Virus record (IMG/VR): IMGVR_UViG_3300042546_000155
Length of the DNA stretch: 64,000 nt
Direction: 5' to 3' (one strand)
Source: a virus
Below are positions 1-64,000 of the stretch, piece by piece; within the stretch, counting starts at the first letter, position 1, and every line of letters starts with the position of its first letter. The notes under the pieces were generated by a model. The model was given only the letters and a program-made list of their open reading frames with translations. It was not told the DNA's origin and searched no databases. The translations under genes and the position numbers were made by a program.

Positions 1-382
1 CGTTATTGATCGTTACAGGGTTACCAGACACATTATGAATGAGGACATACACCTCTTGAACATAGTCAGCATCTATAACACCCTCGGCATTGACAAGTGC
101 TAGACCCTGCTTAAGTGATAAACCAGAACGAGCATGAACACGAACCGAATAACCCTCTGGAATGTCGAATACAAGACCAGTAGGTACCATCACCCTGTCA
201 CCAGGACTAATGGTAATCGATTCTCTCATTTCACGATTGATTGGCTTATTGAATTGTGTGTAACCCTGACAAACAGATTTGCCAGCCGGCTGGAATGCCA
301 GGTCAAAACAAGCAGACTGTTCGGTCTGATGAACTGGGAGTCTAACTGAAGGATGTGTTTTCCAAACTTTCAATGTTTCCAT
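1..382 (-). CDS. dut: dUTPase (3' end runs off the window)
   Basis: Manual translation from ATG at 382: METLKVWKTHPSVRLPVHQTEQSACFDL...VPTGLVFDIPEGYSVRVHARSGLSLKQGLALVNAEGVIDADY. Contains trimeric dUTPase motifs (FDL, RSGL, GVIDADY). Not in the ORF track. Confidence 0.92.
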   Translation of the reverse strand, partial: METLKVWKTHPSVRLPVHQTEQSACFDLAFQPAGKSVCQGYTQFNKPINREMRESITISPGDRVMVPTGLVFDIPEGYSVRVHARSGLSLKQGLALVNAEGVIDADYVQEVYVLIHNVSGNPVTINN

Positions 383-397
383 AATATACTCACTTTC

Positions 398-808
398 TTA
401 TTCTTCGGTGTATTTCTTCTTGCCTAGAGAATACTTAGCAACTAGATTCCATTCTGACTTCTCGCCGTATGATATGATCTTGATACGGTTAATAGGAGTC
501 AAAGGCTCTTGTGACTTCTTAGGATCGACTAATGAAACCAATCCCCATTCTGCTAGAAGATTGGCAATCGTGTTACGACGACCTCTATCTTCCTCAGAGA
601 AGTCTGTTGGCTTGTTATCTAGAATAAACATTTCTTTGAAATGAACAAGGTAGTAATGCCCTTGCTTATGTAGAATATGACAAGACTGATAAAGAGTCTT
701 ATCTTTCTTAGACGCCACACCAATGCGGGTCAGCGTCTCCTTTACCTTTAAAAAGGCTTGAGGGTCGGGAAGTTTAACTTCCACGAACTCGTCTAGGTTT
801 ACTGTCAT
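398..808 (-). CDS. regA: Translational repressor RegA
   Basis: FLKVKETLTRIGVASKKDKTLYQSCHILHKQG.YYLVHFKE is the T4 RegA signature; lies downstream of gene 62. Confidence 0.96.
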   Translation of the reverse strand: MTVNLDEFVEVKLPDPQAFLKVKETLTRIGVASKKDKTLYQSCHILHKQGHYYLVHFKEMFILDNKPTDFSEEDRGRRNTIANLLAEWGLVSLVDPKKSQEPLTPINRIKIISYGEKSEWNLVAKYSLGKKKYTEE

Positions 809-1181
809 CTGTGCCACCCTTATGAATCTGTTTTTTTATTTCTTCTATCTGGTTGGCATTTAGTAAAACCATCACTTCTTTCGCCTTTTCGTAAGAGTAG
901 TTGTAATACTCTTTCACAGCTTCCAGATTCTCAATGGTCTCACGCTTCTGCCATGGTCTAAATGGACGTTTGTATCCACGGATGGTATTTAGTAAATACT
1001 GATATTGCAGGGATCCTGGCAACGAGGGATAACGGTTCATTTCATTTGCTTGCAAAACGCAATCATAGTGAAACGAGAGGGCCCGGTTCACTACGAAAGC
1101 ATTATAATCTTTTTCGGTTTCCAAGACATCCTTCTTAGTTTGAAGGATGCTTGGAATGATATCTCTGAATAGGTCTGTCAT
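774..1181 (-). CDS. gp62: Clamp loader small subunit
   Basis: YNAFVVNRALS...ANEMN...QYQYLLNTIR...VKEYYNYS motifs; 44-62-regA synteny. Confidence 0.93.
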   Translation of the reverse strand: MTDLFRDIIPSILQTKKDVLETEKDYNAFVVNRALSFHYDCVLQANEMNRYPSLPGSLQYQYLLNTIRGYKRPFRPWQKRETIENLEAVKEYYNYSYEKAKEVMVLLNANQIEEIKKQIHKGGTDDSKPRRVRGS

Positions 1182-1558
1182 TGTATAGCAACCAACTTTC
1201 TAACAAGATAAGGTAAATTACAATTCTCGGATATGAGTCTGATAAAATTCTTATCAGTTTTTTTAACCCAAAGAATGTATAATAGATACTCAGGATTTTC
1301 ATTGAAGATATCTATAATACGATCACCTTTATACATACCAAATGGCATAACGTCTGTTGACTCGTTATATGGATACTCCTTTATGATTTCATCAAATCGT
1401 TTGTCTATGATAGAAGCATACTCTTCCCGAGTTATCTCACCTTTCAATTTTTCGTTGAACGTTTCCTCAACGAAACTCTGGACGAATCCATGTTCAATTA
1501 CTGTTCTTTGAGTTGCCTTGAATTGTCCTGTTTGAAACCTTGATGCTCTAGCATACAT
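1178..1558 (-). CDS. Hypothetical protein with MPFGxYKG (DUF3820/ExoX-C-like) module
   Basis: MPFGMYKGDRIIDIFNENPEYLLYIL; start/stop overlaps with both neighbours. Confidence 0.6.
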   Translation of the reverse strand: MYARASRFQTGQFKATQRTVIEHGFVQSFVEETFNEKLKGEITREEYASIIDKRFDEIIKEYPYNESTDVMPFGMYKGDRIIDIFNENPEYLLYILWVKKTDKNFIRLISENCNLPYLVRKLVAIQ

Positions 1559-2493
1559 TACTTTACCTCACACTCAACCATCAGTTCTGTTAGACATGCA
1601 ACTAGATTGATTTCTTGATCGGCAACGAACGCTGCCTGATACTGATACTTAGCAAGTGTAATAACAGCCGCTGGTACACTCTCGGGCTTTAGATATTCTG
1701 ACAAACCGTCATAGATGTTACGAAACACACGGGCTGGATCAACATCTGAATTGAGAACGACCCACTTACGCATAGCACCAAAGTCTTTACTCTTTAGTGT
1801 CTTGATAAGTTCGTCTAGTTTGCGAACATCATTAACCTGACTAAGAACACCAGCATCAATGTTTCCAGAAGTAGAATACCTCTGGAGTTCGTTAAGAGTC
1901 CTACGATAGTCTGGAAAATATCGCTCAACAATCTTTGCCAATACTTGCTTGTCATATTCAATACCCTCTTGCGAAAGAATGTTTGTTAGTCGCTTAAACA
2001 TCTGCATTGCCATCTTTGACTTTTCATCACCCTTAAGGGAGAAGTCAATGACAGAACAGCGAGAATGAAGGGCATCAATCAGACGAGCCTTAAAGTTACA
2101 GGTGAAGATAAACGAACAGTTTTCACTAAACTCCTCGATGGCACCACGCAGGCCTGCCTGCGCCTCTGGAGTTAGATAGTCTGCTTCGTCAAGGATGATA
2201 ACCTTACGACCACCTGTAAGAGATACAGTAGAGGCATAACCCTTGATCTTTGTTCTAAGGGTGTCAATACCTCTTTCATCGGACGAGTTAATGAAAAGAT
2301 GATTAAGGCCAATCTCCTCACACATCGCCTTTGCCACTGTAGTCTTACCGCAACCGGCAGACCCAGTGAGCATTAGATTTGGGATTTCTCCCTTTGTCAC
2401 ATACTCCTGAAAGACCTTCTTTAGGCGATCAGGAAGAATACAGTCCTCAATCTTGTGAGGACGATACTTCTCAACATATAGATATTCACTCAT
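1558..2493 (-). CDS. gp44: Clamp loader large subunit (AAA+)
   Basis: VEKYRP, GSAGCGKT Walker A, IILDEAD Walker B, SRC motif, FPDYRR. Confidence 0.97.
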   Translation of the reverse strand: MSEYLYVEKYRPHKIEDCILPDRLKKVFQEYVTKGEIPNLMLTGSAGCGKTTVAKAMCEEIGLNHLFINSSDERGIDTLRTKIKGYASTVSLTGGRKVIILDEADYLTPEAQAGLRGAIEEFSENCSFIFTCNFKARLIDALHSRCSVIDFSLKGDEKSKMAMQMFKRLTNILSQEGIEYDKQVLAKIVERYFPDYRRTLNELQRYSTSGNIDAGVLSQVNDVRKLDELIKTLKSKDFGAMRKWVVLNSDVDPARVFRNIYDGLSEYLKPESVPAAVITLAKYQYQAAFVADQEINLVACLTELMVECEVK

Positions 2494-2651
2494 TCATTCC
2501 CCTTATCATAGCGGATTGCATTGATATACATTATAGCAGAAACGAGAAGATAAAACAACCAGTGCATGATATCATTCTCATCGATAGCAAAGTAGATAAG
2601 GGCAGCCACAAGATTGGCCGCCCCCACAAGTTCAAATGCCAGTTCAATCAT
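2490..2651 (-). CDS. Small membrane protein (53 aa)
   Basis: Manual ORF MIELAFELVGAANLVAALIYFAIDENDIMHWLFYLLVSAIMYINAIRYDKGNE; two hydrophobic stretches; ATGA overlaps at both ends. Confidence 0.6.
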   Translation of the reverse strand: MIELAFELVGAANLVAALIYFAIDENDIMHWLFYLLVSAIMYINAIRYDKGNE

Positions 2652-2944
2652 GGTGCAGTCTTCTCAATAACTGCGGTATAGAACTCCTCAAAGTCGGTGT
2701 TCTCCTGAACCTCATCCTTGAAGTTTGCCTTAAAGTATGCACGAGACATACGGCGAAATAGCTTCTTATCGATGCCTAGCTTGTCGCAGACTTCATTAAC
2801 GGTTTCTTTCTGCAACTCACGCTCCGCCCCCACACGAGTCATTGAGTCATTCATTTCAATAACAGCCTTTTTAAGTGTCTTACGATCTTCATCGGTAAGA
2901 CCCTGAACCGAGCGTTGCTGCTGGTTATGACCAATCATACTCAT
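2648..2944 (-). CDS. dsbA: T4 DsbA-like dsDNA-binding protein
   Basis: LGIDKKLFRRMSRAYFKANFKDEVQENTDFEEFYTAV resembles the T4 DsbA C-terminus; GGAGG RBS before ATG 2944. Confidence 0.75.
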   Translation of the reverse strand: MSMIGHNQQQRSVQGLTDEDRKTLKKAVIEMNDSMTRVGAERELQKETVNEVCDKLGIDKKLFRRMSRAYFKANFKDEVQENTDFEEFYTAVIEKTAP

Positions 2945-3054
2945 TAGAGGCCTCCGTATCCAATACCACAATGCTTCTGCTTTGCGGTCTGTTTCGTTTC
3001 GAGTAGTTCAATAACCTTCAATAGAAGGCTTACCATATAACGATCATCAAACAT
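2944..3054 (-). CDS. Small hypothetical protein (36 aa)
   Basis: MFDDRYMVSLLLKVIELLETKQTAKQKHCGIGYGGL fills the gap exactly, with TAATG overlaps on both sides. Confidence 0.5.
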   Translation of the reverse strand: MFDDRYMVSLLLKVIELLETKQTAKQKHCGIGYGGL

Positions 3055-3320
3055 TAGTTTACCTCAATAATTGCGGATGGATTGATACAAAGGCGGCCAT
3101 CTTTACTACCTTTGATGTATGAATAGGTAACAACCGGATATCCACCAGAATCTACACAAACTTTTTGAAATGCATTGCGCTCCAGATCGTTCTGGTGAGC
3201 AACATATAACATTGCAATGACAGTAAGCACAGAAATACCGACTGTGCCGAGAATAATTACACCAAGTGGATCAAGCCATTCAGAAACGGCTCGACTTGCA
3301 AACTGACGATCACCCATCAT
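3054..3320 (-). CDS. Hypothetical membrane protein
   Basis: One TM segment followed by C..SGG....C; coupled to gene 45. Confidence 0.65.
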   Translation of the reverse strand: MMGDRQFASRAVSEWLDPLGVIILGTVGISVLTVIAMLYVAHQNDLERNAFQKVCVDSGGYPVVTYSYIKGSKDGRLCINPSAIIEVN

Positions 3321-3973
3321 TACTTTGTCTCCAGAGCAATGAAGTATGTAAGAGTATTGTTGGCATTCGTAAACTTAGCAAACGCACCAGCCTGAACCTC
3401 AACGGTGTAATCATCAGGAAGCAACTTTAGATTGTCGATCTTGAAGGTTGCAACGAAGTCCTTGCCAGCATAGTCACCAATCTTGACTGAACCCTGATTG
3501 GAAGTATCGTTTGCCTTTTCATGAATCTTGATAAGAAGTTCACCGTTCTTACCAATGACAGATAGATTAGGAATAGAGTTAAGAACTGCTCTCTTGATCC
3601 AATTCTGAAAAGATGAATTGAGTAGGGTGAACTTAACATCAACCGACTTTAAAGCAAGTTCCTTATCTGGTGGGGTGATGATTAGGTTTGTAGAACAACC
3701 GAGATAGTTAAACGACATTTCACCATCAAAGATCGTAACAGAATCCTTGTCGAATGTAATCTCGGTATTCTTGATAAGAGTTAGATTGGCAAGGAACTGA
3801 TTAAGATCATAGATGCCAAACTGATTTGGGATTTCATCCTCAAGAGTAGCCTCTACAAGAATAGACTTTTCGGGGGAGATAGTTTTCTGAACCTTGCCTT
3901 CATTTAGAACAACGCCGCTATTGATAGAGGCAAAGTTCTTTAGAACATTCAAGGTATTTTCACTTAGCTTCAT
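3320..3973 (-). CDS. gp45: Sliding clamp
   Basis: MKLSENTLNVLKNFASINSG...FGIYDLNQFL...YFIALE, typical of gp45. Confidence 0.97.
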   Translation of the reverse strand: MKLSENTLNVLKNFASINSGVVLNEGKVQKTISPEKSILVEATLEDEIPNQFGIYDLNQFLANLTLIKNTEITFDKDSVTIFDGEMSFNYLGCSTNLIITPPDKELALKSVDVKFTLLNSSFQNWIKRAVLNSIPNLSVIGKNGELLIKIHEKANDTSNQGSVKIGDYAGKDFVATFKIDNLKLLPDDYTVEVQAGAFAKFTNANNTLTYFIALETK

Positions 3974-3984
3974 TATAAACTCCT

Positions 3985-4581
3985 TTATACGGGATGATGA
4001 AATATGGTACGAGGTTTTTCGATTCCTGTCAAGAGCAAACTGACTTCCTTATTCAGTTCAGCCAGAGTGCCGTTGTTGAAGACGGTATAATCAGGAAAGA
4101 TATCAGTCCATGCGGTCTCCGATATGTGCATCTTTGCAAGTTCTTCGGTGCTAGGATATTTACCTCTAGAAACATGAATTATCTTGCCGCCGACACTCCG
4201 GATAAAATCGATTTCATTCGGGAAGCGGCAATCGGAGATAACAACATCTTCATAACCATGGATACGCTTCTCTAAGGCAGCAATCCATATGTTATCAGCA
4301 ATGCCATGGCGACAAGCTTCGGTACCAAACTTTTGTAGAATGAGACGAGGAGTTACCTCGTATCCTAGCTTATGTGACCACCATGGATCAACAGTCTCAC
4401 GAAAGGTCCGTGAGGCATTACTATCACCTTCTAGAAGGCCCCGTGGCCACATAAAGATTGTGGCAACGGCATCCTTTAGAGCATCAGCAAAGGCAAACTT
4501 TCTATAGCCGTGATCTTTAACGAGAAGATCGGCTACGGTGCCCTTGCCGGATCCGATAAACCCGACAAGGCCGATAATCAT
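3985..4581 (-). CDS. gp1: Deoxynucleoside monophosphate kinase
   Basis: IIGLVGFIGSGKGT P-loop, FADALKD, TPRLILQKFGTE, ISDCRFPNE, HISE. Confidence 0.93.
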   Translation of the reverse strand: MIIGLVGFIGSGKGTVADLLVKDHGYRKFAFADALKDAVATIFMWPRGLLEGDSNASRTFRETVDPWWSHKLGYEVTPRLILQKFGTEACRHGIADNIWIAALEKRIHGYEDVVISDCRFPNEIDFIRSVGGKIIHVSRGKYPSTEELAKMHISETAWTDIFPDYTVFNNGTLAELNKEVSLLLTGIEKPRTIFHHPV

Positions 4582-5384
4582 CGCAAAGCACCTGTAAGAG
4601 CGGCGACGGCTGGTAGATCACCCTGGAACGCATATGTTCCAACATGTGTAGTCTTCATCCATGGGCATAGCCAAACCTTGATGCCAATAGCACGAGCATT
4701 CTGACAGAACATATAGTCCTCCGATAGATAGCGGTGTGATTGTGGGTCGATGACTGTATCAAAGTAGGCGTGAATGTAGCGAGTACCATCAAAGTTGGCC
4801 TGACCGATATGATCTGGCTTATAGTTCAACTCTGGATACTTTTCAGCATAAGTATCAAACACTTCACGCTTTACCATCATGAAGCCGGTACCAATCTCCA
4901 TAACTTCAACTGGCTCGGTAACTCTGAATGACTTAGTACCAGGAACTGGATTGAAAACGAAGTCACCGGTGACCTGATCTAGCTCATTAGGATTGAAGCC
5001 TTCCTTGTCAGCATGGTTCTTAACTGCATTGACAATGTTAGCCCAATTGATTGTCTTCTTAGGATATGGACCACCAATGATATCACGATCCATTGCTAGA
5101 AGGGCGATAACATCTTGTGGATTGAACTGAATGTCGGCGTCGATAAACAACATATGAGTGCAACCAGAACGAAGAAATTCATCAACGAGATAGTTTCTGG
5201 CACGGGTGATTAGAGATTCATTGAAGATGAATGAGAAGCGACACTCCACGCCATACTGAATGCACAGCCCTTGAAGGTCTAAACATGCTTTGGCATAAAG
5301 TCCTGTGCAAACACCACCGTAGCAGGGGGTGGCGATAAACAACTTTCTCTTTCTCAATTCATCTGTTGTAATTTTAATTTCCAT
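4578..5384 (-). CDS. GT-A fold glycosyltransferase-like protein
   Basis: IATPCYGG, ESLITRARN, MLFIDADI (DxD), GTGFMM, YLSEDYMFC; GGAGA RBS before ATG 5384. Confidence 0.7.
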   Translation of the reverse strand: MEIKITTDELRKRKLFIATPCYGGVCTGLYAKACLDLQGLCIQYGVECRFSFIFNESLITRARNYLVDEFLRSGCTHMLFIDADIQFNPQDVIALLAMDRDIIGGPYPKKTINWANIVNAVKNHADKEGFNPNELDQVTGDFVFNPVPGTKSFRVTEPVEVMEIGTGFMMVKREVFDTYAEKYPELNYKPDHIGQANFDGTRYIHAYFDTVIDPQSHRYLSEDYMFCQNARAIGIKVWLCPWMKTTHVGTYAFQGDLPAVAALTGALR

Positions 5385-5401
5385 AATGTTCTCCATACAC
5401 G

Positions 5402-5433
5402 AAAAGCGTGGAGCCCAAAAAGGCACCACGCTT
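5402..5433 (-). terminator. Stem-loop, probable intrinsic terminator
   Basis: Minus strand AAGCGTGG-TGCC-TTTTT-GGGCT-CCACGCTT-TTC, downstream of the HTH gene. Confidence 0.55.
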
Positions 5434-5456
5434 ATATATAGTATTCTTTTTAAGAA

Positions 5457-5678
5457 TTAGTTAGCAAGGCGATAGAAAGCGGTGCGCTTGCCATTGACCT
5501 TACGCCAATTGGTATAGATGGTGTAATGCTCACGAAGATCGTAAACTCGCTTGGCAACTGCCTCATATGGCACACGAGCCATGCGGGCAATAGAAGCGGC
5601 AGTAATGCCTGGACCAGTGTTATGGTTTAGCAGGGCGGTTTCAATCTTCTCAATCTGAGTCTTACGGGGTGTAGCCAT
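5457..5678 (-). CDS. Small winged-HTH-like DNA/RNA-binding protein
   Basis: Basic 73 aa: GITAASIARMARVPYEAVAKRVYDLRE...AFYRL; GGAGA RBS. Confidence 0.65.
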   Translation of the reverse strand: MATPRKTQIEKIETALLNHNTGPGITAASIARMARVPYEAVAKRVYDLREHYTIYTNWRKVNGKRTAFYRLAN

Positions 5679-5702
5679 TATATAATTCTCCATTCAAAGT
5701 TT

Positions 5703-5770
5703 TGGTGTTGGTGGTCGTGAAAGGAAAGGACCCGTGTATAACCACCAACACCATTTTATTATACACGGGT
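5703..5770 (-). ncRNA. Candidate H-type pseudoknot RNA element with anti-RBS loop
   Basis: Interleaved perfect inverted repeats: 5730-5740 with 5760-5770 (11 bp) and 5703-5715 with 5741-5753 (13 bp). Minus-strand loop 5716-5729 reads CCUUUCCUUUCACG. Confidence 0.6.
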
Positions 5771-5783
5771 ATTCTTATATTAC

Positions 5784-6971
5784 TTAGAAAGCAACTTCCG
5801 CAGTAACATCGGGAGTCGCCTGTTCAGCCACAGGAGCCGGGTCAATCGTCTCATCGACTTTCTTATACAGTTCCATGAAGGCATTCTTAGTATCCACATC
5901 GAAACGGTTCAGACAAAGTTCAATTGCTTTCACTTTGTTCTGACCAAAGATTGCATAAGCCTCGCAGATATGAACGAGACGACGGGTAGAGATAATCTCG
6001 GACAAAGCACCTTCATAGAAGGACTTGCGAATAACATCTGCCCAAGTGACCATCTTATCAACAAAGTCGGTGTTAGAAACACCAGAAGCATTGAGGACAT
6101 TGTTGAGGATTTTAGCCTCAACTTTAGCAGACGGATATTCTTGTTCCATTGTAATGCTGAAACGCTCAAGGAACGCTTCGTTCATAACATTGGTGCCGAT
6201 GAAACGGCCGTCATCAGAACCCTTACCCTTAGTGTTTGCAGTTGCAATCACATTGAAGCCAGGAGCAGGATGAACAACACGATTGGTCTTTTTAAGATAA
6301 ACAGCCTTGCCTTCAAGGACAGGCTGAAGGCACATCATCTTATTAGAACCAAGATCCACTTCGTCAAGAAGGAGAACGGCACCACGAGTCATGGCAGTAA
6401 CAACAGGTCCGTCCTGCCAGACAGTTTCACCGTTAACAAGGCGGAAGCCACCGATCAAATCATCTTCGTCGGTTTCAATAGTAATATTGACACGGACACA
6501 TTCACGCTTTTCATTAGCGCAAACCTGTTCGACCATCATAGTCTTGCCGTTGCCAGAAAGACCAGTAATGTAAGCGGGATAAAACTTACGAGACTTGATA
6601 ATAGCACGAACATCAGGGAAGTTGCCAAACGGGACATAGCCAGTTGCCTTTTCAGGCACAAGCGACATTTCAGCATTATGCGAAAGAACAGACGGAGCAA
6701 CCATAGCAACTGCTACAGTCGGCTCAACGGGAGCCACAACCTTAGCAGGCTTAGAAACAACCTTAGCGGCAGTTTCAGAACCATGCTCGGTGATTGCATA
6801 AAGACCACGACCGAGACGGCGGTCAGCATCATTCAAGAACCAATGAGGCCAAGCGAGATTATACTTTTCAGTAACCTCTTTAACCTGGGCACGAGTGATT
6901 TCACGGATAGCACCAAACTCAAAACGCACCTTGTCGAAAAACTCGGTACGAGCAGCAGCAACCTTAGTCAT
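5784..6971 (-). CDS. MoxR/CobS-like AAA+ ATPase
   Basis: GLSGNGKT, LLLDEVD, ATANTKGKG, NEAFLERF, ISTRRL. True start is probably ATG 6971, after GAAAGGAA. Confidence 0.9.
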   Translation of the reverse strand: MTKVAAARTEFFDKVRFEFGAIREITRAQVKEVTEKYNLAWPHWFLNDADRRLGRGLYAITEHGSETAAKVVSKPAKVVAPVEPTVAVAMVAPSVLSHNAEMSLVPEKATGYVPFGNFPDVRAIIKSRKFYPAYITGLSGNGKTMMVEQVCANEKRECVRVNITIETDEDDLIGGFRLVNGETVWQDGPVVTAMTRGAVLLLDEVDLGSNKMMCLQPVLEGKAVYLKKTNRVVHPAPGFNVIATANTKGKGSDDGRFIGTNVMNEAFLERFSITMEQEYPSAKVEAKILNNVLNASGVSNTDFVDKMVTWADVIRKSFYEGALSEIISTRRLVHICEAYAIFGQNKVKAIELCLNRFDVDTKNAFMELYKKVDETIDPAPVAEQATPDVTAEVAF

Positions 6972-7004
6972 ATGAGTTCCTTTCACAATTCTCATTATGC
7001 ATAT

Positions 7005-7033
7005 ATTATAGCGGAAGGAAGGGCTTTTGTCAA
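7005..7033 (-). promoter_or_regulatory. sigma70-type early promoter for the AAA+ gene
   Basis: TTGACA (7033-7028), 17-nt spacer, TATAAT (7010-7005). Confidence 0.85.
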
Positions 7034-7041
7034 GCCCCTCC

Positions 7042-7054
7042 TAAGTGTTTGATT
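7042..7054 (-). promoter_or_regulatory. IHF-consensus-like site
   Basis: AATCAAACACTTA matches WATCAANNNNTTR; 8 nt upstream of the -35 box. Confidence 0.5.
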
Positions 7055-9238
7055 TTACGCTACTTTCTTGGAATGACCAGCAATCCGTTCCACAAACTGG
7101 CGCAAAAGAACACGGTTTACCGTCTTTTTCTGGGCAAACTTGGAGAAAGCGGAAGCCATCTTTTTGACGGTCATTTTCTTATCACCGGAGTTATCGATTT
7201 CCAGATTGTTCTCCGTGTCTTTCATGGCAGAGGTGTTGATGATATAATACTCATCATAGCCCGCACTCTTGACAGGATAGTATTTGTTGTCACTCCAGTA
7301 TTTACGAGCCTTCGTAAAGGCATCGGGATTGCCATTAGAGATACCATACTCGTTATCAATACGCTTGAAGTTATTGTAGTCGTAAAGAAAGAAGCCGACG
7401 AGATTGCAGCCGGTGCTATCTTTTAGAATACGCAGCAGCGTATTGGTGTTTTCACGAGTGGCACTCCAATGATGAGGATACCAATCGTAAGTCTTATTGG
7501 TGATCGGATCGACATAGAAATAACGAGTGTTATGCCCCTTTGTAAAGTTGCGAGGTTCGTTGGAGTTTTCAATACCAGCAGAACCATTCGACTCGCCATC
7601 GGTGAGCCAAACAACATTCGTGATTTCCAGCTTGTTACGAGTCGTAAACTCACGGATGACCTTGGGTGCAATCATGATTGCATCATTAAGCGGGGTACCG
7701 CCCATTGTGTCACTCGCAAGATAATGACCCATACCAGCAGCCCAAAGGAACGACATTGCGAAATTCATTTCCTGAATGTTCATTCGGGAAGAGAGGAAGT
7801 TGCGCAATACCAAGCGGGAGCCTTTAATCACATTCTGCTTACCGATGTAAGAGAACGGATTATCAGCACCAGAATCCTTGAAGCCATAGACCTCGAAAGG
7901 CACACCAATCTGCTTACAGAACAGGGTAAGCGAAAACAACTGCTTCAAAGTCTCTTGAAGGTTGTAATGCATAGAACCGGACCAGTCAATGAACATAACA
8001 AAGCCATGGTTCTTACCCTTAGGCGTAGTAGCAAGACGACGGAAGATATCGTCGTTATACTTGTAAGAATGAAGCTTGTTGGTGTCGATAACACCAGTCT
8101 TAGCCACATTGATACGAGCATAAAGTTCGGCAGCCTTACGCTGTTCAAACTCCTTGACCATGAAAGAGATTGTTTCTTTCTCTTTCATTTTCCACTGGGT
8201 CATAAGACGACGGCAATCATCAAATGCCGCATTGCTAAGAGGCGTAGCATAAGGCGACTTTTTATTGCCAGAAAGTTCATCACGCCAATCTTTGATAACG
8301 ACCTTATAGTCATTAACAGCCTTATCCCAATTGACATTAGGCATTGTCAGATAAACGAAAGTGGAGTTTTCGTTCTTAACAATTTCCTCAGACTTACGCT
8401 GCCAAGTTTCATCAGTCTCGGAGCGAGGAGCATTAGAAGGAGCCTCTGACTGACCAGCGCCCTTACCGAAGCCACCAGCACCCGAAGACTCGCCTTCGCT
8501 TCTTACACCCTGGCTTTTGCCGTTTTCATCTCCATCACCTTCATCACCATCAATTTCCTCATAATCAAGGTCGTCAAGATCAACATCATCATCACCTTCT
8601 CCTGCAATTAGGTCGATTTCCATTTCATTTTGTTCTTCGAGTTTCTTCTTACAATAGGCGTAAATTTCCTCAGTAAGAGAAACAACATCATCCCAAGTTT
8701 CAGCGTTTTCAACTTTCTTGAGAAGAACCTTTTCTTCGGAAGAGAAGGTAATATTCATATGCACATTACCACCCTTGAAATAGATATTCAAGCGGTCGAT
8801 AAAGTTCATTGAATTGATATCACGGTTAGCGGTACCGAAAAAGTCACGCTCAACCAGTTCTTTGTAGCCAGCAAGATAGTTGCGACGGCAGCCAGGATAA
8901 CGGCGCTTTTGACGCTTATCAATACGAGCATCCTCGATAACATTCAAGAAGCCTTGAACGGTACGACGGAGAGCCTCGGAGACTTTCTCACCAGGAAAAA
9001 TCTTAGCAGCAAGATCATCGGCAGTCTGCTTATAAACATCGGCAGACGGAGTATCAAGAGCATGACCAGTTTCATGAACCAGCAAAAGGTCCTCAAGGTC
9101 ATTAGAGATACCCTGCCAGATGGGCAGCATAAGGACACGGTTCTTAAGGTCAAACATAGCCGTCTTAAGCGCCGGGTTGCGCTGGACGGTGATGTTTTCC
9201 GTAGCGAGGAGTTTAGCAAGAAGCGACTTATCCGACAT
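7055..9238 (-). CDS. CobT-like protein: N-terminal HExxH metallopeptidase-like domain, acidic linker, C-terminal VWA domain
   Basis: HETGH, NVIEDARID, acidic linker, MIDAS DWSGS, GGTPL, WLTDGE. Start is probably ATG 9238. Confidence 0.85.
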   Translation of the reverse strand: MSDKSLLAKLLATENITVQRNPALKTAMFDLKNRVLMLPIWQGISNDLEDLLLVHETGHALDTPSADVYKQTADDLAAKIFPGEKVSEALRRTVQGFLNVIEDARIDKRQKRRYPGCRRNYLAGYKELVERDFFGTANRDINSMNFIDRLNIYFKGGNVHMNITFSSEEKVLLKKVENAETWDDVVSLTEEIYAYCKKKLEEQNEMEIDLIAGEGDDDVDLDDLDYEEIDGDEGDGDENGKSQGVRSEGESSGAGGFGKGAGQSEAPSNAPRSETDETWQRKSEEIVKNENSTFVYLTMPNVNWDKAVNDYKVVIKDWRDELSGNKKSPYATPLSNAAFDDCRRLMTQWKMKEKETISFMVKEFEQRKAAELYARINVAKTGVIDTNKLHSYKYNDDIFRRLATTPKGKNHGFVMFIDWSGSMHYNLQETLKQLFSLTLFCKQIGVPFEVYGFKDSGADNPFSYIGKQNVIKGSRLVLRNFLSSRMNIQEMNFAMSFLWAAGMGHYLASDTMGGTPLNDAIMIAPKVIREFTTRNKLEITNVVWLTDGESNGSAGIENSNEPRNFTKGHNTRYFYVDPITNKTYDWYPHHWSATRENTNTLLRILKDSTGCNLVGFFLYDYNNFKRIDNEYGISNGNPDAFTKARKYWSDNKYYPVKSAGYDEYYIINTSAMKDTENNLEIDNSGDKKMTVKKMASAFSKFAQKKTVNRVLLRQFVERIAGHSKKVA

Positions 9239-9263
9239 ATGTGTTCCTTTCACGATTTTCATA

Positions 9264-9292
9264 AGTATAGCAAATCAGGCCGGGTTTGTCAA
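9264..9292 (-). promoter_or_regulatory. sigma70-type early promoter for the VWA gene
   Basis: TTGACA (9292-9287), 17-nt spacer, TATACT (9269-9264). Confidence 0.85.
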
Positions 9293-9302
9293 GTCCTAAT
9301 GG

Positions 9303-9315
9303 AATCAATCACTTA
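9303..9315 (+). promoter_or_regulatory. IHF-consensus-like site
   Basis: AATCAATCACTTA matches WATCAANNNNTTR; 10 nt upstream of the -35 box. Confidence 0.5.
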
Positions 9316-9445
9316 CGAAGATATACATATAGCCAAGAAACGGAATAGATCAGAATGTAAACGGCAGCGACCATTAGGAAAACTTCCGCAATCTCACCGG
9401 TATGCTTAAGCTTATCAAAATCGAAATAGTTAGGGGTATAATGCA

Positions 9446-11062
9446 TCATTTAACCTTTCTGAAAACGAAAACGGGTTCATATTTCAGCATGATCTTTTTG
9501 CCATTGTTTTCAATCTGACAAAAGTTTTTCATCTTGCCTTCAAGGATGACTTCCGTTTCTTCTTCGCCGGTAATAGGGTTGATTGTTACCTTTTCACCAG
9601 TCTCAACCATTCTGTTTCCGCCCGGCATTTGAGCAAGAGCCATCTTTAGAGTTCCGACATATTCCATTCCCAACTCTTTTAATATATTACAGGAATCTTC
9701 CTCTAATGTCAATAGCTTCCCATCAAATGCAGCATCAGCAATGTTCCAAAGAAGATAACGATCCGGTCGTAGGTAGCTAACGGCAGTCTCCAGAGTAGGT
9801 CGTAGAAAACCATCAACCCAATCCTCATATTGCGAAAACTTGTGACAAGATTGTTCGGGATCATCCGAATAGACCTCTTTTGCAAAATAAGGTGGTGAAG
9901 TGAACACCATATCAAGCTTGCCCTTATACTTTTGAAAGCCAGGCTGAAACTGTGCTACCTCAGACCCACACTGAAAAATCTCATATGTGTGTGACTTAGG
10001 GAACAGACTGCCATTCTCTCTTACATTCTCATTGAAGAAATCTGCCACTTCATGGTACTTAGTGCGACCAGGAGTAGTGTTATGGTCTGTATTAGGATCA
10101 GTACCAATGTAATGAATCGTTCTCTTGTCATCTACAGACATAGCTCCTACGATACGACCTGCCCAACCACTAGAAGGATCCCAAATGTTGATTACATCTT
10201 GATCCTTGATATGATCAGTGAAACGCTCATAAAGATAACGAGCGGTGAGTGGTGGATAGTTCACCGCATACTGACAGAAAGACACTCTAAATGATTTAAG
10301 ACCTAGAGGGAATATCTTCTGTCCTAGTTTGAATAGACGAATGGTGTATGCATTGGTCTTGTTACGATCAACATTGGTGCGACAACGCTCTGGTACCTTA
10401 TCAGCATAATCAGCGTCCACAATCACATTCTGTTTCTTGCCTAGAGTAGCAGAATAGCCTGTGTAAACCTTATCTTCTTTGATAGGGCAAAGCCAGTAGT
10501 CCCAACCTTCTTTGTCTTTCATAAACTCAATAAACTGGTCAGCAGACTCAACATGATATGGAATGTTGTTTATGCGTCCGGTATCACCAATGCTAATAGG
10601 ATTGGAATAATGGTAAAAAGAGTCACGCTTAAAGTGTCTAGAGGCATAAGTAACGAAGGTGTCCAGATAGTCATCATCAGCAAAATAATCATAGATCGAC
10701 TTAGCCTTGCCTTTTGTTGAATATGAAATGCCCGTCTTCATCATGGTAGGGAACCATTGATTGACAGCATTGCCTACTACAGAGGTGTTACGAATAACAT
10801 CTTTCTCACCTGTGCGAAGGTCGAGCGTTTCAAACTCATGAACTGGAAATGAAACCATCTTCTGAAAGTTATCAACTATACCATCTTTGGTAAAACCCAC
10901 ACGAGGAGGAATGCCTTCTTCATCCCATAAGCGCACAACCTCTTTACGCATATCAATGACCCACTGACGAAACTCATCATTGGTCATCCATAGCAGTTCT
11001 TCAAATGTCTTATTGACAGGAGAGTTTAGTAACTGGTCATTGCGTTCATAAAACCATTGCAT
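9446..11062 (-). CDS. SAM-dependent amino-methyltransferase (N4C/N6A-type DNA MTase-like)
   Basis: WDPSSGWAGR (SAM-binding motif I), YIGTDPN, FTSPPYF (motif IV), YEPVFVFRK. Confidence 0.8.
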   Translation of the reverse strand: MQWFYERNDQLLNSPVNKTFEELLWMTNDEFRQWVIDMRKEVVRLWDEEGIPPRVGFTKDGIVDNFQKMVSFPVHEFETLDLRTGEKDVIRNTSVVGNAVNQWFPTMMKTGISYSTKGKAKSIYDYFADDDYLDTFVTYASRHFKRDSFYHYSNPISIGDTGRINNIPYHVESADQFIEFMKDKEGWDYWLCPIKEDKVYTGYSATLGKKQNVIVDADYADKVPERCRTNVDRNKTNAYTIRLFKLGQKIFPLGLKSFRVSFCQYAVNYPPLTARYLYERFTDHIKDQDVINIWDPSSGWAGRIVGAMSVDDKRTIHYIGTDPNTDHNTTPGRTKYHEVADFFNENVRENGSLFPKSHTYEIFQCGSEVAQFQPGFQKYKGKLDMVFTSPPYFAKEVYSDDPEQSCHKFSQYEDWVDGFLRPTLETAVSYLRPDRYLLWNIADAAFDGKLLTLEEDSCNILKELGMEYVGTLKMALAQMPGGNRMVETGEKVTINPITGEEETEVILEGKMKNFCQIENNGKKIMLKYEPVFVFRKVK

Positions 11063-12023
11063 TTAGCATTCCTTCAAACTGTGCATAATATTGGTCAGGC
11101 GTCTTGAGGACGGTAAAAAGTTTGTTCTCAATTTCTTCGAAGTGATCAATATACTCTAAACTGTGATACTTGTCAAGATACTCATCGAATGATCTTACCC
11201 TCTGCCAATCGGTAGCGACAAAGGTTTTATCTTCGTCATAGTTATCCCAGACAAAGGGAAAGATGCCACATGCAACGGCTTCAACATATCTTGAGGTTGT
11301 TGCTTTAGGATCCATCCAGTTAAAGCATAATGTGGACCGTGAAAGCAATAGAGTAGGAAGAATGTCTTTCATCTTACCCCATCTTTGGTCTCTCTTGAAA
11401 CCATGAAAACGACCAATGAACCATGTATCAAGGTCGCTCTTATGAATCTGTTTTAGAATTGTATGGCGCTGGTCGCCTGATAGCTTACCATCAATTGTCT
11501 TGCGCTTGTCCGAACCCCAATATACAAAGTCAATCGTCTTCTCATCATGAGGGAAAAGAAAACTATGGTTCTTGATGAAACGATATTTCATACCATGAAC
11601 ATTACCAAAGTCACATTCATCAATCGTCTCATATGTAATGTTCATATTAGGGAAGACTTTAGTTCTGTATAGTTCTTCATCGTCACGGCGATCTGACCGT
11701 AGAATGATGACCTTCTTGCCTTCAAAGTATGGTTTGATTGTCTCAAGATGCTCATTAGATCGTTTCAAATCTAATGTGTGAATAGCACCAGGGATCCAAT
11801 AAGTGAACTCTGCTTCACTGGGTATGATGATAATGTCTGCATTTTTGATTGCTTCTGGTTCACGACGAGGCTTCATGTTGAAACCGAAATTGTAATAATA
11901 CCATTCATGCTCAGGATGATTGCGCACATACAACTTTAGCAACTCAAAGAATGAGTCCATGATATGTTCCAACGGAACGATATAGTTAGCCGAAGAACGG
12001 AGACGACAAATACAAATCTTCAT
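11046..12023 (-). CDS. GT-B fold glycosyltransferase, T4 beta-glucosyltransferase-like
   Basis: MKICICR N-terminal strand, IDFVYWGSDKR, T.RYVEAVACG..PFV...YD. Start at 12023 via ATGA overlap. Confidence 0.6.
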   Translation of the reverse strand: MKICICRLRSSANYIVPLEHIMDSFFELLKLYVRNHPEHEWYYYNFGFNMKPRREPEAIKNADIIIIPSEAEFTYWIPGAIHTLDLKRSNEHLETIKPYFEGKKVIILRSDRRDDEELYRTKVFPNMNITYETIDECDFGNVHGMKYRFIKNHSFLFPHDEKTIDFVYWGSDKRKTIDGKLSGDQRHTILKQIHKSDLDTWFIGRFHGFKRDQRWGKMKDILPTLLLSRSTLCFNWMDPKATTSRYVEAVACGIFPFVWDNYDEDKTFVATDWQRVRSFDEYLDKYHSLEYIDHFEEIENKLFTVLKTPDQYYAQFEGMLNAMVL

Positions 12024-12826
12024 CCTGCTACATTCCATACCAGACAAGGCTCTTTTCGGGAGTGTCCTTCGTGATATTCTTTCATGACATGCCATACCTT
12101 TGCATCATAGGTAGGTGCAGAAGGATAAGGCGGTGTATGTTCTTTCTTCACTGGCTTGTCAAACTTGTATGGCGACTTGTGCAGTATGGCACGCCCGATT
12201 TCTCTAGGGCCCATTGTATGTCCTACAGATACCACATGAACTTCTGCATCAGGCCATGCAAGTTGCAATGCTCTCGTTAGAGTGCCAGATGATCCTACGG
12301 ACCAGACCTCTTTGGGAGAAACCGCAATAGAACGAGCAACACGAATAATACAAGCAATCGAGGTAGGGTGTTCAACACCAATTGGAAGTAATGCTCTTTC
12401 GTCAGGCAATTCTGCAACATAGTCTTTAGCCCTCTTTTGCGTAACCGGAAGCATACCGTTCGGGACCCAATGATATTCACCGCCAAGTTCAATGCCACGC
12501 TTTTGATACTCATGTAATTTATCCATCGATCTTTCTGCCATAAAGATTACGGCTTTTTTGTTATAACGATTGCAAATGAAGGGGAGGGAGATTTGAGCAT
12601 AGCCAGTTGCAGGCGATGATCCATACACCCACTCTTTTATGTTTGCATATTCAGTCGCATGACCAATAAGATAGTCACCGGCTCTCGCCTTAGAACCAAC
12701 AGAAAGAAGGTCATCACGAACAACATGATAACCTTCGTGTTCTACAATCACTGGTGCAGGATTGGGATCAACCCAATTGCCGATTAGGCTTAGATAGTCT
12801 TCTGCTGTTTCATTGTATAGCGTCAT
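12020..12826 (-). CDS. PLP-dependent enzyme (fold type II, ACC deaminase/D-cysteine desulfhydrase-like)
   Basis: VVRDDLL..GSKAR (PLP lysine), VGSSGT phosphate loop, PTYDAK, WNVAG. Confidence 0.8.
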   Translation of the reverse strand: MTLYNETAEDYLSLIGNWVDPNPAPVIVEHEGYHVVRDDLLSVGSKARAGDYLIGHATEYANIKEWVYGSSPATGYAQISLPFICNRYNKKAVIFMAERSMDKLHEYQKRGIELGGEYHWVPNGMLPVTQKRAKDYVAELPDERALLPIGVEHPTSIACIIRVARSIAVSPKEVWSVGSSGTLTRALQLAWPDAEVHVVSVGHTMGPREIGRAILHKSPYKFDKPVKKEHTPPYPSAPTYDAKVWHVMKEYHEGHSRKEPCLVWNVAG

Positions 12827-13025
12827 CTTTGCTCACTAGTTCAAAAGCATCCTCAGGGAATGTTTTATTTGGTTGCTGACCGATAAGTGTTACAATACCA
12901 GCGTCGGCAATCATCTTGTCTATTATGTATATCTCATCTATTAGAAGTTCACGATTGACATAAGGAAAGCCTGGCTTCAATCTTACAACATCACCAGACT
13001 TAAATGTGTTAAAGTCAACTTTCAC
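12810..13025 (-). CDS. Small SH3-like hypothetical protein
   Basis: FKSGDVVRLK...FPEDAFELV; overlapped with neighbours. Confidence 0.6.
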   Translation of the reverse strand: MKVDFNTFKSGDVVRLKPGFPYVNRELLIDEIYIIDKMIADAGIVTLIGQQPNKTFPEDAFELVSKDDAIQ

Positions 13026-13198
13026 TTCCAGCGATCCTTAATCTCTTTCACCCGCTCATTCATAAATGTTTCTAGAATCTCACGAACATTGTCATACTTA
13101 GGATTGTTTCTCACATGATATAATTCTAGGGTATAAGCAGAGAGAACAAGTTGTTCATGCGAGTAGTGGTGGGTCTTGTGCGGGTCTGGTTTTTCCAT
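13022..13198 (-). CDS. Hypothetical protein
   Basis: Probable start MEKPDPHK at a TAATG overlap. Confidence 0.55.
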   Translation of the reverse strand: MEKPDPHKTHHYSHEQLVLSAYTLELYHVRNNPKYDNVREILETFMNERVKEIKDRWK

Positions 13199-13437
13199 TA
13201 GTGAAATGCTCCTGTTTTGATTAGGCCAGAGACATAGATTAAAGTAATCACCAACTGGATTATGATTAACGACCACTTACGCCATGATAGAGCAACAACA
13301 AGCCATCCTAGATTACCTGCCATTGATAGATAGACATTAAGCGGGTATATGTTTACAGAGGTTAAATAGGCACCACACAATAGAATTGCTGTTGATGCCC
13401 ACTCAAATACAAACTCAACTTGCTTCGGCACAGACAT
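13198..13437 (-). CDS. Small 3-TM membrane protein (PnuC/SemiSWEET-like half unit)
   Basis: EWASTAILLCGAYLTS..YPLN...GNLGWLVVALSWRKWSL; three hydrophobic helices. Confidence 0.6.
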   Translation of the reverse strand: MSVPKQVEFVFEWASTAILLCGAYLTSVNIYPLNVYLSMAGNLGWLVVALSWRKWSLIIIQLVITLIYVSGLIKTGAFH

Positions 13438-13525
13438 TTACATCACCCATTTGCGAGAGTCCGGTCCACAGATTATCTATGTTATAGGTATAATACCCAA
13501 AGGGAGTATTAACAATGGTAATCAT
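13415..13525 (-). CDS. Small hypothetical protein (36 aa)
   Basis: MITIVNTPFGYYTYNIDNLWTGLSQMGDVNVCAEAS, preceded by a GAAAGGAA RBS. Confidence 0.4.
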   Translation of the reverse strand: MITIVNTPFGYYTYNIDNLWTGLSQMGDVNVCAEAS

Positions 13526-13560
13526 ATCGATTCCTTTCATTGATGATCTATCATAGATGA

Positions 13561-15285
13561 TCAACCCTCTTTTGTCAAGGTGCTAAAGTTCTTTACCTTC
13601 TCAAACTTGATAGTTCTTTCAAATCTATCAATCATTGTGTCCTTATGGGAAATGACAAACACATTAGTTCCTTCATGTCCGATATCCCACATGATACGGA
13701 TAAACTCATCAATACCGCTAGAGTCCATAGCACGATCTAGTATCTCATCGAACACAAGGATATTGACATTGACACTATTCTTTAGTTTGGCAATCTGTCG
13801 CCATGTTAGAAGAATAGCAAGGTCAATTCTTAACTTCTCTCCTTCTGAGAAATTGTGGTATGAGAACTCGTCTCGGTATCTAGACTTGATAGATTCTTCG
13901 AATGACTCATTGATATTAAAGTTGACGAAGAAGCCAAGTTTTGCAAGATACTTGTTGATGTGTTTGTTAATGATGGGTAGATACTGCTTAATGATCTTAG
14001 TTTTGATTCCACCATCTTTGAGTAGAGTAGTAGCGAGGTCGATGTATTGACGCTCATCTAAAAGGGTCTCCTTCTCCTTTTGGAGGGTGGAAATATCATG
14101 TTGCACTGTTTCAAGTTGTCGTTCTGACTCTTGGGTGGTTTTATCTGACCCAGAGAAGGATTCAATCTGCTCAACAACTTGGCGCAGATTATTAGCAATA
14201 TTGTTATAGGAAGACTTAGCAGATGCCAAGTCCATCTTAAGGATGTTGATGTTAGTAAGGATCTTTTCAATCTCATCGATTTCCGTTAGAACCGAGTCAA
14301 TCTGCTTTTCAACTTTATTTAGTCCGTCGGAAAGTTCATTGATCTTAACATCATTATCTTCGATCATCTTTTTTGAAAACTCAGGATCAATATCCTGACG
14401 ACAAGTCGGACATGTGCCTGTAGCTGCAAAGAAGTCAATGTCTTTGACATACTTATCACGATTAGCTTCCATCTTTGCTCTGAAAGATAGTAGCTTAGAA
14501 TGCTTAGACTTAAAAGGTGATAGATCAAGATCCTTTTCAAGAGCCTTCTCTAGCAAGACTTGACGATTAGCCACACCTTGCTTTTCAATAGCAACCTGTT
14601 CCTCTAGGCCCTGCTTCTTTGCTTCTAGTTCTCTTAGCTTTTCTTCACTGTTGGCCTTGAGTGAAGCGAGAGTCTTTTCGATATAAGACTTGTTTTCATC
14701 CTTAGATGTTAGAATGACACGGTTCTTCTCCAAACCTTCACGATTAGCCTGTAGTCTATTCTTAACCACGGTTGACATGGCTGTAAAGATTTGAATGTCT
14801 AGAAGGTCTTCAATAACTGCACGGCGATCATTAGCTGATAGCTGCATGAATGGAACGAACGATGCCGAGCCGAGGATGACCACCTGTGTAAAGGACTTGA
14901 AGTTCATCTTAAGGATATGCTTCTCAAGATATTCTTGATAATCCTTCGCAGCGGCATCTTGATTCAACATGACACCATCACAATAGATTTGAAAGAGATT
15001 TGGTTTTGCACCACGAACAACTTTATATCTTTTGTTGTTTATGGAAAACTCAATCTCAACCTCACAGTTCTTATTGTTGATAGAGTTTACAACATTACCC
15101 TTGTTCACCTTACGAAAAGGCTTACCGAATAGCACAAAAGTCAATGCGTCGAGGAAGGTTGACTTCCCCGACCCATTGTGGCCCATGATTAGAGTATTCT
15201 TGTGCGTATCTAGTTCAATTTCTGTCCATACATTACCTGCGGACAGAAAATTCTTCCACTTGACATAATGAAAAGTTATCATCAA
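13561..15285 (-). CDS. gp46: Recombination endonuclease subunit (Rad50/SbcC-like)
   Basis: [22 protein letters not shown] zinc hook, FSEGEK signature, VFDEILD, VISH. Confidence 0.97.
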
Positions 15286-17066
15286 AACTCTCTTGTTGGA
15301 ATCTTACCCTCTAGTAGATCGGAGATTTCTTCACCCGATAGAGTTTCGTATTCTAACAGACCATTAGCAAGTTTGTCAAGGTCTTTTCTTTTCTCTGTAA
15401 GGATTTTCTTAGCAGTAAGATATCCTTCTTCAACAAGCCGCTTGATTTCCATATCGACTACCTTCTGAGTTTCTTCGGCAATCTTTGGTGCATGGAACAT
15501 ATCTGCACCTGGTGTTGAGTATGCCATACGACCTAGAACAGGAGAGAAACCATACTCGGTGACCATAGAACGAGCAAGTTGAGTTGCCATCTGAATGTCA
15601 CCAGATGCACCAGAAGATACCTTGTCATCACCAAAGATCATTTCTTCTGCTACACGACCACCCATAGCCATTGCTAGATTGGCGATCATTTCATCATAGT
15701 GCATGGAGATTTTATCTCGCTCTGGTAGGGACTGAACCATACCCAAAGCACGACCACGAGGAATGATTGTTGCTTTGTGAATTGGAACAGAACCAGGCAT
15801 GTTAAGAGAGACTAGAGCATGACCAGCTTCGTGATATGCAGTCATCTTCTTTTCTTCGTCAGTCATCATTAGTGAACGACGCTCAGGACCCATAAGGATC
15901 TTATCACGAGCATCTTCAAACTCCATACTAGTAACGATACGCTTTGATCTTCTAGCAGCAAGCAAAGCCGCTTCATTGACTAGATTAGCAAGGTCAGCAC
16001 CAGAGAAGCCAGGTGTTCCCTTTGCAACTCGCTTTAGATCAACATCAGAACCAATTGGAACCTTGCGAGTATGAACCTTAAGGATCTTTTCACGACCAAT
16101 AAAGTCTGGGTTAGGAACTTGAATCTGACGATCAAAACGACCAGGGCGCAATAGAGCCTTATCTAGAACATCTGCACGGTTTGTAGCAGCGACAATGATA
16201 ATGCCTTCATTAGTTTCAAAGCCATCCATTTCAACTAGCATAGCGTTTAGTGTTTGATCACGCTCATCATTACCTGATATACCGTTTGCTCTTGAACGAC
16301 CAACAGCATCGATTTCGTCAATGAAGATAATGCATGGTGCATTCTTCTTTGCTTGTTCAAACATATCTCTAACACGACTAGCACCAACGCCGACGAACAT
16401 TTCAACGAAGTCGGAACCAGAGATAGAGAAGAAAGGAACATTTGCTTCACCAGCAACCGCTCTTGCTAACAGTGTCTTACCTGTTCCTGGAGGTCCGACG
16501 AGTAGAACACCCTTTGGAATCTTTCCACCAAGTCTATGAAACTTTTCTGGTGATTGTAGAAACTCTACAACCTCTTGCAAGTCTTCTTTGGCATGATCAA
16601 CACCAGCAACATCATCGAATGTTACCTTAGTCTGATTTTCAGTAAGAAGTTTGGCCTTAGACTTACCAAGTCCCATAACACCGCCCGGACCTCCGGCTCG
16701 ACCTCGTGATAGAAAAATCCATAGTGCGAAGAATAGGAAAACAGGAAGTAGATTGATCAATAGACCAAACCAAAAATTACCTTGTTCTTCTTTAACTGTG
16801 ATATTTACTTTGTGCTGTTCAAGGCGAGGGAGTAGATTACTAACTCCGGTGACTGTGGTGGTGAACTGTCGGTTATCCATATAATGTCCGACAACTTCGG
16901 TTCCTATAATTGTTACATCATGAACTCTTCCAGCATCGACTTGTGCAATAAAGTCACTGTAGCCGATTTCACTGATTGCTTTCTGTTTAGGATTATCAAA
17001 CATAAAGGCAACTAGACCGATGGTCAGTCCAATAAGTATAATCCATGGTAAATTCTTTTTAATCAT
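15282..17066 (-). CDS. ftsH: ATP-dependent zinc metalloprotease FtsH
   Basis: Two TM helices, [17 protein letters not shown] pore loop, [37 protein letters not shown]. Confidence 0.97.
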
Positions 17067-17092
17067 ATCAAACTTCCTTAAGTTTATCGAAG

Positions 17093-17100
17093 TATTTATA
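17093..17100 (-). promoter_or_regulatory. T4-type late promoter upstream of ftsH
   Basis: TATAAATA overlapping the gene 47 stop, about 27 nt before the ftsH ATG. Confidence 0.6.
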
Positions 17101-18178
17101 CAGTCTCGACCTGTAAGGCCTCATTGTATATGTCCATCATAAAGTGTTTCATTTTACCGCTATCTAATGGTAATGTTAGCGTATCGATATACTTACGAAG
17201 GATCGTAGGGGTATCTTCCGCTTCATTTACTTCGTCTGCTTCTTCGTTCTCTAAGAGAACTGTTGGATCTTCTACGACCGTGATATCTAAAGGACTTGCC
17301 TTATAGATAGAATCAAATAGTAGATCGAAGGCATATGGGTTAGACTTATTGATAACAACAAGCTTAACATAAGTATTCTTATATCTAGAAAAGTCTGTTT
17401 TCTGTATCTTCTCTACGATTTCAGGATTAGCAACATCATCATACTTTGCAATCCTAAACATTCTATATGGATTCTGGACGAACTCTAAAACTCTGGACCC
17501 CGTATCAAATAACGAAAAACCTCGGGGATCATTATAATCATGCCAAGTATATTCTCCAAAAGCGCCAATATAGGATACATTACCAATAGTGCTACGATGA
17601 TGATAGTGACCTGAATATACCTTATCAAATTTATCAAATGCGATGCGTTCCATACCATGGTCTGATATCTGTCCTCTATGCATTGTAAAGCCTGTCAACT
17701 CAAGGTGACCCATGAGAATAGATGCTTTAGGTTTGGTGATTGCTTCTAGTGCTTCTGCACGATTGGAGTCTGTGATCCATGGCATTAGCTGAATGTCTAA
17801 GCCATCAATGTTGATGATTTCAGGAACTGAATAGATGTTAATATTAGAGTATCTACCACGGACAACTTCGTCTAGAGCATTGACCTCGTGAGTATCTTTG
17901 TAATACATATCATGATTACCAACAACGATATGCGTTTCAATACCTCTTTCTGCTAGAGGTTCAAAGAAATCTTCACGAAGGCGCTTGGCAGACATAAAGT
18001 TGATATACTTACGGCGATCATAGATATCACCAAGATGAATGATATGCTTGATACCATGTTCATCAATCTGATTGAAAAACCATTGCCAACATTGCTTTTG
18101 ATACAACTGAAATGCCGGGTTGTCATTTCTGACCCCGGCATGTGTATCTGTTACCATCGCAATCTTTGCCATACCCAA
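17096..18178 (-). CDS. gp47: Recombination endonuclease subunit (Mre11/SbcD-like)
   Basis: [25 protein letters not shown] phosphoesterase motifs. Confidence 0.97.
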
Positions 18179-18210
18179 TCCTTAAAGTCTAGTATTAAGT
18201 TCAAAGAAAC

Positions 18211-18239
18211 AGTATATATCATAAAGATGATATTGTCAA
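18211..18239 (-). promoter_or_regulatory. sigma70-type promoter for the 47-ftsH-46 operon
   Basis: TTGACA (18239-18234), 17-nt spacer, TATACT (18216-18211). Confidence 0.8.
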
Positions 18240-18418
18240 TCGTCTTTGGTAATTTCATTATAGATATCAACCTCGGATTGTCTTATCCATCCCAAATTGA
18301 TCATTCTACGAAACACCTTCTGCTTATCCTCAGGGTTAAGCGGAACAGGTTCTACGATCTTATCACAAAACCATTCTAAGTTTTGCTCAATCTCTTTAAC
18401 AATATCATCCGTGTCCAT
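18236..18418 (-). CDS. Hypothetical protein
   Basis: Coupled ORF between 55 and 47. Confidence 0.6.
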   Translation of the reverse strand: MDTDDIVKEIEQNLEWFCDKIVEPVPLNPEDKQKVFRRMINLGWIRQSEVDIYNEITKDD

Positions 18419-18636
18419 TATCGTGGTCCCATCTTATATCGAGTTGACTGAACCATTTCCTGATCATATTCTAGTAAAGCCTTATCAATAGCTTTACGAA
18501 TACCTTCTAGTCTCATTCGATAGTTACTACGAATATGAACACGCTCACCTTTATTCTTAAGGGATGTGATCAATGTCTGTACCTGAAAGGGCACATCATA
18601 CTGATTCTCTTCCGTCATCATTCTCTCCTTCAACAA
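18418..18636 (-). CDS. Hypothetical protein
   Basis: ORF downstream of 55; probable start MMTEENQ with a GGAGA RBS. Confidence 0.6.
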   Translation of the reverse strand: MLKERMMTEENQYDVPFQVQTLITSLKNKGERVHIRSNYRMRLEGIRKAIDKALLEYDQEMVQSTRYKMGPR

Positions 18637-19183
18637 ACTTTTCTAAGCCTTCCTTGGCCTTCTTTCTTTCGAGTTTCTTTAGAAGTTCTCTTTCCTCAAA
18701 ATCTCGTATGAAGTCATTAATGTTATCATAGATGTTTGAAGAAATCAAGTGATTTCCATCGGCATCAATCATAAGTGAGGCATCATTAGTATGCAGAACA
18801 CTTTCTTGAAACCTCTTATACATTATATATTTGTTCTTCTTTTCTTTGTTCTTCCTTCTCTGAAAGGCGTAGTAACTAATCTGTGTGAAGTATGCAAAGG
18901 GGTTCTCTGACTTCTCGGGATTGAAGTTATCGAAATACATGAAACAGTTTTCAATTGCATCCGATATCATTTCATCACGATATGAGTAGTTCATGAACAA
19001 AGGCTTGGTGCTAAGATGCTCCGCAATGTCCTTAATACACTTACCAATGTAGTTTGAGATAACAGGCTTTGTTAGTCCATGCTGTTCTGCATAGGCACAC
19101 TGTTTCTTGTATTCTACAATCTCTTCCAAAAACTTCTTATTATCTACATAATGACGCTTAACTTTTTTTGCCATTTTATTCAC
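18596..19183 (-). CDS. gp55: Late-transcription sigma factor
   Basis: HYVDNKKF, YSYRDEMISDAIENC..Y..NF.PEKSENPFAYFTQI. Confidence 0.96.
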   Translation of the reverse strand: MNKMAKKVKRHYVDNKKFLEEIVEYKKQCAYAEQHGLTKPVISNYIGKCIKDIAEHLSTKPLFMNYSYRDEMISDAIENCFMYFDNFNPEKSENPFAYFTQISYYAFQRRKNKEKKNKYIMYKRFQESVLHTNDASLMIDADGNHLISSNIYDNINDFIRDFEERELLKKLERKKAKEGLEKFVEGENDDGRESV

Positions 19184-19201
19184 TTTCTTTCATTTTTGGG
19201 C

Positions 19202-19230
19202 TTGACAACATTTTCAACTTAGGGTATAAT
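19202..19230 (+). promoter_or_regulatory. Plus-strand consensus sigma70 promoter (divergent from 55)
   Basis: TTGACA (19202-19207), 17-nt spacer, TATAAT (19225-19230); no plus-strand gene downstream. Confidence 0.8.
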
Positions 19231-19273
19231 GGTCTTTAAGAAACCACCACCTAAACCTTAACCAAGAGCAACC

Positions 19274-19309
19274 GTCGAGCGAAGCGAGACAAACTTGCGT
19301 TAGCAAGTT
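19274..19309 (+). other. Tandem hairpins (GCGAAGC mini-hairpin plus 7-bp stem)
   Basis: GTC-GA-GC-GAA-GC-GA-GAC at 19274-19290 and AACTTGC-GTTA-GCAAGTT at 19292-19309. Confidence 0.55.
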
Positions 19310-19313
19310 CACC

Positions 19314-19619
19314 TTACTTGAACCCTGGTTCGGTAAGTGTAATAAGTTTCGCTATCTGCTTCTCAAGGATAGGACCTCTGTTAGGCCACTTGATGATAGG
19401 CTGATCGGAGTTCTTTGCTAGGTTCTGTAGCAAAGGCATATAAATCTTCCTAATAGCTTCTAATCTCTTTTTAAGATCGGCCACTTCGTCTTGTGTCGGT
19501 GCGATGGCGTCTGCGATAATGTCGTCTTCGTTACCGAAAGAAAAGCCGAAATCATCGGTTAGGTCCGCATCGTCAAATGTGAGATATGGATTAGTTTCTT
19601 TTGTGGTGGTCGTTGCCAT
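19314..19619 (-). CDS. Hypothetical protein
   Basis: DDFGFSF...MPLLQNLAKN....IKWPNR; coupled to the upstream ORF. Confidence 0.7.
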   Translation of the reverse strand: MATTTTKETNPYLTFDDADLTDDFGFSFGNEDDIIADAIAPTQDEVADLKKRLEAIRKIYMPLLQNLAKNSDQPIIKWPNRGPILEKQIAKLITLTEPGFK

Positions 19620-20032
19620 TAGTGATATATCCTTTTCTGTGCGAATGCTTCAAGAGCCTCGGCTATACTATCTTCCTGTTCTTCTGTAAGACTTAGTTCG
19701 TCATTGGCAGGATCATTATACTTTAGGTACTCACTAACACTTTCCCAATAGGACGCATTAGTTTTTTCTGATACATCTGTTATTATCATAATTTTTTCGG
19801 ATTGTAAAGTAAATTCTTGCGTTTCAACCATTCTAGGAAAGACCCATGGCATAAAAGCAATACTATAGAAGCCAGTTTTCTCAGAAGGTATATAAACAAC
19901 TTTAAGAGGATGATAAAGATGATACATTAGATTATCATCATCACCAACCTCTACTACTTCCGCTATTAAATCATCCCCATTATCGAGACGAATAAACTTT
20001 GCTCTAGGATATTCACTGTAATCATCCATCAT
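19619..20032 (-). CDS. Conserved hypothetical protein downstream of uvsW (Sm-like)
   Basis: KFIRLDNGDDLIAEV...FMPW; ATGA overlap with uvsW. Confidence 0.7.
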   Translation of the reverse strand: MMDDYSEYPRAKFIRLDNGDDLIAEVVEVGDDDNLMYHLYHPLKVVYIPSEKTGFYSIAFMPWVFPRMVETQEFTLQSEKIMIITDVSEKTNASYWESVSEYLKYNDPANDELSLTEEQEDSIAEALEAFAQKRIYH

Positions 20033-21504
20033 CTATCCTTCATGTTTATTTTGTAGATTTTGAACTCGAACCCTTCTTCACCATAGACTTTGAGTCTTTC
20101 AAAGAAATGCTTAAGGGTAAAGTTCTCTCTTGCTTTCCACTTAAAGTCATCGGCAATGTCATAGAGAGTGGCGGATTTTTTCTTGTCACTAACCCGAAGC
20201 CCTCTACCGATTGATTGTAAGTTACGGATCTTGGACTTGGAAGGAGATGCAAATATGACGTTATCCAAGGCCACGATGTTAGTACCAGTAGACAAAACAC
20301 CAACGGACCCAACAATAATAGCATTACGCTCGTTCTCGACGATCCTTCGAATTTCTTCTCGGTCTTCAACCTCAGTTCCTCCATGTATATAAAATACTTT
20401 TCTGCCTTCTTTTACACGCTTATTTAGCATGTCGTATAAAACGGCTCCATGCTTCTCCACATAGTTAAATAGCAGTAGAGTATTGCCCTCTAAGGAGAGG
20501 GCAAGATTTACAATGAACTTGTTTCGCTCCTTATTAGATACAATATAGTCAATCTCTGCCTGATAGTCGGCAGTCTTCATATACTGACATTCTTCGTCAG
20601 AGTATTTTAGCAACAGGCACTTGATGGTTAGTTTAGCAAGCTGTTCCTTATCCATCAGTTCTTTAGATGTAGTTGCTTTATAGATTTCACCAAACAAACC
20701 GGTAAGCACCCATTCATGCGTCTTAGCACCAGATAGAGTACCAGTAACACCGATACGATACGCAGCATTGGTACACTTAGAAATGATATCAGATAGTGCC
20801 TTTGCTTGTGCTTGATGAACTTCGTCACAGATTACATAATCAAACTTCTGAAAGTATTCTTTAGGTAATCTTTGTAGTGACTGCCAGGTAGATATGATGA
20901 TAGGATGCTCTGCCTCTTTATCACGACCTGAATATACTCTCCAACAATACTTATTCATATCCTTACCATTCTTTACAGAATAGTCTTGAAAGTCGGAGAA
21001 TAACTGTTCTACAAGCGCCGACCTAGGAACGATGATAAGACCTCTCTTCCCTTTGGTAAGCAAATACATAGAGACCAAGTAAAGAAGCAAAGACTTGCCT
21101 GAACCAGTAGGAGACAGCACAAGACGACGCTTAGAGCGTATTGCGTGAACGAAAGAGTTAAGCTGATAGTCTCTAGGAGGATGCTTGGGGTTGAGTTTTT
21201 CAATAAACTCATTTGCTTCTTCCACTGAAAATGATGTGCCATACTGTTCATCCTCATACTCATAGGTATAACCTCTCTTGCGTATCCACTCCATTACCTG
21301 AGGAGCAAGACCACGAAGAATGATACGCTTATTGGCATCAAAGAGGCGAAGATATCCATCCCAGAGTTTCATTTTGTAAGAAGGGACAAATTGAAACCCG
21401 GGAGGACGGAATGAGAATGCGTCTCTGAGTTCCCATGCTACACCTTCACTACAGGTGACATGAATATAAGACTCATTCAAATTCCTAATGATCAAGTGTT
21501 CCAT
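20029..21504 (-). CDS. uvsW: SF2 DNA helicase UvsW
   Basis: PRDYQ, SPTGSGKS, STWQS, DEVH, TGT, LQSIGRGLR. Confidence 0.96.
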   Translation of the reverse strand: MEHLIIRNLNESYIHVTCSEGVAWELRDAFSFRPPGFQFVPSYKMKLWDGYLRLFDANKRIILRGLAPQVMEWIRKRGYTYEYEDEQYGTSFSVEEANEFIEKLNPKHPPRDYQLNSFVHAIRSKRRLVLSPTGSGKSLLLYLVSMYLLTKGKRGLIIVPRSALVEQLFSDFQDYSVKNGKDMNKYCWRVYSGRDKEAEHPIIISTWQSLQRLPKEYFQKFDYVICDEVHQAQAKALSDIISKCTNAAYRIGVTGTLSGAKTHEWVLTGLFGEIYKATTSKELMDKEQLAKLTIKCLLLKYSDEECQYMKTADYQAEIDYIVSNKERNKFIVNLALSLEGNTLLLFNYVEKHGAVLYDMLNKRVKEGRKVFYIHGGTEVEDREEIRRIVENERNAIIVGSVGVLSTGTNIVALDNVIFASPSKSKIRNLQSIGRGLRVSDKKKSATLYDIADDFKWKARENFTLKHFFERLKVYGEEGFEFKIYKINMKDR

Positions 21505-21956
21505 TATCTACCGTCAAAGTGCTTTCTATAGTCTGTGTATGTCTTTAGGTCCCATGTGCGATTGTTTAGAGATTTAAGAACAAACTCGCAATAGGAGACA
21601 ATTTCTTCGTGTGCTATTTTCTTAAGCAACAGTTTATTTAGTTCGGGATCAGTTTCGAGTAGTCTAGCAATCTTGGGGTTAGAATGAACATGCTGCATAT
21701 ACTCCCAACCACGCTTATCACATTCTTCCTGTGTAAGATGACCAGCATAGTAATCTTCACGCAAGCCTTTCATGTTTTTAAAGTCCGTATCTATCTTACG
21801 GACAAGATGACGATGATAGGACATAATGTTAAGATACTTACCGTGTAGATTGGAAATCTTCAAGAGTTCCAAATCAATAGCGGAAGAATCGAGTTTAGTA
21901 TCCTCTGACCATTCCTTCATCAAATCTTCAATAGCTACTGGTGGTTTAAGATTCAC
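21504..21956 (-). CDS. uvsY: Recombination mediator UvsY
   Basis: W.ED...D......LKISNLHGKYL...YY.G...R.W.LK; position upstream of uvsW. Confidence 0.88.
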   Translation of the reverse strand: MNLKPPVAIEDLMKEWSEDTKLDSSAIDLELLKISNLHGKYLNIMSYHRHLVRKIDTDFKNMKGLREDYYAGHLTQEECDKRGWEYMQHVHSNPKIARLLETDPELNKLLLKKIAHEEIVSYCEFVLKSLNNRTWDLKTYTDYRKHFDGR

Positions 21957-21987
21957 CGCATACCTCCATGTGACAAAAATACTAACA

Positions 21988-22016
21988 ATTATAGTGGAAA
22001 TAAACGGTTATGTCAA
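21988..22016 (-). promoter_or_regulatory. sigma70-type promoter for uvsY-uvsW
   Basis: TTGACA (22016-22011), 17-nt spacer, TATAAT (21993-21988). Confidence 0.82.
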
Positions 22017-22532
22017 GCGTTCAATTTCAAACACATCGTAACGGAATGTGAAGTCTGCGGTAGGAATGTTATCAGCATCTTGCTTGGTGTCAAAGTTGAT
22101 ACCGCCAACATCTGTGGGGTGACAGTTCAAGAATTTGATACGAATATTAGGATTGTTAGAGTTTGTATTGATTGTTAGATATCCATCAAAGTAAAGAGGA
22201 TTAGTATCTTTCAATGATCTTCTTGGATACTTATCAAGATTAGAAGATTGTCCTAGACTATTCATCCACTTGTATGTTTCATGCCATACACGCAAATCTT
22301 CGTCCATCAATGCGGTAATCACTAATGGCTCAAATGTCATTTTACTGCCGTGTCTATATGTATCAACGAAAGGAGTAGGAACAGCAATAGGAGTTAATGA
22401 CACAGAAGGAATTGTGACTGTCTGACAAAAGTATCTTAGAAATGGCTTATCAGGAATAAAGAAAGTAAACTTCGTAGGTTGAAGAATAGATGTATTCTCT
22501 GGTGTAGTTGTCAGAACTGATTTGGTTGTCAT
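22008..22532 (-). CDS. gp3: Tail completion / sheath stabilizer
   Basis: LQPTKF.F....YFCQ...IP...F.PL.....DEDL..W.E...W; follows 23. Confidence 0.88.
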   Translation of the reverse strand: MTTKSVLTTTPENTSILQPTKFTFFIPDKPFLRYFCQTVTIPSVSLTPIAVPTPFVDTYRHGSKMTFEPLVITALMDEDLRVWHETYKWMNSLGQSSNLDKYPRRSLKDTNPLYFDGYLTINTNSNNPNIRIKFLNCHPTDVGGINFDTKQDADNIPTADFTFRYDVFEIERLT

Positions 22533-22549
22533 TAGATTCCTCCGTCAGT

Positions 22550-22556
22550 TATTTAG
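22550..22556 (-). promoter_or_regulatory. Late promoter box (CTAAATA)
   Basis: The same box recurs in front of structural genes at 25473-25479, 33875-33881, 40565-40571 and 43465-43471. Confidence 0.65.
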
Positions 22557-22560
22557 TCAT

Positions 22561-22589
22561 AAAAAAAGCGGAGCCCGAAGGCCCCGCTC
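22561..22589 (-). terminator. Intrinsic terminator after the major capsid gene
   Basis: AGCGGGGCC-TTCG-GGCTCCGCT followed by a T run (UUCG tetraloop). Confidence 0.92.
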
Positions 22590-22619
22590 TTAAGTTTTGG
22601 CTTTCGCCACGCATCTAAC

Positions 22620-23969
22620 TTAGGTTAGATTGCGAACACGGAAGATACGGTAGTAGATGTTTGCCTGACCGGAAACATCACGGCTACCAACAACGCCGTC
22701 ACCAGCGGTGGTTGCGAATGGGTTAGCAACCATGCCGTAACGAGTCTTGAAGCCAATCTTTGGCTGGAAGGTATCCTGACCGATTGCACGGACCATCTGT
22801 AGTGGAACGTATGGGCAGTAGAATAGACCAGCGTCGAATGGTGAAGAACCACGATAACCAACGGTTACTAGCTCGTCGCCGTTTGCTGAACCACCGAAGT
22901 AAGGATCGATATAAACCTTAATACGGCCGTGTAGCATACCAACGAAGGTGTTGCCAGTATCGTCAACGGTTAGGTCGGCTGATAGGGCTGGGGTGTAAGA
23001 AAGAACACCAGCCATAGCCATAGCAGATGCAACGTCTGATGAAACGATCAGAACGTTACCCTTACCACGGCGGGTAGCCTTAGCAATAGCATTAGCTTCA
23101 CGCTCAATGTGGAAGATAAGTCCCTTGAACTTCTCAACTGACCAACGGCCGTTTGAGTCTGTGTCAAGATCGAATGTACCAGCGGTTGTAACACCATACT
23201 GAGCACCAACTGTTGCTGAACGATAAATTGTGCGGATAACCTCACGATTGATTTCAGCAAGAATCTCTGTTGAGAGAATGTTGGCTAGCTCGGTCTCAGC
23301 ATCAAGGCCGTGAATTGCCTTAAGATCCTGAGCAAGCTCGGTGGTGTATTCTGCCTTTAGCGCACGGCTGCGAGCAGTAACAGTAACCTTATCGATGGCG
23401 AAAGCCATTTCAGCGAATGCGTTTGAAGCTGCATCGCCTAGTGCTTCTGCCTGTGCTGTGGTCATACCAACGCCAGTTGGGAATGAGTTAGCAGTCCAGT
23501 TAGCACCTTCTGCGAATGGGTTATTGTTGCCGGCTGGCTGTGAACCGTTAAGAGCAGAAGTATTACCGGTTGCATTCTGTGATGAGAAAGCAGTATTGGC
23601 TTCATAGAATAGAGCCTCGCTGCCACCCATTGACTTATACTTTGAACGCATTGCGAAGATTAGGCCGGTTGGACCGGTCATTGGCTGAACGCCGCAAACG
23701 TCATAAGCGATTAGGTTTGGAAGCGCACGGCGAACTAGGGAGATAAGAATTGGGTCGTATGAAGCGACATTAGTTCCGGTACCTAGACCACCACCAGAGT
23801 TAGTTGGAGCGGCTTCGTTTAGTGTGCGGCTTTCCTCAGCCATTGCCTTTTCCTGGTTCTCAAGAATAACGGCAGTAACGGCACGACGATAAGCATCCTT
23901 GATCTTACCAGCGCCGTCGTGGTCAAGAACTGGGGACCACTTGTTTTCTAGCTGTTCTGTTAAATACAT
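22620..23969 (-). CDS. gp23: Major capsid protein
   Basis: DPILISLVRRA.PNLIAYDVCGVQPMTGPTGLIFAMR, SRALKAEYT, FQPKIGFKTRYG. Confidence 0.99.
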   Translation of the reverse strand: MYLTEQLENKWSPVLDHDGAGKIKDAYRRAVTAVILENQEKAMAEESRTLNEAAPTNSGGGLGTGTNVASYDPILISLVRRALPNLIAYDVCGVQPMTGPTGLIFAMRSKYKSMGGSEALFYEANTAFSSQNATGNTSALNGSQPAGNNNPFAEGANWTANSFPTGVGMTTAQAEALGDAASNAFAEMAFAIDKVTVTARSRALKAEYTTELAQDLKAIHGLDAETELANILSTEILAEINREVIRTIYRSATVGAQYGVTTAGTFDLDTDSNGRWSVEKFKGLIFHIEREANAIAKATRRGKGNVLIVSSDVASAMAMAGVLSYTPALSADLTVDDTGNTFVGMLHGRIKVYIDPYFGGSANGDELVTVGYRGSSPFDAGLFYCPYVPLQMVRAIGQDTFQPKIGFKTRYGMVANPFATTAGDGVVGSRDVSGQANIYYRIFRVRNLT

Positions 23970-24008
23970 TTTAGTTTCCTTCTTTCTGTTAACTAAAGTT
24001 AGTTTAAA

Positions 24009-25442
24009 TTACTTTGGGAGAGTTCTGCCAAGGGCCTGAACATAACGAGCCATTGGACCTTCAAGATTGCTCTCGTTGATTACTGATGGATCGCTTGACT
24101 CAACTAGGTCTAGAACGCCATCTGCCTTAACAGCAGTTGGGAAATAGTTCTCCCTTAGTGTTGAAATCTTATCGATAAATTCTTCGTCTGATGTATAGGT
24201 AACGTTCTCGGCAAGACCCTTTAGCTTCTCTGCCTGAGTTGATGTTAGACCTTCACAAACAGCAGAAACTAGCTCATACTTGCGTGATTCGTTAAGTGCA
24301 GATGATAGTGCAACATTGCGCTCAATTTCTTCGTTAAGTTTGGCTTCTAGTTCCTCAACTGTTGCTGATAGTTCCTCAACTACAGGTACAGAATCCTCTG
24401 GAATGTCGATATAGTGTTCAGCGAATAGGGCACGAAGACCACTGATGAAATCTTCTGTAAGTTCGCTACGGAGAGCGGACTCAACAGCAACTTCATTTTC
24501 TTCAATCCACTGTTCAACAACATAGTTTAGATAGTCATCAACGTCGGTTGATAGCTGTTCGTAGATTTCAGCAACTCTTTCTTCTAGAGTTTCGGCATAA
24601 GCCTGCTCTAGTAGAGCTACTTCCTCTTCTAGCTTTGCCTTAACGGCTGCTTCGAAGATTGTTGTTGCCTTAGCATGGAACTCCTCAGAAAGGTTCTCAC
24701 CTTCTAGAAGGGCATCAACATGCTCTGACATATCAACTTCGTATGTCTCTAGTGATTCTGCAATCTCATCTGATTCCTCTGAGACGAACTCAAAGTTCTC
24801 ATCGATAGCAGCAAGAATTTCTTCTTCATCAAGACCAGCTTCGATGGCTTCTGCAATAAAGTCTTCTAGTTCTTCTGAAAGTTCTAGTTCTTCATCGCAC
24901 TTTTCTTTACCTTCGTGCTTCTCATCTTCATCTTCTTTTTCTTCTTTGTCTTCTTTTTCTTCTTTGTCGTGCTTACGGGCTTCTTTAAGAGCCTTAATGC
25001 GCTCGGCTAGAGTTGGAGCATTTTCTTCTTCAACTACTTCACCTTCATTTACTTCATCTTCTGATAGCTTCTTAGTTGGCTCGGGTGCAACTGAACCCTT
25101 ACCAGCACGAGAAGAATCCTTACCAACTGCTGATGCAGCGGCAGCGCCTAGATTGCCTGATGGAAGTGAAGTTGGTGTCTGTCCACCAATATCCTGCTGC
25201 TGACCTTCGAAATCAGCATTATCAGAAGAACCAGCACCGTTCTGTGAACGCTTCTTATCTTCTTTCATCTTTGAACCTGGGCGTAGTGTCTTAGCATTGC
25301 CTGTTGAAGCGGTAGAAGGATCTACAGGATCAGGATTCGATACGCCACCATTACCCACTGATGGATAAGGATTGCTACCATAACCTTCCCCTAGAGTCTT
25401 TCCCTCTAGAACAGCCTTTGCTGCTTCTGTTAATGATGCCAT
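24009..25442 (-). CDS. gp22: Prohead core scaffold protein
   Basis: Acidic; LSEEF..KA.TIFEAAV, VDDYLNYVVEQW; lies between 21 and 23. Confidence 0.92.
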   Translation of the reverse strand: MASLTEAAKAVLEGKTLGEGYGSNPYPSVGNGGVSNPDPVDPSTASTGNAKTLRPGSKMKEDKKRSQNGAGSSDNADFEGQQQDIGGQTPTSLPSGNLGAAAASAVGKDSSRAGKGSVAPEPTKKLSEDEVNEGEVVEEENAPTLAERIKALKEARKHDKEEKEDKEEKEDEDEKHEGKEKCDEELELSEELEDFIAEAIEAGLDEEEILAAIDENFEFVSEESDEIAESLETYEVDMSEHVDALLEGENLSEEFHAKATTIFEAAVKAKLEEEVALLEQAYAETLEERVAEIYEQLSTDVDDYLNYVVEQWIEENEVAVESALRSELTEDFISGLRALFAEHYIDIPEDSVPVVEELSATVEELEAKLNEEIERNVALSSALNESRKYELVSAVCEGLTSTQAEKLKGLAENVTYTSDEEFIDKISTLRENYFPTAVKADGVLDLVESSDPSVINESNLEGPMARYVQALGRTLPK

Positions 25443-25472
25443 TGGAATGATACTCCTTTTATTCCTAATTGT

Positions 25473-25479
25473 TATTTAG
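25473..25479 (-). promoter_or_regulatory. Late promoter box (CTAAATA) for 22-23
   Basis: ACTAAATAA in the intergenic gap before gene 22. Confidence 0.65.
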
Positions 25480-25484
25480 TATTT

Positions 25485-26132
25485 TCAAAGTTTTGAGATA
25501 TAGTTCTCGAAAATCTTCAAGGCGACATCTTCAATATCGTGTTTTGATGCCTCAGTAATGAGTTTCTTTGCACGATAGTAATCTTGTTCTTTCCAGTTAC
25601 CATTTTCAAAAATCCACTCCTTACCTTCCATGATGCCTCGAACGAATGCGTCTTGTGCGCTAGGATCAGCAACAACGTCTGCCGCAGTTGCTAACTTATA
25701 GTCGTCTTGTACCTGTTGGTATCCATTATATGGTCTAAGAGACCCTACGCCTCTTGTTGACACACCAAGACTTGCACCACCATCTAATAAACTCTTAACA
25801 ATTTTTCCGTTAGGAGTATCCAAAATTTTTGCTTTACCAATAAAATTAGTCCCGTCAGGTTTCAATGATGTAATCATGTGGGACACACGATCTAGGTTGA
25901 TTTGAGGATTCTCAGGATGACCTAGTTCACCAAATGCTCTGTTCTTTTGAACATATTCTCTATTGTAACGATCTGCTTCTTTTGAAAGAACGCTCATAGG
26001 ATAAACACGACCGTTACGATTTTGCTTTTCTGCTTGCATGAAGATACCGGTGATATAATGGTTCTTACCACCCTTACCATCTGATTCTACCAGATATTGA
26101 ATATCTTGAATTTCTTCTCTAATGAGTTTCAT
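25485..26132 (-). CDS. gp21: Prohead protease
   Basis: GIFMQAE..NRNGRVYP, GELGHP, GVSTRG.GS, ADVVADPSA. Confidence 0.97.
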   Translation of the reverse strand: MKLIREEIQDIQYLVESDGKGGKNHYITGIFMQAEKQNRNGRVYPMSVLSKEADRYNREYVQKNRAFGELGHPENPQINLDRVSHMITSLKPDGTNFIGKAKILDTPNGKIVKSLLDGGASLGVSTRGVGSLRPYNGYQQVQDDYKLATAADVVADPSAQDAFVRGIMEGKEWIFENGNWKEQDYYRAKKLITEASKHDIEDVALKIFENYISKL

Positions 26133-26143
26133 CTATTTATTCC

Positions 26144-26764
26144 TTAACTTCTACCAGCTTGGATGGCACTAGCAACATGCTTTGCAAAGTCTTTAACTGT
26201 TACTGGGCGACCTTTAACGCCTGTCATCTTACCTAATGTCTCACCAGCTTTATCATGAATGCGACGACCAAGAGACTTAGGTTCACCAGTTAGTTTAACT
26301 TCTGGTGCTTCTGGCTCTGCCTTAGGGGCCTTAGGCTTCATTTTTTCTTTTCTTTTCTCGGTCGATGCGTCTCTTAGACCATGCTTTGCTTCTGGCTTTT
26401 TCTTTTCTTTATCTAGAACATCTGCTGCTCTTTTATAGCCAGCCTTCTTGCGGGCTTCAATATCTGCTGGAGAAAGTTTTCCACCTTTACCAAATCCCTT
26501 TGGTGTTGTGGTAGCTTGATATTCTTTTTCAGTTTTTCTCTGAGCAATCTTAGCCTTCCAATAAGCCTTCTTCTCTGCATCTGATTTGCCTACAAGAGGA
26601 CCAGACTTAGCGCCATAACCACGATAACCCATTAGCTCGGTTAAGTTTAGTGATCTTTTGACTTCTAATAGTTTCTGCTCACGAATAGAATCGATACGAT
26701 CCTCGAAATATTCGTTTGCTTCTACTAGATTTTTATTGAGGATGGCGTCGAGAAGTTCGCTCAT
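26144..26764 (-). CDS. Lys-rich putative internal head/core protein
   Basis: Short helical acidic N-terminus, then a highly basic region; located in the head cluster. Confidence 0.6.
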   Translation of the reverse strand: MSELLDAILNKNLVEANEYFEDRIDSIREQKLLEVKRSLNLTELMGYRGYGAKSGPLVGKSDAEKKAYWKAKIAQRKTEKEYQATTTPKGFGKGGKLSPADIEARKKAGYKRAADVLDKEKKKPEAKHGLRDASTEKRKEKMKPKAPKAEPEAPEVKLTGEPKSLGRRIHDKAGETLGKMTGVKGRPVTVKDFAKHVASAIQAGRS

Positions 26765-26765
26765 A

Positions 26766-27290
26766 TTACTGACCTCTACCTGTTACGCCGTAGTTGAAAT
26801 CTCTTGGTGCTGCGGTCTGTCCTTGATCATAATCACGACCATCTTTCTTGAGGTCAATGAATAGAGTTAGAGCATCGCCGTTTGTATTACCAGCAGAAGA
26901 AAATACGATATTACCCGTGCTATTAGCAGAATCGACAATTGAAATGGCAGCAGACATACCTTCAACTTCAAAGTTATAGTCAAAACTTCCGTCACCGACT
27001 GCAACAAAAGGAATGTTCTCTCCATTAGTGCCCTGCCACTTTAGAAAGATATGTCCCTTATTTTTGAAAACGCCTTGTCCATAAATTCTCTTAATTGATG
27101 TTCTATAAAGTGACTTTCTGTCAGTGCCAGTTCCTAGAATCTGATTATTAGCATTCATTGAAAATGCTAATGATGCAACATCAAGCAATACAGTATTTGC
27201 TTCTGCTGTACCGTCAGAGACACCGACCCACTTGACAAGTGATCTTCTATTAGTGTCTACCAAAACTTGTTTGTATAGAATGTTTGCCAT
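26766..27290 (-). CDS. Virion structural protein (head cluster)
   Basis: Beta-rich 174 aa protein between the portal and protease genes. Confidence 0.6.
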   Translation of the reverse strand: MANILYKQVLVDTNRRSLVKWVGVSDGTAEANTVLLDVASLAFSMNANNQILGTGTDRKSLYRTSIKRIYGQGVFKNKGHIFLKWQGTNGENIPFVAVGDGSFDYNFEVEGMSAAISIVDSANSTGNIVFSSAGNTNGDALTLFIDLKKDGRDYDQGQTAAPRDFNYGVTGRGQ

Positions 27291-27292
27291 TG

Positions 27293-28138
27293 TTAATTCC
27301 TAATTGAAAAGTTTAATAGTTTCTTGAAGGACTCAAGGTCTTCGTTCAACATGTTCTCTACGATCTTTTTGTTTCTAGTATTGACCGAGTCATAAACTTC
27401 AAGTATTCTTTTAGCCATACTGTTATTTAGGGTAATTGTTCTTCCATTGATATTTAAATCTTTTGAATCAATACCTTCTTTAACCATCTTGCGAATGTCT
27501 GTAATTTTGTTTTCTTGAATTTGCTTTTGTCTAGAAGTCCATGAACTACCAGTTTTTGGTTTTTCATAACTAACATCACCCGTTTTAGATTGCTTTATTG
27601 GTGCTGGTGTAGATGATGATTGACTATCATCGCCAGAAGAAGGAGCAGTAATGTTTTTCTTTATTGATCTATAAGCTCTAAGACCTTTTTTACCGCCAAC
27701 TTTAGTTACGGCTCTTTCGATTGCTCTTCCTGCTCCACCACGAACTAATGCTCTACCGGCTCCGCTTGTGACTGCCCTTGCTGCACCTGTTGTAATAGCT
27801 CTACCAGCAGCGCCAGCAATCATTTCACCGCCAACTGCTAGTGCAGGACCGAGAAGTTCGTTTAGTTGTTCTTCCGAATCATGAACAATTGCTTCCGACA
27901 TTTGTAGAACGCCTTCCTTGCTGAAAGGAATAGTGAGATACTTGTCGATCATTCTTGAATAGTAAAGAGCAACTAACTGGTTGTTAGGATAAATTCTATA
28001 TGTCACTCTCTTAAACAATAGCATAGAAGGCATGTTTGGAAATCCTGCTTTAACAGGGTTTGACTTACCAGATGCTTCATTTAAAACACTATGATCTTTG
28101 GTATCATATTCTTCACGAATCTGTTTAAGAGTTTTCAT
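27293..28138 (-). CDS. Putative prohead core/internal protein
   Basis: MKTLKQIREE start, LNE motifs, Gly/Ala/Arg-rich insert. Confidence 0.6.
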   Translation of the reverse strand: MKTLKQIREEYDTKDHSVLNEASGKSNPVKAGFPNMPSMLLFKRVTYRIYPNNQLVALYYSRMIDKYLTIPFSKEGVLQMSEAIVHDSEEQLNELLGPALAVGGEMIAGAAGRAITTGAARAVTSGAGRALVRGGAGRAIERAVTKVGGKKGLRAYRSIKKNITAPSSGDDSQSSSTPAPIKQSKTGDVSYEKPKTGSSWTSRQKQIQENKITDIRKMVKEGIDSKDLNINGRTITLNNSMAKRILEVYDSVNTRNKKIVENMLNEDLESFKKLLNFSIRN

Positions 28139-28147
28139 CTTTGTTCC

Positions 28148-29395
28148 TTACTGTGCGAAATAGTTAGAAGCAATTTCCTTCTTGCGTTCTTCTAGCTTTT
28201 CGATAGTCTTTTCTTGAAGAATAGCCTGGAAGTTTTCTCTCATATCGTCAAGGTTATTCTCAAGGATATTGTCAAATGCCTCTTGAATAATTTCTTTGTT
28301 ATTCATTTTAGTTTCCTCGTAGATTGTTTTGGTTGTACCTGTAGCACCTGGTGCATATCTTGTGTCTGGTTTGTTGAAGTTTTCTTCACAATTCCAACGG
28401 CGTAGTGCCTTATTAATTCTTGAATCGGGATCGTTTGCAGTCTTAGCAGATGTTAGACGCTTCTTCATTCCACCCATGCGTGAACAGAATGACTTACGGC
28501 GGGACGCTCTTTTGCCCTTAGGGTTCTTTTCTGTTACTGCTGTCTGTAGTTTAGAACCTGGGTTCTCTCTCTTATATGCATCAACTGCCTTTTGCGATAG
28601 ACCGTCTGTCTTGTCCTTGCGATTAACTGACTGCCAATCTTCTTGGTAGATGCCTCGTTCAGTAGAAGTGGGATACTTATTTTCTTCGTATGTTGCTCTC
28701 TCTGTATAACGAGAAACACTGGCTTCGACTTGCTCTGTAGGAACACAATTAGGTACCATACGGTTACCCTTTTTCTTTAGTCCCTTGGCTGTATAGCCTT
28801 TCCAGCAAGCACCTTTAAGATCGTTCTTCTCTTCCACTTTTGCTACCCTTCTGGTGTTACCTGTAAGATCGCCAACAACATTAACTCCACCATTATGATC
28901 GTATTCGCCTAGTTCATTCAGCTTTTCTTCTGCAATGTTACCAAAGTTCTTATTTGCATCCATTTTAGTTGGATCAAATGCTTTAAAACCTAACTTATCA
29001 TTATGATATTTATAATGTTTGTTTTTGATATACTTTAAGTTGTTTCCATTCTGATCATTATATGCCATCATGTTTGTAGTGGTGTATCGTTCTACTGGAT
29101 TTACACCGGGATCACCAGTGACATATCCTAGTCCTCTAACAGCACTTGTACCAATTTCTTCTTTAAGTTTATTCTTATCTGCTTTATCGGCCTTATCAAG
29201 CATTGCATAGTAATCAGGTCTTTCACCTATATGATCCCTAGCAACTTGCTCTGCCTTTTTCTGATTAGTATTATGTTCTTTTTCATGCTTCGCACCTTTC
29301 TTAACAAGGTCACGAACTCTTGCTAAAGAAATCTTAAACTTCTTTGCAATCGCTTCGTTGCCTAGTGTTCTTACATCGGTGCTTTTTAGAGACAT
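28148..29395 (-). CDS. Modular putative internal head protein
   Basis: Modules EKEH...ARDHI.E.PDYY, CWKGY...VPNCVP, RRKSFCSRM.GM...DPDSRINKALRRWNC; gp67-like C-terminus LEERKKEIASNYF. Confidence 0.65.
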   Translation of the reverse strand: MSLKSTDVRTLGNEAIAKKFKISLARVRDLVKKGAKHEKEHNTNQKKAEQVARDHIGERPDYYAMLDKADKADKNKLKEEIGTSAVRGLGYVTGDPGVNPVERYTTTNMMAYNDQNGNNLKYIKNKHYKYHNDKLGFKAFDPTKMDANKNFGNIAEEKLNELGEYDHNGGVNVVGDLTGNTRRVAKVEEKNDLKGACWKGYTAKGLKKKGNRMVPNCVPTEQVEASVSRYTERATYEENKYPTSTERGIYQEDWQSVNRKDKTDGLSQKAVDAYKRENPGSKLQTAVTEKNPKGKRASRRKSFCSRMGGMKKRLTSAKTANDPDSRINKALRRWNCEENFNKPDTRYAPGATGTTKTIYEETKMNNKEIIQEAFDNILENNLDDMRENFQAILQEKTIEKLEERKKEIASNYFAQ

Positions 29396-29397
29396 GA

Positions 29398-31272
29398 TTA
29401 ATCCTTATGTGGCACTAGAATGCCATTCTCGTTGAGGTGTGTTACTGTGCCATTAGGTGCAGCATACTTGCCACTACCAACATAGACCAGTCCTAAATCT
29501 TTTGCTTCTTCTGCTACAGTCTTTTTCTTCTTAGCTGGTTCTTTCTTAGGAGGTGTAGAACCCTTCTTAGACTGAATAGTTGCAAGTTTGATCTTCTTAT
29601 CCATCATGTTGGATTCATGATCACGGCTTGCTGTTTCTGCCTTACCTGGTTCCTGATCTGGTCCAGCAATCTTGTCCACTTCTTTCTGAACATGTGCCTG
29701 AGCAATTTGCTGTTGAGCACCAAAAGCAATCTGATTTTGCATATCTTGTTGCTGTTGCTGTGCCATCACTTCGGCGTTTTGCTGGTCAATCTGCGCCTGA
29801 ACCTGTCCTTCTTCCTCCATCTGGGCATTCATTTCTTCAATGTCATCATCTGTCTGTTGAAGAATGTTTTTACGAACCCACATGATAGAATAATACTTAC
29901 CGACGAAAGGATCGACCTTAACTAGTGTATCGAGACGAACATTGATAAGCTCTGCCTCTTTAAGTTCGTCAAAGTTATTGTCTTTCTTGAAGTCATACCA
30001 AATATCTTCTTTAAACTCGTTCCATTCTTCTTCGGTACAAACATTCTTAAGAACTAGCTGCACACGGAGAACTTCATCGAACAATGAAGCAAACTTGTTA
30101 CGAAGACGGGTAACGAACTTATTAAACTTTAGTTCGTCTCTTGTGATTTCTGTGGTACGACCAAGTGAGAATCCGTTATTCTGTTCTAGACGAGAGACGG
30201 GAACACCAAGTGACTTGTATAGCTTGGTCTGGAAATACTTAACATCTTCTAGCTCACCAAGGTTACGAGCGCCTTCTAGTGTGCTAATTTCAGTTCCTTT
30301 TGATCCTTCACGGCGTGGTAACCAGAAGTCTTCAAGCATTGATAGATGCTTACGGTCGTCTCTAATCTCACCAGTGTTTGAATCGTAAACCAACTTGTTA
30401 CGATACTTGACCATGATATCACGGACATACTGTTCCGCTTTAACTGTTGGCATATTACCAACATCGATATAGAACACTCTACGCTCGGGAGCACGGCTTA
30501 GACGATAGATAACAGTGGCGTCCTCAACCATGCGTAGGTTGTTAAATGGCTTAATTGATTTATGAAGATATGATAGAACCATGGTCTGCTTTGGATCCAT
30601 GATACCTGAATTGATGTTAACGATAGAGTCTGGAGCAATCTTAGAACCTAGATTAGTTCCTGCACCGATAAGACCCTTTTCGTTGTAAAGGTAGTATTCG
30701 ATCTGCTTTCTGATAATCTCAACACCAGTATTAGGATCACGCATCTTTTGAATTTCACGGATCTTACGGATACGGCGAGGATCAATATACTTGATTTCTT
30801 GAATGCCTAGGGTGGGGTTCGTTTCATCGATAGTTAGATGATAGAATAGTCTGCCGTCGATATACCAACGACGAAAGATTTCATGACCCATATTACCAAA
30901 GTTAAGTAGCTTCAATACATAATCAAATTCTTCTTCAATACGCTTTTTAATAGCAGGAGGAAGTTTGACTTCATCCATATTGATTTCAACCGATGTTCCA
31001 GAATCTTCTACAACGATGGCCTCATTTACGATTTCATCGATTGCCGATTCCGCTTCTGGCTGAATAGCAAGTTCACGATACTTTGTGATAAGTTGTGTTT
31101 CGTTACGAAAGGTGCCGTCAAGATCGACATAAGTGCCGTAATAGCCCGCACCTGCAATTGTCACCGCCCCGTCATCATTCTGAGGCAGTGTGAATGTTTT
31201 ATTTTTTGGTTCTTGGAGTTGTTGGTCTACAGCCTTCTTCTCGGAACCGATTTCAAATCCAAATAACTTCAC
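29398..31272 (-). CDS. gp20: Portal protein
   Basis: FRRWYIDGR, IYRLSRAPERRVFYIDVGN, MLEDFWLPRREG, ITRDELKF. Confidence 0.98.
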   Translation of the reverse strand: MKLFGFEIGSEKKAVDQQLQEPKNKTFTLPQNDDGAVTIAGAGYYGTYVDLDGTFRNETQLITKYRELAIQPEAESAIDEIVNEAIVVEDSGTSVEINMDEVKLPPAIKKRIEEEFDYVLKLLNFGNMGHEIFRRWYIDGRLFYHLTIDETNPTLGIQEIKYIDPRRIRKIREIQKMRDPNTGVEIIRKQIEYYLYNEKGLIGAGTNLGSKIAPDSIVNINSGIMDPKQTMVLSYLHKSIKPFNNLRMVEDATVIYRLSRAPERRVFYIDVGNMPTVKAEQYVRDIMVKYRNKLVYDSNTGEIRDDRKHLSMLEDFWLPRREGSKGTEISTLEGARNLGELEDVKYFQTKLYKSLGVPVSRLEQNNGFSLGRTTEITRDELKFNKFVTRLRNKFASLFDEVLRVQLVLKNVCTEEEWNEFKEDIWYDFKKDNNFDELKEAELINVRLDTLVKVDPFVGKYYSIMWVRKNILQQTDDDIEEMNAQMEEEGQVQAQIDQQNAEVMAQQQQQDMQNQIAFGAQQQIAQAHVQKEVDKIAGPDQEPGKAETASRDHESNMMDKKIKLATIQSKKGSTPPKKEPAKKKKTVAEEAKDLGLVYVGSGKYAAPNGTVTHLNENGILVPHKD

Positions 31273-31295
31273 AATCTTATCCTTTTATTAGACCT

Positions 31296-31324
31296 AAAAC
31301 CCATGGGGAAATGAATCCCCATGG
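31296..31324 (-). terminator. Stem-loop after the tail tube gene
   Basis: CCATGGGGA...TCCCCATGG inverted repeat followed by GTTTT. Confidence 0.65.
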
Positions 31325-31343
31325 ATTGTAGTATTTATCCTGA

Positions 31344-31934
31344 TTAGGTTGTAGTGTTTGATACCCACCACTGATAGTCGAAGGTCACTGTATATTCTTC
31401 GATCTGATCACCTAGTGCCCAATCGAGGTCGATAGCAGCAACATCAGTTGGGAATGCACCGACTAGAGTGTATCTTTTGATAACATTCTGAGGTCCGGTC
31501 TTACCATACTGAGTAACAATAGCATCAGTTTGATATGATGCTGGAGGACTATAACCTGGTGAACGAATGTTACCAACATGTGAGTTGATAGTATTCATCC
31601 AAACTTCAAGGTTGTTACGAACAGAGAAGCTTTCATCATTGATGATAGTAACAGACCATTGTGAGAATGTTCTGGTACCAGCTACTTTGATTTCACGACC
31701 AAAGTATGGAATTACAATTGATGAAATACTGTCTGCTGGGAGCGAAGCTGCTCTACAAACGAATGATAGTGATCCAGTTGCGTTTAGTGCATTAACTCCA
31801 CCAGCGCCAACTACTGGAGGGACCGCAGCCCCTCCATAAGCACCAGTTGGAAATGGAATCGTAACTTGGAATAGACTAGGTCTTGCACCATCATTAAGCA
31901 AATTTGCTCTAAATGTGGATACGTCAAATGCCAT
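31344..31934 (-). CDS. gp19: Tail tube protein
   Basis: GARPSLF.V, YFGREIKVAG.RTF..W..TIINDE.F, IEEYTVTF.YQWW. Confidence 0.96.
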   Translation of the reverse strand: MAFDVSTFRANLLNDGARPSLFQVTIPFPTGAYGGAAVPPVVGAGGVNALNATGSLSFVCRAASLPADSISSIVIPYFGREIKVAGTRTFSQWSVTIINDESFSVRNNLEVWMNTINSHVGNIRSPGYSPPASYQTDAIVTQYGKTGPQNVIKRYTLVGAFPTDVAAIDLDWALGDQIEEYTVTFDYQWWVSNTTT

Positions 31935-31963
31935 TTGTTTTTCTCCTTATGTGTTTCTATTTA

Positions 31964-33829
31964 TTAAAATCTACCGACAACTTCGGAGAAGGCGACACCT
32001 GTTCTAACAGCCACGAAATTAAGATGAATATAATTGATAGAACGTGCTGGCTTAACATAAATGTCTCCGACAAATTCATTACGGTCAACGACCTCTGGTG
32101 TATTGTTTGTTTCGTCGCAAACTACACGGTAGTCATAGATACCACGACGACCCTTAACATCACGAAGGAATGGTTCAATAAGGGCAACGAACTGGGCTCT
32201 AGTAAACTCATCGTTAAACTCGAATAGAGAATACTTAGATGCTCTTGAAATTGACTTTTCGAGAACAATGAATAGACGACGAACATTCAAACGATCAAAT
32301 GCTGATGGCTTGCTAACGAATGTCTTATCACCAAATAGAACAGTTCCCTCACCCTTGATGGTGATGACAGGATTGATACCAATCTGGTATAGATCGTCTC
32401 TTTCAGACTTCTTTGGGTTCCATGCTAGTTTAGCAACATTCTTAATCTTACCACGGTTTAGACCAGCAGGTGACCACCATGGATCGTTAGTGTAGTCTGT
32501 TCTAGCACACAGACCGGCAATGTCAGGATTTAGAGGAGTCCAACGATAAACATCGTTATACTTGTCATACTGGCGCTTCCATCCGGAGTCAACAAATACA
32601 TAGCTTGATGAAATGTTGAACTGACTATTTGCCCATGATTTAATGTTATTTAACTCGAAACCTGCCTTGTTAACAACTGCTGTCTGTGGAGGTGATACAA
32701 ATACAACACAGTCTTTTCTACCGCCTGTTGCAATGATACCATATGAATCGTCATCATTGAATGTTCCACCATCAACAATATTTTCAACCACATACTTTGA
32801 AACTAAGTAATCGTGGTGACCAGTGACAATTAGGCTTACATCTGCTTCATCCATGTTTCCAAACTTATCATATGCTCTCATAATATCGCCAGTTGTTGCG
32901 TCAGGTGATACACCATTTCTTGTCTGCATTGAGTAGGTATAGTAGGTCTGATGGAAGGTTCTAAGAGAATCCTGAGTCCATGATGGATTGCCCTGTGCAT
33001 CCTGAGTTGCAATTTCATCAACAGTCTTACCCCAGGTTGTTGTTTCGGCAACACCTGTTGTATTGTTTGATGCAGTATTGATTGCATAGATGTAGTTTGA
33101 CTGATTCTGTAGAACATCAACATAATAGTTTGATGTGCCATCAGGGTTCTTAGCATCTTTTGCCTTTGATACATAAGCAAACTTTTCTAGAACTGTATTA
33201 GCAGTTCCTGAGAATTTACCTGTAGAATCGATAACTAGAATATGCATTTCATCATGAATAGGAACTTGTCTGGTTTGTTGTAGAGCATAATCAGAAGTTC
33301 CTGGCTTTGAAGGGAATAGGTTCTTATACTTCCAAGCATTCCAGGCAGCTACGTTACCAGATACATAAGATGTTGCGAATAGTTCAATTCTGATGCCGTT
33401 ACCGTGAGTACCAGGATATCTTGCAGCGAACATGCCTGCTGTATTAGCTGCACCCAGTGACAAGGTTCTGCTCATATCAGCAAAATTGATTTCATATTCA
33501 TCTGGGTTCTTAATAAGTTCTGTAGATGTACCTGTGGTAGCATTTCTTAGAAGCGTATTAGCAGCACGAACGATTGTTAGATCGGCGCCGTATGAAAGAA
33601 AGTTTGCAGCAGCAAAGAATGACTGAATCTGGTTCTGTCTATTAACATTTGATGATGGCTTACCGAAAACTCTAACTAGGCTATCCTCGTCACTAACCTT
33701 AAAAAGTGTATCGACAGGACCCCAATCGAACTCACCGACAAGAGCGCCGCCGGAAGTTGCAACTGAGGGAACAATGGTCGTTAAATCAATTTCAGACCAT
33801 GTCACACCTGGGGAAAGATTATATGCCAT
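31964..33829 (-). CDS. gp18: Tail sheath protein
   Basis: SPGV...EIDLT, F.WGP, WWSPAG.NRG, FDRLNVRRLF, KPARSINYI.LNF. Confidence 0.98.
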   Translation of the reverse strand: MAYNLSPGVTWSEIDLTTIVPSVATSGGALVGEFDWGPVDTLFKVSDEDSLVRVFGKPSSNVNRQNQIQSFFAAANFLSYGADLTIVRAANTLLRNATTGTSTELIKNPDEYEINFADMSRTLSLGAANTAGMFAARYPGTHGNGIRIELFATSYVSGNVAAWNAWKYKNLFPSKPGTSDYALQQTRQVPIHDEMHILVIDSTGKFSGTANTVLEKFAYVSKAKDAKNPDGTSNYYVDVLQNQSNYIYAINTASNNTTGVAETTTWGKTVDEIATQDAQGNPSWTQDSLRTFHQTYYTYSMQTRNGVSPDATTGDIMRAYDKFGNMDEADVSLIVTGHHDYLVSKYVVENIVDGGTFNDDDSYGIIATGGRKDCVVFVSPPQTAVVNKAGFELNNIKSWANSQFNISSSYVFVDSGWKRQYDKYNDVYRWTPLNPDIAGLCARTDYTNDPWWSPAGLNRGKIKNVAKLAWNPKKSERDDLYQIGINPVITIKGEGTVLFGDKTFVSKPSAFDRLNVRRLFIVLEKSISRASKYSLFEFNDEFTRAQFVALIEPFLRDVKGRRGIYDYRVVCDETNNTPEVVDRNEFVGDIYVKPARSINYIHLNFVAVRTGVAFSEVVGRF

Positions 33830-33874
33830 TTTTAACTCCTTTATAGGTTGGAATGGTGTGTATCCATTTAACCT

Positions 33875-33881
33875 TATTTAG
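33875..33881 (-). promoter_or_regulatory. Late promoter box (CTAAATA) for 18-19
   Basis: Intergenic ACTAAATAA. Confidence 0.65.
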
Positions 33882-33903
33882 TATTTTGATGTTTTTCCGA
33901 AAC

Positions 33904-35571
33904 TTACAGTCTCGGATCCCATCTGTCATTATAGTATAGGCCTTCTTTATCCACCTTATACCATGAGTCACCAGTAGCATCTTGTTCCACCACTTCATCC
34001 AAACCGTTATCAATGAAACCGAATGGCACATTTTCCACATCTTGTAAGTATGATTGCTCTCTTTGTAGAGCATATCTGATATCATTTGAAACTGTTTCTT
34101 TAAATAATTTCTGTGCAGTCAACCAACCAAAATGAACCAAAGTCATCGCCATGTCATCGTTTGATCCTTCTTCTGCCTTGAAGGTCTTTTTATCGGCAGA
34201 GAATGAAAACAATTCTGTAATCGTGTCTTCATCATTCAGAATGAGTTTATCATTTTCGACAAGAGTTTTAAGGTTGGCACAGCCAATCATCTTAGATTGT
34301 GCTGTCATTTTAAGACCAAATGCTAACTTGTTCTTACCAGCAGCAAAGCCACTTGATGCTTGTGTACCTTGCTTGCCTTTGGTTTGAAACTTTAGCAAGT
34401 TTTCGTAATTCAATTCATAATGAAGAATGTCTGCAACTTGCAAACCAATCGAATTGATTTCAACAAGAACAAATGCCTCGTTATACTTCATGCCAGCAGA
34501 ATATACAACCGCTGGTAAAAGCATAGGGCTGATTTCATTGTTTCTGTATTTAGCTACCTGACGATAAGGTATTTCAGTAACATCGAATATGGAGAATGCT
34601 GAGTAATCTAGTCCCTGTCCCTCGGCAACATCAACGGTCAAAACATATGTGTGTTTAGGAATAGGTTCTTCGAATACTTCCATACATTCCATACGACGAA
34701 TAGGCTCTTTCCAGTGCAACGATGCAAGTTTAGCACCATTGATAAGTGTGTTAGATGAACCTAAGAACTCACAACCAAACTCTTGGTCGAACTGTCTTTG
34801 TGAGGTGTTTCGAATCGTTTCTTGCGCCCATGCTTCGTCTCTACCCGGCACCATGCTCCAGTGAATTTCAATAGGCATATATGTGCTAGTCTTTTCGACG
34901 GCTTTCGTCCACATCTTATAGAACAAGTTCATGCCGTTAGGTGTAGAGACGATAACGACCTTAGAAGTTTTACCAGATGAAATAGTAGGATATGTAGAAT
35001 TAAAGAAGTCCTCAGCAATATTATTCGGTACGAACGCAAACTCGTCTAGAAAGATTAGGTTGAATGAGAAACCACGGACGGAACTACCTGAGGTAGAGTC
35101 GGCTAGAACTCTCGAACCGTTGGCGAGATAAATGGATCCTTTGTTCCACTCTTTGATGCCCTGTTTTAGAAACATTGGCAAGTATTCGAAGGCTAGCTTA
35201 AGTTTGCCAAGTAGTTCTCTAGCAGTCGGTGCACGGTTAGCAAGAATAGCGACAACAAAGTTCTCGTTAAACAAGACTTGGTGAAGGATATACGCTACCG
35301 ATGTAGTAGACTTACCGACCTGACGAGGTAGTTTACAGATAGAGAAACGATTGTCGTGGAATGTTTGCAGCATTCTTTCCTGGAAGTCCCACATTTCGAA
35401 TGGGATCAAACCACGGTCAACGTTAATGATCTTGATATACTTGCGAGCAAAATAAACAGGATCTTCGGCACACTTTAGATACTCATCTAGTTCTTTTTGA
35501 GTAAAAGAATGACGATACTGCTCATTAGGCAGATTGGGATTATTCTGGTAGCTGTAAGGTGTCCTTGCCAT
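33904..35571 (-). CDS. gp17: Terminase large subunit
   Basis: PRQVGKST, FLDEFAF, VSTPNG, DVAEG.G.DYS, DDMAM. Confidence 0.98.
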   Translation of the reverse strand: MARTPYSYQNNPNLPNEQYRHSFTQKELDEYLKCAEDPVYFARKYIKIINVDRGLIPFEMWDFQERMLQTFHDNRFSICKLPRQVGKSTTSVAYILHQVLFNENFVVAILANRAPTARELLGKLKLAFEYLPMFLKQGIKEWNKGSIYLANGSRVLADSTSGSSVRGFSFNLIFLDEFAFVPNNIAEDFFNSTYPTISSGKTSKVVIVSTPNGMNLFYKMWTKAVEKTSTYMPIEIHWSMVPGRDEAWAQETIRNTSQRQFDQEFGCEFLGSSNTLINGAKLASLHWKEPIRRMECMEVFEEPIPKHTYVLTVDVAEGQGLDYSAFSIFDVTEIPYRQVAKYRNNEISPMLLPAVVYSAGMKYNEAFVLVEINSIGLQVADILHYELNYENLLKFQTKGKQGTQASSGFAAGKNKLAFGLKMTAQSKMIGCANLKTLVENDKLILNDEDTITELFSFSADKKTFKAEEGSNDDMAMTLVHFGWLTAQKLFKETVSNDIRYALQREQSYLQDVENVPFGFIDNGLDEVVEQDATGDSWYKVDKEGLYYNDRWDPRL

Positions 35572-36007
35572 CTTGCTCTTTCTTGTTCTTTATGGCAGAT
35601 AACAACTCTGCGGTAGAACCCACAAAAACTGCTTGTTCAACATTAATATGTCCCTCGGCGTTTTTCTTGCGAGGATCCGAATCAGGATCAGGTTCTTTAA
35701 GATCCCTTTTCATTTTCTGTAGATTATATAGGTCTTTAGATGTTTCACCGACCGTCTTGATTAGGTTGGCAACTACCTCAAAGCCTCTTGCTGATTCGTT
35801 TTGTCTAGCAATAGTAGAGATATCTTCAAGGGCATCGTTACCCTTTTCGATAAGATTACGGAGGGTATTTCTGACTAGTTTATAGTCTGCGTCTTGATCT
35901 TCTTCTGCTGGCAATTGTTCATATACAACAACTTCCTTGCTTGGCTCATTTTTTGTTTCTTCAACCTTATGCTCAATACCTAGTGCGTCAGATAAGTTCT
36001 TTGTCAT
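35540..36007 (-). CDS. gp16: Terminase small subunit
   Basis: DY...R..L..LIEKG, R.FEV, VFVGSTAELL. Confidence 0.93.
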   Translation of the reverse strand: MTKNLSDALGIEHKVEETKNEPSKEVVVYEQLPAEEDQDADYKLVRNTLRNLIEKGNDALEDISTIARQNESARGFEVVANLIKTVGETSKDLYNLQKMKRDLKEPDPDSDPRKKNAEGHINVEQAVFVGSTAELLSAIKNKKEQDGKDTLQLPE

Positions 36008-36020
36008 GTCTCACTTCCAA

Positions 36021-36647
36021 TTATGTAACTAAGAATGTCATTCCATATGCATTTTCAGCATCGATAGTAAAGTAGTTCGATTTGCTAATTGTGGTATAGG
36101 TATTTTGTAGGTAACCAATTGTTGTGCTTCTAGTATCATTGTTAGAGCGAGCAAATGTAGCAGTTGTATTGGTAATACCAATAACAGCATTTGCTACCGC
36201 ACCGTCTTGATTGAACATAGCAACCCAAATCTGTCTAGACTTGACAGTTGTATTAGCTACCACACCAATTGAACTATTAGCAACCCACTCGGTAACATTA
36301 GAGAATTGTTGATTAAAACCTCTCAATGCGACACAATTAATATTACCTCCACCAGATACAAAGACGGTTGAATTTGACTCGTCAATGCCTCTTTTCTTAT
36401 ATGCAAGCAATCTACCAGAACCCGAACCATTAACGGCGGTTGTGGTATTAGAATATATTGTATTCCAATCTGCTGGCAATTCTGGAACTGTTAAGTTATC
36501 TGCTACAGCAAATACAACCAGTGTATCACCTGCATAACCGCTTGGATACTCAAAAGTTATATTCTCTACAACTCTTTCAGAAGTCATAGTTTGTCCAACA
36601 AATTTTGGGTTGTTACCTAGTCCAACTAATGTCTGTTGAATTGCCAT
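36021..36647 (-). CDS. Hypothetical virion protein (fibre-associated)
   Basis: Beta-rich; GDTLVVF...PADW; coupled to the upstream fibre gene. Confidence 0.55.
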   Translation of the reverse strand: MAIQQTLVGLGNNPKFVGQTMTSERVVENITFEYPSGYAGDTLVVFAVADNLTVPELPADWNTIYSNTTTAVNGSGSGRLLAYKKRGIDESNSTVFVSGGGNINCVALRGFNQQFSNVTEWVANSSIGVVANTTVKSRQIWVAMFNQDGAVANAVIGITNTTATFARSNNDTRSTTIGYLQNTYTTISKSNYFTIDAENAYGMTFLVT

Positions 36648-38950
36648 TATGACAAACCAGCTCCTGATACGGCAAATGTATTAGCACGGACACAGATAAG
36701 AGTTGCGAGTCCATAATTGCTCAACAATCTATTTCCTGTATCGTTGGTACCGGATAGAAGTAGCGTAACATTGTTGTTCTGTGTAATCGTCAATGATGTT
36801 GCGGTATTGTTGAAGATGCTTACTGTCTGACCGGTGGCAAATACAGAGTTTACGATAAACACATTAGCACCGGGTGCATCAACAGAAATCAACTTACCGG
36901 TATCAGCCAATGTTAGAATATATGATGCAGGCTGACTATTAACTGGCAAATCTCTTAGCGGACCGTTAACATCAGATACATAACCATTTACATATAGACT
37001 GCCTTCAAGACTTGCATTTGTATTAGGTAGAGAATTGTTTGCTGTATTAAATGCAGCAGTAATGGTAGTACCGAATGTGTTAACTGTTACCGCTGCGTAG
37101 TTAGCAATGTTGAATGATGTATTAGAAATGGTTGAAATTACATTCAACTGTCCATATGAAGCGATTGTAGTTGCGGCAACATTATATGCATACTCATATG
37201 TCGAGTTAGCAAAGTTAGATCCGTTATTAGCTAGAATGTATGCGGCATTGGCTCTATCGAATGCAGGACCAGGATAACCGAACTCACTAGCAATTGTATT
37301 AGCACGGTTATATGCACTGTTAGCAACATCATAAGATGAGTTGGCATGAAGGAATGCAGCATTAGTATTAGCAATGACACCATAAACAAGAGCATTACTT
37401 GTATTAGCTAGATCAAACACAACAGTTGTGGTGGCAGCCACATTGTATGAGAAGCTATTAACAGTGTTTGCAAATGTGAATGATGCAATAGCATTGACTA
37501 GAGCGGAATTTGCTGTATCATTTGCTAGGTTTGCTCTCTCAAATGCTCCGGTGAATGCAGCAAGGGCGATAGTATTGACACTAAGTCCACCAAGGAAGTT
37601 ATTAACATTGGTATTGGCAGCCTGAGCGATTGCTAGAGCGTTTGCTGTATTAGATGCTGTAACTGTAATAGTATTGCTAAATGAGTTGAGTGTATTACCG
37701 AACTCATATGCCAATAGAGAAACAGCACCACCGTCTAGGCTATAGACGAAAGAGTTTGCGGCAGTTGCAGCGATATATGCGGCAGTTGCTAGATCAAATG
37801 TTTGATATCCGAATGTATTGACAGTATTAACTAGATTTGAAACGGCATTAACTCTTTCATCTACCAATGTAATTCTGTCATTACATGTATTGGCTTCATC
37901 AAATGCAGCAATAGCAATTGTTGGGAACTTATATTCTAGAGTGAATGATGAAAGACTATTTGCTAGATCATAAACGGTGTTTAGTGTAGCATAGACATTC
38001 TGAGAATAACCGTTTGAGGTATTAGCAACATTGAATAGCTGGTTGATTCTAAACTCTAGTCCATCGGAACGAGTATTAACAGTATTGGAAGCATTGAAAA
38101 CAATAGCCACACTGTTAGCAACATCGGATACATATGTATTTACCGTATTTGCATAATCAAAGGCAGCATTTGTTCTGTCTGATACTTCGGCAACAGTAGC
38201 GGCTAAGCCTGCGCCAGATGTAAGCGAAAGATTGTTAGCAAATGCGAAAGCGGCTACAGCAACATTAGATGTGTCGTTAGCAAAAGCAAATGCAGCATTC
38301 GCCTGGTCATATACTGTATTGACTCTGGTATCCAGATCACCATTTGTAAGTGAATAAGCATATGCATTAACCGAATTGGCAAATGTATAAACATTAGCAA
38401 CATCGGAATTTGTGGCCGATGTAATGGTGACAAGTGTATTGGCTAGATCATAAGCATATGATAGAGTGGTGCTAACAAGTCCTGTTTGTAATAGGGCACT
38501 GTTGGCAAAGTTATATGCTGTATTTGATTGATCATATGCAGCACTAAGTTTAGAGCCAAATGTATTAGCATAATCAAAAGATGCTTGTGATGTTGCATAA
38601 GCAAGGTTCGATTGATTGTAAGATACAGTAAAGTTGGCAGATAATGTCGATACAGTAGCATTAGATGAGTTGAGTGCGCCTTGAAGCGTAGTAATACTAT
38701 CAAGTGCATTTCCGATAGAAATGAATGCTGTATTAGAAAGATCCGATAATGTATTAGCAGCCAGGGCAGTATTGTTTGCTAATCCATATACAGATGTTAC
38801 AGTGTTTGAGGTATCGTTAGCAAAAGCAAATGCTGATATTACTGTATTTGATGAATCGTTTGCAAGTGCATATGAGCTATTAGCGGTTGTGTAAGCCGCA
38901 TTAGCTGTATCATATGCTGAATTTGCTGTATCGAAAATTGGGTCTGCCAT
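36647..38950 (-). CDS. Fibre-like protein with Ala/Asn heptad repeats
   Basis: A[YF]xxAN repeats throughout; C-terminal YILTLADTGKLI...SGAG domain. Confidence 0.7.
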   Translation of the reverse strand: MADPIFDTANSAYDTANAAYTTANSSYALANDSSNTVISAFAFANDTSNTVTSVYGLANNTALAANTLSDLSNTAFISIGNALDSITTLQGALNSSNATVSTLSANFTVSYNQSNLAYATSQASFDYANTFGSKLSAAYDQSNTAYNFANSALLQTGLVSTTLSYAYDLANTLVTITSATNSDVANVYTFANSVNAYAYSLTNGDLDTRVNTVYDQANAAFAFANDTSNVAVAAFAFANNLSLTSGAGLAATVAEVSDRTNAAFDYANTVNTYVSDVANSVAIVFNASNTVNTRSDGLEFRINQLFNVANTSNGYSQNVYATLNTVYDLANSLSSFTLEYKFPTIAIAAFDEANTCNDRITLVDERVNAVSNLVNTVNTFGYQTFDLATAAYIAATAANSFVYSLDGGAVSLLAYEFGNTLNSFSNTITVTASNTANALAIAQAANTNVNNFLGGLSVNTIALAAFTGAFERANLANDTANSALVNAIASFTFANTVNSFSYNVAATTTVVFDLANTSNALVYGVIANTNAAFLHANSSYDVANSAYNRANTIASEFGYPGPAFDRANAAYILANNGSNFANSTYEYAYNVAATTIASYGQLNVISTISNTSFNIANYAAVTVNTFGTTITAAFNTANNSLPNTNASLEGSLYVNGYVSDVNGPLRDLPVNSQPASYILTLADTGKLISVDAPGANVFIVNSVFATGQTVSIFNNTATSLTITQNNNVTLLLSGTNDTGNRLLSNYGLATLICVRANTFAVSGAGLS

Positions 38951-38955
38951 TTAAA

Positions 38956-40536
38956 TTATCCTATCTTCTTCTTTAATTCATCAATTTCAGCCATTAGTCC
39001 TTTGATTGCTTCTACTAACACAGGAACTATCTTTTCTTCTCTTACTGTCAAATATGGGTTTTCAGGATCATAGTTGATGCCTTCTCTAGGAATCAATCTG
39101 TCACCATCCTTATTAGTATATTGTAGCATTTGAATTGCTGCTGCCTGTGGAAGAACCTCTTGAACTTCCTGTGCAACCAAACCAACTTCGATGCCAGTAT
39201 TAGTTTCATCCAAAAGTTTGTTGCCGATATCATTCCATTCATAACGATAACCATTTATACCATTAAGAATTGTGCGCCAATCAGTAATCTTAGTAAGGTT
39301 CTTCTTAAGTCTTCTATCCGACCAATAAGCAGTAATATTGCCGTTTGTGTAGAAGTTGCCAGCGCCTTCGAAAATAGCTCTAGTACCATTGTCTTGTGTG
39401 CCGAATCTAATCCACCACTGATTTGTAAAGCTTCCTGAAATCCAGGTTGCACCACCATTACTGAAATGGAATCTAACGAAATTATCTGGATATGATCTAA
39501 CCCACTGATCGTTGTTTAGCTCAAGGACATTCAATCTAGTTCCAGCAGATGGATCAACATAATAGTTGATGTTGTTTCTATCTCTAATAGAACTTACTTG
39601 AACTTCGTTTAGAATTGAAGTTCCCGCAGGATCGAGTAAGAAAGTCTGATTATCTTGATCAAGGAATCTTCTTCCAACAATATCACCAAACGAACGAATA
39701 TAATTAACATCAAGGTTAGCTAGTTTAGAATTGCCATTAGGATCAACTCGGTAATCTTGATTGTTTAGATCGATCAAGAGAGGAGCGTAAACGGCATTAG
39801 AGCAAGTCATATTAACAAAACTTGTTCTTTCGAATGCGGCATTTGCTTTAATGAATGCAGCGTTAGCATGTCTAAAGACTGTTGAATTGGGTGGTAATGC
39901 TTGCAATGCTATCAATACATTGTTAGAATGTAGGAATGCGGCATTAGCATGTGTGCGAGCCGTGTTAGCGTTAATATAACCAGCATTCGCATGGGTTCTT
40001 GCCGTATTGGCGTTTATGTATGCTGAGTTGGCATGATCCCTAGTAACATTTGCTCTTCCGAATGCATTGTTAGAATGTGAGAATGCCGCATTAGCATTGA
40101 AATACGCTGAGTTTGCATGACGGAATATAACAGTATTCGCTCTAGCAAAAAGATTGTTAGAGTGATTGAAAACGGTATTAGCATTGAAATATGCAGCATT
40201 AGCATGACGCCAAACGGTGTTTGTTGTCGCAAAGGCATCGTTTGCCTTAAAGTATGCTAGATTGGCGGTGCGAAAAGCTAAAACAGTATTTTGTGATATT
40301 TGTGCGAAGCCACCGAATGTTAGATTTGCACGATCATATGCAGAGTTGGCGTGAGCCCATGCCAGATTAATTCTGTTGTTTGTGCTTCTACTAAATGAGT
40401 TAATTGTATTAACGGTATTAGTGCCGTTGGCAAACAATTCTTGAAAGTTGTCGTTTACTTTAATAAACGAATCTCTAAGTGTATCGCCTTTGCCGTCGTT
40501 AGCAACCGAACCTACATTTACTATTTGTCTGGTCAT
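38956..40536 (-). CDS. Tail fibre with C-terminal intramolecular chaperone (peptidase S74-like)
   Basis: N-terminus NVGSVANDGKGDTLRDSFIKVNDNF.EL; HANxAY repeats; YWSDRRLKKN...GLVAQEV...LVEAIK. Confidence 0.8.
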   Translation of the reverse strand: MTRQIVNVGSVANDGKGDTLRDSFIKVNDNFQELFANGTNTVNTINSFSRSTNNRINLAWAHANSAYDRANLTFGGFAQISQNTVLAFRTANLAYFKANDAFATTNTVWRHANAAYFNANTVFNHSNNLFARANTVIFRHANSAYFNANAAFSHSNNAFGRANVTRDHANSAYINANTARTHANAGYINANTARTHANAAFLHSNNVLIALQALPPNSTVFRHANAAFIKANAAFERTSFVNMTCSNAVYAPLLIDLNNQDYRVDPNGNSKLANLDVNYIRSFGDIVGRRFLDQDNQTFLLDPAGTSILNEVQVSSIRDRNNINYYVDPSAGTRLNVLELNNDQWVRSYPDNFVRFHFSNGGATWISGSFTNQWWIRFGTQDNGTRAIFEGAGNFYTNGNITAYWSDRRLKKNLTKITDWRTILNGINGYRYEWNDIGNKLLDETNTGIEVGLVAQEVQEVLPQAAAIQMLQYTNKDGDRLIPREGINYDPENPYLTVREEKIVPVLVEAIKGLMAEIDELKKKIG

Positions 40537-40571
40537 GTTCTCTTAATCCGAGGTTATTTAAGTATATTTAG

Positions 40572-41570
40572 TTACCGTCTATACAAAGTTTCGCTATACC
40601 CATAATCGTCGCCGGGTTCAGAATTAATAGGATCGGGTGTATGTCTAATCATAAATGCATCTTCTACAGGTTGTTTCTGTGATATGATAGTGCATACCGC
40701 ATTGGATTCGGTGGCATGAACTCTGTTGTTAGCGAAGAATCTTCCTTCTGTGACATTAACAACAAGGCTGTGTGCATTAGCATTATATGATACCACTTTG
40801 CCGTATGCATTAGATGTTAGAGGATTATGTCCCTGATAGACCACATCACCTCTATTGAAGCTACCGTTTGCATTTGCAACATTCAATGTGGCAATATAGC
40901 CATTGTTTGTTATGATAGTGTTATCAGCAAACACTCTAGTATTAGCAGAAGTGATAATCTTGGGCGTTGTGATTGGGCCATAGAAATGCATCTTCATTGT
41001 GAAAGTGAGAGTCCAATATACATAACGAACTGAGTCAAAGTTGCCTTCGTATTGAATGTCGTTTGTTACTGAATTAAGAATTACAGGCACATCTTTTAGA
41101 AATCCTAGATCGGGAATCATGTTTGTTGTGACTGTGAAATCGGGATTGAAGAAAGGTAAAATCTGTTCTACAATATGTGTGCCATCATCAATGTTTCTTG
41201 CATAGATGTTCAAAGCGAATGTAATGTCATAAGGCACACCAACATACTGCGACTTAACAGATGATCCATTATTAGGTGCTACTGCCCTTAATGTAGAGTT
41301 TTGCTTGCGAGTAGGATCATATGAGATACCTGTAATCTCGAAACTCATTCTAGGAAGAATAGCTTGAAACTGTTTTAGTAGTGCTGGGTCGGACTCAATA
41401 CGAGTGACCATCTTCTCTTTAGGAGCATAGATGATCGGGACCAAGAAACGCTGTGTCTCTTTGCCTGTCTGATTATTCGTTCTAACTACAGTAATGTCAT
41501 CAAACAGTCTGCCAAATAGAATGACTGCTTTCTTAGTTAGTGAGTGATAAAACGGTGCATTACCTAGCAT
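40572..41570 (-). CDS. gp15: Tail sheath stabilizer / terminator
   Basis: FG.LF.DI, VPI.YAPKEK, LPRMSFE, EQILPFF.P. Confidence 0.93.
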   Translation of the reverse strand: MLGNAPFYHSLTKKAVILFGRLFDDITVVRTNNQTGKETQRFLVPIIYAPKEKMVTRIESDPALLKQFQAILPRMSFEITGISYDPTRKQNSTLRAVAPNNGSSVKSQYVGVPYDITFALNIYARNIDDGTHIVEQILPFFNPDFTVTTNMIPDLGFLKDVPVILNSVTNDIQYEGNFDSVRYVYWTLTFTMKMHFYGPITTPKIITSANTRVFADNTIITNNGYIATLNVANANGSFNRGDVVYQGHNPLTSNAYGKVVSYNANAHSLVVNVTEGRFFANNRVHATESNAVCTIISQKQPVEDAFMIRHTPDPINSEPGDDYGYSETLYRR

Positions 41571-42463
41571 TACGGTGTTCCGAATGGATTGATTTCAGAT
41601 AGATCAAGAATAAGTTCTGTTGACTTGCCGAAATCATCGTTGTTAAAGAAATCTTGCATTACGAAATCACCAGTTGCATCTACACCGTTGGCGGTTGTAG
41701 AGAATATTGCCTGCGATGTATTACCATAAACATTAGCACTTGGGCTGAATGTGCCCATGATGTTGTGTAGAAGCATTGTTCCATTAGCTGCAAACCATTC
41801 AGAAACTTCGGCTGTAGCAGTAGCGTTTGCCCATGTTCCGTCTGGTGACTGATAAACAACCTCGTTATCACGGAATGATCCTGAACCAGATGTGTTTAGA
41901 GTTAGTTTAATTGTGTAGCCGTTATCTTCTTCGACTTGATCAATCTCACCAATGCCAGTATCAAAATCTTCTTCACTATAACGGAAGACTTCACAACGCA
42001 TTTCAAAGACGAATGGATGACGATTGCCCAATGAATAGAACATAAGTTTCTTTTCAATGAACTTAATCTCAAACATACGGTGTAATAGTGGTACCCAAAC
42101 AAGATCGCCCTCTTGTGGGCGTTCTCTAAGTGCTGATGGAACTATACGAGCAAATGAACGGCGTGAGATAACAAAGTTAGATGTATCTCTAATCTCTAGA
42201 CCAAACTTAGAGAAGAAATCATGATCACCTTCGTATCCTTCTGCATTGGCAATATATGCTTCAATGATGTAAGCATGTTTAAATTTGACCTTGGTAGTTT
42301 CACCAAAGATCATATCAACATTGTCTAGCGATTCTCTAGGAATGTAATAGCAATTATGTCCCATGATTTGAATAGATTCAACGATAACATCCTCCATAAG
42401 AGAATGCTCGTTTCCCAATCTATTCTGTGAGGGAAAGTTATTGAAATAACCGTTTACTGCCAT
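41570..42463 (-). CDS. gp14: Neck protein
   Basis: ESIQIMG...YYIPR, SKFGLEIRD, RPQEGDL, E.NPFG. Confidence 0.94.
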   Translation of the reverse strand: MAVNGYFNNFPSQNRLGNEHSLMEDVIVESIQIMGHNCYYIPRESLDNVDMIFGETTKVKFKHAYIIEAYIANAEGYEGDHDFFSKFGLEIRDTSNFVISRRSFARIVPSALRERPQEGDLVWVPLLHRMFEIKFIEKKLMFYSLGNRHPFVFEMRCEVFRYSEEDFDTGIGEIDQVEEDNGYTIKLTLNTSGSGSFRDNEVVYQSPDGTWANATATAEVSEWFAANGTMLLHNIMGTFSPSANVYGNTSQAIFSTTANGVDATGDFVMQDFFNNDDFGKSTELILDLSEINPFGTP

Positions 42464-42464
42464 T

Positions 42465-43214
42465 TTAACCTACCAAGAAGGCAGGAGGCTGCTCATAAGT
42501 CGAACGAATTTCTAGTTCGATCTTTTCAATTTCTGCCGTGGCTTCATTGAAGATATCGACACCACGCATCATTACACCACCTGGCAACTGCATCTTGTCA
42601 AACTTGGACATATTCTGTCCCCATTGTTTCTTGACATACGCTGTGGCAAGTTTCTTGAGCATACGGTCGTTCCAAACTCTAGTGTAAGTTGTTGGGTCTG
42701 TAATTACGATACCTTCAACGATGATATATTCACCGGGTTGAATGTCATTCTTCCAGTCCCAATCGATATAGAGTTTGTTAGTGATACGATTGAAACGAAT
42801 AGGCTGCTGACCTGTGAAGATCATATTAAGTGTGGCAAGATGCTGCATTGTTAGAGCATAATTGACATATGATGTTGATGAAAGGTCCCAGAGGTCGTTA
42901 AGACGCAACTGGTACCTTAAATCAAACATGTTCATGGCGAGGTAAGAACCACCAACAGGAAACACACGAATAGCACCAATCAAACCATCAGATACAGGAA
43001 TGTATTGATTGTTTAGGTCTTGCTGTGTTATTTGATGCTTCACATACGATCTTTCAGTGCCATTGAAATGGAACTCATTCCAGAACTCAAATGCCAACTC
43101 AATGGCATCTTCGACCTGAACATCATCAACATTAACCTGAATGACAGGATATCCTAACTGTCTTAGGCAAAAGTCTTTTAGTTCTTCTTTATTTGCTGGC
43201 TGATTGATCGACAT
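42465..43214 (-). CDS. gp13: Neck protein
   Basis: CLRQLG.PVI.VNVD..Q, K.QWG.N.SKF....LPGGV. Confidence 0.95.
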   Translation of the reverse strand: MSINQPANKEELKDFCLRQLGYPVIQVNVDDVQVEDAIELAFEFWNEFHFNGTERSYVKHQITQQDLNNQYIPVSDGLIGAIRVFPVGGSYLAMNMFDLRYQLRLNDLWDLSSTSYVNYALTMQHLATLNMIFTGQQPIRFNRITNKLYIDWDWKNDIQPGEYIIVEGIVITDPTTYTRVWNDRMLKKLATAYVKKQWGQNMSKFDKMQLPGGVMMRGVDIFNEATAEIEKIELEIRSTYEQPPAFLVG

Positions 43215-43232
43215 TTACCTCATCCGTGTCTT

Positions 43233-43412
43233 TTACTTATTAAGGACAGAACTCTCAGTGACATTCACATTTAGTTCCTGCACCTGTGAATCTGCTTGTT
43301 GACGAATAGCTAGAAATGTTTCCAATGTCTGTTCTAGGGGCATCTTAGATAGAGCCGTAAGAACATTGTTAATCATAGGAATTGTAAGTTCTAGTTTAAT
43401 TGTCTTTTCCAT
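43233..43412 (-). CDS. Small hypothetical protein (59 aa)
   Basis: Manual ORF MEKTIKLELTIPMINNVLTALSKMPLEQ...; GAGG RBS and a CTAAATA box upstream. Confidence 0.7.
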   Translation of the reverse strand: MEKTIKLELTIPMINNVLTALSKMPLEQTLETFLAIRQQADSQVQELNVNVTESSVLNK

Positions 43413-43453
43413 AATATACCTCTTTAGTTAATGCCTGCTTGAAGCAGATGCAT

Positions 43454-46400
43454 TTATTTAACAGTATTTAGCATATCAACAATACGCTTTAGATTGTCTA
43501 TCTCGGTTTGCTGCTCCTTGATTGCTTCGATCAATAGAGGAACAAGTTTTTCATATTTAACTGTTAGATAGTTTTTGCCTGTTCTAGAAATCTTATTACC
43601 ATTTTCATCTGAGTCGCAATCAAAAGGTGCAATGTCAACAGCATCAGACATTACTTTTTCGACTTCCTGAGCCTTTAGTCCGTGTTCATGTTCTCTATAT
43701 GGAGCAAAGCCTAAAGACTTACACTTTTCTACTCTCCAATCGAAAGTATAACCAGAAATGCGCTTGATCTTATCAATAGCATTTGCGATAGGACTAAAGT
43801 TTTCTTTTAGTCTTTCGTCAGAAGCATAAGCGGTAATGTTTGCTCTACATGACAAATCGCCTGTTCTGGCGTTTAGCCACATAGCATTTTCCCATTGTGG
43901 AACAGTCTGACCAGAAACCGATGGACCAAAACCAATACCGAACCAAGAAGTAATCTTCAAGTTTGAAGTGGTAGAGGCGACACTATCACTAGTTGTACCA
44001 AAGATATAAGCACTTCCTTGTGCGCTGAAATTGACACCGGCTGTAGTAGAACCTGTAGTATTGCTTGAGTTTGGAACTGTTACGCTACCTGTGAAGTTAC
44101 CTGACCCAGAAACATCAAGTCTATGAGTTGCCCCAGGAAGTGTAGTGTCTGACTCACCATAACCTAGTCGAACGCTATGAGCAACTGTCAACTTACCGTC
44201 GGTTGAAAGGGCCATAGCACCCTGAGCGGCTGTATGCGCAGCGTCGCCCCACCAAAATCCTCTAGTAGCAGAATCATTCATTTGGAATGTCATAGCATAT
44301 TCGTTTTCGATCGGTCCGAAAGTAAATCCATTGGTCATGCCAATCGTATAATTACTATCACTCCAAACTCTAATTTTATCTCTACTGGTTGATGCTGGAC
44401 CAGTAAGAACTGTATATGTTAGAGGTCCGCTGAAAGCTGTTGCTGATACTGTACCATTAAAGGTATGTGTGCCACCTGGTGCTCCTAGTGTTAATCTATA
44501 AGTATTAACACCATCAGACCAACCACCAATTCTGAATATGTTGTCTATATCAAGACCAAGGTTGATAGCGTAGGCACCAGTTCTATGAAATGACATGACG
44601 GCGCTAACGAATTGTGTGCCTCTAACAGAAAATGAACCTGTATCATTAGAAACTGAGGTATTTGATGTATTGGCCGCCGCAGCATTGGTTCTTCCGGTAA
44701 TCAATCCGGTCATTGTTCCGCCAGCTAATGGAAGAGCATCTGTAATACCATAACCAGATAATGTAGTTGGTTTGCCTGTAACACCTGACCAAGGAATGGT
44801 ACAGTTTGTTAGTGTGCCAGATGATGGAGTACCAAGTGCAGGAGTTGTTAGTGTGGGGCTGGTTGATAAAACAACGCTACCTGATCCTGTGCTGGTTGTA
44901 GTACCCGTACCGCCGTTGGCAACAGCTAGAGTGCCAGAAACATGGGTCGTTAGACCAATCTTACCCCATGCAGGTGCTACGCCTACACCGCCTGAGATAA
45001 GAGCGTTACCTGTAGCAACATCGGCAAGTCTTGTCAATGCTGTAGTTGTTGAAGCATACAGAATATCACCAACGGCATATGATGCGTTTCCTGTACCGCC
45101 ATTAGCCGCAGCAAGCGTTCCCGTAACACCTGTAGTTAGTGGTAAACCGGTACAGTTTGTTAGTGTGCCAGATGCTGGTGTTCCGAGAGCAGCATTGGCA
45201 GTTAGAACTCGTTTCCAAGCACCGTAAGTTGATAGTGCTGATCCGCTACCTCTAATCCATAGATTATCGTTATCAGTGAAACCAAGTTGTCTTGTACCAC
45301 CACCAGATGCGTCAGCGTATTGCTGGAATGTCATAACACCATGGTAGGTGCCGCCATCATTTAGACCGTCGGTGGTATTTGTTTTAAAGTCAAATTGAAC
45401 ACGGGCCGCACCAAGGCTAGGTCCATCTACGGTGGCTCTTGTATCACGAGAAGTTATATAAAAGGCAGAGCCGGTAGTGTTCTGATTTAGAGTTGGAAAG
45501 GTACAGTTTGTTAAGTTTCCGCTTGATGGTGTTCCAAGTGCAGGAGTTGTTAGTGTGGGGCTGGTTGATAAAACAACGCTACCTGATCCTGTGCTGGTTG
45601 TAGTACCTGTACCGCCGTTGGCAACAGCTAGAGTGCCAGAAATATGAGTTGTTAGACCAATCTTACCCCAAGCTGGAGCAACACCAACACCACCAGAGAT
45701 AAGAGCGTTACCGGTAGCAACATCGGCAAGTCTCGACAATGCAGTAGTTGTTGAAGCAAAAAGAAGATCGCCAACGGCATATACTGTTTGACCGGTACCG
45801 CCATTAGCCGCAGCAAGCGTTCCCGTAACACCTGTAGTTAGTGGTAAACCGGTACAGTTTGTTAGTGTGCCAGAAGATGGTGTGCCTAGAGCGCCACCAT
45901 CTAGTAATACTCTACTCCATGCATTGCTACCCGAAGCATTGGTCGATCTATAATATAGACTATTTGAATAGAAGTCTGCCGCAAGTTGCATAGAATAATA
46001 ATTTGAACCATTACTATGCGTTGAGGCAATCAAATGATACCAAGATGAAGTTGTTACTGGCCAACCGTTAGCTGTTGTGGCATATGATGTTTGCCAGAAA
46101 CCAGAATTAATACGTGATGCAATACTTTGATTAGGAGCATCAGCACTTGACTGGGCGGCATTTAAAAATGTTGCAAAACCTGTAGTATTCTGATTTAGAG
46201 TTGGGAAGGTACAGTTTGTTAGTGTGCCAGATGATGGTGTTCCAAGGGCACCACCATTGGTGACGAATGCACCAGCAGAACCAACGGCTGTTGCAAGTGC
46301 AGTAGCAACACCTGTGCCAAGACCAGAAACACCAGATGAAATCGGAATAGATGCTGTAACACCAGATGCCGAGGTAATTCGACCATAAGCATCAACGGTG

Positions 46401-49400
46401 AATGATGGAATGGTTGCAGCGCCGCCATATGTGGTTGCTGTAACACCAGATGTGGCTAAATCTATGAATACTAATTCATTGCTTGATGCATCAACTGTTG
46501 TATTAGCCCAAATTCTTGATGTGCTATTACTTGATACAGAAGCAACTTTGGTATTTGACCAAGCATTAGATGAAGCGCCTACTCCTGTGACACCAATTTC
46601 AGTCAATGACCAAGAAACATCGGCGCCACCGTTAAATGTCTTACCAGTTGAACCAATAGTTAGTGTTCTAGCTGTAGTTAGAGTTGCAGCAGAACCGGTG
46701 GTGCTTTGATTGAATGTTGGCCAAGTAAATGTTCCAGTTGAGAAGTTACCGCTTGCGGGTGTGCCGAGAGCACCGCCGTTTGTTACGAATGAACCCGCAG
46801 TTCCTACAGCAACAGCAAGAGCAGTTGCAACACCGGTACCTAGACCAGACACACCGGTAGAAATAGGAATAGATGCAGTAACATTAGAAGATGAAGTTAT
46901 GCGACCATAAGCATCTACTGTATATGAAGGTATAGTTGCAACACCACCGTATGTGGTTGCTGTAACACCAGATGTTGCTAGATCAATAAACACCAATTCG
47001 TTGCTTGAGGCATCGGTAGTTGTATTGGCCCAAACTCTTGAAGTGCTGTTGCTTGAAACTACGGCAACTTTAGTATTAACATATGGATAAACTGTAGAAG
47101 CAAAGTTCTGAGAGTCGAGTGACTTACCAGCAATGACCGTAGATTCGACTGTATCAAATGCGGTAACAAGTGAAATCTGCCAATCTTCTCTCCATGCAGC
47201 CGCAGTTCCACCACTAAAACCTGCTTCGACTTCTGTAATGTAAACTTTTGGATAAGCCCAAGCTGTTGATGTCTCACCAATCCAGATACAGTCCGACGTA
47301 GCGTCTTGTCCGAAACGAACATTTAGTTCTGGTCCTGACTGAGTTTCTTGTGTAACAAATGTATTATACCATCCACCAACAACACTATAGTTATAACCAC
47401 CAAATTGTAATGTTGTTGATGTTCCTGTTACATAGTTGAAAATTTTTACAGTAACACGCAACATTGTGTTATTGTTATTTGCAGCGACAGGCATTTTAAT
47501 TTTAATAGCACCAGTAGCAGTCGCAGCGTTGTTCGAGAATGCACCACCGCCAGGGTTAGTTATTCTAACAGTACCAGCTACACCGTCATCATACACACCA
47601 CGAGTAGTCGAAACATATCCAAGAACACCAATGTTACCTGCTAGAACGACATTATTGTTTGATAGTTTGGTATTTGACCAAGCATTAGCAGATGCACCAA
47701 CAGTAATGGTGTAGTTGTTGCCAGCAGCACCAACGGCTACTGTGTATGAATTTCCTGATGTTCCAACTGTATTGGACCATGTATTGGATCTTGCTCCGAT
47801 TGTATTTGCCCAAGCGTTGGCAGATGTTCCGACAGTATTCGACCAAGCATTAGCAGATGCACCAACGGATAATGTATAGGAGTTGCCTGATGTACCAACT
47901 GAATTGGACCAAGCATTGGATGCCGCTCCAACTGATACTGTATAATTATTACCTGATGTACCAACTGTGTTTGCCCATCCATTGGCACCGACAGCATTGT
48001 TCCGAATAGTTATGATAGCATTAGCACCACCAAGGATCAGGTTGCTTGTTCTGATATCAGAGTTCAGAACGGCATTGACCATATTGTTTGCATACGGAAC
48101 AATATCGTTTACTAATGATGGTTCTCCAGACAATCCACTGAATAGGAAATATTCTTTGGAAGCATGGTCTCTATACAATCCAGTATGAACATTAGATGTT
48201 CCGTTGCTATAGTGTCCAACAAAACCAATATCAACAATATCAGAAATGTTATTTGTTGCTAGAAAAATTAGAGAATCTTCAACAGAAAGACTATCTGTTG
48301 TGATAGTTGTTGCATTACCAGATATTATTAGATTGCCTGTAACTTGTAAGTCACCGGTAATTGTGCCACCAGATTTCTTAAAGTAGGTTGAATCTGAATA
48401 TATGTTTACTGAATTGGCCCAAGCATTGCTTGATGCACCAACAGTAATGGTGTAGTTGTTACCAGCAGTACCGACAGAAATGGTATAGTTATTACCTGAG
48501 GTGCCGACTGTATTAGCCCAAGTATTTGATCTTGCGCCAATTGTGTTGGCCCATGCATTTGCGGCTGCACCAACTGCTACTGTATATGAGTTACCGGCTG
48601 CACCAACTGCTACTGTATATGAGTTACCGGCTGTACCAACAGTATTTGACCAAGCGTTTGTTACTGCTCCTACGGATACAGTATAAGCATTACCGGCTGT
48701 ACCAACTGCTACTGTATATGAGTTACCTGAGGTACCAACAATGTTAGCCCAAGCATTTGAACTTGCACTGATTGTATTGGCCCAAGCATTAGCTGCCGCA
48801 CCAGTTGCAATAGTATAGTTGTTGCCGGCTGCATTAACAGCAAGCATGTATGTATTACCTGACGAACCTACCGTATTAGCCCAAGCATTACTTGAAGCTC
48901 CGACTGCTACTGTATAAGCATTACCTGATGCATTAACGGCAAGCATATATGTATTACCGGATGAACCTACTGTTGTGGCGACTGATAATGCATAAGCATT
49001 TGCGGCTGCTCCAACTGCTACAGTGTATGAGTTACCTGAGGCTCCAACTGCTACTGTGTAAGCATTACCGGCTGCACCAACTGCAACAGTATAAGCATTA
49101 CCTGCGGCATTAACGGCAAGCATGTAAGTATTACCTGACGAACCTACTGTATTAGCCCAAGCATTTGAACTTGCACTGATTGTATTGGCCCATGCATTTG
49201 ATGATGCACCAACGGCTGTTGAATAAGCATTACCGGCTGTACCAACTGCTACAGTATAAGCATTACCGGCTGATCCGATTACAACTGAGTAAGCATTACC
49301 AGCAGCACCAACAGAAATGGTATAGTTATTACCGGCGGCCCCGACTGTATTAGCCCATGTGTTTCCTGCTGTTCCAACTGCTACAGTATAAGAGTTACCT

Positions 49401-50290
49401 GATGATCCAACCGATGTAGCTGTTGATAAAGCATAAGCGTTACCGGCTTGTCCGACTTGTGTAGCTGTTGATAAAGCATAAGCGTTACCGGCTTGTCCGA
49501 CTTGTGTAGCTACTGATAATGCATAAGCATTGGCAGATGATCCAACTGTATTGGACCATGTATATGATCTTGCGCCGATTGTGTTAGCCCAGTTATTACC
49601 TGCAACACCAACAGCAACAGTATATGCATTACCAGCAGCACCAACGGCATCGGTGTAATTATTACCTGCAACACCAACAGCAATCGTATAGTTATTACCG
49701 GCTGCGGCAACTGTAATGACATAAGCATTAGCACCAGCACCCGTATCTGTAATTCTATTATTTGCTAATTCAAAAAGATATCCGGAGTAAGCATTAGCGC
49801 CTATTCCTGTATCATACGCCAGAACATTTGCAGCATTCGCTTTATCGAATGCAGCATTGGCATTATCATAGGCGGCCGCCACATAGAGAACATCATTTGA
49901 AAGATTAGCACGATCAAATGCTGCTTGTGTTAAAGTAAGAGTGGTGTTAGTGCTATCAAATGCTGCCGAAGCAAGATCAATAGCAGGTGTCAGATTTGCA
50001 GAGATTGTAATTGCATCTGTGAGTGCCGAACTAGTAATCTCAATATTCTGTCCTTGATTAAAGGTAAGAATATCATTTGGGATATCTGCAATTACCAGTG
50101 TGCCGGCTGCATTGATGGTTCCGAAGTTGAAACCACCTTCACCACCAGAGATAGACTGAATGTTGCCGTTAATGTCCTTATAGTAAATAAGACCATCGGC
50201 ATAGTTAATAGCAATTTCACCATTAGCTAGATCAGCCGGTGAAGATCCTGGAATAGATGATTTCTTTAGAGCAATTACTGTGTTGGTCAT
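43454..50290 (-). CDS. Long tail fibre (2278 aa) with knob domains and C-terminal S74-like chaperone
   Basis: IALKKS...GEIAIN.ADG.IY N-terminus; 11-aa repeats; repeated shaft modules; YASDERLKEN...YEKLVPLLIEAIKE. Confidence 0.85.
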   Translation of the reverse strand: MTNTVIALKKSSIPGSSPADLANGEIAINYADGLIYYKDINGNIQSISGGEGGFNFGTINAAGTLVIADIPNDILTFNQGQNIEITSSALTDAITISANLTPAIDLASAAFDSTNTTLTLTQAAFDRANLSNDVLYVAAAYDNANAAFDKANAANVLAYDTGIGANAYSGYLFELANNRITDTGAGANAYVITVAAAGNNYTIAVGVAGNNYTDAVGAAGNAYTVAVGVAGNNWANTIGARSYTWSNTVGSSANAYALSVATQVGQAGNAYALSTATQVGQAGNAYALSTATSVGSSGNSYTVAVGTAGNTWANTVGAAGNNYTISVGAAGNAYSVVIGSAGNAYTVAVGTAGNAYSTAVGASSNAWANTISASSNAWANTVGSSGNTYMLAVNAAGNAYTVAVGAAGNAYTVAVGASGNSYTVAVGAAANAYALSVATTVGSSGNTYMLAVNASGNAYTVAVGASSNAWANTVGSSGNTYMLAVNAAGNNYTIATGAAANAWANTISASSNAWANIVGTSGNSYTVAVGTAGNAYTVSVGAVTNAWSNTVGTAGNSYTVAVGAAGNSYTVAVGAAANAWANTIGARSNTWANTVGTSGNNYTISVGTAGNNYTITVGASSNAWANSVNIYSDSTYFKKSGGTITGDLQVTGNLIISGNATTITTDSLSVEDSLIFLATNNISDIVDIGFVGHYSNGTSNVHTGLYRDHASKEYFLFSGLSGEPSLVNDIVPYANNMVNAVLNSDIRTSNLILGGANAIITIRNNAVGANGWANTVGTSGNNYTVSVGAASNAWSNSVGTSGNSYTLSVGASANAWSNTVGTSANAWANTIGARSNTWSNTVGTSGNSYTVAVGAAGNNYTITVGASANAWSNTKLSNNNVVLAGNIGVLGYVSTTRGVYDDGVAGTVRITNPGGGAFSNNAATATGAIKIKMPVAANNNNTMLRVTVKIFNYVTGTSTTLQFGGYNYSVVGGWYNTFVTQETQSGPELNVRFGQDATSDCIWIGETSTAWAYPKVYITEVEAGFSGGTAAAWREDWQISLVTAFDTVESTVIAGKSLDSQNFASTVYPYVNTKVAVVSSNSTSRVWANTTTDASSNELVFIDLATSGVTATTYGGVATIPSYTVDAYGRITSSSNVTASIPISTGVSGLGTGVATALAVAVGTAGSFVTNGGALGTPASGNFSTGTFTWPTFNQSTTGSAATLTTARTLTIGSTGKTFNGGADVSWSLTEIGVTGVGASSNAWSNTKVASVSSNSTSRIWANTTVDASSNELVFIDLATSGVTATTYGGAATIPSFTVDAYGRITSASGVTASIPISSGVSGLGTGVATALATAVGSAGAFVTNGGALGTPSSGTLTNCTFPTLNQNTTGFATFLNAAQSSADAPNQSIASRINSGFWQTSYATTANGWPVTTSSWYHLIASTHSNGSNYYSMQLAADFYSNSLYYRSTNASGSNAWSRVLLDGGALGTPSSGTLTNCTGLPLTTGVTGTLAAANGGTGQTVYAVGDLLFASTTTALSRLADVATGNALISGGVGVAPAWGKIGLTTHISGTLAVANGGTGTTTSTGSGSVVLSTSPTLTTPALGTPSSGNLTNCTFPTLNQNTTGSAFYITSRDTRATVDGPSLGAARVQFDFKTNTTDGLNDGGTYHGVMTFQQYADASGGGTRQLGFTDNDNLWIRGSGSALSTYGAWKRVLTANAALGTPASGTLTNCTGLPLTTGVTGTLAAANGGTGNASYAVGDILYASTTTALTRLADVATGNALISGGVGVAPAWGKIGLTTHVSGTLAVANGGTGTTTSTGSGSVVLSTSPTLTTPALGTPSSGTLTNCTIPWSGVTGKPTTLSGYGITDALPLAGGTMTGLITGRTNAAAANTSNTSVSNDTGSFSVRGTQFVSAVMSFHRTGAYAINLGLDIDNIFRIGGWSDGVNTYRLTLGAPGGTHTFNGTVSATAFSGPLTYTVLTGPASTSRDKIRVWSDSNYTIGMTNGFTFGPIENEYAMTFQMNDSATRGFWWGDAAHTAAQGAMALSTDGKLTVAHSVRLGYGESDTTLPGATHRLDVSGSGNFTGSVTVPNSSNTTGSTTAGVNFSAQGSAYIFGTTSDSVASTTSNLKITSWFGIGFGPSVSGQTVPQWENAMWLNARTGDLSCRANITAYASDERLKENFSPIANAIDKIKRISGYTFDWRVEKCKSLGFAPYREHEHGLKAQEVEKVMSDAVDIAPFDCDSDENGNKISRTGKNYLTVKYEKLVPLLIEAIKEQQTEIDNLKRIVDMLNTVK
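44799..45892. repeat. About 390-bp direct repeat (period 702 bp) inside the fibre gene
   Basis: 44799-45190 and 45501-45892 are near-identical and encode GTLTNCTGLPLTTGVTGTLAAANGGTG...SPTLTTPALGTP. Confidence 0.85.
47690..49740. repeat. 33-nt / 11-aa degenerate tandem repeats (GNAYTVAVGAA / ANAWANTVGTS), two blocks
   Basis: Visible in both protein and DNA at about 47690-47990 and 48410-49740. Confidence 0.85.
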
Positions 50291-50829
50291 TAAAAGTCGT
50301 CTGTCTTATCTTCCTGTTCCACAAAGGGCATTTCTATAATCTTTGTATTTATGTTCTTTTTAGACGGCTGTTTTTTGGGCTGAGGTGTTAACTTAATGAG
50401 TTGCTTATCTTTTGCTTGTAACTCATTCTTAACACTCGTTAGTTCATTGTTGGCTGTTTCTAGTTGTTGTTTCATAGATTCTACTAGAGAATTGAGTCTA
50501 TCAATATCTCTATTCTTATCAACAAACTGATTTCTTAGATCATTATATTGATTAGTCAAGGTGTCCATATGACTCACCTTGTTTTTCATGGCATTGTATT
50601 CTTGTTCCCATTTTGTTGCATTTTCAGTTGCTTTTGAAAACTCTTGCTGATTTTTACTAGCATTTGTAAGTTCTTCTTTCAAAGTGGAAATGACCCCATC
50701 TTTTTCGGCGATGAGGTCACTAGCCAACTTTGCTTGCGTTTTCAACTGTAGAATAGTATTGATTTGATCATGTAATGTTGAAACTGTAATATCAACATAA
50801 GTATTCATAAACTTGTTAGCATCACTCAT
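50290..50829 (-). CDS. Coiled-coil protein
   Basis: Heptad-rich Q/E/K/N sequence in the fibre cluster. Confidence 0.7.
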   Translation of the reverse strand: MSDANKFMNTYVDITVSTLHDQINTILQLKTQAKLASDLIAEKDGVISTLKEELTNASKNQQEFSKATENATKWEQEYNAMKNKVSHMDTLTNQYNDLRNQFVDKNRDIDRLNSLVESMKQQLETANNELTSVKNELQAKDKQLIKLTPQPKKQPSKKNINTKIIEMPFVEQEDKTDDF

Positions 50830-50848
50830 AATAAAGTCTCCGTGTTAG

Positions 50849-51928
50849 TTAGAATGTTCCCCCATCTAGCATACCAAACGCTGGAACACCAAATGCATCG
50901 GCCTGTAGAACTTGTCCTTCAGTACCGGCAGAAGTAACCTGTAGAGAACCTGCATTGTTTCCGAATAGGATACCATTAGTTGTAAATAGATTCTTTCCGG
51001 TACCACCGTATGGAACAGTGATTGTGTCTGCATTCCATGTACCAGAAGTTAGAGTACCAACACCGGTGATTCCTGAGTATGTTCCCGAAACTCTTGCAGA
51101 TGCAATGATACCAGATACTAGATTTGCTGCATCAGAGAATGTCTGGAAGATTTTTGTGTTGACTGCATTGGTGTAAGCATTACCGGCTGTACCGACTGCT
51201 ACAGTATAAGCATTACCAGCAGCACCAACGGCATCAGTGTAATTATTACCTGCAACACCAACGGCCTGTGCATAAGCATTGGCACTGGCTGCTACGCTGT
51301 TAACAAATGTGTTAGAAGCAATTTGGTGATATGTCGAACCATCATTAGTGAATGTCCAAACTGTCTGAGACTCGTCCCAAAGAATTGCGACATCGTTCTG
51401 ATTACCACGATTAACTTCCATACCAGCATTTTCAGATGGTGAAGCACCTGCTGGAAGATCGGCATTTAGAACGAAGATGTTATCGCCAACATTCAATGTC
51501 TGAGTATTGGCATAAGTTGTAACACCTGAAATTGTTAGGTTACCAGAAACGACAACATCACCTGAAATGGTGCCGCCTGTCTTGGCATAGAATGTATCAG
51601 TTGCATATGTGTTAGCAGATGCACCAACAAATTCGGCGTAAGCATTACCTGAGGTACCAACTGTGTTAGCCCATGCATTACCAGAGGCTGCAACTGTGCC
51701 TAGCCATGCATTGGCAGCACTAGCCACCGAGTTTGCATGTTCAAAGGCAGCTATTGTGTGGTTTACCCAATAGGTACCACCGATTTCATTAACGCTTAGA
51801 CCATTTGCTGTGCCGATAAAGAGTCTATCGGAAGCGTAGGAATACGCTAGTTCTGCGGCAGAGAGCGAACCACCTGGTGGGGTGGTCGTCCCTGTTGATC
51901 GTTTAATCTGAATTACTGTATTGCTCAT
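50849..51928 (-). CDS. Short fibre-like virion protein
   Basis: IQIKRS...ELAYS....LFIG N-terminus; shares the 11-aa repeats and the KTGGTISGD..V.GNL..VGDN..VLNAD module with the long fibres; ends LDGGTF. Confidence 0.75.
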   Translation of the reverse strand: MSNTVIQIKRSTGTTTPPGGSLSAAELAYSYASDRLFIGTANGLSVNEIGGTYWVNHTIAAFEHANSVASAANAWLGTVAASGNAWANTVGTSGNAYAEFVGASANTYATDTFYAKTGGTISGDVVVSGNLTISGVTTYANTQTLNVGDNIFVLNADLPAGASPSENAGMEVNRGNQNDVAILWDESQTVWTFTNDGSTYHQIASNTFVNSVAASANAYAQAVGVAGNNYTDAVGAAGNAYTVAVGTAGNAYTNAVNTKIFQTFSDAANLVSGIIASARVSGTYSGITGVGTLTSGTWNADTITVPYGGTGKNLFTTNGILFGNNAGSLQVTSAGTEGQVLQADAFGVPAFGMLDGGTF

Positions 51929-52161
51929 TAGAAGGTTCCTCCGTTTACGATGGGCAATTCTCTAACTACAAATTTGTCACTCGCCTCATCATAAACAATA
52001 GTTTCGTTGTTATTCAAGCTGGTAGCATCAACATCATTCAATTGTCTCAAATTTTCTTTAAGGTTTTGTTTACCTGACAATCCTACAGATTTAATATTTG
52101 ACTGTTGCTGTATGTTGATAGAAATTCTATTCTTGGGTTGTGTTCTAACAATGATTGACAT
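51928..52161 (-). CDS. Small virion-associated protein
   Basis: L.QL.DVD, NGGTF C-terminus. Confidence 0.6.
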   Translation of the reverse strand: MSIIVRTQPKNRISINIQQQSNIKSVGLSGKQNLKENLRQLNDVDATSLNNNETIVYDEASDKFVVRELPIVNGGTF

Positions 52162-52168
52162 TTTAGTC

Positions 52169-52513
52169 CTATCGAGTTATGCCATGTGTTACGAAAATCA
52201 CACCCTCTATTAGTCTCGTTGTTTCGTTTTGCGCTCTAGGGTTAACAACTTTAACATCAAAGAAATAGTTACCGGGTCTTAGATTAGCGGTATTCGCTGC
52301 CGTCATTGACAGTGATAGTTCGCCATTTGATCCATCTAATACTGAGCAAGTTAGATTGGCAGAGGCGTTTACGGACAGTAAAGAGCGTCTTAACTGACTT
52401 GTTATAACATACCCAGAAGTGTTCTGTGGCATATTCGTATTGTCATCATTTAATTCAATTACTACATTGAAATCCGCACCTCTGTCTATGTAAAGTTCTG
52501 CGTATTCTGCCAT
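52169..52513 (-). CDS. Conserved Ig-like virion protein (fibre/baseplate adaptor)
   Basis: LYIDRGADF...LS.TAA.TA.L.PG.Y..DV....RLIEG...VT. Confidence 0.65.
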   Translation of the reverse strand: MAEYAELYIDRGADFNVVIELNDDNTNMPQNTSGYVITSQLRRSLLSVNASANLTCSVLDGSNGELSLSMTAANTANLRPGNYFFDVKVVNPRAQNETTRLIEGVIFVTHGITR

Positions 52514-52534
52514 TTACTTTCCTATTTATTCCTC

Positions 52535-55500
52535 TTATTTAGCTTTTAGCTCATCTAGCTCGGTCTTTAGTTCTTTGATTGCTTCAATTAGAAGCGGAAC
52601 AATACGATCATACTTGACTGCTTTGATTCCGTCTTCTCTAGTTGCAACAACTTCTGGAAGAACTGCTTCAATCTCTTGAGCGATAACACCAATATCATGC
52701 TTGCGAACAAAGTAATCATCTTCACCACCTTGGGCTTCAATGAAGGCGTCTGTCCAATCAAACTCAACACCATTGATCTTTTCGATCTTGGCAAGAGCAT
52801 TATCGATAGTCTTAACATTCTCCTTCAATGAAGCATCGGATGAATAGAATGCTGTAATATCGTTTGTTGCTCTAATCTGACCAGCAGTTCCAGAACCAGC
52901 GGTACCAACACCGATTGAGTTAAACTGTGAATTTTGAGTTGTGCTAGTAAATGTAACAGCCGATCCGTCAATACTAGTAATACCAGTTAGTGACTGTGCA
53001 GCCGAGGCTCTATTAAGAGCAATGGCGGTAGTACCAACATAAGTGGTTGCTCCTACAGCGGCAGCACCAATTTCGGCTAGTGACCATGAAACAGCAGCAG
53101 AACCATCCACGCTCTTTCCGGTTGAACCGATAGTGATTGTTCTGGCAGTTCCCCATGTAGCGGTAGTAATAGCAGCAGAACCGTTAAAGGCTGTACCGTT
53201 AATATTTCTTGCTGTTGTTAATGTAGCAGCCGATCCATCAATTGAAGTGATACCGGTTAGCGATTGTGCGGCTGATGCTCTATTGAGTGTGATGGCAGTA
53301 GTACCAACATAAGTAGTTGCTCCTACAGCGGCAGCACCAATTTCGGCCAATGACCAAGATACTGCGGCAGAACCATCAACAGACTTACCGGTCGATCCAA
53401 TTGTAATGGTTCTTGCAGTACCCCATGTGGCAGTAGTAATTGCTGCCGATCCATTGAATGCAGTACCGTTAATGTTTCTAGCGGTTGTTAGTGTAGCGGC
53501 TGAACCATCAATAGATGTAATACCAGTTAGTGACTGCGCTGCCGATGCTCTATTTAATACTATTGAAGTAGTACCAACATTGACAGTAGAATCGTTAGCG
53601 GCCACACCCATTTCGCTATGTGTCCAAGTATAGTTGCCTGAACCATCAACAGATTTTGCAGTATCGCCGAGGGTGATTGTTCTAGAAGTACCCCAAGTGG
53701 TAGTGGTGATATTACCCGTACCATTGAACGCTGTACCATTGATGTTTCTAGCGGTTGTCAATGATGCAGCGGAACCATCAATAGAGGTGATGCCGGTCAA
53801 TGACTGTGCTGCGGATGCTCTATTAAGTGTAATAGCGGTAGTACCAACATAAGTGGTTGCACCAACGGCTGCTGCACCAATTTCTGCTACTGTCCATGAT
53901 ACAGCGGCCGATCCATCGACAGACTTACCGGTCGATCCAATGGTGATTGTTCTAGCAGTACCCCATGTTGCGGTAGTAATAGCAGCAGTACCATCAAAAT
54001 TAGTACCATTGATGGCTCTTGCTGTAGTTAGTTTAGCAGCCGAACCATCAATGGAGGTGATACCAGTTAGTGACTGCGCTGCTGAGGCTCTATTCAATAC
54101 GATTGATGTAGTACCAACATTGACAGTGGCATCATTTGCAGCAACACCCATTTCAGATAGTGTCCAAGTATAGTTTCCTGAACCATTAACTGATTTGCCA
54201 GTATCACCAATTGTAATAGTTCTAGCAGTACCCCAATTGGCAGTGGTGATATCAGCAGAACCATTAAATGCAGTTCCGTTAATATTTCTTGCTGTTGTTA
54301 GTGTGCCTGCTGAACCAGTTGTGTTCTGATTTAGTGTCGGGAAGGTACAGTTTATTAATGTACCAGAAGATGGTGTGCCTAGCGCACCACCATTTGTAAC
54401 AAACGCACCGGCTGAGCCAACTGCGGTAGCTAGTGCAGTAGCAACACCGGTACCAAGTCCAGATACACCGGTAGAGATTGGAATAGATGCTGTAATATTA
54501 GATGCTGATGTAATTCTTCCATAAGCATCTACAGTGTATGATGGTATGGTTGAAGCTCCGCCGTATGTACCGGCAGCAACACCAGATGTTGCAAGATCAA
54601 CGAATACAAGTTCATTACTTGAGGCATCAACAACATTATTGGCCCAAATTCTAGTAGTGTTATTGCTTGTAACAGCAGCAATCTTAGTATTGGCCCAGTT
54701 ATTAGCAGCCGCAGCGACACCAATAACACCAATTTCAGATAGTGTCCAAGAAACATCGGCAGTGCCATTGAATGTCTTGCCAGTTGAACCAACAGTTAGG
54801 GTTCTGGCAGTTGTCAATGATCCAGCGGAACCAGTTGTGTTCTGGTTTAGAGTTGGGAAGGTACAGTTTCCTAGGTTACCACTTGATGGTGTACCGAGAG
54901 CACCACCATTGGTGACGAATGCTCCGGCAGTACCTACAGAGGTAGCTAGTGCAGTTGATACACCAGTTCCTAGTCCAGATACACCAGATGAGATTGGAAC
55001 AATCGATGTAACATTAGCTGATGATGTAATACGACCGTAAGCATCGACTGTAAATACTGGAGTAACAGTAGCACTACCATATGTGGTTGCTGTAACACCT
55101 GACTGAGCAAGGTCAATGAATACAAGTTCATTGCTTGATGCATCGGTGGTATTGTTAGCCCAAATTCTTGAGGTGCTATTACTTGTAACGGCACCAATCT
55201 TGGTATTAGCCCAGTTATTAGCACTGTTAGCCATTCTACCGGCTAGTGTATTGGCACTAACTGCGGTAAGCTGAATGCTTCCAGCGGCCCAAGCATTAGC
55301 ACTCTCAACATGGGTATTGGTTGCAATACCATAGTTGCCTGTACCGTCATTAAGTGTCCATCTGTTTAAGGTTTCGTTCCATAGAACAGAGACAGCATTT
55401 GAAGTTAGACCACGATTAACTTCGATACCAGCATCTTCTGTAGGAATAACAGAACCGAACCAGTCAGCGTTTAGAACAATGATATTATCGCCAACCATTA

Positions 55501-57682
55501 GTGTTTGTGTATTGGCGTATGTTGTCTGTCCAGCGATGACAAGGTTGCCAGTTACGGTAACATCGCCACTAATTGTACCACCTGACTTGGTGTAGAAAGT
55601 TGCACCAGCATGTGAGTTAATAGAGTTAGCCCATGCATTTGATGATGCGCCAACTGATATTGCATATGCATTACCGGCTGCTCCAACTGCTACAGTGTAT
55701 GAATTACCGGCTGCGTTAACAGCAAGCATATAACTATTACCAGATGATCCAACGGTGTTGGCCCAGGTATTTGATCTTGCTCCAATTGTATTAGCCCAGC
55801 CATTAGCGGCTGCAACCATAGATTCTGAAACTTGGTTCTGATTTAGAGTTAAGTTCTGAATCTGTGCGTAAATTGCTGAATTGACGGTGTTGGCCCAACC
55901 ATTAGATGCTGCACCAATTGATACTGAGTAGTTATTACCGGCAGTGCCTACTGTATTAGCCCAGCTATTAGATGCTGCACCAACGGCTACTGTATAAGAA
56001 TTACCAGCAGCACCAACGGCTACTGTATAAGCATTTCCTGCGGCTCCAACTGCTACAGTATAAGCATTACCTGATGCATTAACGGCAAGCATATATGTAT
56101 TGCCGGATGAACCGACTGACTGAGCATAAGCATTACCTGATGTACCTACAGTGTTGGCCCATGCATTTGATCTTGCACCAATTGTGTTTGACCAAGCATT
56201 AGCAGATGATCCGACAGCAATAGCATAATTATTACCAGCTGTTCCTACAGCAATAGCATATGCATTAGCAGATGATCCTACTGCTACAGTATAAGCATTG
56301 CCGGCAGCGCCAACAGCTATAGAGTATGCATTAGCAGATGATCCTACTGCTACTGTATAAGCATTTCCAGCGGCTCCAACGGCTACTGCATAAGAATTTC
56401 CTGCGGTTCCAACTGCTACTGTATAAGCATTACCAGCGGCTCCAACGGCTACAGAGTATGCATTTCCTGATGAGCCTACTGTATTAGACCAAGCGTTTCC
56501 TGATGCTCCGACTGCTACAGTGTAAGCATTACCTGATGTACCTACAGTATTAGCCCATGTATTGGATCTTGCACCAATTGTGTTTGACCAAGCATTACCA
56601 GCAGCGCCAACAGCTACAGTATAATTGTTTCCAGCTACGCCAACTGCTACAGTATATGAGTTACCTGATGTTCCTACTGTGTTTGACCATGCATTACTTG
56701 ATGCACCAACTGTATTTGACCATGCATTAGCAGAAGCACCGACAGTGTTAGACCAAGCATTGCCAGCAGCGCCGACTGCTACCGTATAAGTATTACCAGC
56801 GACACCTACAGCGACAGTGTATGAGTTACCAGCAGCACCAACGGCTACTGTGTATGAATTTCCTGATGCTCCGACTGCTACAGTATAAGCATTACCTGAT
56901 GTGCCTACTGTATTGGCCCAAGTATTTGATCTTGCGCCAATGGTATTGGCCCATGCATTTGCGGATGCGCCGACAGTGTTAGACCAAGCATTACCAGATG
57001 CTCCAACAAAATTAGTATAGACATTGCCTGCAACACCCACTGTATTAGACCAGGCATTGGCTGATGATCCAACAAATACTGTATAAGCATTTCCTGCAAC
57101 ACCTACTGTATTAGACCATGCATTACCAGCAGCACCAACGGCTACTGTGTATGAATTTCCTGAGCTACCGACTGTATTAGCCCATGTGTTTGATCTTGCA
57201 CCAATTGTATTGGCCCAAGCATTAGCAGATGCACCGACAGTATTCGACCATGCATTACCAGCAGCACCAACGGCTACTGTATATGAATTTCCTGAGCTAC
57301 CGACAGTATTTGACCAAGCGTTACCCGAATCGGCTACTCTATCGATATAAACATTGGCAGAAGAAGCTAGATTGTTTGCCCATGCATTGGCACTAATAGC
57401 AACGCTGTTTACCTTAATCATGGTAGCGTTTGCTAGAGTGAATGTATTACCTACGACACGAATACCAGCAACATTAGATGATACTGTGTCGAGAACATTC
57501 TGAGAGGGGATAACATCAATGTAAATGATTTCGCCTACATTGATTGAGGCCGTGGTTCGAACAGATAAACTGTTAGAACGAGTTTGGGCTGTATTACCAC
57601 TGTATGCGTAAATAATCTGATTTGTTTTGATGCGCCATTGATCAAATGTGTCAGTGAACGCTACGTTTGGTAAGTTGGCCAT
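52535..57682 (-). CDS. Long tail fibre (1715 aa) with C-terminal S74-like chaperone
   Basis: DTFDQWRIKTN N-terminus; 11-aa and 90-aa repeats; YSSDASLKEN...GVIAQEIE...YDRIVPLLIEAIKEL. Confidence 0.85.
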   Translation of the reverse strand: MANLPNVAFTDTFDQWRIKTNQIIYAYSGNTAQTRSNSLSVRTTASINVGEIIYIDVIPSQNVLDTVSSNVAGIRVVGNTFTLANATMIKVNSVAISANAWANNLASSANVYIDRVADSGNAWSNTVGSSGNSYTVAVGAAGNAWSNTVGASANAWANTIGARSNTWANTVGSSGNSYTVAVGAAGNAWSNTVGVAGNAYTVFVGSSANAWSNTVGVAGNVYTNFVGASGNAWSNTVGASANAWANTIGARSNTWANTVGTSGNAYTVAVGASGNSYTVAVGAAGNSYTVAVGVAGNTYTVAVGAAGNAWSNTVGASANAWSNTVGASSNAWSNTVGTSGNSYTVAVGVAGNNYTVAVGAAGNAWSNTIGARSNTWANTVGTSGNAYTVAVGASGNAWSNTVGSSGNAYSVAVGAAGNAYTVAVGTAGNSYAVAVGAAGNAYTVAVGSSANAYSIAVGAAGNAYTVAVGSSANAYAIAVGTAGNNYAIAVGSSANAWSNTIGARSNAWANTVGTSGNAYAQSVGSSGNTYMLAVNASGNAYTVAVGAAGNAYTVAVGAAGNSYTVAVGAASNSWANTVGTAGNNYSVSIGAASNGWANTVNSAIYAQIQNLTLNQNQVSESMVAAANGWANTIGARSNTWANTVGSSGNSYMLAVNAAGNSYTVAVGAAGNAYAISVGASSNAWANSINSHAGATFYTKSGGTISGDVTVTGNLVIAGQTTYANTQTLMVGDNIIVLNADWFGSVIPTEDAGIEVNRGLTSNAVSVLWNETLNRWTLNDGTGNYGIATNTHVESANAWAAGSIQLTAVSANTLAGRMANSANNWANTKIGAVTSNSTSRIWANNTTDASSNELVFIDLAQSGVTATTYGSATVTPVFTVDAYGRITSSANVTSIVPISSGVSGLGTGVSTALATSVGTAGAFVTNGGALGTPSSGNLGNCTFPTLNQNTTGSAGSLTTARTLTVGSTGKTFNGTADVSWTLSEIGVIGVAAAANNWANTKIAAVTSNNTTRIWANNVVDASSNELVFVDLATSGVAAGTYGGASTIPSYTVDAYGRITSASNITASIPISTGVSGLGTGVATALATAVGSAGAFVTNGGALGTPSSGTLINCTFPTLNQNTTGSAGTLTTARNINGTAFNGSADITTANWGTARTITIGDTGKSVNGSGNYTWTLSEMGVAANDATVNVGTTSIVLNRASAAQSLTGITSIDGSAAKLTTARAINGTNFDGTAAITTATWGTARTITIGSTGKSVDGSAAVSWTVAEIGAAAVGATTYVGTTAITLNRASAAQSLTGITSIDGSAASLTTARNINGTAFNGTGNITTTTWGTSRTITLGDTAKSVDGSGNYTWTHSEMGVAANDSTVNVGTTSIVLNRASAAQSLTGITSIDGSAATLTTARNINGTAFNGSAAITTATWGTARTITIGSTGKSVDGSAAVSWSLAEIGAAAVGATTYVGTTAITLNRASAAQSLTGITSIDGSAATLTTARNINGTAFNGSAAITTATWGTARTITIGSTGKSVDGSAAVSWSLAEIGAAAVGATTYVGTTAIALNRASAAQSLTGITSIDGSAVTFTSTTQNSQFNSIGVGTAGSGTAGQIRATNDITAFYSSDASLKENVKTIDNALAKIEKINGVEFDWTDAFIEAQGGEDDYFVRKHDIGVIAQEIEAVLPEVVATREDGIKAVKYDRIVPLLIEAIKELKTELDELKAK
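52960..54310. repeat. Five tandem 270-bp (90-aa) repeats
   Basis: GTACCAACAT anchor recurs at 53031, 53301, 53571, 53841 and 54111. Confidence 0.88.
55620..57330. repeat. 33-nt / 11-aa degenerate tandem repeats
   Basis: GNAYTVAVGAA / ANAWSNTVGAS units. Confidence 0.85.
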
Positions 57683-57889
57683 TTACTTTACGAGTCCCTT
57701 TAGTAATTCTTTAATTTCGTTTATGTCTTCTTTTACCGTCTTCATATCTTGCTGTAAAGTATCTACAGCCATCATTCTTTGCTTGTTTCGCTTGTATGCA
57801 TTTAAAGCATCGGTATCTCTATTTATAAGTATTCCTTCAGAGACTTTATAGAGACCCGGAACTTCTGTTTTCTGTTCTTTATTTGTCAT
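57683..57889 (-). CDS. Small coiled-coil protein
   Basis: GILIN.D...Y...K...V..L..D...IK.LL; sits beside a VrlC-like gene. Confidence 0.7.
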   Translation of the reverse strand: MTNKEQKTEVPGLYKVSEGILINRDTDALNAYKRNKQRMMAVDTLQQDMKTVKEDINEIKELLKGLVK

Positions 57890-58499
57890 TGTCTATGCAC
57901 CCGTGAAATTCTGCAACTTTGCTAAGTAGCTTCGCCCATTCTTCATCAACACCTTCGATGTTGGTTATCTGGCTAGGTGGTATAGCATACTCACCGAGAG
58001 TGATATGATGGTCGGTAATTACTATGTCAACATCAAAACCTAGAATAGCAACTGCTCGTCTAGTAACAATGTTGTTAGAGTTGATCTTAATGTTACCTGA
58101 TAAATCAGCATCGCCACAAACAATTGCTGAACCATATACTTGCGAATGGTTTCTCACCTTTGCATCTTCATAAACTTCGGCATCGCCGTAAATCATTGCA
58201 TTGTTACAAACTACTGCATTTCCATATACTTTAGAGTTACCTGATACTCTTGCACTGTTTGTAATAGTGGCATCGCCATATACTCTCGCCTTATCATATA
58301 CTCTTGCATTACCGGAAACAACAGCATTTCCATACACTCTTGCATCTTCGCCAATGAAACAATCTTCATCAACTTTGGCAGTGTTAGCAACCCATCCTTT
58401 TCCTTTTGGGTGTCGATGGGCTGCTACTAATCCGTTGCCATCTTTGAAATCAAATAGTGTTTCATCAATATCAATTTCAATCACTTCAACTTCACTCAT
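57879..58499 (-). CDS. Hexapeptide-repeat (left-handed beta-helix) protein
   Basis: ARVYGN/AVVSGN/ARVYDK repeats; GGAGA RBS before MSEVEV. Confidence 0.8.
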   Translation of the reverse strand: MSEVEVIEIDIDETLFDFKDGNGLVAAHRHPKGKGWVANTAKVDEDCFIGEDARVYGNAVVSGNARVYDKARVYGDATITNSARVSGNSKVYGNAVVCNNAMIYGDAEVYEDAKVRNHSQVYGSAIVCGDADLSGNIKINSNNIVTRRAVAILGFDVDIVITDHHITLGEYAIPPSQITNIEGVDEEWAKLLSKVAEFHGCIDNDK

Positions 58500-58511
58500 A
58501 TTATTCTCCAA

Positions 58512-61500
58512 TTACATTTGCAATGCGATACATCTAATGTCGGCAACTCTTGGCACGATTGCTGTATCAGTTACGCCAGGATCTAGCAGTAGTCCAATCT
58601 TAATTGAGAACTGCTTGTAGCCTTCGAATATAGCACCAGTTGATGATGTATATGCGATTGCGCCGCCTGTGCCAGTCATGTTTGCACCAGGAATCTTATA
58701 CTGATATTCTTTCCAATCATTTCTGCTTGTTTCAGAAATTGTTGAGAAGTTAAATTCGCCAGTAAGTTTTTCTAGTTCAATCCAAGGTCTATCTTCAAAT
58801 GAAGTAGAATCTTCACGATGCTTGAACTTTACCCATACCTTAATATCAGTTCCTCTTGGACGAAATGCTGAGAGATAAATTCTCAAATCTTCTGCGTCTT
58901 GATCATCAGCTAGTGTTACGGTTTTTGAAATATACTTATTGAGCATATTTCCGCCGTCAGGACTTGTCTCATTTGTATAGTCACTACTAATGATATTATC
59001 AGTTGCGACAGCATTTGTTCCGTCGATGTTGATAATGGGCGAAATAACATTTGATGTGGTTGTCATAGAAATATGAACATTCATTGATCTATTGACACCA
59101 CGAAGTCTTTCATTTGAAATAGAAAGAACTGTTCTTTCGTTCAAATAGTTAAGCTGCTCACCAGGTGTCATTGCCTTTGTGTTTCTTGTAAAATCAGACT
59201 TTGATGTTGATTCAATCTGATAAGAAACAGATGTTCCATTAAACTTGATAACATCTGGGTCATAAGTTGCAGTAGAATAGTCAAAGTTGAGCAATTCATT
59301 GATAGTAGCATAGAATGTGGAATCACTAATGCTTCTAATTACCTGACCGACAACAAAGCCACCAGATGCACTTGAGAACTCTGCAATTGTTCCGGATTCA
59401 CCTGGTAGAGTGTAAACGCTAGTTAGTGTACCGAAGGCAACCTGAATGTTCTCTAGAACTCTAGTGAACTTAGCAGTATTGGCTGAATTGAATACATTAA
59501 CTGTTCCAGTTGAGAAGTTGGTGAAGCCAGTTAGTGTAACAACTTTTCCGCTAACAGATGCAACAGTACCTTGTGCAACAACGGTTGCACCGGACAACTT
59601 CTTAATGATATCGCCAGGAACAATGTTAGTTGTGCTATCTAGAACCAATCTATCAGGAATATGGAACATATCACCAAGAGCCGGTGTAAATTCTTTACTC
59701 ATCGAAACAAGTCTAAGCTTATCAATTGGCTTGTTACCTAGTGTTGCGGTACCAAGTGAGTTTCTAACGAACTCCGCTCGTCTTAATCTAATGGTCATAT
59801 CAACATCAGGTTCCATATCCCAGTTCATATTATTGTTTGTTGTGTAATATGTTCCTGTGTATGGACGGCTTGTTCTTCTAGCACCTGTATTAACATCAAC
59901 CTCGCCTAGTTTGGCTGTCCAGATATAAGTATCTGGATCGGCTGCGTCAGAGTGAACAACGAATGCATATTGTGTATCATTGAACAAGAAAAGAGGATGA
60001 TTAAAAGTTATTGTCAAGCCATTATCGATTCCGTTTGTAGAAATCGGGATCTCAATATTTTCAAAATGCTTTTCTGAACCAGGTACCTGATTTCTTGTAA
60101 TGCCGCCGCCAGAGTCAATTTCTCTAACTTCAAACCAAATACCTCTTGAGGTTGAAGTTGACTTTCTTCCCACGAAGATAGTTGCGCTTGTTAAGAACAT
60201 ACCTTCTTCGTTGTTTGGTGTTTTTGCCAAGAATGAATAGGCAGAGCAAGAGCCCATGAAAAGCCACCATGGGAATGGAGGAGGTGGTGGTGGATCTCTT
60301 GGAACTGTTTCGGAATCAAATGTTCTTCTCTGTTCATCGACAGGCTTGGTTACATTTTGAACTGTTGGAATCTTAATAACAGTTCTTTGTTTAATCATCT
60401 TTTGTCCAGCAGCCGTAAATGTTGCTGATGCGCCAGTAGTAATAGACTCTGATGGATCATCTAGACTTACGCCTGATTCAGAAATAATAACACGGCTATC
60501 ACCGATAATCATCTTTCTTTCACCAGTTCTAAACTGTCCCTGCTGTATTCTATAAGAGAAAAAGCACTTTCCATCTAGTCCAACAAAAATAGGTGTTCCT
60601 TCTGCCGGAAGATTACCTAAAGCAGCAGGAAGACTTGCTGTTACGAGGTTGTCAGTAATGTTAATGGATGAAATGAATACACCGTTAGCATCAACTGCCT
60701 GACTTAGTGCCTCACCTGGATTAACAGGACCTGATGAACCAAATCTATATGTGGTCAATGCTGTATTATACTGTGAGGCTGTTAGTGGGCGACAAGTATT
60801 AGATACAGGAATGTTATCAAAGTAAACCCAAATTCTTGCATTTGGTTTTAGATTTGATGCTTCACAGTAAATGACCTGAGGTCTGATATAAGGAACGATT
60901 TCAACGTCACGAACAGTAGCGTTCTGGACAATGAAAGAAGTCTGGTTGTTTCTTCCGTATTCGGTTCCTGTTCTATTCCAATCAATGTCAATAGCAATAT
61001 TAACAGATGAATTTGTGTTATACTGATCAGCAGTTCTTCTAGCTGTAGAGTAGTCGGTGCCTTGATAGACAATACCACCACCAGCAGGGTTACGAACGGT
61101 ATAAGTTCTGTTAGTTACATACCAATCATTCCATGTCGTGGAAATCTTAGTGTAAGTACCACCGAGATTTTGCTGTGTAACAAACTCTGGAGTTGTTAGA
61201 ACTTCGTCGGCTAGGAATGTTGTATCGGTCCAGATATCTCTATCGGGAGTTAGTTTCAACTGTCCCAAGAATAGATATGAGGCTCTTTCGAGATTTCTTT
61301 CAGATGTTGCGACATTCTGATTTAAAAATTGCATTTCAGAGTAGTTTAGAATAACCATTCTATCTCTAGCAACAACGCCCGATGATCTAATCAAATCGAA
61401 CATGAATGATTCTGAGGTATAGATTGGTCTATAGCTCTGTTCAACTGGATCTAGACACCACTGGCTTGATTTACCGTTGATGCTAAGTGTATCGTCTTTG

Positions 61501-64000
61501 AGTGAGTCAACAAAGATACCGTTTTTAAATCTATCAAGTCCGGCTTCGTCACGGACTGTTACGGTCGTTGCTGCCTTTTCAAGAGCATTCAATGTGGTGT
61601 AATATTCTAGATTCTCAATTCTATCTTGAAGAATACCAATATCACGCATCGTAAATCTATTGATCGCAGATGCCTTGGAGGCACATGATAAGTCTGATCT
61701 GCCCAGTCTATTACCGTAAGCTGGTGATAGTGATGGATAAGGAGGAATCTTCAATACAGATAGAGTCAACTTATCTGGATCAAACTTTGGTGTAATTGGT
61801 GTTAGTGATGGAACACCACCAACAACTGATAGTGATCCAGTCTTGTCTAGTGTAACAAGATCGATACGACCAAGATAGTTCTGAACATCAAATGTCAGAG
61901 GGTTCGATGGCATAGGAATCTTGATGCCCTGACTGACAAACTTAAATGTTGCCCAAGCAGCCTTAGGATATGTTGATATATATGCAATACCTGGATTTTC
62001 TGTTGCTGCTGATGGTAGAACCGCCGCAGTAGCAATGTTATTCTTGACAGGTCTAAAGTCTAGAACATTTCTTAGATCAATCAACTTACCGGTTGCAGTT
62101 CTGTATCTTGGAACATTCTCAGTTCTAATATTTGTCTCTGCATTGAATAGAGCATCATTGTCCTGAATAGGATAAGAATCGACAGAGAAGTAACCGCCAG
62201 TACCGGTAGCGGTATGATCAAAGTAATCCAACTCAATAAGAAGTCTATCGGTTGCTTCCATAGCTGATCTTGGTCTAATATAACCGTGATCATACATGTT
62301 ATCTGTCTGTCCATTGTTGAAAATGAACGAAGATGTGACATCTGTTCCGCCAGTATTAGATGTTGGGTAAGAACCTGAGCCTTTTCTGATAGATTTAATT
62401 CTATAGATATCACTGAAACCTAGATTGATAGGACCAGTTAGATTAGGTAGAGTTGATGCATTGATCTTAACATATCTATTGGTTCTAAGAACCTTTGACA
62501 TTTCACGAGCGGTAACTCTTGCTACTGGGAATGTAACAGCAGCGGCTACAGTTGATGAGAATGTTTCTTTAAGATCGATTGTCAATGATGATGGAGTTGT
62601 GGTAACTGATCTAACAGTGCCAGTATTAGCACCCTTAGTTGTTAGATCGATGATATCACCAACTAGATAAACCTTGGTTACTGTATTGCCTGCTAGTGCA
62701 GGAATACCTGGGCTGACGATCAAATCTCTGTTATTTGCAGATGCAGTTGTAACAGTATAAGTCAAACTGTTGCCAGAGAATCTAACCTTGTCACCAACAT
62801 TCAATGTTAGGAAGTTTGTGCTTAGATCACCAAGAAGTCTGGTTGCACCCACAGTTCCGGTTACAGTTCCTGGAAGGCTGAGGTTTGTATTGGCTTTCAA
62901 TACGAGTTTGATTTCTCTCTTATCAGCACTTGCAAGAGTTGTCGTACCATAAGGTAGAGTTTCAATACCTGATGGTATAGTAATTGACAGTAGACCAGTT
63001 GTATCAATAGCAACAGTGTTATCGATACCCTCAGTCTTTAAGAATGAGAATGATGTTGCAGATGTAGTTGGATCATCCTTATCTCTAACGCTCTTGGTTG
63101 ATAGTGAACCAGTATCGTAAAGAAGATATGAATCCTGTGCTTGTAGAACAAATGAACTGCCTACAATGTCTGCCTTAGCGCCAGTGGCAGGCATATAGAA
63201 CGATTGAACATTACCTGGACCATAACCAGAAACATATTGCACATCTGTTAGATAAAGATTATACTGAGCATCGTAGCCCTCTCTGCCATCAACATATTCT
63301 AGTGATAGAACTTTAGCATAACCAACTAGAGTTCCGGCAGCGGCACTAGTTGCTAATTTCTTATCAGTGATTGAGTTCTGTGCGGTATCATAAAGGTAAA
63401 TAACAGCACCCTTGTTCTGCTCCCACATACCGATAACTTCATTAACCACAACATATGAACCCATGGTTGTGGTAATGATATGAGTATCGCTGGCTACATC
63501 AAGACCTTTTCTTGTTACAAGTTCCTGTGTAGTTTCATAATTGATTTCATAACCTTTGACATATGCAGTACCGGCTGATACAGAAACGGCTAGAAGCTGG
63601 TTATTACCGTTATCGTAACGACCGAAATTACTGCCTGTATTGTCATGCTCTCTAATCTGAACGGCCATACCACCTACAAGATAGTTGCCCGATTCATCAA
63701 AGGTTCTCTTTGCCATTTCATCGGCAATAATATTGTATTCTGGTCTATCGTTTCTTTCCGTTACGATACCATTTTCAATTCTAACAAGAGAAATAAAGTC
63801 CTGCTGATCAATCTGATCTGTTAGATTATATGTGTATAGAGTTGGTGAGATAGAAAATCTATCAGCACCAGGTGCGGCATAGTTTGATGATTCAAGAGCA
63901 GGATCGAGTAGTGAAGTATCTTCCTCAGAACTTACAATCTCCTCTGATAGAAGCATACCTACAATCTTTGATGGGTTTCTATTGTATCTTTCAATAATGA
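58512..64000 (-). CDS. Large virion structural protein, VrlC/DUF4815-like (5' end outside the window)
   Basis: NYAAPGADR, RTFDESGNY, AYVKGYE, FTMRDIG.L..RIENLEYYT.L..LE, DRFKNGIFVD, P.V.D.RCIAL. The frame stays open to the window edge. Confidence 0.85.
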   Translation of the reverse strand, partial: IIERYNRNPSKIVGMLLSEEIVSSEEDTSLLDPALESSNYAAPGADRFSISPTLYTYNLTDQIDQQDFISLVRIENGIVTERNDRPEYNIIADEMAKRTFDESGNYLVGGMAVQIREHDNTGSNFGRYDNGNNQLLAVSVSAGTAYVKGYEINYETTQELVTRKGLDVASDTHIITTTMGSYVVVNEVIGMWEQNKGAVIYLYDTAQNSITDKKLATSAAAGTLVGYAKVLSLEYVDGREGYDAQYNLYLTDVQYVSGYGPGNVQSFYMPATGAKADIVGSSFVLQAQDSYLLYDTGSLSTKSVRDKDDPTTSATSFSFLKTEGIDNTVAIDTTGLLSITIPSGIETLPYGTTTLASADKREIKLVLKANTNLSLPGTVTGTVGATRLLGDLSTNFLTLNVGDKVRFSGNSLTYTVTTASANNRDLIVSPGIPALAGNTVTKVYLVGDIIDLTTKGANTGTVRSVTTTPSSLTIDLKETFSSTVAAAVTFPVARVTAREMSKVLRTNRYVKINASTLPNLTGPINLGFSDIYRIKSIRKGSGSYPTSNTGGTDVTSSFIFNNGQTDNMYDHGYIRPRSAMEATDRLLIELDYFDHTATGTGGYFSVDSYPIQDNDALFNAETNIRTENVPRYRTATGKLIDLRNVLDFRPVKNNIATAAVLPSAATENPGIAYISTYPKAAWATFKFVSQGIKIPMPSNPLTFDVQNYLGRIDLVTLDKTGSLSVVGGVPSLTPITPKFDPDKLTLSVLKIPPYPSLSPAYGNRLGRSDLSCASKASAINRFTMRDIGILQDRIENLEYYTTLNALEKAATTVTVRDEAGLDRFKNGIFVDSLKDDTLSINGKSSQWCLDPVEQSYRPIYTSESFMFDLIRSSGVVARDRMVILNYSEMQFLNQNVATSERNLERASYLFLGQLKLTPDRDIWTDTTFLADEVLTTPEFVTQQNLGGTYTKISTTWNDWYVTNRTYTVRNPAGGGIVYQGTDYSTARRTADQYNTNSSVNIAIDIDWNRTGTEYGRNNQTSFIVQNATVRDVEIVPYIRPQVIYCEASNLKPNARIWVYFDNIPVSNTCRPLTASQYNTALTTYRFGSSGPVNPGEALSQAVDANGVFISSINITDNLVTASLPAALGNLPAEGTPIFVGLDGKCFFSYRIQQGQFRTGERKMIIGDSRVIISESGVSLDDPSESITTGASATFTAAGQKMIKQRTVIKIPTVQNVTKPVDEQRRTFDSETVPRDPPPPPPFPWWLFMGSCSAYSFLAKTPNNEEGMFLTSATIFVGRKSTSTSRGIWFEVREIDSGGGITRNQVPGSEKHFENIEIPISTNGIDNGLTITFNHPLFLFNDTQYAFVVHSDAADPDTYIWTAKLGEVDVNTGARRTSRPYTGTYYTTNNNMNWDMEPDVDMTIRLRRAEFVRNSLGTATLGNKPIDKLRLVSMSKEFTPALGDMFHIPDRLVLDSTTNIVPGDIIKKLSGATVVAQGTVASVSGKVVTLTGFTNFSTGTVNVFNSANTAKFTRVLENIQVAFGTLTSVYTLPGESGTIAEFSSASGGFVVGQVIRSISDSTFYATINELLNFDYSTATYDPDVIKFNGTSVSYQIESTSKSDFTRNTKAMTPGEQLNYLNERTVLSISNERLRGVNRSMNVHISMTTTSNVISPIINIDGTNAVATDNIISSDYTNETSPDGGNMLNKYISKTVTLADDQDAEDLRIYLSAFRPRGTDIKVWVKFKHREDSTSFEDRPWIELEKLTGEFNFSTISETSRNDWKEYQYKIPGANMTGTGGAIAYTSSTGAIFEGYKQFSIKIGLLLDPGVTDTAIVPRVADIRCIALQM

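Follow-up and report, generated by a model that had tools for sequence, protein, structure and literature searches.

The translation of hok mRNA and of IS10 transposase mRNA is limited by fold-back inhibition, in which a distal part of the mRNA pairs with its own translation start. Here we describe a leader element of an uncultured T4-like phage that may act in a comparable way. It differs from hok and IS10 in that these belong to a toxin and a transposase context, and have no pseudoknot-framed seed common to several leaders.

The leader of gene 32 in phages T4, T2 and RB69 contains a pseudoknot, and in T4 RNase E cuts just 5' of it; a 2010 review gave this as the only leader pseudoknot known in T4-type phages (PMC3014915). 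Like it, the element described here is an H-type pseudoknot in a 5' leader of a T4-type phage, placed before an A/U-rich stretch and the ribosome binding site (RBS) (PMC3014915), and it has a conserved GAAU at the position of the RNase E cut. It differs in preceding a gene for a winged-helix protein rather than gp32, in having stems of 11 and 13 bp, and in showing no sequence match to the gene 32 leader. Moreover, one of its stems uses promoter sequence, and its loop is antisense to the starts of other genes.

In the repZ leader of ColIb-P9, formation of a pseudoknot and antisense pairing compete (PMC8383071). The likeness is that a leader hairpin loop pairs either locally, as a pseudoknot, or with another RNA, through long helices (PMC8383071, PMC4829277), and this fits those relatives of our element (type A, below) whose loop matches both a local segment and the start of an AAA+ gene. 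However, the competitor of repZ is a counter-transcribed RNA and the leader is its target, whereas the phage loop is itself the proposed antisense agent, acting on the start of an upstream mRNA. RydC likewise offers a short seed to an mRNA leader from a compact pseudoknot (PMC8383071), but it is a free sRNA of bacteria, which stabilises and so activates cfa, while the phage element lies within an mRNA and its seed covers the Shine–Dalgarno (SD) sequence. T4 RegB inactivates early mRNAs post-transcriptionally at a common SD class (PMC3014915); it is a nuclease cutting GGAG, whereas the agent proposed here is an RNA pairing to GUGAAAGG. Finally, natural RNA knot candidates have been sought as two interleaved helices of at least 10 bp (PMC4829277), and the element has helices of 11 and 13 bp, both conserved, within 68 nt.

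By analogy, therefore, the element resembles known antisense and fold-back regulators in its likely action and the gene 32 operator in its position, and it belongs to no curated family. As in base-pairing antisense RNAs, a conserved seed lies in a single-stranded loop and is complementary to a translation start. We consider it on balance probable, from the sequence comparisons below, that the element serves as an antisense shut-off of the AAA+ gene and secondarily of a VWA-type gene and other early leaders, in cis or in trans.

The locus and the architecture of the pseudoknot

The virus record is complete (174,499 bp) and includes the window, i.e. the whole stretch of 64,000 nucleotides analysed here. 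The T4-like affiliation is indicated by gp46, gp45, clamp loader, DsbA and RegA genes near the module. The nearest cultured relatives are distant pelagiphages and cyanophages, the AAA+ protein matching that of pelagiphage Mosig at 54%. The local genes are all on the minus strand, and run from the VWA-type gene through the AAA+ gene and the element to a 73-aa ORF:

13415..13578, minus strand: sigma-70 promoter and 36-aa ORF, with a 9-nt seed match at 13531-13539
9239..9292, minus strand: VWA sigma-70 promoter (11/12) and leader, with a seed target at 9244-9255 over the SD
7055..9238, minus strand: CobT-like 'peptidase' (VWA-type) partner gene, 727 aa
6972..7033, minus strand: AAA+ sigma-70 promoter (12/12) and short leader, with a seed target at 6977-6988 over the SD
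5784..6971, minus strand: MoxR/CobS-like AAA+ ATPase gene, 395 aa from the ATG at 6971
5457..5678, minus strand: 73-aa winged-helix protein gene, with its SD (GGAG) at about 5691-5688
5395..5432, minus strand: GC-rich hairpin followed by Ts, 3' of the winged-helix gene, terminator-like by eye

This last hairpin was not called in the terminator scan. Another GC-rich hairpin, at 7014-7045 of the window, follows directly after the VWA stop and has TTGACA in its loop; relatives keep it with different arms, and it is probably the 3' stem of the VWA mRNA, serving also as the AAA+ promoter. A palindrome at 13530-13560 spans the -10 of the 36-aa ORF promoter. The genes that flank the module (3985-5429 and 9446-12826) specify a 283-aa protein with a weak Anp1 hit, a dNMP kinase, a 538-aa protein of which one segment is methylase-like, and a product resembling threonine dehydratase; they possibly form a DNA-modification locus. 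Outside the window there is a cluster of 25 tRNA genes (genome C1:154601-159192). In Mosig the VWA-AAA+ pair is present, and is followed by annotated short ORFs and rpS21 rather than by the element and the winged-helix gene.

The 73-aa protein is predicted to adopt a winged-helix fold (pLDDT 88), with TFE, MarR and others as neighbours, most of which are DNA-binding regulators. It has no Pfam match. The gene is present in a single copy in the genome, and in the Atlas clusters the family is restricted to viruses; a search of 50,697 phage records with a type A homologue found no match. A kinship with the N-terminal segment of the AAA+ protein was considered and rejected, as there is no similarity. 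In one relative (L076:5357-5791) a tandem duplication has given a 144-aa protein with two winged-helix domains.

The element and the promoter that overlaps it consist of the following parts:

5771..5776, minus strand: A-rich AAGAAT, immediately 5' of stem S1
5770-5760, pairing with 5740-5730, minus strand: 5' and 3' arms of S1, 11 bp
5759-5754, minus strand: loop L1, 6 nt, which varies among relatives
5758..5763, minus strand: -10 box TATAAT of the winged-helix sigma-70 promoter
5753-5741, pairing with 5715-5703, minus strand: 5' and 3' arms of stem S2, 13 bp
5729-5716, minus strand: loop L3, the seed, antisense to GUGAAAGGAA leaders

A preliminary description, made from the letters of the window, had reported two perfect interleaved stems of 11 and 13 bp with a zero-nucleotide junction, and this is correct at every coordinate. 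Among interleaved perfect stems of at least 9 bp, the element is the sole instance in the 174,499-bp genome, in which no second copy of the RNA or of the protein was found. The S2 hairpin has a calculated folding energy of -20.5 kcal/mol, and S1 alone of -14.3 kcal/mol. When only the S2 hairpin forms, the CC of the seed is bound by the GGG in the 3' arm of S1, and opening of the seed costs 4.55 kcal/mol. By our own geometric estimate, the 6-nt L1 is too short to follow the groove of a 13-bp helix, which suggests that the stems are partly formed, alternating or threaded.

The same description regarded the element as a free 3'-end RNA. The operon, however, continues through the winged-helix gene, and the pseudoknot is the 5' leader of that gene, located upstream of the RBS with 25 nt between the end of S2 and the winged-helix ATG. 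All 126 true copies of the element are found directly before a winged-helix start, at a distance of at most 90 nt. This is so even in locus L032, where another gene has been inserted after AAA+, and the constancy of the arrangement identifies the element as the leader of the winged-helix gene. On read-through RNA it is also the 3' region of the AAA+ message. The layout of an independent trans-encoded sRNA was not found in the window, where the -35 is degenerate and no terminator directly follows S2. A processed form of the element could possibly occur as a separate sRNA, and AAGAAT, of which GAA is invariant across 26 related leaders, is a possible candidate for the processing site. S1 is unlikely to be an intrinsic terminator: its U tract is interrupted, the scan did not call it, and type C leaders have no U tract.

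Two features had been missed: the identity of the element as the winged-helix 5' leader, and the overlap of the S1 5' arm with the TATAAT box. This arm (5760..5770) comprises promoter spacer and the first four bases of the -10 box, upstream of the expected start site; the 3' arm (5730..5740) is complementary to the promoter spacer/-10, and the 5' arm of S2 starts at approximately the predicted +1. An RNA form of S1 is thus confined to transcripts begun at the AAA+ or VWA promoter, and RNA from the winged-helix promoter, which would start at about the S2 5' arm, could form only the S2 hairpin. The promoter is intact as TTGACA-17-TATAAT in many relatives, and the -35 is TTGACA-like (5/6 or better) in 15/33 seed carriers. 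In 18/33 it has decayed, with S1 and the -10 kept. These include the present phage, in which the degenerate -35 position (5786-5781) overlaps the AAA+ stop.

Complementarity between the seed and early gene starts

Leaders drawn from IMG/VR and metagenome loci gave 105 distinct sequences: 33 of type B (window-like), 61 of type A and 11 of type C. Most type A leaders have a hairpin of 10-17 bp, of many different sequences, whose loop pairs with a segment immediately upstream of the SD (about 6 bp; mean 6.2 bp, vs 4.7 bp with permuted partners); a few have no clear structure. Extensive compensatory change is seen in the 100 nt before the winged-helix ATG at L049, L055, L168, L179 and about 55 other loci. 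As in the type B seed, CAC is the final trinucleotide of many type A loops, immediately ahead of the 3' arm. Type C is nested within type B on the AAA+ tree and retains S1 and a short S2, its seed slot being filled by a few bases or by a tRNA-Gly-like gene with a 6-nt anticodon loop. This gene lies between the 3' arms of S1 and S2 (L041:5311-5382, L040:2347-2418 and L098:398-469; also in L021, L025 and L191). It has G1-C72, U73 and CCA, ARAGORN assigns it no anticodon, and it is possibly a non-ribosomal glycyl donor. The close relatives L210 and L211 have a different leader, with neither S1 nor the seed, and one copy has lost the GGAG SD.

Rfam 15 was searched with the window, with the element at E up to 10, and with nine relatives spanning all three leader types, and none of these searches gave a hit. 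A literature search, mostly of open papers, found no description of the element. As judged from its conservation, this family of about 105 leaders, most of them shorter pseudoknots, is a real conserved RNA that lies outside every curated family.

As had been described, the seed has a 12/12 match to the VWA leader (9244-9255); its 12/12 match to the AAA+ leader (6977-6988) includes one G-U pair. In the AAA+ leader a weak hairpin carries the target as its loop. The genome has three copies of GTGAAAGGAA, located in the loop (as complement), the VWA leader and the AAA+ leader, against 0.25-0.5 expected on the coding strand. Duplex energies are -17.9 kcal/mol for VWA, -15.8 for AAA+ and -8.8 for the winged-helix gene's own start, and in a ranking of 358 starts VWA is 2nd and AAA+ 6th. 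Further sigma-70-led ORFs of this genome also rank high as seed partners, and a small class of early leaders could be co-targets. The existence of such a class had been proposed, and other sigma-70 early leaders with GTGAAAGGA are indeed present in the genome and its relatives: among four extra sites examined, three lie at SD distance behind TTGAC promoters, as does the VWA site of L030. The 9/9 match at 13531-13539 is real and sits at the SD of the 36-aa ORF, behind a sigma-70 promoter, but the number of 9-nt matches (3 on the coding strand, 1.6-2.8 expected) is within chance and not significant alone. With a predicted energy of -11.3 kcal/mol, the start of this ORF is possibly a weak target.

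Every type B locus with a readable AAA+ start has GTGAAAGG there (23/23), compared with 5/10 close relatives without the seed, and each of the four changes of this sequence on the tree falls outside the carriers. The VWA target is kept in 16/19 carriers vs 0/6 without the seed. Both upstream genes named as targets in the preliminary description are thus matched, with AAA+ as the main one and VWA less constant. In L013 the loop and the leader have changed together (loop ...CACT, leader AGTG...). Inside the seed-target duplex of the carriers there is one case of two-sided variation, at the duplex edge. In the AAA+ leaders of carriers the target is often placed in the loop of a hairpin whose arms are interchangeable and vary from phage to phage (8/18 at p<0.05, vs 0/6). 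Nested folding, a model with no kissing interactions, did not predict the seed-target duplex against the intact hairpin.

A different pairing is found in distant relatives. There a GGTCAC loop in type A leaders accompanies TGACC between the SD and AUG of AAA+ in 8/9 cases, vs 0/37. This match is up to 11 nt long and in most cases equals or exceeds the local partner in length. Own-locus pairing compared with permuted pairing gives p=0.002 for AAA+ and p=0.71 for the VWA control. L048, a sister of L223, has neither the GGTCAC loop nor the target. When AAA+ starts were scanned for GTGACC, the five distinct loci recovered were all known carriers of the GGTCAC loop and added no contrasts.

Phylogenetically independent contrasts were counted on quick and FastTree AAA+ trees, leaving out L173 and L217 as long branches. 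They number one for type B carriers against non-carriers, and for GGTCAC two to three on supported branches and five on all branches; all have the same direction, and none is significant by sign test. The association between loop and leader in relatives, in line with the preliminary description, is strong, but the contrasts are too few to reach significance. Taken together, the comparative evidence for antisense control of AAA+ is good, but not conclusive.

The strongest alternative is that the pseudoknot is a cis-acting leader only, controlling or stabilising the winged-helix mRNA, for example as an autogenous operator, and that the match to the upstream RBS is the relic of an inverted leader copy. 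The invariable position before the winged-helix start, L032 included, is what this would predict, and the T4 gene 32 pseudoknot occupies an equivalent position (PMC3014915). In type A the local pseudoknot adjoins the winged-helix SD, and a match to the AAA+ start is missing in 37/46 leaders of this type, which implies that antisense targeting is not the universal job of the family. In addition, GTGAAAGG is older than the seed, being found in L047, L211 and some type C loci, and the loop may thus have arisen by copying of the leader. A purely local role is nevertheless hard to reconcile with the conservation of the seed (99.4% by column), which exceeds that of L1 (83%) and of the S2 5' arm (88%), while its pairing to its own start is weak. 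Nor would such a role explain why the target relaxes where the seed is missing, or why a different, second seed matches AAA+ starts; and the fold neighbours of the winged-helix protein are mostly DNA-binding regulators. We regard this alternative as unlikely, but as one to be taken seriously.

It is improbable that the loop is a general anti-SD decoy, mimicking the 3' tail of 16S rRNA and titrating an AAAGGA class of SDs that includes host mRNAs. The loop does hold two CCUUU registers, and AAAGGA is found at 41/358 starts and GAAAGGA at 14/358, several of them behind sigma-70 promoters. It also bears a likeness to a proteobacterial 16S tail. However, the loop is invariant beyond the SD as well (UCAC/GUGA), the sequence matched by the type A seed lies between SD and AUG and is not part of an SD, and GTGAAAGGA is rare, with three occurrences per carrier genome including the loop, and none in a type C non-carrier genome.

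Covariation, strand and promoter overlap

Covariation was analysed in 26 distinct related leaders. In this set 98.2% of cells are paired, with 41 two-sided cells, although kinship among the sequences means that cells overcount events; 0/500 shuffles reach that level, and controls in slid registers pair at 24-52%. Two-sided changes occur at eight pairs, namely seven of the 13 in S2 and one in S1 (C-G in 18 leaders, U-A in 8). When inner one-sided changes are read on the minus strand, ten give G-U and one gives A-C, which indicates that the element works as a minus-strand RNA. Covariation in both stems had been put forward as a check, and it is found: on this comparative evidence, both stems are selected as a minus-strand RNA structure.

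All three leader types retain a helix involving the spacer or the -10 of the winged-helix promoter. In type A winged-helix promoters (e.g. L049, L181 and L229) the TTGACA-TATAAT spacer contains a palindrome of at least 6 bp in 27/28, with differing sequences. A DNA operator for the winged-helix protein is unlikely, because the recognition helix is conserved whereas neither the sequence nor the spacing of the palindromes is constant. The idea that all early promoters overlap hairpins was also rejected, as the genome's other promoters show no excess (6.7 vs 6.4).

These observations would also suit an effect at the level of DNA, directed at the promoter, in which an S1 hairpin or cruciform, or an RNA-DNA hybrid with the non-template strand, occludes the winged-helix promoter and the seed is secondary. 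The overlapping helix is common to the three types and absent as an excess from other promoters, the type A spacers are palindromic, and in types B and C the -10 region has its pairing partner downstream. Furthermore, no clear strand bias is seen in the promoter helix of types A and C (G-U 11 and A-C 7; G-U 4 and A-C 6). On the other hand, the inner S1 changes in carriers give five G-U and no A-C on the minus strand, S1 survives loss of the -35, and both the covariation of S2 and the seed are left unaccounted for. We judge such a mechanism, too, to be improbable. That the element is a plus-strand RNA whose loop is an RBS decoy, an option raised in the preliminary description, is very improbable indeed: S2 folds nearly equally well on that strand (-27.4 vs -27.8 kcal/mol), but the inner wobble pairs favour the minus strand by 10:1, the promoter scan found no plus-strand promoter near the element, and the surrounding genes are all on the minus strand.

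A proposed mechanism of early-gene timing

We hypothesise that antisense shut-off of AAA+ would proceed as follows. Once polymerase passes the AAA+ stop, S1 would form, and would do so on upstream-started RNA only. S1 would draw the GGG out of the inner hairpin that would otherwise hide the seed, and S2 would frame the seed. The seed would then pair over 11-14 nt with the region of the AAA+ SD, either in trans or by folding back within one mRNA, and could also pair with VWA and a few other GUGAAAGGA early leaders. Ribosome loading would be blocked, giving a delayed, protein-free shut-off of AAA+ and VWA translation, while the winged-helix gene (SD GGAG, weak seed match) would stay translatable. 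In the GGTCAC leaders, pairing to AAA+ and the local pseudoknot would be in competition, and expression of the winged-helix gene could in this way be linked to AAA+ shut-off. The seed is probably derived from a loop in an ancestral leader pseudoknot, the partner of which was situated immediately downstream.

A fuller version of this scheme is offered tentatively, as a possibility that we hold to be rather doubtful: the timing of early genes would be set by an mRNA-embedded antisense pseudoknot licensed by read-through, separate lineages would have recruited different seeds to AAA+, and the RNA would be threaded or knotted when fully paired. Within the licensing reading, the building of S1 from the promoter sequence of the downstream gene would mean that only upstream-started RNA exposes the seed.

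How the early phase ends in T4-like phages of the cyanophage and pelagiphage kind is poorly understood, and in a survey of pelagimyophages the prediction of middle and late promoters proved impossible (PMC7029224). The family of about 105 leaders, which has no match in Rfam, adds a second kind of leader pseudoknot to the T4-type phages. If the antisense reading is true, a seed lying over the RBS of the widespread, unexplained CobS/CobT-like AAA+/VWA pair would constitute a protein-free timing device.
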